From Candidatus Lloydbacteria bacterium RIFCSPHIGHO2_02_FULL_50_18 (GTDB lineage Bacteria; Patescibacteriota; Minisyncoccia; Phycocordibacterales; UBA6899), in assembly GCA_001821395.1 (NCBI GenBank), contig MHLM01000002.1, positions 1 to 11,892 on the forward strand: DNA of 11,892 nucleotides. The letters are read 5' to 3'. Positions within the stretch are counted from its first letter, which is position 1. Each line of letters starts with the position of its first letter. The notes beneath the pieces were generated by a model that ran no database searches, was not told the origin of the DNA, and saw only the letters and a list, made by a program, of their open reading frames with translations. Positions 1 to 11,892 of the stretch are shown here, in pieces. The translations under genes were made by a program, and so were the position numbers.

Positions 1-31
1 AATGAATCTACTCCCATTCACAGAGCGACTT

Positions 32-50
32 GTCGAGGTCGGACCTCAAT
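32..50. repeat. Degenerate copy of the 19-nt REP-like palindrome on the 5' flank of the transposase gene (GTCGAGGTC-G-GACCTCaat)
   Basis: The left arm GTCGAGGTC and the centre G are identical to the other copies. The right arm matches only 6 of 9 positions (GACCTC, then aat instead of GAC). It ends 15 nt upstream of the ATG at 65. Confidence 0.5.
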
Positions 51-64
51 AGTAGACTGGGGAG

Positions 65-745
65 ATGGAAAGAAAAGATCCACTCATTGAAGGCGAGCTC
101 TATCATATATTTAACCGAGGGGTTGAAAAAAGAATTGTGTTTAAAAGCCAATCAGATTTCAGGAGGTTCTATGAATCACTCGCACAATTTAACACTACAA
201 ATGCAGCGCTCCACTCACGCACAAAATTCACTACAGAGAACAAAAAATCTGTTGATGTCGAGGTCGGACCTCGACATAATAAGGAACAAAAGCTCGTGAG
301 TATCTTGGCGTATACACTTTTGCCAAATCATTTTCACTTACTGTTGCGACAAGAGAGTCCGGGCGGCATCACTGAATTTATGCGAAAAATTGGAACTGGA
401 TACACGATGTACTTCAATAAAAAATATGTTCGAATTGGTCCGCTTTTTCAAGGAAAATTTAAGAGTGTACTTGTGTCACGAGATGAATATTATCAATACA
501 TCCCCCACTACATACATCTCAACGTACTCGACGCAACACATGCCGGATGGAAGAATGACGGGATATCGGTGGATCAGGCGTACAACGAATTAAGCGCATA
601 TCGATGGTCAAGCGCAAAAGAATATATCGGAAATGATAATCACGAGAGCATACTTGCACATACGGTCATCGATTCGCTTTTTGAAGAAAAACTTTTCAAC
701 AAAAAAATACTCAAGGAGCTGCTCGAGGATGACGCTTCACTCTAA
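65..745 (+). CDS. IS200/IS605-like Y1 (HUH) tyrosine transposase, REP-associated (RAYT-type), 226 aa
   Basis: The ORF is intact. N-terminal motif ELYHIFNRGVEKRIVF. HUH motif in LAYTLLPNHFHLLL (aa 81-94). GPLFQGKFKS matches the RAYT 'G-LWQ-RF' block. A C-proximal RDEYYQYIPHYIHLNVLDA block resembles E. coli RAYT DYRHHVDYIYINPVKHG, which carries the catalytic Tyr. REP-like palindromes flank the gene in inverted polarity. The GGAG ends only 1 nt before the ATG, so the SD context is poor. Confidence 0.85.
   Translation: MERKDPLIEGELYHIFNRGVEKRIVFKSQSDFRRFYESLAQFNTTNAALHSRTKFTTENKKSVDVEVGPRHNKEQKLVSILAYTLLPNHFHLLLRQESPGGITEFMRKIGTGYTMYFNKKYVRIGPLFQGKFKSVLVSRDEYYQYIPHYIHLNVLDATHAGWKNDGISVDQAYNELSAYRWSSAKEYIGNDNHESILAHTVIDSLFEEKLFNKKILKELLEDDASL
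255..277. repeat. Perfect REP palindrome (11-bp stem, 1-nt loop: ATGTCGAGGTC-G-GACCTCGACAT) embedded in-frame in the transposase CDS
   Basis: The core 19-mer at 257-275 is identical to the copy at 5480-5498. It encodes V-D-V-E-V-G-P-R-H (aa 63-71). This falls in a stretch of about 20-25 residues that is extra relative to E. coli RAYT, between the first beta-strand/helix and the HUH strand. Confidence 0.8.
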
Positions 746-777
746 TCTGTCGAGGTCCGACCTCGACAGATTAGAGT
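739..777. repeat. Extended REP hairpin (19-bp perfect stem, 1-nt loop) overlapping the last two codons and stop of the transposase. Opposite polarity to the other copies (centre C instead of G)
   Basis: acTCTAATCTGTCGAGGTC-C-GACCTCGACAGATTAGAgt. Left arm 739-757, loop C758, right arm 759-777; verified base by base. It sits in the 50-bp gap between the convergent stops at 745 (+) and 796 (-). Confidence 0.85.
739..777. terminator. Possible bidirectional transcription stop/mRNA-stabilising hairpin between convergent genes. Not a canonical intrinsic terminator
   Basis: Very stable 19-bp stem between convergent CDSs. No U-run follows on either strand; a T5 run precedes it on the minus-strand transcript. 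Confidence 0.3.
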
Positions 778-795
778 ACGAAAAATCTCGAAACG

Positions 796-2982
796 CTATT
801 CGCCCATGAGGTAGAGACGCCGAATCTCGTCAATAGAAAGTATGCGATTGTAGACACGGAGATCATCGATGGAACCAGTAAATTGTCTGGTGTTTGCAGC
901 ACTATTTCCTATATAGTATGGGTTCGAGTTACCGACTGGTGCTGAAGGTGTAGTAACTGATATTCCTTTGAATACTCCATCAACGTAAAAAGCAGGAGCG
1001 GTACCGGCACCACCATAGGTCACGAGAACGTGTTGCCATTTATTTTGGACAACGATGTTCGCTGCTGATACAGCCACGTTCGCACCATCAGTGGAAAAAC
1101 TGAGACCATTAGCTACGTTCGAATTATCACAAATAAAGAGGGTACTCCCTTTATCCACAATACGACCTCTCGCACCCCCACTACTGAAGTTTGTCGGGTA
1201 GATCCAAGCTGCAATAGTCATCTGTCCAGTGATATTGAGTGATGCCCCCGTACCAGCATTCACCGAATCATTCACTCCATCGAAACGGAGGGCTTGTCCT
1301 ATCTTGCCGATGGTGGTGGTCGTTGGATTCTGATTCTGAAGGCCGCCATGATTCCCCTGCCCCGAGACGTCACGCACATTCGGCATCATATCCTTGCCGT
1401 CGAAGGTCCACTCGCCCATAAGACCGCTGGTGAGTTCATCGCGGTGCGTGACATTCATTTTGAGCGATGCGCCCATGAGATAAAGGCGCTGCACTTCCTC
1501 AGGAGAGAGGACACGATCATAGACACGGACCTCATCAATGAAACCATCGAAATACTGCACACGGACACCCGAAGTATTCACTACAGAGGAAATCGTTAGT
1601 GGTACTGCTCCATTAAAAAGACTCCCTATGTTGTTTGCACCACTTGTCGCCCCGTTACTCAGTACTCCATCAACATAAACATTCGGATAGACTATTCCGG
1701 TAGCAGAGAATGTCATAGTAATAAAGTGCCAATTCCCATCGTTCACCGTTGCGCTGGATATTCTCGTATTAGCACCTACTCCATCTGCTGAGACTAACGC
1801 CCAGAGAACTCCTGCGTTTGTGCCATTTCCGATACTCAACCAGTATTCTCTGTCATTTCCTTGACTCTTGTATTTTCCGATGACCGTTTGTGCAAGAGTA
1901 GTAGAACTTGTCTTAACCCAAGCCGAAAGAGAGATACTTGCTGAGGGGTTAACTGAAGCAGAATCAGGTATGGTCACATAATCATCCACCCCATCAAAAC
2001 TGAGCCCCTGCCCGATCTTGCCGACGGTCGTGGTCGTTGGATTCTGATTCTGCAAACCGCCATGATTTCCCTGCCCCGAAACATCGCGCACGTTCGGTAT
2101 CATGTCCTTGCCGTCGAAGGTCCACTCGCCCATAAGACCGCTGGTGAGTTCATCGCGGTGCGTGACATTCATTTTGAGCGATGCGCCCATGAGATAAAGG
2201 CGCTGCACTTCCTCAGGAGAGAGTGCGCGACTGTAGATGCGGACGTCGTCAACAACACCATTCGTGTTCCGAGAGGTAACACCATCACTGCCCACAACAA
2301 GACCTATGTTTGTTGAGGCGGATCCAGATACTGTTGTGGTTCCACTGAGCACGCCATCAATATACAAATAAGACACGTTTCCAGAACGTAGACCTAGATA
2401 ATAATGCCACGTATTGTCATTGACGGTTGCTAAAACAGACGAAGCATAGTACAAGGTAGTGCCATTAGAAATAACAAAATCTAACTTATTAGTGCTCGCA
2501 TAACTAAAGCCGTAACCGGCTCCAGCGCCATTGTATGACCGTTTGGCAAGTATTACATTCACCGAACTGCCTTGGGAGGAATATCCTGCTCCCTTCATCC
2601 AGAGTCCTACCGAGAAATCACCAGAACCAAAATCTAGTGCACCAGAAACAGGGTCACCGATATTGACGTAAGCGTCAGTATCAGCACCACCGGGGAAAAA
2701 ATTGAATGCTTGTCCGATCTTTCCGATGGTGGCTGCCGGACCATTGGTGAGTGTTCCATTATTCCCCTGACCGCTCCTGTCGTAGACCGTCGTGCCGGAA
2801 ATATCTTTCCCATCAAAACTCCAATAACCGACGAGTCCGGAATTAAGCCTGTATCCCTGCCATGCATTCACCACGAAATTTGCGAGGGCCGTGCGCTGAA
2901 AAAGCGCAAACGTCATTGCAAATACGACGATGAATACCGCGAGGAAAAGAGGAATGATCTTTGGGGAAATTTTTTTATGCAT
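796..2982 (-). CDS. Secreted protein with three tandem LamG/concanavalin-A-like lectin (LamG_3-type jelly-roll) domains. Distal gene of the array
   Basis: The ORF is intact. I place the start at ATG 2982 (MHKKISPK...) because that N-terminus is shared with the paralog. The ORF track's 2991 is an upstream TTG. Sec signal peptide MHKKISPKIIPLFLAVFIVVFAMTFALFQRTALA, with an AXA cleavage site before NF. Three repeats follow the LamG_3 pattern: G-x-W-x-FDG ... SGQGNxG-L ... GKIGQ-x-FDG ... W-H ... LY-DGV ... D(D/E)VR-Y-R-LS-xE-(V/I). Stop TAG at 796-798. No SD motif upstream. Confidence 0.85.
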   Translation of the reverse strand: MHKKISPKIIPLFLAVFIVVFAMTFALFQRTALANFVVNAWQGYRLNSGLVGYWSFDGKDISGTTVYDRSGQGNNGTLTNGPAATIGKIGQAFNFFPGGADTDAYVNIGDPVSGALDFGSGDFSVGLWMKGAGYSSQGSSVNVILAKRSYNGAGAGYGFSYASTNKLDFVISNGTTLYYASSVLATVNDNTWHYYLGLRSGNVSYLYIDGVLSGTTTVSGSASTNIGLVVGSDGVTSRNTNGVVDDVRIYSRALSPEEVQRLYLMGASLKMNVTHRDELTSGLMGEWTFDGKDMIPNVRDVSGQGNHGGLQNQNPTTTTVGKIGQGLSFDGVDDYVTIPDSASVNPSASISLSAWVKTSSTTLAQTVIGKYKSQGNDREYWLSIGNGTNAGVLWALVSADGVGANTRISSATVNDGNWHFITMTFSATGIVYPNVYVDGVLSNGATSGANNIGSLFNGAVPLTISSVVNTSGVRVQYFDGFIDEVRVYDRVLSPEEVQRLYLMGASLKMNVTHRDELTSGLMGEWTFDGKDMMPNVRDVSGQGNHGGLQNQNPTTTTIGKIGQALRFDGVNDSVNAGTGASLNITGQMTIAAWIYPTNFSSGGARGRIVDKGSTLFICDNSNVANGLSFSTDGANVAVSAANIVVQNKWQHVLVTYGGAGTAPAFYVDGVFKGISVTTPSAPVGNSNPYYIGNSAANTRQFTGSIDDLRVYNRILSIDEIRRLYLMGE
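1391..1508. repeat. 118-nt segment letter-identical to 2105-2222 within the same LamG gene (linker 2 vs linker 1)
   Basis: Read by eye: TCCTTGCCGTCGAAGGTCCACTCGCCCATAAGACCGCTGG...CTTCCTCAGGAGAGAG is identical at both sites. Both encode ...SLKMNVTHRDELTSGLMGEWTFDGKD on the minus strand. Confidence 0.8.
1976..2127. repeat. 152-nt segment letter-identical between the two LamG genes (gene 1 linker 1 vs gene 2 linker 1 at 4444-4595). About 93% identity continues to roughly 2250/4720
   Basis: ACATAATCATCCACCCCATCAAAACTGAGCCCCTGCCCGATCTTGCC...GTCGAAGGTCCACTC is identical at both sites at a constant offset of 2468. The flanking domain cores differ. Confidence 0.8.
2105..2222. repeat. Partner copy of the 118-nt perfect intragenic repeat (matches 1391-1508)
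   Basis: See the 1391-1508 feature. Confidence 0.8.
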
Positions 2983-3017
2983 ACATGGCAAGATATCATT
3001 TCAGGGCTGCTCGATGC

Positions 3018-3092
3018 TCAAGCGCCACTTTCTGCTGAAATGACGGGGGCAGGAACGTCAGGAACAGGTGCCGTAGGATCGGAAACAGGAAG
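3018..3092 (-). pseudogene. Relic of a giant-gene 3' end (C-terminal about 24 codons plus stop) upstream of the distal LamG gene. Footprint of a duplicated 'fibre C-terminus + LamG' unit
   Basis: The minus-strand translation ...LPVSDPTAPVPDVPAPVISAESGA* matches the giant protein's C-terminus ...PVSEPTAPVPDVPAPVISSGGGA*. At DNA level 3036-3090 aligns with 5548-5602, 55 nt with 2 mismatches. There is no plausible start or upstream coding context. Confidence 0.7.
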
Positions 3093-3185
3093 CGTAGTGG
3101 ATCGTTTAAAATGTTTCTTTATATTATTCATTTGCATATATCATAACACATAACATTTTCATCCATTCTTAGGGAGCTACCGATG

Positions 3186-3204
3186 TCAAGGTTAAACCTT
3201 GACA
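3186..3204. repeat. Variant REP palindrome GTCAAGGTT-A-AACCTTGAC (9-bp stem, 1-nt loop). Same architecture as the main REP
   Basis: Perfect 19-nt palindrome. It shares GTC-AGGT...ACCT-GAC with GTCGAGGTC-G-GACCTCGAC. It lies about 40 nt downstream of the LamG2 stop (3243), and a T6 run precedes it on the minus-strand transcript. Confidence 0.6.
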
Positions 3205-3242
3205 AAAAAGGCCTAAAATACGGCTAAGAACATGGAGGGCTT

Positions 3243-5459
3243 TTATTTGCCCATAAGGTAGAGACGCTGGATCTCGTCGGGAGAAAGTACGCGGTTGTAA
3301 ATGCGGACTTCATCCATTCTCCCAGAAAATAGTCTAAGGCTATCAGCGAAACGTCCAGCAATATAAAGTGGAGTTGAAGCACTTGAACCTATACTCTGCG
3401 TCATGTTTGCAGCAGTGGTTACTTTTACTCCATTAACATAGAAACTTAAAGTTCCACTTCCACTGTAGGTTACGGCAATATGCTGCCAACGATTTAACGT
3501 AATGACATTAGTTGCATATCCATAGTCTACACTAATACTACCCGCAGCATTTACGCCGAAACCAAGACCGGCTGTTGTATTTGTATTATCCAAAAGAAAA
3601 ATATAACCTACATTACTGCCTAGTCTGTCTACAATTCTTGCTCGGTCTCCGAATGAGGTTGGATATATCCAAGCATTTACCGTTATGGCAGTTGTGATAT
3701 TGAGCGATGAGCCAGTCCCAACATTTATTTTGTCATCTACCCCATCAAAATTCAACCCCTGTCCTATCTTGCCGATCGTGGTGGTCGTCGGATTCTGATT
3801 CTGAAGGCCGCCGTTGTTCCCCTGCCCCGAGACATCACGCACGTTCGGTGTCATGTCCTTGCCGTCAAAGGTCCATTCGCCCACGAGGCCACTCGTGAGT
3901 TCATCGCGATGAGTGACGTTTGTTTTGAGTGATGCACCCATGAGATAGAGGCGCTTAACTTCATCGGCAGAGAGGGCGCGGTTGTAGGCACGGACCTCGT
4001 CAAGATTGCCGTCAAAGGGCATACTCCAATCAGAACGAGCGCCGACGACTAAGGCGTTTGACCCTGCGCTAATTGCACTGATACCAACAGTGCTCACTCC
4101 ATTGTCGCCCACCCCAACACCATTAACATACAGCTTCAGCCCACTCGCATTATTCGCCAAAAAAGTGCCGCACACATGTGTCCACACGCTCAGTTGAGTC
4201 GTATTTGACGGAGTTTCGATTCTCGCAGTACCAGTATCGGCACTATCCCAAATAGCAAAAGTGTACACGTCTGTTCGTCCCGAAGAAAAACCAACATCAT
4301 CACGAAAAAGAAGAAAACCGTTACTAGCAACAACGTCTTCCTTTGCAATGATGGCGTCATCGGATGTAATTGACCCATGATAGGCCCAGACACAAACTGT
4401 AAGTTCTGTCGCTGTATCTAAACTATTAATATCTCCCGCACTGACATAATCATCCACCCCATCAAAACTGAGCCCCTGCCCGATCTTGCCGACGGTCGTG
4501 GTCGTTGGATTCTGATTCTGCAAACCGCCATGATTTCCCTGCCCCGAAACATCGCGCACGTTCGGTATCATGTCCTTGCCGTCGAAGGTCCACTCACCAA
4601 CGAGACCCCCGGTGAGTTCATCGCGGTGGGTGACGTTTGTTTTGAGCGATGCGCCCATGAGATAGAGACGCTGCACTTCCTCAGGAGAGAGTGCGCGACT
4701 GTAGATACGAACGTCATCAACAATAACGTTGGCGTTTCTACCTCCATCGAGAGCACTATCGGCACCAATGATAAGACCGGAGGCAGTAGAACATGAGCCA
4801 CTTACTGTTGCGTTCGTACCCCTCACCATTCCGTCTCGATACAATGACATCATACCCCCCGAACGCATTCCGACATAGTGATGCCATGTATTATCATTCA
4901 TGGTGGCTGAAACATCATTAGCAGAATATGCTGTAGTGCCGTTCGCGATAGTAAAAGCCAGTATATTCCCACTGCCATAAGAAAATCCATAACCGGTTCC
5001 GACACTATTGTATGACTTTTTCGCGAGTGCTACATTCACCGAACTACCTTGAGAGGAATATCCAGTTCCTTTCATCCAAAATCCTACCGAGAAATCCCCT
5101 GTTCCAAAATCGAGCATCCCTGAAACGGGATCCCCCATGTTCGCATATGCATTCGTATCGGAACCATTAGGGAAAAAATTAAATGCTTGCCCAATCTTGC
5201 CGATGGTGGCTGCCGGACCATTGGTGAGCGTTCCATTATTGCCCTGGCCACTCCGATCATAGGCTGTTGTGCCGGAGATATCTTTGCCATCAAAACTCCA
5301 ATATCCGACGAGTCCGGAATTAAGTCGATACCCCTGCCATGCATTCACCACGAAATTTGCAAGTGCCGTGCGTTGAAATAGCGCAAACGTCATTGCAAAT
5401 ACGACGATGAATACCGCGAGAAAAAGAGGGATGATCTTTGGGGAGATTTTTTTATGCAT
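3243..5459 (-). CDS. Secreted protein with three tandem LamG/concanavalin-A-like lectin domains. Proximal gene of the array and paralog of 796-2982
   Basis: The start is placed at ATG 5459 (MHKKISPK...), which is the same signal peptide as in the paralog. The track's ORF runs to 5606 only because the frame stays open across the REP and the giant gene's 3' end. The first ~95 aa are near-identical to the paralog, as are the inter-domain linkers, but the cores of domains 1-3 are diverged and domain 2 is essentially a different LamG variant. Stop TAA at 3243-3245. No SD motif upstream. Confidence 0.85.
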   Translation of the reverse strand: MHKKISPKIIPLFLAVFIVVFAMTFALFQRTALANFVVNAWQGYRLNSGLVGYWSFDGKDISGTTAYDRSGQGNNGTLTNGPAATIGKIGQAFNFFPNGSDTNAYANMGDPVSGMLDFGTGDFSVGFWMKGTGYSSQGSSVNVALAKKSYNSVGTGYGFSYGSGNILAFTIANGTTAYSANDVSATMNDNTWHHYVGMRSGGMMSLYRDGMVRGTNATVSGSCSTASGLIIGADSALDGGRNANVIVDDVRIYSRALSPEEVQRLYLMGASLKTNVTHRDELTGGLVGEWTFDGKDMIPNVRDVSGQGNHGGLQNQNPTTTTVGKIGQGLSFDGVDDYVSAGDINSLDTATELTVCVWAYHGSITSDDAIIAKEDVVASNGFLLFRDDVGFSSGRTDVYTFAIWDSADTGTARIETPSNTTQLSVWTHVCGTFLANNASGLKLYVNGVGVGDNGVSTVGISAISAGSNALVVGARSDWSMPFDGNLDEVRAYNRALSADEVKRLYLMGASLKTNVTHRDELTSGLVGEWTFDGKDMTPNVRDVSGQGNNGGLQNQNPTTTTIGKIGQGLNFDGVDDKINVGTGSSLNITTAITVNAWIYPTSFGDRARIVDRLGSNVGYIFLLDNTNTTAGLGFGVNAAGSISVDYGYATNVITLNRWQHIAVTYSGSGTLSFYVNGVKVTTAANMTQSIGSSASTPLYIAGRFADSLRLFSGRMDEVRIYNRVLSPDEIQRLYLMGK
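4444..4595. repeat. Partner copy of the 152-nt perfect inter-paralog repeat (matches 1976-2127)
   Basis: See the 1976-2127 feature. Confidence 0.8.
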
Positions 5460-5479
5460 ACACTGCTGGCGTGCTGGAG

Positions 5480-5498
5480 GTCGAGGTCGGACCTCGAC
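5480..5498. repeat. Dispersed perfect copy of the REP 19-mer GTCGAGGTC-G-GACCTCGAC in the 70-bp gap between the giant gene stop and the LamG2 start
   Basis: Identical to 257-275. The left flank carries a GAGGTC duplication (gGAGGTCGAGGTCg). Confidence 0.8.
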
Positions 5499-5511
5499 AA
5501 GATGATGCACT

Positions 5512-5524
5512 GAGGCCCGGCCTC
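5512..5524. repeat. GC-rich REP-like mini-palindrome GAGGCC-C-GGCCTC immediately 3' of the giant gene stop. With 5480-5498 it forms a BIME-like tandem of related hairpins
   Basis: 6-bp stem, 1-nt loop. The context tGAGGCCcGGCCTCg parallels cGAGGTCgGACCTCg of the main REP. Confidence 0.5.
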
Positions 5525-5529
5525 GAAGC

Positions 5530-8500
5530 TCACGCGCCTCCCCCGGATGAAATGACGGGGGCAGGAACGTCAGGAACAGGTGCCGTAGGCTCGGAGACAG
5601 GAGCATCGGGAACTGGGGGCGTTGGTTCTGGGACAGGAGTATCGAGAACAGGAGGCGTGGATTCGGAAGTAGGAGGCGTGATGGGTTCTGAAACGAGTGG
5701 TGTAACGGGTTCAGTTACGGTAGAAACCGTTGATTCAGTAACAACGGGTACGCCCGACTCAGTGTTTGTGGTGTCACCGGTACCCACCTCAACAGTCGGC
5801 TGTTCTATTGTAGGTGGTGTTGAGTTTGCGCTCGTACTGCCTCCGGTAGCCCCCTCTTCAGGAGGCAATTCATCAAACGGAGTTCCCGACTGGATTAGGA
5901 GTGCACGCAGTCCCGCCTCGTCGATGCAGACACGCCCGACACATAATTTCTTTGTCTGCACTTCAGGGATCTTGAGCACACCGTTCTCATCGAGCGACCA
6001 GTTGTTTGCAACGCCGCGTAACGAGCCGATCTCAGCGATCGAGAATGACTGCATGTTGATCGATGCATTGGCGAGCATTGTATTGTTCTCAGTATCGACA
6101 GACCAGATATTCCCCAGGTCGACCGATTCGCCCGACACCGCACTTCCGAGCGAGCTCAGCTTGGTCTGCACGAATACGAACAGCTTCATTGTTGTCTCAT
6201 TGTTCACCGTAGCGATATATGGCTCAAGTGCGATACCGACTGTTGGCTCTCCCGGTGCGGCCTTCTTTCCTACTCCAATGACGGATGAAGGAGCGATCAT
6301 GTCTCCCACATGGATCGCACCGCCCTCAAGCGAGACCGTCACCGGGACACGTCCGACAAGCGCGATCGGGATCTGCCGTGCGTTATTCTCGGCAACATCA
6401 TCCTTGATATCGCCCGCGACTTTAAATCCACCGAGAATGACACCCGGATCAGTCGAGACAACACCGAAGAGAATTGGACCGGGAACAGTTTTGTCAAAAC
6501 GCTTCACGAACACGGGATGTGCGGGATCGAGCATGACGATATCGCCCGGCATAGCGGCGCTGTCGAGTGTCGGATACTGCTCGGCAACGTCGATACCGGC
6601 AAGCGATGAACCTTCTCCGTAGATGAACCCTCGCGTGCGTGCTGCAGCAGAACACTCACCACCATCATCGTTCACACAGATGATACCATTCTCAACAATG
6701 AGCGACGCATCGGGAATGTTGGATGAATAATACGGCGTCGTGGAACCGATATTCACGGTTGTTGAACCCACTGTGCCACCTGATAATGCTTCACCCGAGA
6801 TCGTGAGCATAGGGATGCCATCGAGCTGTGCGGAGTAGCGTTCTTTCGTTCCCACTGCGGATAATGAAGTAATGTTCATATCGATCCAGCTCAAAATACC
6901 CGCATCGTTCTCAAATTCCGCAGGACCCGCCTCAAGGTGGTCCACCGACATGTTGACGAACGATGAGGTGGCCGAGGAAGAAGTGGCGGTAAAGAAGTTC
7001 GCAAGTACCTCGCCGACCACAGAGAGTTTCGCCCATGGAGAACTCGTGCCGATCCCCACATTACCATTGTTCAACACCGTGAAGAGCGTGGTCGAGGCGC
7101 TGTTGGCTACTTCAAATGCCATTGAAGTTGCGAGGGTATCCCCTCCCCAGACCGTGAGCTTGGCATAGGGAGAAGAGGTGCCGACACCGAGCTTGCCAGT
7201 GAGTGGCTGGGTGGTGAGGGAAGTGTTTGTTGTGGTGGCAGGAAGGTTGGCAAAGAGGAAGTTGCCGATGTTCATCATGTTGCTCGAGGATACTGCGGGG
7301 AATTTGATGTTGTAGCCCATGCCAATGTTGTTGTAGCCCGTGGTGATGGCGGTGCCTCCGGAGTTTTGGTCATGTCCGAGGAAGATATTGTCATAGCCGG
7401 TAGTGACGTTGAGGCCGGCTTGATAGCCGAGGGCGGTGTTGTATGAGCCAGTATTGTTGAGGAAGAGGGCTTGATACCCCAATGCGTTATTGTATAAGCC
7501 GGTGGTATTGGCGTTGAGGGCGCTTACTCCCAAAGCGGTGTTGTATGAGCCGGTGGTGTTGGAGTAGAGGGCGCTTGCTCCCAATACGTTGTTGTATGAG
7601 CCGGTGGTGTTGGAGTAGAGGGCGTATTGTCCTAATGCAGCGTTGACGCTTCCGTTAGTGTTGGAGTAGAGGGCGGAATATCCCAATGCGTTGTTGCTGG
7701 AGCCAGTGGTGTTGGAGTAGAGGGATTGGTACCCCAATGCATTGTTCGCTGCGCCGGTCGAGCCATTCGTCCCAGAAAGTCCTCTGAGTGCTTGAAATCC
7801 TACAGCAAAATTATCTGTTCCTGACGTTGCATATTGCATTGCGTATTGACCCATCGCAATGTTGTTACCACCAGTAGCCGGTGATCCTCCTGTGAAGGAT
7901 CCGGTGGTGGTTGCTCCCGCATAGTAGAAGTTCATGCGGGTTGAAGAGGCGGCCATACCGAGAACGCCATTCAAGTAGTATCCACCGAGGGAGCTCGTGG
8001 CGTTGAATGCGGTTGCGTTTGGGGTGGAGGTTGGAGCGATAGTCGTGGCACTCGTCCAAGCGGAGAGCATTCCTGCAACACCACCGGAGAGTGATGCACC
8101 TGAAGTGAGGCAGGTGCCGTTCACGGCGAAGCAGCCTGCAGCAAGATTGATGCCACCGGTACTATTGAATGTTGAAGTTGCTGCGGTAAAGTTGATACCG
8201 TTTGTTGTGCCGAGGGAGAGGAGAGAGCCAGGAGTGGTCGAGCCAATTCCCATGTTGCCACTATTTGCGACGGTAAATACTTCATCAGACGAGTTGTTTA
8301 AGCTCATGATCTTGCCTGTTCCCATCTGGGTGGTTGATGCGAGAGCAACGGAGGAGGAGGCGAAGATGGAAAGTGGTGAGTATGCGACTTGTCCGAGTTG
8401 TTTAGTATCGAGCGTGAGCCGATCCCACTCTGTGTATTTCGTGCCGGTTCCGAGGTCATTGATTGACGATGCACCCGTGCCGGAGTATGAGTTGCCGACG

Positions 8501-11500
8501 AGGACGTTGTTGTCGGAGGTGGAGTTGACGATATCGATCGCATAGCCGGTGCCGGCGGTATCGACAATGCTATTGGAAGAAACAACGTTCCCGTCAGAGG
8601 TGATGATGTAGATACTGCTGTTCGCTCCCGCGGCACCGTTATTGTAGAGCGAGTTGGCGGTGACGGTATTGTTTGAGGCGCTGTCGAGGTAGAAGCCATA
8701 GTGACTGTTACTATCCGCAGTATTGCCGGTAAGGGTGTTGTTTGAGGAGAGGTAGATTTTCATACCGTCATAGTTATTTCTCACGGTATTCCCAGTGACA
8801 GTATTATTTAAGGAGGAGAGGAGGTAGATGCCGAAGTTTCCGCTGCTGTTGGCGGTATTGCCTGTGAGGATGTTGTCGTTGGAGGAGGAGAGGGAGATGC
8901 CGATGCTACTGTTGCTATTCGCGATATTGCCGGTGAGGGTGTTATTTAGGGAGGAGAGGAGGGAGATGCCGATGGCGTTGATGTTCGCGGTGTTTCCGGT
9001 GAGGGTATTGTTTGAGGAGGAAGAGAGGTAGATGCCATTGCCGTTGTTGCTATTCGTAGTATTGCCGGTGAGGGTGTTATCGTTGGAGGAGGAGAGGAAG
9101 ATACCATGGTTGGTAGTGGTGGCAACAGTAATATTTCTGATAGTAGAAGAAGCTACGGAGGTGAATCTGATACCGTTTTGGAAGCCAGTGTTACGCCCTT
9201 GATTTCCATCAACGAAGAGGTCGGCAATGGTGACGTATGAGAGGGTGTTGGCGGCAATAGCATTTGCCGTCGCGTTTGTTGAGGATGCAATATGGATGAC
9301 GGTGGAGTTCCCGAAACCGATGAGGGAAGTGGAGGTTGCCATCTGGATCTTGTCCCCTGCTCCGGTGGAGAGGTAGTAATCTCCTTCCATGAGGTAGACC
9401 TTGCCGCCGCGACCACCTGCGTATGCAGCTTGGAGTGCGGTGTTGATGGCGGTTTCTGCACCTGCGCCGTCTGCGACATAATCTGCGTACGCTTTGTTCG
9501 TGGAGTTTTGTGCTGCGACGGTATAGGTTGCGCCGTCACCATCGGGAGATGCTGCTCCTCCTCCGACACAGACGCCATTCACTGCAAAGCAGCCTGAGGA
9601 GAGTGCGATACCTCCGGCGAATGTACTCGTTGCGCCTCCGGTAACTGCAAGGTTTGAGGTGGTTGCCGTATTGGAGACGATGAAGTTTGAGGTGGAGGCG
9701 AGTCCGTTGTTGAAAATGGAGAAGAGTGAAGTTGAGGCGGAGTTCACTGCTTCAAATGCGCGGGAGGTGTCGAGAGTATCCCCTCCCCAGACGGTGAGCT
9801 TGGCATAGGGAGAAGAGGTACCGACACCGAGCTTGCCGGTCAAGGGTTGAGTGGTGAGGGTTGTTCCGGTGGTGGTCGCAGGAAGGTTGGCAAAGAGGAA
9901 GTTGCCGATATTCATCATGTTGCTTGAGGATACTGCGGGGAATTTGATGTTGTAGCCCATACCGATGTTGTTGTATCCCGTGGTGATGGCGGTGCCTCCA
10001 ACGTTTTCGTCGTGCCCGAGGAAGATGTTGTCGTAGCCGGTGGTGACGTTGTATCCTGCCTGATTACCGAGGGCAGTGTTGTATGAGCCGGTGGTGTTAA
10101 AAATGAGGGAATAATGCCCGAATGCGTTGTTGTATGAACCGATGGTGTTATTGGAAAGTGCACTGCCACCAAATACACTGTTAAATGATCCCGTAGTGTT
10201 TTCTAACATAGATGTTTCACCAAAAGCTGAATTTCCTCCTCCCGTTGTATTTTTTCCTAACGAGTTTGAACCAACAGCAGTGTTGTCACTACCGGAAATA
10301 TTATTGCTTAACGCCCCTGCACCAACACCGGTGTTGTATCCTCCGGTTAAATTTGACTGTAGCACTGCCTCACCGATCGCAGTGTTTATATTACCAGTTG
10401 TATTTTGCATTAAGGTTGATTTTCCAAATGCAGTGTTGAAATTTCCGGTATTCGCCTGTAATGCCCAATAACCGAATGCGGTATTATTAATTCCCGGGGT
10501 ACTACTTGTTCCCGCCCCAAGACCCATGAAAGTATTGTATGTCGTCGACGATGCAGTGATAAATTTTTGTCCATTCCAATAGACATAGCCATCAGTTACC
10601 CCAGTATCAATAGCGATGTTTCCCGCAACGCTGAGTTTTGCCCAGGGAGAGGTGGTGCCAATACCGACGTATCCATTATTTGCAACGGTGAAGACTTCGC
10701 TCGAACTATTGTTGAGCGACATGATCTTGCCACTTCCCATCTGAGTAGTGGACGCAAGCGCGACGGAAGAGGAGGCGAAGATAGCAAGCGGTGAGTATGC
10801 AACTTGGCCGAGTTGCTTGGTATCGAGGGTGAGGCGGTCCCACTGTGTGTATTTGGTGTTAGTGCCGAGGTCCTGAATAGAGGAGGCACCGATACCGGAG
10901 TATGAGTTGCCGATGAGGACGTTGTTGTCGGAGGCGGAGGAGGTGAGATGGATCGCATAACCCGTACCAGCGGTATCTTGGATGATGTTGGAAGAAATGA
11001 CGTTCCAATCAGAAGTTTCGATACGAATACTGCTGTTCGCTGACGCGGCTGTGTTATCAGCAAGCGAGTTGCCAGTGACGGTGTTGTTTGAGGAAGAGGA
11101 AAGGAAAATACCGTAAAAACTATTGTTATTCACGGTGTTCCCAGTGACGATGTTGTTATTGGAGGAGCCAGCGAGGTAGATGCCGGTGTAGCTGTTACTA
11201 TTCGCAGTGTTCCCAGTGACGATGTTGTTTGAGGAGGACATGAGGTAGATGCCGTAGTTGGTGTTGCTATTTACTGTATTCCCAGTGACGATGTTGTTCA
11301 AAGAGGTGGCAGAGAGGAGGAAGCCGTTGTTACCGTTACCACTGAACGTATTCCCAATGACGGTATTATTCAAGGAAGAGACGAGGTAGATGCCAGTGTC
11401 GGTCGTGGTGGCAACCGTAACGTTCCTGATAGTAGAGGAGGAAACGGAAGTAAATTGGATACCAGTTTGTGAACTGGTGTTCCGCCCTCTATTTCCATCA

Positions 11501-11892
11501 ATGAAGAGATCGGCAATTGTGATGTATGAGAGTGTGTTTGCCACGATAGCGTTGGCGGTTGCGTTGGTGGATGACGCAATATGAATGACCGTAGATTGTC
11601 CTGCTCCAATGAGTGATGTTGAGGTTGCCATCTGGATCTTGTCCCCTGCTCCGGTGGAGAGATAGTAGTCTCCTTCCATGAGGTAGACCTTGCCGCCACG
11701 GCCTCCTGCGTATGCAGCTTGGAGGGCGGTGTTGATTGCGGTTTCTGCGCCTGCGCCGTCTGCGACATAATCTGCGTACGCTTTGTTCGTGGAGTTTTGT
11801 GCTGCGACGGTATAGGTTGCACCGTCACCATCGGGAGATGCTGCTCCCCCTCCGACACACGTGCCGTTCACTGCGAAGCAGCCGGCGGAGAT
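5530..11892 (-). CDS. Giant modular surface/fibre-like protein, 5'-partial (at least 2120 aa in the window). Two tandem units of ~763 aa (tailspike/pectate-lyase-like beta-helix + stalk + 17-residue repeat array), a C-terminal globular domain and a Pro/Thr-rich tail
   Basis: One uninterrupted frame runs from the window edge to the stop at 5530-5532. The frame is still open at 11892 (translation ...ISAGCFAVNGTC... matches the internal repeat SSGCFAVNGVC), so the true start lies outside. GDGATYTVAAQ...GAETAINTALQAAYAGGRGGKVYLMEGDYYL is the typical N-cap of the Pectate_lyase_3/tailspike beta-helix family. NxxLTGNTANSNSxYGIYL repeats are PbH1 beta-helix coils. Confidence 0.85.
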   Translation of the reverse strand: MSAGCFAVNGTCVGGGAASPDGDGATYTVAAQNSTNKAYADYVADGAGAETAINTALQAAYAGGRGGKVYLMEGDYYLSTGAGDKIQMATSTSLIGAGQSTVIHIASSTNATANAIVANTLSYITIADLFIDGNRGRNTSSQTGIQFTSVSSSTIRNVTVATTTDTGIYLVSSLNNTVIGNTFSGNGNNGFLLSATSLNNIVTGNTVNSNTNYGIYLMSSSNNIVTGNTANSNSYTGIYLAGSSNNNIVTGNTVNNNSFYGIFLSSSSNNTVTGNSLADNTAASANSSIRIETSDWNVISSNIIQDTAGTGYAIHLTSSASDNNVLIGNSYSGIGASSIQDLGTNTKYTQWDRLTLDTKQLGQVAYSPLAIFASSSVALASTTQMGSGKIMSLNNSSSEVFTVANNGYVGIGTTSPWAKLSVAGNIAIDTGVTDGYVYWNGQKFITASSTTYNTFMGLGAGTSSTPGINNTAFGYWALQANTGNFNTAFGKSTLMQNTTGNINTAIGEAVLQSNLTGGYNTGVGAGALSNNISGSDNTAVGSNSLGKNTTGGGNSAFGETSMLENTTGSFNSVFGGSALSNNTIGSYNNAFGHYSLIFNTTGSYNTALGNQAGYNVTTGYDNIFLGHDENVGGTAITTGYNNIGMGYNIKFPAVSSSNMMNIGNFLFANLPATTTGTTLTTQPLTGKLGVGTSSPYAKLTVWGGDTLDTSRAFEAVNSASTSLFSIFNNGLASTSNFIVSNTATTSNLAVTGGATSTFAGGIALSSGCFAVNGVCVGGGAASPDGDGATYTVAAQNSTNKAYADYVADGAGAETAINTALQAAYAGGRGGKVYLMEGDYYLSTGAGDKIQMATSTSLIGFGNSTVIHIASSTNATANAIAANTLSYVTIADLFVDGNQGRNTGFQNGIRFTSVASSTIRNITVATTTNHGIFLSSSNDNTLTGNTTNSNNGNGIYLSSSSNNTLTGNTANINAIGISLLSSLNNTLTGNIANSNSSIGISLSSSNDNILTGNTANSSGNFGIYLLSSLNNTVTGNTVRNNYDGMKIYLSSNNTLTGNTADSNSHYGFYLDSASNNTVTANSLYNNGAAGANSSIYIITSDGNVVSSNSIVDTAGTGYAIDIVNSTSDNNVLVGNSYSGTGASSINDLGTGTKYTEWDRLTLDTKQLGQVAYSPLSIFASSSVALASTTQMGTGKIMSLNNSSDEVFTVANSGNMGIGSTTPGSLLSLGTTNGINFTAATSTFNSTGGINLAAGCFAVNGTCLTSGASLSGGVAGMLSAWTSATTIAPTSTPNATAFNATSSLGGYYLNGVLGMAASSTRMNFYYAGATTTGSFTGGSPATGGNNIAMGQYAMQYATSGTDNFAVGFQALRGLSGTNGSTGAANNALGYQSLYSNTTGSSNNALGYSALYSNTNGSVNAALGQYALYSNTTGSYNNVLGASALYSNTTGSYNTALGVSALNANTTGLYNNALGYQALFLNNTGSYNTALGYQAGLNVTTGYDNIFLGHDQNSGGTAITTGYNNIGMGYNIKFPAVSSSNMMNIGNFLFANLPATTTNTSLTTQPLTGKLGVGTSSPYAKLTVWGGDTLATSMAFEVANSASTTLFTVLNNGNVGIGTSSPWAKLSVVGEVLANFFTATSSSATSSFVNMSVDHLEAGPAEFENDAGILSWIDMNITSLSAVGTKERYSAQLDGIPMLTISGEALSGGTVGSTTVNIGSTTPYYSSNIPDASLIVENGIICVNDDGGECSAAARTRGFIYGEGSSLAGIDVAEQYPTLDSAAMPGDIVMLDPAHPVFVKRFDKTVPGPILFGVVSTDPGVILGGFKVAGDIKDDVAENNARQIPIALVGRVPVTVSLEGGAIHVGDMIAPSSVIGVGKKAAPGEPTVGIALEPYIATVNNETTMKLFVFVQTKLSSLGSAVSGESVDLGNIWSVDTENNTMLANASINMQSFSIAEIGSLRGVANNWSLDENGVLKIPEVQTKKLCVGRVCIDEAGLRALLIQSGTPFDELPPEEGATGGSTSANSTPPTIEQPTVEVGTGDTTNTESGVPVVTESTVSTVTEPVTPLVSEPITPPTSESTPPVLDTPVPEPTPPVPDAPVSEPTAPVPDVPAPVISSGGGA
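5533..5871 (-). other. Pro/Thr/Glu/Val-rich low-complexity C-terminal tail (aa about 2001-2113). Likely an extended spacer or wall-spanning segment
   Basis: ...TEPVTPLVSEPITPPTSESTPPVLDTPVPEPTPPVPDAPVSEPTAPVPDVPAPVISSGGGA*. Confidence 0.6.
5872..7074 (-). other. C-terminal globular region (aa about 1600-2000) containing the motifs GDIVMLD, GVVSTDPGVILGG, ALVGRVPVTV and GAIHVGDMIAPSS
   Basis: Non-repetitive sequence with mixed composition, distinct from the upstream repeats. The motifs resemble C-terminal domains seen on some phage tail-fibre-like proteins. The family assignment is unverified. Confidence 0.35.
7141..7360. repeat. About 220 nt at roughly 90% identity to 9781-10000. Both encode the conserved junction GYDNIFLGHD...NIGMGYNIKFPAVSSSNMMNIGNFLFANLPATTT...GKLGVGTSSPYAKLTVWGGD
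   Basis: Long identical runs, e.g. GCAGGAAGGTTGGCAAAGAGGAAGTTGCCGAT and GAGGATACTGCGGGGAATTTGATGTTGTAGCCCAT. The period of this segment is 2640 nt, different from the 2289-nt period of the cap, so the duplication is mosaic. Confidence 0.75.
7312..7851 (-). other. Array 2 of about 8 tandem 17-residue repeats of the same family
   Basis: aa about 1341-1520: ANNALGYQSLYSNTTGS / SNNALGYSALYSNTNGS / VNAALGQYALYSNTTGS / YNNVLGASALYSNTTGS / YNTALGVSALNANTTGL ... Confidence 0.7.
8512..9561 (-). other. Beta-helix module 2 (second copy of cap plus PbH1 coils), aa about 771-1120
   Basis: The same cap sequence is repeated 763 aa downstream of the first. The coils are diverged, e.g. NSNSHYGFYLDSASNNTVTAN. 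Confidence 0.6.
9351..9605. repeat. Internal tandem duplication of the giant gene: about 255 nt at roughly 92% identity to 11640-11892. Period 2289 nt = 763 aa
   Basis: GTCCCCTGCTCCGGTGGAGAG...GCGACGGTATAGGTTGC...CACTGC read in parallel at both sites. Both encode the beta-helix cap (GDGATYTVAAQ...KVYLMEGDYYL). Confidence 0.8.
9781..10000. repeat. Partner copy of the 7141-7360 junction repeat
   Basis: See the 7141-7360 feature. Confidence 0.75.
9952..10509 (-). other. Array 1 of about 9 tandem 17-residue repeats, consensus x-(Y/F)-N-(T/N)-A-(F/L/I)-G-x-x-(A/S)-L-x-x-N-T-T-G (51-nt period)
   Basis: aa about 455-640: NFNTAFGKSTLMQNTTG / NINTAIGEAVLQSNLTG / GYNTGVGAGALSNNISG / SDNTAVGSNSLGKNTTG ... 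The register is exact over 8 or more units. Confidence 0.7.
10912..11892 (-). other. Beta-helix module 1 (pectate-lyase/tailspike-like cap plus about 9 PbH1 coils), aa about 1-320 of the visible ORF
   Basis: Cap motif AETAINTALQAAYAGGRGGKVYLMEGDYYL, then repeated N-N-x-(I/V/L)-T-G-N-T-x-N-S-N-x-x-x-G-I-Y-L rungs. Confidence 0.6.
11640..11892. repeat. Partner copy (unit 1) of the 2289-nt-period duplication
   Basis: See the 9351-9605 feature. Confidence 0.8.

What the first reader, a model, noticed from the sequence alone, without database searches (positions are those of the whole stretch)
255..277. The transposase gene contains, in-frame, a perfect copy of the very REP palindrome it is associated with
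ATGTCGAGGTC-G-GACCTCGACAT, with the core identical to the intergenic copy at 5480-5498, lies inside the RAYT-type CDS and encodes VDVEVGPRH. Relative to E. coli RAYT, the region between the N-terminal strand/helix and the HUH strand is about 20-25 residues longer here, so this stretch looks like an insertion. Three readings are possible. (i) A REP or miniature element inserted into its own transposase gene in a loop that tolerates it, which is self-targeting. (ii) The hairpin is a built-in cis-regulatory structure, for example a translational brake, or the enzyme binds its own mRNA or DNA for autoregulation. (iii) The region is ancestral and REPs derive from it. None of these is a standard description of REP-RAYT units, where REPs flank the gene.
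Basis: partly seen in the sequence, partly recalled or inferred. Interest (0 to 1): 0.55.

Follow-up and report, generated by a model that had tools for sequence, protein, structure and literature searches.

The report
Transposase gene carrying its own palindrome
A REP-type tyrosine transposase gene from a candidate-phyla-radiation bacterium carries, read through in frame, a copy of the same DNA hairpin that flanks it, and about 70% of 162 related genes do the same with their own genome-specific hairpin, an arrangement I did not find described in the papers I searched.

Summary
ATGTCGAGGTC-G-GACCTCGACAT (255-277) is a perfect 11+11 palindrome inside the RAYT-like ORF (65-745). It encodes D64-H71. 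Its 19-nt core recurs just upstream of the ATG, across the stop codon, and at 5480-5498.

It is not a lineage-specific accident. In 162 homologous genes from two independent collections, 92 carry a hairpin at this same position, the loop before the HUH strand. A further 22 carry one only at a second or third site inside the gene. The hairpin sequence differs between genomes and always matches the hairpins flanking that same gene, loop bases included. The reading frame is fixed (80 of 92), but the encoded amino acids are not conserved. Between relatives, the palindrome is the best-conserved stretch in the least-conserved part of the gene. It diverges in step with the flanking copies.

The same palindromes also lie in frame in linkers of unrelated genes such as MnmA and a GT4 glycosyltransferase.

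Best reading: an ancient in-frame REP copy in a disordered, permissive loop, kept matched to the flanking copies because it remains a substrate of the enzyme. A selected role, as an expression brake, an autoregulatory site or a heritable seed, is not excluded. I rate it a new variant of a known kind.

The parts
30..50 (+). Upstream REP copy (U): TTGTCGAGGTCGGACCTCAAT. The outer arm is decayed, and it ends 14 nt before the ATG.
   Evidence: (32-50, 2 mismatches). The relative L081 has the better-paired form...CCTCGATAG. In 74 of 84 homologous genes a same-family hairpin sits upstream, ending a median of about 20 nt before the start codon.
65..745 (+). RAYT-like Y1 (HUH) tyrosine transposase gene, 226 aa.
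   Evidence: Pfam Y1_Tnp E = 2e-6. NCBIfam REP_Tyr_transpos scores 35.9 bits, below its cut-off of 80. The best solved structural match is 4er8_A, E. coli RAYT with a REP hairpin. There are 973 homologues, mostly 216-270 aa.
255..277 (+). In-frame REP copy at site 1 (S1): ATGTCGAGGTC-G-GACCTCGACAT, covering codons D64-H71 (DVEVGPRH).
   Evidence: It lies in the model's low-confidence loop between helix 51-59 and strand 78-85. It is 23/23 identical in L081, although 3-nt indels sit on each side and the neighbouring bases have diverged.
329..337 (+). HUH motif, H89-F90-H91.
   Evidence: H89 and H91 are invariant in the 34-sequence alignment A1. Codons CAT TTT CAC were read.
509..511 (+). Putative catalytic tyrosine Y149, in the motif HYIHLN.
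   Evidence: Y149, H151 and N153 are invariant in A1. Y149 aligns with the YIYIN tyrosine of E. coli RayT.
739..777 (+). Downstream REP copy (D): a 19+19 perfect palindrome that overlaps the stop codon at 743-745. Its centre base is C where S1 has G.
   Evidence: I1; 749-767, exact. In 68 homologous genes the downstream hairpin starts a median of about 2 nt after the stop codon.
5480..5498 (.). Solo intergenic REP copy, with the 19-nt core identical to S1.
   Evidence: It lies in a spacer that is about 35 nt longer than the REP-less spacer at the paralogous position, 2983-3009.
3184..3204 (.). Diverged palindrome of the same type, TGTCAAGGTTaAACCTTGACA, lying between genes.
   Evidence: I3; D10: 60% identity to the S1 copy over 43 nt.

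Best explanation
The 23-nt palindrome is a genuine member of the REP family recognised by this RAYT-like Y1/HUH nuclease. It lies inside the enzyme's own coding sequence, in a disordered loop between the N-terminal helix and the HUH strand.

Origin (inferred). A REP inserted in frame into a loop that tolerates any sequence. The same elements do this in linkers of unrelated genes in these compact genomes. The enzyme's own gene is the closest target, which would explain why it is so often occupied.

Persistence (shown). The insertion is ancient and inherited vertically, because site and reading frame are fixed across a family that shares only about 40% amino-acid identity. It does not drift like the loop around it. 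Its sequence, unpaired loop bases included, stays the same as the hairpins just before the start codon and across the stop codon of the same gene, and it diverges between genomes in step with them.

Mechanism of maintenance (inferred). The in-gene copy is still seen as a REP. One route is short-patch copying or template switching among the three or four closely spaced copies. Another is RAYT-catalysed cleavage and rejoining on single-stranded DNA. Hairpin-internal templated repair would keep each copy perfectly self-complementary.

Consequences (inferred). The peptide it encodes (DVEVGPRH here; EVGLP, GGSTS, RSATP and others elsewhere) is a neutral linker. The gene always carries one copy of its own substrate. 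Its mRNA carries stable hairpins next to the ribosome-binding site, inside the ORF and over the stop codon, which probably keeps expression low.
For: Family-wide occurrence. A same-family perfect hairpin (arms of 6 nt or more) sits at site 1 in 53 of 84 genes from genome contigs. With decayed copies included, the flank REP matches site 1 significantly in 57 of 83. The independent metagenome set gives 39 of 78.

Match to the gene's own flanks. More than 25 different cores are seen, including GAGGTC, GAAGTC, GAGGCT, GAGACT, GGAGTG, GAAGCT, GGGGTT and GTAATC. Each in-gene copy matches that gene's own flanking hairpins. Two paralogous genes in one contig each carry their own type (L014, L020, L079).

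Loop bases covary as well. L040 has ACCGA against TCGGT, while L043 has ACTCA against TGAGT.

Nucleotides are conserved, not amino acids. The frame is fixed in 45/53 and 35/39 genes, while the encoded peptides differ.

Conservation between relatives. The palindrome is 23/23 identical between the window and L081, amid indels and substitutions. Across 18 related pairs identity is about 84% inside the palindrome, 63% in the 30 nt on each side and about 75% in the rest of the gene. Divergence of S1 between genomes equals that of U and D, for example 18/18/16, 16/14/16 and 12/12/12 out of 20.

Alleles without a site-1 hairpin are the same length and show point-mutation decay, not clean gaps.

Permissive location. 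pLDDT is below 50 at residues 60-67.

General behaviour of the element. Full-length REPs lie in frame between Pfam domain matches of MnmA and GT4, within the Pfam match of MiaA, and in other genes.

Hairpin stability.
Against: No biochemical or expression data exist, so the maintenance mechanism is inference.

A pure passenger model does not predict that the site-1 hairpin is short or absent when a second in-gene copy is present. The median arm is 0 against 8 nt, Mann-Whitney p = 7e-5, not corrected for phylogeny. That pattern hints at selection for one in-gene copy, or against two.

Some genes keep a long perfect in-gene palindrome with no flanking copy within 10 kb on either side (L064). Homogenisation from the flanks cannot explain those.

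Direct repeats 200-500 bp apart should promote deletions of the gene, so persistence without any benefit is somewhat surprising.

About 30% of the genes have no in-gene copy.
Confidence: 0.5

Rival explanations
1. Selected cis-regulatory element. At least one cognate hairpin inside the transcribed and translated region is kept because it limits production of a potentially harmful nuclease. It could act as an mRNA structure that slows ribosomes or directs RNA decay. Alternatively, the enzyme could bind its own hairpin on the non-template strand or on the mRNA, giving negative autoregulation.
For: - The palindrome is under nucleotide-level constraint inside a fast-evolving loop.
- The position is flexible (site 1; site 2 right after the catalytic-Tyr helix; site 3 near the C-terminus) but always inside the ORF.
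- Site 1 decays when site 2 is present, which suggests redundancy.
- Some genes have only the in-gene copy (L064, L010).
- The flanking copies hug the translation signals: the upstream one ends about 20 nt before the ATG and the downstream one overlaps the stop codon.
- The RNA hairpin folds at -18.3 kcal/mol.
Against: - A simple brake would not need to match the REP, loop bases included.
- G-U compared with A-C mismatches in the in-gene stems show no RNA-type bias (2 against 5).
- About 30% of family members have no in-gene copy.
- The same elements sit in unrelated genes, where no such role is plausible.
- Binding of RNA by this enzyme class is not established.
- The redundancy signal is not corrected for phylogeny.
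Confidence: 0.25
2. Heritable seed, or master copy. The in-gene REP physically ties the replicated sequence to the gene of its replicase. Wherever the gene is inherited or transferred, a template travels with it, and flanking and dispersed copies can be regenerated from it. Lineages whose gene carries a seed keep their REP system for longer.
For: - In-gene and flanking copies are the same in every genome, in either orientation.
- Most copies are at the gene itself. Only 33 further copies were found in roughly 1 Mb of surrounding DNA.
- In-gene-only cases exist.
- One in-gene copy appears to suffice.
Against: - Where the in-gene copy has decayed, the flanks are still perfect (L001, L016, L042). 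The flanks therefore do not depend on it.
- It requires selection at the lineage level.
Confidence: 0.12
3. Protein-level explanation. The segment is an ancestral, functionally selected peptide motif (E-V-x-P/L), and the palindromic DNA, or the REPs themselves, are by-products of it.
For: Many members encode EVGPR, EVGLP or EVEPR at this position.
Against: - In genomes with other REP cores the peptide at this position is unrelated: RSATP, VRSLASN, HETKSH, GGPAS, SRLNLEHE.
- The frame differs in 12 of 92 genes.
- The segment is predicted to be disordered.
- The motif E-V-x-P/L is simply GAG/GAA GTY NRA CCT/CTT, the commonest REP core read in frame 0.
Confidence: 0.03
4. Chance palindrome, or a recent insertion private to this lineage or contig, or an assembly artefact.
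For: None beyond the single window.
Against: - 0.01 matches are expected by chance.
- The palindrome is identical in an independent assembly that is 86% identical overall (L081).
- The pattern is reproduced in 162 genes from two collections.
Confidence: 0.01

Closest known systems
REP-RAYT units (REPtrons; TnpA_REP / RayT of E. coli, Pseudomonas, Stenotrophomonas)
   Same: A Y1 HUH nuclease with the HUH motif and the catalytic tyrosine. E. coli RAYT bound to a REP hairpin (4er8) is the best structural match. The gene is bracketed by its cognate palindromes. Several divergent gene-plus-palindrome pairs coexist in one genome, each with its own palindrome type.
   Different: - The cognate palindrome also lies in frame inside the gene, at one or two conserved sites. 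E. coli K-12 rayT has no comparable palindrome in its CDS, and published RAYT surveys examined only extragenic flanks (PMC5581495).
- The protein is about 60 aa longer and falls below the NCBIfam equivalog cut-off.
- The palindromes are perfect, with 1-5-nt loops.
- No GTAG-type tag is conserved next to them.
- Few dispersed copies were seen.
Intragenic REPs and Rickettsia palindromic elements (RPE) inserted in frame in protein-coding genes (PMC3733652; Ogata et al. 2000, recalled from memory)
   Same: A short palindromic repeat is read through in frame, at loops or inter-domain linkers, without breaking the ORF. This was seen here in MnmA and GT4 (inter-domain linkers), and also in MiaA, Wzy and others.
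   Different: Here the host gene is the element's own enzyme. The site and frame are conserved across a deep family, and the sequence evolves in concert with the flanking copies. Known intragenic REPs and RPEs are sporadic insertions in unrelated genes.
HUH initiators whose nick site lies inside their own gene (phiX174 gene A origin; pT181 origin within repC; both recalled from memory)
   Same: The gene of an HUH-family enzyme contains the hairpin or site that the enzyme recognises, which favours action in cis. Specificity and site co-vary among relatives.
   Different: Those are replication origins of phages and plasmids, with demonstrated nicking. Here nothing shows nicking or replication from the in-gene site, and the enzyme belongs to the Y1 transposase branch.
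IS200/IS605 insertion sequences (TnpA with subterminal hairpins; IS200 mRNA hairpins that damp expression)
   Same: A Y1 transposase gene lies between two hairpins recognised by the enzyme, and hairpins close to the translation start are thought to limit expression.
   Different: - Those hairpins are outside the CDS and must lie on one strand. Here the upstream and downstream loops are in the same orientation in 6 cases and the opposite orientation in 8.
- No multi-copy identical elements were seen, apart from one tandem duplication (L011).
- This protein is much longer.

Membership tests
RAYT / TnpA_REP (REP-associated tyrosine transposase) | Y1_Tnp fold with the HUH motif and a catalytic tyrosine | tested here: met
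   Pfam Y1_Tnp scores 28.3 bits against a cut-off of 23. H89, H91 and Y149 are invariant in A1. The top Foldseek hit is 4er8_A, E = 6.5e-5, TM-score 0.65 normalised to the target.
RAYT / TnpA_REP (REP-associated tyrosine transposase) | Reaches the curated equivalog score of NCBIfam NF047646 | tested here: not met
   35.9 bits against a cut-off of 80. This is a distant RAYT-like branch, not an equivalog.
RAYT / TnpA_REP (REP-associated tyrosine transposase) | Gene flanked on both sides by its cognate REP palindromes | tested here: met
   Window copies at 30-50 and 739-777. Same-family hairpins lie upstream in 74 and downstream in 68 of 84 homologous genes.
RAYT / TnpA_REP (REP-associated tyrosine transposase) | The REP family is dispersed in high copy number through the genome | tested here: inconclusive
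   The window holds one further exact copy and one variant in 11.9 kb. Only 33 copies were found outside the gene units in roughly 1 Mb of flanking DNA. A whole-genome census was not possible.
RAYT / TnpA_REP (REP-associated tyrosine transposase) | A conserved tag next to the hairpin (GTAG in classical REPs) | tested here: not met
   No base is strongly conserved in the 14 nt on either side of the upstream, in-gene or downstream palindromes (highest 60%, at one position 5' of the in-gene copy).
RAYT / TnpA_REP (REP-associated tyrosine transposase) | Single copy per family per genome (domesticated, not self-copying) | tested here: inconclusive
   Genes from the same assembly or contig are divergent paralogues with different palindromes (L009/L032, L002/L039, L014, L020). 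One identical tandem duplication was seen (L011).
IS200/IS605 autonomous insertion sequence | Left-end and right-end hairpins on the same strand (same orientation) | tested here: not met
   With loops of 3-5 nt, the upstream and downstream copies are in the same orientation in 6 genes and the opposite orientation in 8.
IS200/IS605 autonomous insertion sequence | Several near-identical copies of the whole element per genome | not tested
   Only 3.7-20 kb was held around each gene.
Intragenic REP / RPE-type in-frame palindromic insert | A palindromic repeat of a multi-copy family is read through in frame, at a loop or linker, with the ORF intact | tested here: met
   The ORF is open. The loop has pLDDT below 50. 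The family has other copies in the window. The same behaviour is seen in MnmA, GT4 and MiaA.
Intragenic REP / RPE-type in-frame palindromic insert | Sporadic, lineage-specific presence, with clean empty sites in relatives | tested here: not met
   The insert is family-wide with a fixed frame. Alleles without it have decayed in place and are not empty sites.
HUH initiator with its nick site inside its own gene (phiX174 A, pT181 RepC) | The enzyme nicks at the in-gene site and acts from there in cis | not testable with these tools
   Only the sequence-level parallel is shown, that is, the cognate hairpin lies inside the gene. No nicking data exist.

The most novel reading that the evidence does not exclude
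The in-gene hairpin is a selected, functional cis-element of the system rather than a tolerated passenger. It would then be either the site through which the nuclease senses and limits its own expression or acts in cis on its own locus, or a built-in seed that makes enzyme gene and substrate one inseparable, self-contained replicator. Selection would keep at least one copy inside the ORF (site 1, 2 or 3).
Probability: 0.35. Interest if true: 0.85.

Novelty: new variant of a known kind. Interest (0 to 1): 0.68.

Why it matters
REP-RAYT systems are the standard example of a domesticated transposase that coexists for a long time with a population of short palindromes. How the two stay matched is an open question.

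Here the match can be read inside the gene itself. In most of the 162 genes (92 at site 1, 114 at any in-gene site), the coding sequence contains the genome-specific palindrome and changes with it. This gives three things:
- A simple marker that pairs each enzyme with its substrate in uncultured genomes.
- A natural experiment in concerted evolution of a coding segment under nucleotide-level rather than amino-acid-level constraint.
- A directly testable case for autoregulation or cis-action by a Y1/HUH nuclease.

It also shows that in compact candidate-phyla-radiation genomes these palindromes often live in frame inside ordinary genes. That affects gene annotation and protein alignments for this group.

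Tried and rejected
- Rfam scan of the window: no family matched.
- Profile search of solved structures by sequence: only weak ISDra2 TnpA hits, E about 0.4, around the HUH strand. The fold search was needed instead.
- Terminator reading of the in-gene hairpin: no T-run follows it and no terminator is called there.
- Internal promoter. TTGATG-17-CATAAT brackets the palindrome at 252-280. It is a 9/12 match, not above the shuffle expectation, and not conserved in L081, so I dropped it.
- RNA versus DNA level of selection, from G-T against A-C mismatches. The counts are too small: 15 against 6 in the flanks and 2 against 5 in the gene.
- Conserved tag or target motif next to the palindromes: none found.
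- Gene fragments starting or ending at the in-gene hairpin, which would be evidence of breakage there. There was only one partial hit, and it is cut by a contig end.
- Clean empty-site alleles: not found; decay is in place.
- Literature. No paper in the searchable library describes a REP inside a RAYT coding sequence. This is absence of evidence in an incomplete library.

Full report
**1. The observation**

The window comes from a Candidatus Lloydbacteria (candidate phyla radiation) contig, according to the source name of the identical protein P0001.

- ORF 65-745 (+) encodes a 226-aa protein.
- It reaches Pfam Y1_Tnp.
- It stays below the NCBIfam cut-off for REP-associated tyrosine transposase (35.9 bits against 80).
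- Its predicted structure is closest to E. coli RAYT bound to a REP hairpin, 4er8_A, followed (after a block of Thg1 guanylyltransferase hits that align poorly) by the IS608 and ISDra2 TnpA structures.
- H89, H91 and Y149 are invariant among homologues.

At 255-277 lies a perfect 11+11 palindrome with one central base. It is read in frame as D64-H71. Its 19-nt core occurs four times in the window, against 0.01 expected:

| Position | Match | Location |
|---|---|---|
| 32-50 | 2 mismatches | ends 14 nt before the ATG |
| 257-275 | exact | inside the CDS |
| 749-767 | exact | part of a 19+19 palindrome (739-777) over the stop codon |
| 5480-5498 | exact | between two minus-strand genes |

A diverged variant is at 3184-3204. 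The in-gene hairpin folds far better than shuffled sequence, both as RNA and as DNA. The pre-HUH segment is about 30 residues longer than in E. coli RayT.

**2. It is a property of the family, not of this gene**

The protein has 973 detectable homologues of similar length. An alignment of 34 of them showed that the segment is present throughout the family. It also showed a recurring E-V-x-P/L motif that could be GAG/GAA GTY NRA CCT/CTT, that is, a palindrome.

I fetched 80 loci from species-representative genomes and analysed 84 genes with my own scripts.

- In 53 of 84 genes a perfect hairpin (arms of 6 nt or more) lies between the NRGVEK and PNHFHL motifs. I call this site 1. It belongs to the same sequence family as the hairpins flanking that gene.
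- With decayed copies included, the flank palindrome matches site 1 significantly in 57 of 83 genes.
- A second recurrent position, site 2, follows the catalytic-Tyr helix directly (aa about 150-172). A third lies near the C-terminus.
- In all, 64 of 84 genes carry at least one in-gene copy.
- An independent set of 78 genes from metagenome contigs reproduced the pattern: 39 with site 1 and 50 with any in-gene copy.
- One classical RAYT gene, E. coli K-12 rayT, has no comparable palindrome inside its CDS.

**3. What is conserved is DNA, not protein**

The palindrome core differs between genomes. Examples are GAGGTC, GAAGTC, GAGGTT, GAGGCT, GAGACT, GGAGTG, GAAGCT, CAAGGT, GGGGTT, GATGTC and GTAATC. 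In each case the in-gene copy has the core, outer arms and loop of the copies flanking the same gene.

- Two paralogous genes on one contig each carry their own type (L014, L020, L079).
- Unpaired loop bases covary too. L040 has ACCGA in the gene and TCGGT in the flanks. Its relative L043 has ACTCA and TGAGT.
- The encoded peptides are unrelated: EVGPR, EVGLP, YEAKPRK, RSATP, VRSLASN, HETKSH, GGSTS.
- The position of the hairpin centre in the reading frame is nearly fixed. At site 1 it is codon position 1 in 45/53 and 35/39 genes. At site 2 it is codon position 2 in 16/19 and 16/20.
- On a rough neighbour-joining tree the minority frames form a basal group, and site 2 occurs in subclades.

All of this points to vertical inheritance of the site rather than repeated random insertion.

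**4. Active maintenance**

- Window and L081 are 81% identical in protein and 86% in DNA. The palindrome is 23/23 identical, although a 3-nt indel sits on each side and the adjacent bases have diverged strongly.
- Across 18 related pairs (65-84% DNA identity), identity is about 84% inside the palindrome, 63% in the 30 nt on each side and about 75% in the rest of the gene.
- Between genomes, the in-gene copy diverges by the same amount as the upstream and downstream copies, for example 18/18/16, 16/14/16 and 12/12/12 out of 20. That is concerted evolution.
- Where site 1 lacks a hairpin, the allele usually has the same length with point mutations, not a clean gap.

**5. The loop is permissive, and these palindromes enter other genes too**

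The AlphaFold model has mean pLDDT 78.9. Its only stretch below 50 is residues 60-67, and the block 61-70 averages 48. This is the palindrome-encoded loop between helix 51-59 and the HUH strand 78-85.

Outside the transposase units I found only 33 family copies in roughly 1 Mb. About half of them lie in long ORFs. Pfam confirms that several are read in frame inside real genes:

- MnmA, between the PRC-barrel domain and the C-terminal domain
- a GT4 glycosyltransferase, between the N- and C-terminal domains
- MiaA
- a Wzy-type protein
- an SLT protein

Intragenic REPs of this kind are known from other bacteria (PMC3733652).

**6. Interpretation**

The simplest account that fits everything is as follows. 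An ancient REP was inserted in frame into a loop that accepts any sequence. It was inherited vertically. It is kept identical to the nearby copies because it is still treated as a REP, either by short-patch copying among closely spaced copies or by the enzyme's own cleavage and rejoining. Its peptide is a neutral linker.

Two observations keep a functional reading alive. First, site-1 hairpins are short or absent when a site-2 copy exists (median arm 0 against 8 nt, p = 7e-5, not corrected for phylogeny). Second, some genes keep a long perfect in-gene palindrome with no flanking copies (L064).

The flanking copies sit very close to the translation signals. The upstream copy ends about 20 nt before the ATG, and the downstream copy typically overlaps or abuts the stop codon. 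Together with a stable hairpin inside the ORF, this layout would be expected to damp expression. That is an inference from what is known of IS200 and of REPs near stop codons, recalled from memory.

I could not separate RNA-level from DNA-level constraint.

**7. Comparison with what is known, and novelty**

- The unit works like a REP-RAYT unit and passes the fold, motif and flanking-REP tests.
- It fails the curated equivalog score and lacks a conserved GTAG-type tag.
- Genome-wide abundance of the palindromes could not be measured.
- It does not behave like an IS200/IS605 element, because the orientation of the end hairpins is mixed.
- In-frame palindromic inserts are known, but as sporadic insertions in unrelated genes.
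- HUH initiators with their site inside their own gene (phiX174 A, pT181 RepC) are the nearest functional analogy, but that analogy is untested here.
- No paper in the searchable library describes a REP inside a RAYT coding sequence, and published RAYT surveys analysed only the extragenic flanks (PMC5581495).

I therefore class it as a new variant of a known kind.

**8. Limits**

- All inferences are comparative.
- The trees are rough neighbour-joining trees, and the tests are not corrected for phylogeny.
- Many loci come from metagenome-assembled genomes whose taxonomic labels may be wrong.

Noticed in passing
L053 11570-11598; L075 8360-8382; L049 8583-8607; L016 4695-4727; L028 1005-1030; L015 3096-3124; L006 1759-1779: Full-length palindromes of the local REP family lie in frame inside unrelated genes: MnmA and a GT4 glycosyltransferase (between their Pfam domain matches), MiaA, an SLT protein, a Wzy_C protein, an HTH protein and PPDK_N. 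About half of the 33 dispersed copies are in long ORFs, against 83% for random positions.
   Followed up: partly
L020 10146-10190, compared with 9931-9955 and 10715-10741: Individual copies have their own outer arms, and these are still perfectly self-complementary (22-nt arms in the gene, 12-13 nt in the flanks). The palindromes seem to grow into unique flanking sequence, as template-switch 'quasipalindrome correction' would produce.
   Followed up: no
L014, gene at 1731-2444 and its flanks: All four copies (upstream, site 1, site 2, downstream) share the same G-G mismatch, TATGGAGGTT.AACCTCGATA, in the same orientation. The centre base alternates between G and C, so the centre flips independently of the arms.
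   Followed up: partly
L011 1284-2990: The whole unit (palindrome, gene with its in-gene palindrome, palindrome) is tandemly duplicated with a period of 925 bp, and the two gene copies are identical.
   Followed up: no
L081 about 940-1030, compared with window 739-777: The 81%-identical relative has two downstream palindromes in opposite centre orientation, about 33 nt apart. The window has a single palindrome with 19-nt arms at that place. This looks like a deletion or insertion mediated by the repeats.
   Followed up: partly
window 3010-3090 and 5522-5602; spacers 2983-3009 and 5460-5521: An 81-nt stretch from the 3' end of the giant beta-helix gene is repeated (88% identity) upstream of the first LamG gene. 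The spacer that holds the solo palindrome at 5480-5498 is about 35 nt longer than its paralogous, palindrome-free counterpart.
   Followed up: partly
window 796-2982 (-), 3243-5459 (-), 5530-11871 (-): The neighbours are two tandem paralogous genes, each with three Laminin_G_3 domains, and a 2113-aa right-handed beta-helix/NosD protein with long internal repeats. These are typical large surface proteins and have no evident link to the transposase unit.
   Followed up: partly
window 252-280: Promoter-like hexamers, TTGATG-17 nt-CATAAT, bracket the in-gene palindrome exactly. The match is 9 of 12, is not above the shuffle expectation, and is not conserved in L081.
   Followed up: yes
141 genes from L001-L161 that had same-family hairpins in at least two positions: The site-1 hairpin is shorter or absent when a site-2 hairpin is present (median arm 0 against 8 nt; Mann-Whitney p = 7e-5). 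This was not corrected for phylogeny.
   Followed up: partly

Follow-up and report, generated by a model that had tools for sequence, protein, structure and literature searches.

To our knowledge, little is known about how the ultra-small Patescibacteria recognise or hold their hosts or substrates beyond the use of type IV pili. That these bacteria may attach by means of lectin-like proteins has already been proposed in general terms (PMC12911398). Elsewhere, the C-terminal domain of the phage phi29 protein gp12 acts as an auto-chaperone that is cut off after folding (PMC3357383, PMC4690869), and the LamG domain of the fimbrial tip protein TafC has been modelled pointing outward at the filament tip (PMC11821415).

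Here we describe a locus of Candidatus Lloydbacteria, an uncultured, ultra-small groundwater bacterium (Patescibacteria/CPR), in which a gene for a giant protein is followed by two genes for LamG proteins. On balance, we consider it probable that this is a chromosomal surface-protein locus encoding a modular beta-solenoid fibre and variable lectins for attachment or glycan recognition, and not phage machinery. It most likely serves to attach the bacterium to glycans of a host cell or substrate, or to recognise such glycans. New here are the recurrence of LamG genes downstream of such giants, the housekeeping flanks of those loci and the mosaicism of the LamG genes. Together, fibre and variable lectins make the locus a concrete and recurring two-part candidate for attachment.

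Organisation of the locus

The window, by which we mean the whole stretch of DNA analysed, is an entire 11.9-kb contig (11,892 nt) from a metagenome-assembled genome. The initial annotation had described three genes on one strand with short gaps between them, and this is borne out: all three lie on the minus strand, at the coordinates below, with gaps of exactly 70 and 260 nt.

65 to 745, plus strand: IS200-like Y1 transposase gene (RAYT-like; Pfam Y1_Tnp), a neighbour outside the module
796 to 2982, minus strand: LamG-1, 728 aa, with a signal peptide followed by three Laminin_G_3 domains; arose with LamG-2 by tandem duplication
2983 to 3242, minus strand: gap between LamG-2 and LamG-1, with a degenerate REP-like palindrome (~3182-3224), an AT-rich stretch and an 81-nt giant-gene relic
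3243 to 5459, minus strand: LamG-2, 738 aa, with a signal peptide followed by three Laminin_G_3 domains; ATG at 5459-5457
5460 to 5529, minus strand: gap between the giant gene and LamG-2, with a short GC hairpin and one REP-like palindrome (5480-5498)
5530 to 11892, minus strand: giant fibre gene (product 100% identical to the Candidatus Lloydbacteria protein A3C14_01545), its 5' part cut off by the contig end; 2,120 codons lie in the window

A scan of the 70-nt gap for terminator-like sites bearing a T-run was negative, and the promoter and terminator scan of the two gaps was uninformative. Neither RNA families nor tRNA genes were detected in the window. Two features bear on the REP/RAYT neighbourhood proposed earlier: the gene at 65-745, which matches Pfam Y1_Tnp with 28.3 bits (cut-off 23) but falls below the cut-off of the NCBIfam RAYT equivalog NF047646 (35.9 bits against 80), and the palindrome GTCGAGGTC(G/C)GACCTCGAC, which occurs four times in the window where chance would give 0.01 copies. 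Palindromes at 32-50 and 749-767 bracket the transposase gene, and a third copy (257-275) lies within its own reading frame.

The giant fibre protein

The giant gene has no start codon within the window; the contig end cuts it inside a repeated module. On a sibling contig (L009), with 99.8% identity over 7.4 kb, the giant exceeds 2,792 aa and again lacks its N-terminus. The earlier description of a protein of more than 2,100 aa with two beta-helix modules is correct for the window, which contains two, but not for the protein, since the sibling contig shows at least three. The following parts can be distinguished in the window:

10858 to 11850, minus strand: beta-helix module A (aa ~15-345; Pfam Beta_helix/NosD, TIGR03804)
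9793 to 10542, minus strand: 17-residue repeat array A and cap (aa ~451-700; 51-nt period at 10067-10219; phrog_6002 and phrog_4636 matches at aa 414-565)
8443 to 9561, minus strand: beta-helix module B (aa ~778-1150; TIGR04247 stretch at aa 878-1057; DNA repeats at 8637-9105)
7003 to 7920, minus strand: 17-residue repeat array B, cap and SPYAKLTV/SPWAKLSV motifs (aa 1325-1630; 51-nt period at 7427-7732)
6166 to 6597, minus strand: phi29-gp12-type intramolecular chaperone-like (beta-tulip) domain (aa ~1766-1909), opening with the motif I-D-V-A-E-Q-Y
5533 to 6165, minus strand: post-chaperone region with a small hairpin-plus-helix element (aa 1910-2010) and a Pro/Thr-rich tail (aa 2011-2120)

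Pfam matches to Beta_helix (E 2.4e-62) and NosD (E 3.1e-55) are spread over two modules. Module A is a right-handed parallel beta-helix of the NosD/PbH1 type with coils of 22-23 residues, and the DNA has a period of 66-69 nt at 11124-11322 that is also seen in module B at 8637-9105. Identity with the NosD copper-maturation protein (TIGR04247) can be rejected, the score being 85.5 bits against a cut-off of 300 and the common part comprising the generic parallel beta-helix repeat only. The fibre-like 17-residue repeats and the Pro/Thr-rich tail noted previously are both real, and the view of the giant as a tailspike- or fibre-like protein gains from PHROG tail-spike and virion-protein matches, from a beta-solenoid model and from the auto-chaperone fold discussed below. 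No membrane anchor or sorting motif is found at the C-terminal end of the giant. We also discarded a trimeric autotransporter adhesin as an identity for the giant, as the Pfam search revealed no YadA-type C-terminal anchor and the protein has a Pro/Thr-rich end instead.

Modelling suggests that repeat array B forms a narrow beta-solenoid, and among the structures closest to the model are capsule depolymerases, polysaccharide lyases and glycoside hydrolases. These neighbours lend something to the proposal that the locus serves polysaccharide harvesting, with beta-helix depolymerases (lyases or hydrolases) and carbohydrate-binding or glucanase-like LamG helpers feeding a metabolically reduced cell, as does the gp12 beta-helix, which reportedly digests wall teichoic acid (Xiang et al. 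2009). Polymer cleavage has been discussed for such proteins (PMC12911398). We regard harvesting as quite unlikely to be the function of the locus.

On the attachment reading that we prefer, the giant would be a fibre of three or more units in tandem. Each unit would comprise a right-handed beta-helix of NosD type, a neck and a narrow solenoid built from 17-residue repeats, and towards its end the chain would carry a domain folded like the C-terminal auto-chaperone of phi29 gp12. The fibre is probably trimeric. Signal peptides are present at the N-terminus of full-length relatives (P0009, P0018 and P0052), from which we infer that the giant is exported by Sec.

The chaperone-like domain

The chaperone-like domain gave a confident AF2 model, and a Foldseek search with this model matched 3suc, placing the domain in the fold of the gp12 C-terminal fragment. 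By sequence, the window's domain matches neither Pfam Peptidase_G2 (PF11962), even at E<=10, nor any PDB sequence, and among 17 relatives seven match Peptidase_G2 at sub-significant levels (best E 3.5e-5). As plain searches of Pfam and PDB gave nothing useful, the link to gp12 emerged only through the fold search and a scan of the family alignment. In an hhalign comparison (E 2e-4 but 46% probability), IDVAEQY is aligned with S691-D692-FAEYF of gp12 (SDFAEYF), so that a weak profile alignment places the motif D-x-A-E-x-Y/F at the gp12 cut point. The 17-sequence family alignment keeps the E of the motif without exception and its D and A almost always (>=90%); the residue ahead of the conserved Asp is Ile in the giant and Ser in gp12. 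The aligned Asp/Glu site may correspond to that of the gp12 catalytic residues.

The giant would trimerise from this domain, which may afterwards be shed by self-cleavage ahead of Asp1768. Release of gp12 reportedly requires ATP (Xiang et al. 2009), and this counts against a gp12-like release here, as ATP would be lacking outside the cell. A further difference is that some 210 residues lie downstream of the domain in the giant, which is not so in gp12. The domain family is large, with ~22,000 cluster representatives and, by pattern scan, members in at least 443 species genomes, suggesting that a phage-style intramolecular chaperone is in wide use for giant surface proteins of cells.

Predicted secreted LamG proteins with mosaic cores

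The initial annotation had predicted two Sec-secreted proteins of three LamG domains each, with variable cores, and the analysis agrees on each count. Laminin_G_3 (PF13385) matches three stretches per protein, with E values of 8.2e-82 and 4.2e-76 (273.2 and 254.7 bits against a gathering cut-off of 27.6), and both proteins begin with MHKKISPK, a 20-residue hydrophobic stretch and ALA|N, a Sec-like signal peptide as judged by eye. The TafC fimbrial protein (NF052521) was rejected as an identity: scores reach 135-164 bits against a cut-off of 410 and only profile positions ~149-361, the LamG part, are covered. The two genes are mosaic, their framework strands and linkers being nearly identical and their domain cores highly divergent. 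Strains also differ in LamG cores and in domain content, a two-domain variant being present on contig L003.

The two gene copies lie ~2.4-2.5 kb apart. Upstream of LamG-1, the 81 nt at 3010-3090 are a remnant of the 3' end of the giant gene (88% identical to 5522-5602), which indicates that the duplicated unit ran from the 3' end of the giant through a LamG gene. A metagenome scan for the 5' end of the LamG genes returned no contigs beyond the two already known. As the window contains no reverse transcriptase, the variation cannot be put down to a diversity-generating retroelement. Conserved linkers and variable cores amount to a simple design for recombination that could diversify binding specificity.

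Recurrence of the giant-LamG pairing

The initial annotation had treated the three genes as a module, and the same arrangement is encountered in other species. Of 63 other species-level loci with giants that carry the chaperone-like domain, eight have multi-LamG genes directly downstream, counting LamG genes that start within 3 kb, and in all eight these are on the same strand. In the remaining 473 kb examined, only two LamG genes were found, an enrichment of about tenfold (Poisson P ~2e-6). The loci were collected by a scan seeded with a 7-sequence core alignment of the domain, the 17-sequence alignment being too divergent as a seed. The recurring order is a chaperone-domain giant followed by one to four multi-LamG genes, nearly all of whose products have signal peptides, across gaps of 4 nt up to ~2.2 kb. 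That this order recurs in at least eight other species argues that giant and LamG proteins are functionally linked; in such a pair the fibre would provide reach and the LamG proteins variable binding specificity.

The alternative is that the genes are independent neighbours, abundant and fast-evolving surface-protein genes that gather in the same variable genome islands with no joint function. Multi-LamG proteins are indeed very common (1,903 matches at E<=1e-10 among scored candidates) and many of their genes are solitary, beside those for DsbA, exonuclease VII or PFOR; a LamG neighbour is missing from 55 of the 63 related giants; and mobile-element genes (Y1_Tnp, AbiEii, GIY-YIG) adjoin several of the loci. 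Against mere co-residence stand the enrichment itself, the strictly downstream, same-strand placement in eight cases out of eight with gaps as short as 4 nt, and the fact that the duplicated unit in the window took in the 3' end of the giant. Weighing these points, we think independence somewhat unlikely.

A more specific idea is that the multi-LamG proteins dock on the trimeric fibre as exchangeable receptor-binding tips, their specificity being re-set when LamG cores are swapped or deleted by recombination at the near-identical linker repeats. If true, the locus would be a cell-encoded counterpart, in episymbiotic bacteria, of the phage 'tail fibre plus distal adhesin', with a resettable specificity for host or substrate. 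A search for a common docking element found none, which also speaks for independent neighbours: the presence of the small module after the chaperone-like domain is uncorrelated with that of LamG genes. Among giants of 80 related loci, including the LamG-partnered ones, no match to the NosD beta-helix was found. We consider docking unlikely.

A cellular setting

On long contigs, the related loci are flanked by housekeeping genes (ATP synthase, GAPDH, TGT, SecD, RelA, topoisomerase) and genes for capsid, portal, terminase or tail proteins are not seen; a pattern scan of IMG/VR for relatives of the chaperone-like domain returned 0 contigs. These results uphold the initial view that the locus is cellular. 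We therefore rejected a virion component as the identity of the giant, related loci not lying in a phage structural cluster; the window being a short contig, its flanks are read from these relatives.

It is highly improbable, in our judgement, that the genes are remnants of a phage or tailocin and encode receptor-binding proteins, with the rest of the prophage located past the contig ends. The phage-like fold and PHROG matches would fit, the wider context of the short contig is out of view, and two Campylobacter phages weakly match the chaperone-like domain, in one case in a protein annotated as a minor tail protein. The domain occurs, however, in species genomes by the hundred and, by the same kind of pattern scan, in no IMG/VR contig, and the long contigs have the housekeeping flanks described above. 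Moreover, full-length relatives begin with signal peptides rather than an N-terminal virion-attachment domain and, like those of the LamG partners, these fit cellular export and not virion assembly.

Comparison with known systems

The closest counterpart of the giant's chaperone-like domain is found in the phi29 pre-neck appendage gp12, a Bacillus phage tailspike with a C-terminal auto-chaperone (MEROPS/Pfam Peptidase_G2), with which it has the fold in common. The giant differs in being cell-encoded, more than three times longer and composed of several tandem beta-helix and repeat units; it continues beyond the domain with the residues that include the Pro/Thr tail, has Ile for Ser ahead of the Asp, and its copy in the window is missed by the Pfam model. 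As it is probably Sec-exported, its folding would be extracellular and without ATP, unlike that of gp12. The heads of trimeric autotransporter adhesins (YadA, UspA1) resemble the 17-residue-repeat solenoid, but the giant has no Pfam match to their outer-membrane beta-barrel anchor.

With the multi-LamG proteins of Patescibacteria and haloarchaeal TafC, the LamG proteins of the window share the Laminin_G_3 lectin-like fold and an N-terminal export signal, and they differ from TafC in having neither a TafA-like donor-strand domain nor a Tat signal. The cellular 'tail fiber domain-containing' giants of Patescibacteria (Peptidase_S74) come from the same organisms, are of similar size and have similar repeat arrays. 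Their C-terminal intramolecular chaperone is of an unrelated class (S74 as against G2-like), and many of these S74-type giants are homologous to the window giant over the 17-residue repeats (PF13884 matches among relatives).

Gene content of the window

Gene calls leave four real genes in the window, the three long ones all on the minus strand:

65-745, plus strand, IS200-like Y1 transposase
796-2982, minus strand, LamG-1
3243-5459, minus strand, LamG-2
5530-11892, minus strand, giant fibre-like gene with no start within the window, its reading frame open to the final base

The gaps of 70 nt (giant/LamG-2) and 260 nt (LamG-2/LamG-1) measured exactly as in the initial annotation, and its three-gene array with beta-helix, 17-residue repeat and LamG content was recovered by Pfam and DNA repeat analysis. 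Against hypothetical protein A3C14_01545 in a Candidatus Lloydbacteria metagenome-assembled genome from the Rifle aquifer, the giant protein shows 100% identity, and the window makes up one complete contig. In further assemblies from this population the transposase, LamG-1, LamG-2 and the giant's 3' end keep the same order at 100% identity, and contig L009 of a sibling genome matches the window at 99.8% identity across 7.4 kb (the giant plus the first 1 kb of LamG-2). An antisense ORF of 394 aa (5438-6622, plus strand) overlies the giant gene, as does a strong positive GC skew (up to +0.32, across 5500-11500); both probably arise from the giant's Thr/Ser/Asn/Gly/Ala-rich repeats, to which we attribute them, rejecting the ORF as a gene and the skew as a replication signal.

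A cellular locus

The locus is cellular, as the initial annotation had proposed: relatives on long contigs have housekeeping flanks, full-length relatives carry signal peptides, and the long-contig flanks showed no genes for capsid, portal, terminase or tail. The flanking genes fall into four sets: RelA/SpoT, topoisomerase I, DprA and seryl-tRNA synthetase; BipA and a P-type ATPase; GAPDH, TGT and a LOG-family protein; and ATP synthase, SecD, PfkB and an MFS transporter. That the locus, whose giant has a phage-like C-terminal fold, is the remnant of a prophage or tailocin is very improbable.

The REP-like perfect palindrome GTCGAGGTC(G/C)GACCTCGAC is present in four copies in the window (32-50, 257-275, 749-767 and 5480-5498; 0.01 expected), with a degenerate copy at ~3182-3224. 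One copy lies in frame within the Y1 transposase ORF, encoding ...VDVEVGPRH..., and among 92 loci checked the palindrome is confined to those of this organism. Three other genomes, too, have an IS200-like Y1 transposase just downstream of a related giant or LamG locus (L008 10517-11224, L013 11037-11873 and L017 7793-8452). Beyond the left end of the window, other assemblies add at most ~130 nt; this sequence (L004 2-133) encodes ...LNHRPRRILHWSTPCVVFGRCCSSS*, which resembles the C-terminus of IS30-family transposases, and a repeated insertion sequence here would explain the break in every assembly.

Architecture of the giant

The giant is built of tandem units, each comprising a NosD/PbH1-type right-handed beta-helix, a neck terminating in '...GIGTTSPWAKLSV', an array of 17-residue 'N-N-A-L-G-Y-x-S-L-x-S-N-T-T-G-S-x' repeats and a cap ('NMMNIGNFLFANLP'). 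Pfam Beta_helix (2.4e-62) and NosD (3.1e-55) match in two separate modules, and DNA repeat analysis places beta-helix coils of 22-23 residues at 8637-9105 and 11124-11322 and the 17-residue arrays, with a 51-nt period, at 7427-7732 and 10067-10219. The L009 giant (2,792 aa, 5' end likewise missing) has a third beta-helix module. Because both contigs end within the repeated module (window 11800-11892, L009 1-60), the giant is known only in 5'-truncated form, lacking its N-terminus; CFAVNG...GGAASPDGDG occurs twice (aa 5 and aa 768), and the real number of modules may be under-assembled in both contigs. In the full-length relatives P0009, P0018 and P0052 an N-terminal signal peptide (like all those reported here, assigned by eye) is directly followed by a conserved 'INYQGKLT' domain that may form the cell-proximal end of these fibres.

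A gp12-like C-terminal domain

Sequence searches with giant aa 1620-2010 gave no match in Pfam or among PDB sequences. An AlphaFold2 model from a 17-sequence alignment was confident for aa ~1766-1909 (pLDDT 87-97) and poor for the rest, the AlphaFold models being monomers built from shallow alignments; for this domain Foldseek independently ranked pre-mature gp12 (3suc) top. Scanned singly, 7 of the 17 family members matched Pfam Peptidase_G2 (IMC autoproteolytic cleavage domain; best E 3.5e-5), the window's own copy giving no match in that scan. Profile comparison, using the phi29 gp12 sequence from EU771092, aligned I-D-V-A-E-Q-Y of the window with S691-D692-F-A-E-Y-F of gp12 (E 2e-4, probability 46%), and within the family alignment of 17 sequences the E of the D-x-A-E motif is invariant, with D and A at least 90% conserved. 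Cleavage of gp12 reportedly falls between Ser691 and Asp692, and ATP is said to be needed for its release; the giant may be cut at the corresponding place, before Asp1768. The C-terminal domain of gp12 is an auto-chaperone, required for trimer formation and cut off after folding (PMC3357383). By analogy, the giant would trimerise starting from its own C-terminal domain.

The domain family is very large: a profile search recovered 22,435 representatives of 50%-identity clusters with E<=1e-3, 10,245 of them with E<=1e-10. Of the 150 best matches listed, the majority measure ~500 to 6,800 aa. The domain was confirmed at no fewer than (at least) 443 loci in species-representative genomes, mostly of Patescibacteria, a few being labelled Bdellovibrionota, Gammaproteobacteria, Chloroflexota or Bacteroidetes (some genome labels, e.g. 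'Saccharibacteria', are kept as deposited). The corresponding scan for the pattern gave no confirmed locus among 2.9 million viral contigs, and 50,697 phage genomes yielded two weak matches, both in Campylobacter phages.

Pairing with LamG genes

The proposed module of giant plus LamG genes recurs beyond the window. We fetched 80 loci via the chaperone-like domain. In 63 of them the sequence continues for 3 kb or more past the end of the giant gene, and eight of these (L013, L016, L017, L018, L021, L025, L037 and L074) have a multi-LamG gene, invariably on the giant's strand, whose start lies no more than 3 kb downstream. These loci hold one to four LamG copies, with a shortest gap of 4 nt (L037), and nearly all the partner LamG proteins have signal peptides. 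The remaining 473 kb contain just two LamG genes, giving 0.8 expected (Poisson P ~2e-6), a background rate drawn from the same fetched loci rather than whole genomes. Six of the 13 closest loci are LamG-positive. Downstream of their LamG genes, L018 and L037 both have TGT.

The association is facultative: 55 of the 63 giants have no LamG neighbour, and in other Patescibacteria multi-LamG genes often occur by themselves, adjoining DsbA, exonuclease VII or PFOR genes. That giant and LamG genes are independent neighbours within a variable surface-protein island is a real if minority possibility, to be set beside the synteny enrichment.

The NosD beta-helix found no match in any giant of the 80 related loci, LamG-positive ones included. 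Three partner giants scanned with Pfam gave LVIVD repeats in one, an Ig-like domain in one and no significant domain in the third; since partner giants otherwise differ in domains, the C-terminal domain is the constant element of the pairing. The 17-residue arrays are common to five of the eight LamG-positive giants, and in the related loci compared the small module after the chaperone-like domain showed no correlation with LamG presence. The window's beta-helix and LamG domains could also belong to a depolymerase and carbohydrate-binding system for nutrient harvest, a reading we consider unlikely.

Mosaic variation of the LamG genes

Each small protein contains three Laminin_G_3 stretches (8.2e-82 and 4.2e-76, Pfam), and their N-termini are identical and signal-peptide-like (MHKKISPK, a 20-residue hydrophobic stretch and ALA|N). 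The variable cores noted initially are evident on aligning LamG-1, LamG-2 and the L009 LamG protein: identity is 90-100% in the first and last strands of each domain and in the linkers but just 7-50% in the cores of domains 2 and 3, and strains differ. At the DNA level, a 293-nt linker segment occurs in four copies (79-93% identity to the reference copy). The L009 gene (9517-10939) is an exact match to LamG-2 as far as domain 1 but has unrelated cores in domains 2 and 3; the two part precisely where a linker repeat ends, close to window position 4448. Beyond the gene L009 has different DNA, and the 178 bp left before the contig ends hold neither a second LamG gene nor a transposase. In another assembly (L003 889-2361) a two-domain LamG-1 of 490 aa lacks domain 2, the join sitting at the conserved linker repeat. 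Genuine recombination, or joins made across repeats during assembly, could account for such variants; the L003 version, with its 98% identity elsewhere, argues for a distinct strain.

Upstream of LamG-1, 81 nt are a relic of the last codons of the giant (3010-3090 versus 5522-5602, 88% identity), and the duplicated unit therefore reached from the 3' end of the giant across a LamG gene. We rejected a 37-aa gene called here by one pipeline as a scar of this duplication.

Proposed function and comparison with known systems

On balance we lean towards an exported, probably trimeric beta-solenoid fibre, co-encoded with secreted, diversifying lectin-like proteins and serving attachment or glycan recognition. 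Fibre assembly would run through the gp12-like C-terminal chaperone, the lectin-like partners would diversify rapidly, and the fibre, if displayed at the surface, might contact them. Concanavalin A-like lectins are numerous in these bacteria and have a presumed role in attachment (PMC12911398), and surface adhesins are important for their epibiotic growth (PMC10633639).

The searchable literature holds no description of a gp12/G2-type chaperone-like domain that is widespread at the C-terminus of these bacteria's giant proteins, of its recurrent pairing with multi-LamG genes or of the LamG linker-and-core mosaic. The tail-fibre chaperone commonly annotated on cellular proteins of this bacterial group is of the S74 type.

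Follow-up and report, generated by a model that had tools for sequence, protein, structure and literature searches.

In HsdS of the Type I restriction-modification systems, variable target-recognition domains lie between conserved regions that mediate domain swapping, and many HsdS systems employ inverted repeats together with a dedicated recombinase. Gram-positive surface proteins of the Rib and alpha C type have tandem repeats that are identical at the DNA level, the identity covering whole units. Segmental recombination between MgPa (mgpB/mgpC) and MgPar has been described in Mycoplasma genitalium (PMC2169797), bacterial paralogs that evolve in concert through gene conversion are known from Brucella omp2a/omp2b (PMC7050475) and from a prokaryotic survey (PMC6053082), and in primates domain shuffling by gene conversion is found in the CEACAM receptors (PMC8860441). 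The window, by which we mean the entire stretch of 11,892 nucleotides that was analysed, is a whole MAG contig of Candidatus Lloydbacteria (CPR/Patescibacteria), an uncultured groundwater bacterium. It contains two tandem chromosomal paralogs of the same architecture, gene A (796-2982; OGZ10203.1, 728 aa) and gene B (3243-5459; OGZ10204.1, 738 aa), both recognised as ORFs and by Pfam and both on the minus strand, as are the tracts, junctions, cores and other features given below with coordinates of the window. The best joint explanation, to which we assign a probability of roughly 80%, is that A and B encode predicted membrane-anchored or secreted proteins with three LamG (concanavalin-A-like lectin) domains, and that repeated gene conversion and homologous recombination have acted at the domain junctions while the domain cores stayed very different. 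The pair is a clear yet not fundamentally new case of bacterial surface-protein reshuffling.

As in bacterial concerted evolution elsewhere, tracts of the two paralogs within one genome resemble one another more than they do orthologs or alleles, and the identity is mosaic, homology-dependent and non-reciprocal. Here, however, homogenisation is confined to the domain edges and also takes place between domains of one gene, and the intervening cores are non-orthologous, which goes beyond mere divergence. The likeness to MgPa/MgPar lies in a small-genome, host-dependent bacterium and in the swapping, by homologous recombination, of variable adhesin segments situated between conserved sequence. 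The MgPar donors are truncated, unexpressed and scattered through the genome, whereas A and B are complete, apparently expressible and in tandem, with no silent archive seen in the 11.9-kb window. By analogy with HsdS, conserved recombinogenic spacers may alternate with variable binding domains, such that recombination in the spacers would reassort specificities, but A and B have direct repeats, nothing implicates a recombinase, and the two systems share neither fold nor function. Intragenic homogenisation and the gain or loss of units via direct repeats (a possible 238-codon deletion, and family members with 3, 4 and 5 domains) recall the Rib and alpha C proteins, although in A and B homogenisation affects only the edges, about 40% of each unit, and the cores differ. 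The CEACAM receptors offer a further parallel in that paralogs acting at an adhesion interface exchange binding domains by gene conversion, but on the eukaryotic host side and with exon-defined Ig domains.

Each of the two proteins has an N-terminal signal-anchor helix followed by three Laminin_G_3 domains. Pfam PF13385 matches three stretches of A (E 4e-76) and three of B (E 8e-82), and the whole-protein scores of 254.7 and 273.2 bits exceed the cutoff of 27.6. The AF2 model of A consists of three beta-sandwiches with a jelly-roll fold (mean pLDDT 80.5), and Foldseek relates it with a probability of 1.00 to neurexin LNS, laminin LG and neurotoxin Hc domains, with matches to neurexin/laminin LG arrays. 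Assignment to the TafC fimbrial protein (NF052521) was rejected, as the scores, 164 and 135 bits, fall below the curated cutoff of 410 and reflect the shared LamG domain only. An adhesion role of such LamG proteins is a matter of speculation in the literature (PMC12911398). The original prediction described the domain cores as strongly diverged, and they are: protein identity between A and B is 65% in domain 1 (2254-2691 and 4722-5168), 48% in domain 3 (871-1266 and 3318-3731) and 25% in the middle domain 2 (1540-1980 and 4005-4448). The core of B domain 2 is 49% identical to domain 2 of allele C, the allele of a sister MAG. That of A domain 2 is an orphan type and reaches no more than 34% identity with any other core compared here. 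Non-orthologous core types thus occur at position 2 (A versus B) and at position 3 (C versus A and B).

The conserved block at the domain boundaries is about 95 codons long. One domain contributes its final beta-strand and its C-terminal helix, the following domain its first four strands, and between them lie some ten flexible linker residues, so the view of it as a mere linker had to be abandoned; in the AF2 model it corresponds to domain edges plus a linker with a pLDDT below 50. In junction 1 of A a tract of 152 nt (1976-2127), encoding the start of domain 2 (EWTFDGKDMIPNVRDVSGQGNHGGLQNQNPTTTTVGKIGQGLSFDGVDDYV), is letter-identical to 4444-4595 in junction 1 of B, exactly as predicted, with the proviso that assembler bubble-popping could make ~98-99% identity into 100%. 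The exact identity extends by zero bases on either side, and with its flank the tract forms a region of 280 nt at 94.6% (1976-2255 and 4444-4723), where ~275 nt at ~93% had been claimed. A second exact repeat, missed by the original prediction, is intragenic: 119 nt of A junction 1 (2105-2223), spanning the end of domain 1, the C-terminal helix and the flexible linker, are identical to 1391-1509 in A junction 2. The two tracts overlap by 23 nt in A junction 1 and, as they have different partners, this junction is a chimera.

The other conserved regions are less alike. Over 360 aligned nt B junction 2 (3717-4003) has ~72-74% identity with the three remaining junctions; with the junctions of allele C it has 83% (matches to the contigs L003 and L010, described below). 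It has gene-B-specific variants in common with B junction 1 and position-2 variants in common with A junction 2. Nucleotide identity between the second junctions of A and B is only about 83-89%, with a dS of 0.92. The leader and start of domain 1 (2499-2985 in A, 4976-5462 in B) are 84.2% identical over 487 nt. The two proteins agree in all of their first 65 residues, and 27 sites differ in the first 270 coding nt, which agrees with the 90% identity expected for the 5’ ~290 nt. The leader DNA was also said to be perfectly identical, which it is not: no exact run in it exceeds 41 nt, and dN is 0.005 with a dS of 0.59, so that its conservation is attributable mainly to purifying selection.

Along the two genes identity is far from uniform, ranging from 0.27 to 1.00 in sliding windows of 30 codons. 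The tract, which forms the 3’ half of junction 1, has a dS of 0.06 against 1.6, 3.6 and 1.6 in the three cores. Among degenerate codons for identical amino acids the longest unchanged run is 48, a length reached in 0 of 200,000 permutations over the whole gene and in 2 of 200,000 when permutation was restricted to the three conserved blocks, so that synonymous identity lies above background with p ~1e-5 or less. The phylogenetic signal also switches within the junction. In its 5’ half six informative sites group the sequences by gene and one by position, while in the 3’ half none does so by gene and ten by position (Fisher p = 5.7e-4 for the contrast), an incongruence located within 250 nt. 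Finally, the junction 1 tracts of A and B have 0 differences, while that of allele C departs from them at 5 of these 152 nt, so the paralogs are closer than the alleles. The dS contrast, the chimeric A junction 1, the switch in site pattern and this last comparison together support the original prediction that gene conversion or recombination took place recently and was confined to the junctions.

Variants of the locus are found in other public assemblies. L001 reproduces positions 1-6617 of the window at 100% and the JGI contig L002 positions 1-4560, also at 100%, stopping 117 nt inside the tract 4444-4595. In L003 (GCA_001818945.1, the sister MAG) identity is 100% from position 11892 of the window down to ~4680 (7.2 kb), including the core of B domain 1, and beyond that falls to 35-80%, with domains 2 and 3 differing from those of the window. 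The switch lies in a 14-nt interval in junction 1, at gene nt 793-806. L010 (identical to L028, GW2011_GWA2_47_7) matches L003 at 100% between position 9298 and the end of the contig, and at only about 88% upstream. L004 (protein P0002) equals gene A less exactly 714 nt (238 codons; domain 2), joined inside the 119-nt repeat, and P0004, seen as protein only, is a chimera of A domain 1 and B domain 2, following A over residues 1-336 and B over residues 285-523. A search with gene B gave no further close variants beyond P0001-P0004 and P0089, and among the 23 loci from a metagenome scan with a junction 24-mer only three have substantial nucleotide similarity to the window.

All sequences compared are short-read metagenome assemblies, and the exact identity and the variants (the domain 2 deletion, the A-B chimera and L003) could in principle be products of the assembler, through collapse of the de Bruijn graph, bubble-popping or a wrong route taken through a repeat. 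At 119-152 nt the exact repeats are longer than typical k-mers, and the connectivity across the junctions, that is the pairing of domain 1 with domain 2, is therefore unproven for the window, L004 and P0004. The end of L002 inside the 152-nt repeat is the graph break expected in such a case, the joins in L004 and P0004 fall exactly in exact repeats, where a path that the graph permits may still be false, and P0004 stems from the same run assembly as the intact A protein; both variants may accordingly be assembler paths. Nevertheless the region is 100% identical in three assemblies, two of which span both repeats. The switch in L003 rests on 14 nt of three-way identity, which would not suffice for a k-mer join with an L010-like donor, and its D2'-D3'' gene is independently confirmed by L010. 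An assembler also cannot yield the graded mosaic of flank variants, nor the same pattern in unrelated genomes, where it is present as well. We therefore regard an assembly artefact as an unlikely source of the pattern as a whole.

Less likely still is a dedicated diversification system, whether a DGR, a site-specific shufflon, silent-cassette antigenic variation or a RAYT-like transposase acting on REP-like hairpins. The variability of the locus between strains (L003, L010) would suit such a system, as would the REP-like palindromes near both genes and the adjacent RAYT-like gene, but the palindrome is missing downstream of allele C and from L010, and in the tract there is no structured RNA signal, folding being weaker than in shuffled sequences (z = +1.3 and +1.4) with no Rfam match. 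A DGR was rejected as the ORFs of the window include no reverse transcriptase and the mismatches are mostly third-position transitions with no adenine bias, and an inversion shufflon of the HsdS/Rci type was rejected as A and B are on the same strand, with all shared tracts direct and no inverted repeats linking them. The silent-cassette model (pilE/pilS, vlsE, MgPa/MgPar) is rejected, A and B both being full length and having an ATG and leader; promoterless or partial LamG fragments are likewise not found in the 11.9-kb window. Purifying selection alone, with the junction framing the LamG fold structurally, perhaps under strong codon preference and without recombination, would account for a junction peptide conserved across the family and for the classic selection pattern of the leader, but it is the least probable of these explanations and can hardly leave 48 consecutive degenerate codons unchanged when the equally constrained junction 2 and leader have a dS of 0.6-0.9 and the same-codon baseline is merely 0.36-0.39, or produce phylogenetic incongruence inside 250 nt.

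Gene conversion and homologous recombination at the junctions, the reading we prefer, point to a simple way in which the locus has probably evolved. As purifying selection keeps their DNA similar, the junction blocks would serve as substrates for ordinary, presumably RecA-type, homologous recombination, by short-tract gene conversion and by unequal crossing-over between direct repeats. Exchange would take place inside one gene, between A and B, and between alleles of co-occurring strains. Recombination would repeatedly wipe out synonymous differences in the junction blocks, and conversion tracts would end where homology ends, at cores that are anciently diverged or non-orthologous. The same events would remove, duplicate or swap whole cores, with the outcome that the domain content of the locus differs between near-identical strains. 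The exchanged cores might change ligand or host binding, and adaptive diversification of binding specificity, as originally proposed, is conceivable on this basis. The idea of domain cassettes that are shuffled stands in part: the cores are non-orthologous and the L003 switch falls in junction 1, but support is incomplete, and L004 and P0004 may have originated as assembler paths. As an exhaustive HMMER search of 1.84 billion representatives for a donor of the A domain 2 core gave nothing above 41% identity, shuffling from a shared cassette pool is undemonstrated.

The pattern recurs in the family. Direct repeats of at least 90 nt and at least 93% identity are found in 13 of 79 species-representative loci, mostly spaced one or two domain lengths apart, and where in-frame translation was possible (6 of 9 examples) the repeats code for the same junction peptide, which is conserved family-wide. 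At identical residues the same codon is used in a fraction of 0.51 in within-gene junction pairs against 0.39 in cores (baseline 0.36-0.39; MWU p = 6e-10), a result that non-independence of the pairs and stronger codon selection at conserved residues could inflate. Nucleotide identity of at least 80% is reached by 16 of 65 junction pairs and by 0 of 178 core pairs. In most family members junction DNA is only about 66% identical, which indicates that homogenisation is episodic rather than constant. It is a tentative suggestion, which we consider rather doubtful at present, that the junction blocks of multi-LamG proteins form a family-wide recombination scaffold across the host-dependent Patescibacteria on which lectin cores are routinely swapped, deleted or added between paralogs and co-existing strains. 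If so, the locus downstream of the giant beta-helix gene would be a rapidly re-tunable module for host or ligand recognition, resembling HsdS reassortment in function but driven by general recombination across direct repeats.

An attached life on other microbes is assumed for CPR/Patescibacteria, and to our knowledge the determinants of their partner specificity are largely unknown. Here we see lectin-fold surface genes whose domain content varies between strains that are 100% identical over 7 kb, with breakpoints in conserved junctions. A and B are therefore tangible candidate specificity determinants, with a simple turnover mechanism. As exact repeats of 119-152 nt in these genes break or mis-route short-read assemblies, LamG proteins catalogued from MAGs may be chimeric or domain-deficient.

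The gene of a giant right-handed beta-helix protein (5530-11871) lies immediately upstream of B and shares its strand; it is internally duplicated and clipped by the contig end at 2113 aa or more; in L003 the protein has 2792 aa. In the related species the locus is followed by housekeeping genes (BipA, DEAD-box helicase, FtsJ, CorA), and a prophage origin was rejected on this ground and because PHROG matches are at the domain level only. The gene pair is bracketed by REP-like palindromes, at 21-40 nt upstream of B and immediately downstream of A, and a RAYT-like transposase gene adjoins the locus. A duplicated segment upstream of A, which had also escaped the original prediction, is a relic copy of the giant gene's final ~80 nt (3010-3090, 87.7% identical to 5522-5602, with an exact core of 42 nt at 3036-3077). 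This shows that the duplication unit was the 3’ end of the giant gene together with the LamG gene.

The window makes up a whole MAG contig (11,892 nt) from a Candidatus Lloydbacteria bacterium. Genes A (796-2982) and B (3243-5459) are tandem minus-strand ORFs of 728 and 738 aa, and the window's encoded proteins have the accessions OGZ10203.1 and OGZ10204.1. Each protein carries three Laminin_G_3 domains (D1 to D3) behind an N-terminal hydrophobic helix. An AlphaFold model (44 homologs as input, mean pLDDT 80.5) has three beta-sandwiches, each closing with a strand and a C-terminal helix, with interdomain linkers of about 9 residues at pLDDT <50 (residues 269-277 and 507-515). Foldseek matches include neurexin and laminin LG arrays and neurotoxin receptor-binding domains. 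The original prediction, that the paralogs are letter-identical over 152 nt, is confirmed (1976-2127 equals 4444-4595, and not one base longer on either side), and the surrounding identity, put at roughly 93% over 275 nt, was measured as 94.6% over 280 nt. The 5' end, expected to be about 90% identical over some 290 nt, is 90% identical over the first 270 coding nt. The cores, the diverged domain interiors, share 65% (D1), 25% (D2) and 48% (D3) protein identity, against a prediction of about 50-65% with barely alignable middle domains. Nucleotide identity in a sliding window is far from uniform, ranging from 0.27 to 1.00. Nei-Gojobori dS between the genes is 1.62, 3.6 (saturated) and 1.62 in the D1, D2 and D3 cores versus 0.06 in the 3' half of junction 1 (the D1/D2 boundary block), and is 0.44 in the 5' half of that junction, 0.92 in junction 2 (D2/D3) and 0.59 in the leader and D1 start, where dN is 0.005. 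A stretch of 48 consecutive degenerate codons without a change arose in 0/200,000 whole-gene permutations and in 2/200,000 when permuted inside the conserved blocks only. The mosaic is therefore real and, as had been argued, amino-acid constraint does not explain it. The leader DNA had also been described as perfectly identical, but there an identical protein is encoded by diverged DNA, which is ordinary purifying selection.

A second exact repeat, of 119 nt, joins the two junctions of gene A (2105-2223 equals 1391-1509) and shares 23 nt with the 152-nt tract in A junction 1. In A junction 1 the 5' half is identical to A junction 2 and the 3' half to B junction 1, so that with its overlapping tracts this junction is a chimera. 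When the four junctions are compared, six informative sites group by gene and one by position in the 5' half, while in the 3' half none group by gene and ten by position (Fisher p = 5.7e-4). Such incongruence inside 250 nt is a classic signature of gene conversion. Gene conversion had been predicted, but as confined to linkers, and the conserved block is more than a linker: it takes in the closing strand and the helix of one domain, a short flexible linker and, from the domain that follows, the first four strands. Its protein sequence is kept throughout the family.

The window sequence recurs at 100% identity in two more assemblies, in L001 over 1-6617 and in L002 over 1-4560. The latter, a JGI contig (also L021), stops 117 nt into the 152-nt repeat, which shows how repeats of this kind break up LamG genes in short-read assemblies. 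L004, another JGI locus, encodes a 490-aa protein (P0002) and corresponds to gene A minus exactly 714 nt; its two arms are 100% identical to the window and meet within the 119-nt repeat. The protein P0004 (run SRR3989344) matches A over residues 1-336 and B, with one substitution, over 285-523, which places its junction within the 152-nt tract. Both are the expected recombination products of direct repeats, and could equally reflect a wrong assembler path through the repeat. An assembly artefact is possible for these variants and for the connectivity of the locus; it cannot account for the gradation of the mosaic, for the agreement of three assemblies or for the family-wide pattern. Selection alone fails, being contradicted by the synonymous sites.

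Stronger evidence for recombination comes from a related genome, the Rifle Lloydbacteria MAG GCA_001818945.1 (L003), in which about 7.2 kb (giant gene, leader and the D1 of gene B) is 100% identical to the window, dropping to 35-80% beyond this point across a different D2 and D3 (allele C). The same D2 and D3 occur in Parcubacteria GW2011_GWA2_47_7 (L010, also L028), which shares 100% identity with L003 from position 9298 through the contig end, about 88% in the giant gene and 88-100% per 60-nt window in D1 (37 differences in about 800 nt). To the left L003 is therefore of the window type, to the right of the L010 type, and, as the prediction would have it, the switch lies inside junction 1, at gene nt 793-806. 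If the donor was L010-like, the 14 nt shared by all three sequences would not suffice for a k-mer join, which makes a genuine allelic recombinant the simpler reading. L010 has one tri-LamG gene followed by housekeeping genes, indicating that the locus is chromosomal, with a gene number that differs from strain to strain. At position 2 (A vs B and C) and at position 3 (C vs A and B) the core types are non-orthologous, and no relative of the A D2 core above 41% identity was found among 1.84 billion representatives searched. In its leader and D1 (gene nt 1-800) L010 differs from B at 38 sites and has the gene A base at about 17 of them, as though the differences between A and B were shared polymorphisms that conversion has spread across alleles.

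The family is large in Patescibacteria, with 1,903 matches at E <=1e-10 among the candidates scored and 341 relatives in species-representative genomes, and its members have three, four or five domains. Direct repeats of at least 90 nt and at least 93% identity are present in 13/79 loci, mostly at spacings of about 640-720 or about 1,400 nt; of nine repeats translated, six could be read in frame, and the same junction peptide is encoded by each of these. Among family loci other than that of the window, identical residues use the same codon in 51% of cases in within-gene junction pairs and 39% in within-gene cores (MWU p = 6e-10). Identity of at least 80% at the nucleotide level is seen in 16/65 junction pairs vs 0/178 core pairs, the median junction pair having only 66%, which indicates that homogenisation is recurrent but episodic. 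Local tracts of 94-99% identity also occur in unrelated Patescibacteria genomes, between LamG junctions or neighbouring LamG-containing paralogs (4668-5169 vs 10273-10774 in L040, 4096-4262 vs 4807-4973 in L006 and 10634-10915 vs 11315-11596 in L031).

Ordinary homologous recombination in the junction blocks is the best account of these data. Purifying selection would keep the blocks alike, recombination would nucleate there, and conversion tracts would stop where homology gives way to the cores; each of the two exact tracts touches a core on one side. In E. coli the minimal processing segment for RecA-dependent recombination is about 25 nt, a length that the exact tracts here (119-152 nt) far exceed. 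Crossovers between direct repeats could then delete, duplicate or exchange cores. A DGR, a shufflon, silent cassettes and a structured RNA were also tested and rejected. The original prediction was right in observation and largely so in interpretation. The process itself is known, namely concerted evolution and segmental recombination of genes for surface proteins, and the locus documents it well; for this lineage and protein family there appears to be no earlier description in the literature. Core exchange may be adaptive for ligand or host recognition, given the lectin fold and a speculative proposal in the literature that concanavalin-like proteins of CPR bacteria serve in attachment (PMC12911398).

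A RAYT-like ORF (65-745; REP_Tyr_transpos / Y1_Tnp matches) is convergent with gene A. A palindrome of about 20 nt, GTCGAGGTC(S)GACCTCGAC, has four copies in the window (0.01 expected by chance): just upstream of this ORF (31-52), in frame inside it (256-281), between its stop and the convergent stop of gene A as a perfect 19+19 hairpin (739-777), and 21-40 nt upstream of the gene B ATG (5480-5499). No copy stands at the corresponding site upstream of gene A, downstream of allele C or in L010. Taken with the transposase matches, the arrangement resembles a REP/RAYT pair that brackets genes A and B. Upstream of A, 3010-3090 resembles 5522-5602 at the end of the giant gene, indicating that the duplication unit took in the last ~80 nt of that gene. 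What this intergenic region (3018-3131 and 3010-3090) contains is a decayed copy of the final codons of the giant gene (PTAPVPDVPAPVIS...), and a 37-aa ORF called there in other annotations is probably a relic and no gene. Another palindrome, TTGTCAAGGTTTAACCTTGACA (3184-3205), about 40 nt past the gene B stop and before an AT-rich stretch upstream of A, could be a terminator or operator-like hairpin.

The giant right-handed beta-helix gene (5530-11871, minus strand) is truncated by the contig end and encodes at least 2113 aa, or 2792 aa in L003 (57-8435), with a Pro/Thr-rich C-terminus and PHROG matches to tail-spike and virion structural proteins. Opposite it, on the plus strand, run long ORFs such as 5438-6622 (394 aa); most likely they are only shadows of a coding region that is rich in repeats and biased in composition. 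The gene contains an internal duplication with exact runs of up to 71 nt (9461-9531 equals 11750-11820), and recombination-prone repeat biology may extend to it too.

Follow-up and report, generated by a model that had tools for sequence, protein, structure and literature searches.

How did the end of a giant gene come to stand a second time in the same locus, in front of the distal of two tandem LamG genes, and does it serve any function there? The window, by which we mean the whole analysed stretch of 11,892 nt (11.9 kb), originates from a groundwater CPR bacterium and carries all its large genes on the minus strand. Four features define the question:

5530–11892, minus strand: giant right-handed beta-helix gene, more than 2113 aa within the window, running off its right end
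3243–5459, minus strand: proximal LamG gene, 738 aa, signal peptide plus three Laminin_G_3 domains
3018–3096, minus strand: relic of the giant gene's 3' end, about 25–26 in-frame codons (..T(T)LPVSDPTAPVPDVPAPVISAESGA) with a TGA stop at 3018–3020
796–2982, minus strand: distal LamG gene, 728 aa, signal peptide plus three Laminin_G_3 domains

In the giant protein, only Beta_helix/NosD repeats were detected (Pfam and NCBIfam), and it ends in a linker that is rich in Pro, Thr and Val and contains repeat units of its own. Both LamG proteins begin with MHKKISPKIIPLFLAVFIVVFAMTFALFQRTALA... and share 62% amino-acid identity. The window was compared with 85 fetched loci, and 79 CPR loci with LamG homologues were surveyed for similar stubs. 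Two relatives were particularly informative. L003, a Candidatus Lloydbacteria MAG contig (MHLI01000018.1), is 96.9% identical to the window across 8.2 kb and encodes an orthologue of the giant protein of 2792 aa. L007 belongs to Parcubacteria group bacterium GW2011_GWA2_47_7 (LCOM01000035.1), the closest GTDB representative to the window. The proximal LamG gene is allelic to the lone LamG gene of both relatives. Downstream of the L007 locus come housekeeping genes (methyltransferase, BipA, DEAD-box helicase, TlyA/FtsJ, CorA), indicating that the locus is chromosomal DNA and not phage.

In its minus-strand frame the relic reads ...KRSTTLPVSDPTAPVPDVPAPVISAESGA (also given as ...TTLPVSDPTAPVPDVPAPVISAESGA) up to the stop at 3018–3020. 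A first-pass annotation of this DNA had described it as a copy of the giant gene's 3' end that shares a specific 55-nt direct repeat with the working gene end:

3036–3090, minus strand: relic core, the 55-nt repeat, 2 mismatches to 5548–5602, grouping with the giant gene of the window and not with L007
5533–5608, minus strand: functional counterpart, the last ~25 codons of the giant gene (...PVSEPTAPVPDVPAPVISSGGGA), stop at 5530–5532

The specificity of the repeat was borne out. The 54-mer 3037–3090 matches 5549–5602 with 2 mismatches, no third copy occurs on either strand of the window at up to 3 mismatches, and no match was obtained in dinucleotide shuffles (0/200). A repeat finder lengthened the pair to 81 nt at 88% identity (3010–3090 versus 5522–5602), while the longest perfect run of the relic is 42 nt (3036–3077 = 5548–5589). 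As the annotation had stated, the proximal LamG gene lies between the two copies. Upstream, the homology breaks off sharply between 3090 and about 3107, the exact position being ambiguous by the last dozen bases because the Pro/Thr-rich repeat units allow alternative alignments. Given that the internal repeats of the linker blur this edge, one might suspect a match that is coincidental or reflects low-complexity Pro/Thr-rich codon repeats. Such an origin is contradicted by the copy number and the shuffles, by collinearity of the match with the spacer and the whole downstream gene, and by ~95% identity of the relic tail and spacer to the gene end of L007. We consider its probability to be practically nil.

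The order proximal LamG gene, relic, distal LamG gene was also found in L001, L002, L006/L086 and L087, that is, in four contigs from four other samples, and is thus not an artefact of a single assembly. More generally, an L007-type contig carrying the giant gene's end and a LamG gene could have been mis-stitched behind a window-type LamG gene. Several near-identical strains are indeed present, sharing tracts of at least 150 nt where contigs break or switch: L006 ends in a 152-nt tract shared by the two LamG genes, L003 switches between sequence types and P0002 is a chimera. However, the four contigs, built by different assemblers, run identically from the 3' end of the proximal LamG gene through an AT-rich segment and the relic to the LamG start. 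Furthermore, the core bases of the relic are window-type and not L007-type, and the AT-rich joiner has no other home among the fetched loci. Mis-assembly of the tandem is therefore extremely improbable. The joiner is the following element:

3098–3184, strand not assigned: AT-rich junction segment, 87 nt between the flank of the proximal LamG gene and the relic, holding the start of a 37-aa ORF; no match among the 85 fetched loci except copies of this locus

The homology does not end with the repeat. After an indel of ~35 nt it resumes via the LamG start and continues through the whole gene up to the LamG 3' end. Local alignment paired 1229–3090 with 3694–5602 and, in addition, 797–888 with 3244–3335. 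This collinearity past the repeat shows that a tandem unit consisting of gene end, spacer and LamG gene is present twice, as had been proposed. Past the LamG stop codons, the flanks share only a REP-like palindrome, located 26–37 nt downstream. Beyond this palindrome, the downstream flank of the proximal gene (3098–3242) has no recognisable homology to the distal or the L007 flank, so that the left end of the unit is poorly defined. The arrangement resembles the boundary fragment of a tandem segmental duplication: two direct copies are present, homologous across the whole unit rather than over a short repeat only; a truncated piece of the upstream gene marks the novel join and matches a genuine gene end, that of L007; and L007 and L003 have a single copy, although in L003 the flank that follows is L007-type, is cut off by the contig end after 178 nt, and may belong to a chimeric contig. 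The uniform age expected of the copies after a simple in-situ duplication was, however, not found. Only part of the earlier proposal thus held.

We compared the two junctions with that of L007:

2983–3035, minus strand: relic tail (codons AESGA plus stop) and 35-nt spacer (2983–3017), nearly identical to the functional junction of L007
5460–5529, minus strand: working spacer between giant gene and proximal LamG gene, 70 nt, with palindromes at 5479–5500 and about 5512–5524

The intact giant gene of L007 ends with ...PVPDAPAPVISAESGA (also given as ...PVTPPVSEPTPPVPDAPAPVISAESGA), i.e. exactly ...PVISAESGA before the stop codon. It is followed by a REP-less spacer of 35 nt without any palindrome and then by the single LamG gene. 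Hence, SAESGA is a real alternative ending, and the stub is a copy of a giant-gene 3' end. In a four-way alignment of the distal and the proximal unit of the window, L003 and L007, the core (3036–3097) contained 9 sites at which the relic agrees with the window giant gene against L007 and 0 sites of the reverse kind. The pattern was inverted in tail and spacer (2983–3035), where the relic agrees with L007 against the window giant end at 20 sites, with 1 site showing the opposite. Relic and giant gene accordingly differ at 2/55 positions of the core versus 22/53 of the tail (Fisher p = 1.3e-6). The final ~19 nt of the coding tail ahead of the divergent patch are the same in all four sequences. 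These opposite site patterns on either side of ~3036 indicate that the relic retains an older or allelic junction. Judged from the aligned sequences, the present end (SSGGGA plus palindromes) would be the derived form, and the relic would not be a decayed copy of it.

Relative to the relic junction, the working junction shows the change of AES to SGG, ~20 substitutions and insertions of 3 nt and 32 nt, which make up the ~35-nt indel. Its rewritten spacer is predicted to fold at –41.8 kcal/mol (z = –2.6), compared with –14.4 kcal/mol (z = –0.1) for the relic-type spacer. The stop-to-start distance is 73 nt at one junction and 38 nt at the other. Stop-codon read-through into a giant–LamG fusion was rejected as a candidate, since neither LamG start is in frame with the giant stop, and the offset differs from one junction to the other.

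Two related palindromes make up the material added to the working spacer, one of them 21 nt long with the sequence (T)GTCGAGGTCSGACCTCGAC(A). Of this one, the window contains four exact-core copies (31–52, 256–277, 748–769 and 5479–5500) and one degenerate copy, whereas it was not found in L007 or the other 78 CPR loci fetched. Two features are relevant here:

65–745, plus strand: IS200/Y1-type ORF resembling a REP-associated tyrosine transposase (RAYT), flanked by palindromes 31–52 and 748–769
3185–3205, strand not assigned: variant REP-like palindrome (TGTCAAGGTTAAACCTTGACA) downstream of the proximal LamG gene

The ORF reached 28.3 bits with Pfam Y1_Tnp (cut-off 23 bits) and shows HFH and YIHLN motifs by eye. 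Its best NCBIfam match was REP_Tyr_transpos at 35.9 bits, below the 80-bit cut-off. A PDB sequence search with this ORF gave no meaningful match. REP/BIME elements with their REP-associated tyrosine transposases (Nunvar 2010, PMC2817692) offer a close parallel: a Y1/IS200-like ORF lies between two ~21-nt palindromes, more copies occur in intergenic spacers, including the doublet between the giant and the proximal LamG gene, and variant copies stay palindromic. The copy at 3185–3205, for instance, differs from that at 748–769 by two paired compensatory changes and is still a perfect palindrome. The differences are that the host is a CPR bacterium, that the RAYT score falls far under its cut-off and that one palindrome (256–277) lies in frame within the transposase ORF. 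We regard the REP/RAYT assignment as probable. Such an element would account for the difference between the two junctions, not for the relic itself. As a side observation, the palindrome core is itself symmetrical, so that orientation rests solely on the flanking bases. Had the distal flank as it now stands been duplicated in a simple tandem event, the AT-rich piece should contain a decayed RAYT 3' end. A candidate of this kind at 3091–3184 was rejected, because 378/1000 shuffles scored as high.

The LamG bodies have a different age from the stub. In DNA identity the distal and proximal genes form a mosaic ranging from 100% to about 40%. At 2270–2699, they differ at 139/430 sites, and at 136 sites the proximal gene agrees with L007 against the distal gene; proximal gene and L007 are nearly identical there. 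Relic and spacer, on the other hand, are only 2–5% away from functional gene ends. The distal LamG body is thus far more diverged than the stub upstream of it and must be much older, and a simple in-situ duplication followed by point divergence fails on this non-uniformity. In comparison with an ordinary tandem duplication, parts of the distal LamG gene are 30–60% diverged while others are 100% identical, so that the history of the locus includes allele import and/or gene conversion; moreover, it was the functional gene end that changed here and not the stub. The L007 locus is itself unevenly related to the window, with 88% identity over 965 nt of the giant 3' end and 97–100% identity to the proximal LamG gene across about 450 nt.

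Exchange between strains can be observed directly here, the uneven identity of the L007 locus being one sign of it. In L003, 100% window-type sequence reaches to 4668, and 100% L007-type sequence begins at 4653. L087 carries the 3' end of the window's proximal LamG gene, the AT-rich piece, the relic and the spacer, followed by a LamG 5' region of which ~400 nt are 100% L007-type. L004/L005 correspond to the window sequence minus 714 nt, a clean loss between two LamG core repeats, and in P0002 domain 1 of the distal gene is joined to domain 2 of the proximal gene. Three of the four structural variants (L003, L004/L005, P0002) have their crossovers in the conserved core repeats of LamG, and the fourth, L087, near the distal LamG start codon; none crosses over in the relic. 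All variants come from short-read metagenome assemblies, in which L003, P0002 and L005 could be chimeric or collapsed. For L087, the shared tract is far shorter than the assembler k-mer (k=141, to judge by the contig name k141_...), which argues that its switch is real.

Taken together, the relic is best explained as an ordinary rearrangement scar in a surface-protein locus prone to recombination, and adds one more case to a familiar class of features. Specifically, we think it likely that 3018–~3096 is the inert scar of one illegitimate join that stacked two units, each consisting of a giant-gene end, a spacer and a gene with three LamG domains. Directly observed are the repeat, how far the unit extends, the ending of the giant gene in L007, the patterns of matching sites and the variants; the order of events, the part played by the REP-like element and the inertness of the stub are inferred. 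A single illegitimate join would have placed the two units head to tail, leaving ~25 codons and a stop upstream of the distal LamG gene. Stub and 35-nt spacer would represent the older or allelic junction (...SAESGA, no palindrome), which is still functional in the single-LamG locus of L007. Later, the working junction may have been rewritten in one patch, with the change of AES to SGG, ~20 substitutions and the ~35-nt insertion, which would have carried REP-like palindromes of the kind that flank the RAYT-like ORF. The LamG bodies would then have become, or already have been, mosaic through recombination at the conserved ~290-nt core repeat of each LamG domain, in which the two copies as well as co-occurring strains would have taken part.

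Two histories are compatible with this scheme and appear roughly equally probable. Either the lineage, once separate from L007, duplicated the unit in situ and inter-strain recombination went on to overwrite the LamG bodies, or already diverged alleles were stacked by a homology-anchored illegitimate join that pushed the resident unit downstream together with the stub. As the source genome is incomplete, a paralogous donor locus may also lie elsewhere in it. A protein search with the last 359 aa of the giant protein retrieved only relatives of at most 49% identity, but missed the L003 orthologue and is therefore uninformative on paralogues.

Could the stub have been kept for a purpose? The first-pass annotation had suggested a partner-switching route, in which an exchange between the two repeat copies would delete the proximal LamG gene irreversibly. 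On this view the stub would be retained as a handle for recombination, and the one-way switch would parallel the activation of orphan Rhs/CdiA-CT modules. The predicted product, a giant gene ending in SAESGA followed by the 35-nt spacer and a LamG gene, has the architecture that is functional in L007, and a perfect run of 42 nt is available for the exchange. Recombination of an orphan homology stub with the main gene has also been documented for Rhs in Salmonella, according to the citation of Koskiniemi 2014 in PMC5361080. Nevertheless, the proposed deletion variant did not turn up: in no available contig does the giant body run into the SAESGA tail and the distal LamG gene, and the contigs that extend upstream of the relic (4/4) all have the proximal LamG gene at that position. 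The predicted join was found neither by an exact 26-mer scan of JGI metagenome contigs, in which only two known contigs matched, nor by exact-protein look-ups with the distal LamG gene and the 37-aa relic ORF, and a relic-core 26-mer had no match in viral contigs. Since the contig collections are small, the absence of a recombinant is weak evidence. The substrates available for recombination weigh in the same direction. Better ones lie within the genes, the longest between the two units being this tract:

1976–2127, minus strand: 152-nt tract in the distal LamG gene, perfectly identical to 4444–4595 of the proximal gene

A further perfect run of 41 nt lies in the signal-peptide region, and other runs measure 38–41 nt. 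The crossovers that were actually observed avoided the relic, as described above. A programmed switch would furthermore be expected to have a dedicated recombinase and more than one state, but the window encodes no recombinase apart from the RAYT-like ORF, it contains only one stub, and a single state was seen at the relic. Finally, no analogous stub was found in the 79-locus CPR survey, in which 20 other loci contain tandem LamG ORFs, mostly 2–80 nt apart. Where upstream sequences in this survey resembled one another, the match mostly lay in the conserved LamG 3' end of the adjacent gene; longer matches in L019, L038 and L040, three in all, were left aside. We therefore consider a retained recombination handle to be highly unlikely.

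Alternatively, the stub might persist for cis-acting signals, such as an internal promoter, a leader or a translation-initiation context, and thus be the functional 5' region of the distal LamG gene. In favour of this, the distal gene retains its native 35-nt spacer at 95% identity to L007, the ~19 nt ahead of the divergent patch are invariant, and an extended –10-like motif (TGtTATGAT) can be discerned by eye at 3149–3141 on the minus strand of the AT-rich segment. However, no sigma-70-type promoter or terminator was found in 2900–3300 or 5380–5780, with CPR promoters lying outside the consensus, and the whole window had no Rfam match. The conservation is explicable by youth or gene conversion. 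Among strain-level copies, only L005 and L087 are available besides the window, and since both agree with it fully they offer no test of constraint; L005 is simply the window sequence with its 714-nt deletion or collapse. A cis-acting role is thus conceivable, though unlikely. Most likely the relic is inert, a reading drawn solely from the absence of signals.

To place this scar among known systems, we compared the locus with C-terminal displacement and orphan modules, as described for Rhs/CdiA loci and the T6SS arrays of Vibrio cholerae (Jackson 2009, PMC2935791; Koskiniemi 2014, PMC3967940; Kirchberger 2017, PMC5361080). For Rhs C-termini and Vibrio T6SS effector–immunity arrays, a displacement logic has been proposed (Kirchberger 2017, PMC5361080). 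In those systems as here, a large conserved gene is followed by its partner, and an older 3'-end stub with a partner of its own lies downstream. Formation by homology-anchored illegitimate recombination is plausible in this case, too, and the stub could in principle recombine. Unlike the known modules, the stub carries neither a toxin domain nor a demarcation motif (no VENN, no PxxxxDPxGL) but only a Pro/Thr-rich linker tail, the giant protein likewise ends in such a linker instead of a polymorphic toxin domain, and the partner is a secreted three-domain LamG protein of 730 aa instead of a small cognate immunity protein. There is also a single stub and not an array. Homology between stub and main gene is present (42 nt perfect and 55 nt at 96%), and recombinants were absent from the few contigs available. 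By analogy, the locus resembles these systems in its likely mechanism of formation without being a member of them.

Silent-cassette antigenic variation, e.g. of the pilE/pilS type, is a further system for comparison. It shares with the present locus the mosaic of conserved and variable segments in surface genes and the exchange at the conserved ones. The difference is that both LamG genes are complete, with their own start codons and signal peptides, and neither a promoterless cassette bank nor a programmed high-frequency process is evident.

The stub itself matters little, but it is a dated marker from which the history of the locus can be read. It preserves the ancestral or allelic junction and suggests that the last residues of the giant protein changed when a REP-like element remodelled the gene end, while its context points to piecemeal swapping of LamG genes among co-occurring Parcubacteria strains. 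If the stacking was an allele capture rather than a duplication, the displacement-array logic of toxin loci would extend to surface or adhesion proteins of CPR bacteria, whose cell-surface variability is generally thought to govern host attachment. One might go further and see a CPR counterpart of displacement arrays, in which modules are imported from co-occurring strains by homology-anchored illegitimate recombination, the older unit with its stub is pushed downstream, and stub and core repeats then resurrect or reshuffle LamG partners. This extended interpretation is distinctly doubtful. Were it true, heritable shifts in episymbiont adhesion or host specificity could result.

A minor observation concerns annotation. 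Gene callers place the 37-aa ORF (MNNIKKHFKRSTTLPVSDPTAPVPDVPAPVISAESGA) across the stub. We regard it as an annotation by-product, two thirds of it being out-of-context gene end.

A core of about 290 nt is found in each LamG domain, and its copies are 79-100% identical to one another; the segments between the cores are barely alignable. The LamG domain pattern is one of conserved anchors with hypervariable inserts.

Repeats of the LamG genes
1262-1554, 1976-2268, 3727-4019, 4444-4736: conserved LamG cores (~290 nt)
Six copies, listed with the LamG cores: family D4, 92 nt

Crossovers were located inside the LamG cores in three of the four structural variants from other contigs (L003, L005 and P0002). 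Within the window itself, 1976-2127 and 4444-4595 share a tract of 152 nt with perfect identity between the two LamG genes. The proteins of these genes are otherwise 62% identical, and the tract suggests that gene conversion took place recently. Contigs also break there (contig L006) or are mis-joined. Positions 1-2752 of L007, the single-LamG locus of Parcubacteria GW2011_GWA2_47_7, aligned with window positions 6594-3733 at 88% identity in the 3' end of the giant gene, and the identity rose to 97-100% in the LamG gene over its first two thirds, a jump which indicates that a LamG segment was recently transferred between the two lineages.

Another contig may point to variation in the distal slot.

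1-1893 of k141_2263902 (ENA ERZ4903072): L087

L087 shares with the window the 3' end of the proximal LamG gene, the AT-rich junction piece, the relic left by the end of the giant gene, and the spacer. Past the spacer, the LamG 5' region is of the L007 type and then of the proximal type, not of the distal type. L087 may be an additional haplotype in which another gene occupies the distal slot. Over the relic, gene callers in four assemblies predicted a small ORF. It fuses AT-rich junction sequence with the relic, and the prediction is probably spurious.

3047-3160 (-): 37-aa ORF (gene predictors)

Palindromes recur in the window, several of them at an ORF resembling a transposase.

65-745 (+): Y1/IS200-like ORF, REP-associated tyrosine transposase-like
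31-52, 748-769: 21-nt palindrome copies flanking this ORF
256-277: internal copy of the 21-nt palindrome
3185-3205: variant palindrome TGTCAAGGTTAAACCTTGACA, 3' of the proximal LamG gene
5460-5529: spacer between giant and proximal LamG genes, two related palindromes

The 21-nt palindrome stands on both sides of the Y1/IS200-like ORF, and the internal copy is in frame, coding for VDVEVGPRH. The copy at 748-769 enlarges to a perfect 37-nt palindrome, CTCTAATCTGTCGAGGTCCGACCTCGACAGATTAGAG, with a fold of -35.9 kcal/mol (z = -6.6). ORF and palindromes possibly constitute a REP/RAYT system in a CPR genome. Compared with the 748-769 copy, the variant palindrome exhibits two compensatory pair changes and is still perfect. 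The two spacer palindromes pair with each other (-41.8 kcal/mol), and the coding 3' end of the giant gene appears to have been rewritten by a REP-like insertion. The palindrome insertion coincides with the change of the giant protein's end from SAESGA to SSGGGA.

Upstream of this end, the giant gene contains long internal repeats with periods of ~2.3-2.6 kb (families D6-D8, 73-84% identity) and tandem beta-helix repeat arrays with units of 51 nt and 69 nt, all within 7064-11602. A non-repetitive region follows the beta-helix repeats, and the tail after it is Pro/Thr-rich up to the very last residues.

5530-6600: C-terminal ~350 aa of the giant protein

Pfam gave no match in this non-repetitive region, whose motifs include GIDVAEQYP and GDIVMLDP. 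Homologues with 30-49% identity were found in many CPR contigs, four of them with PF16403.
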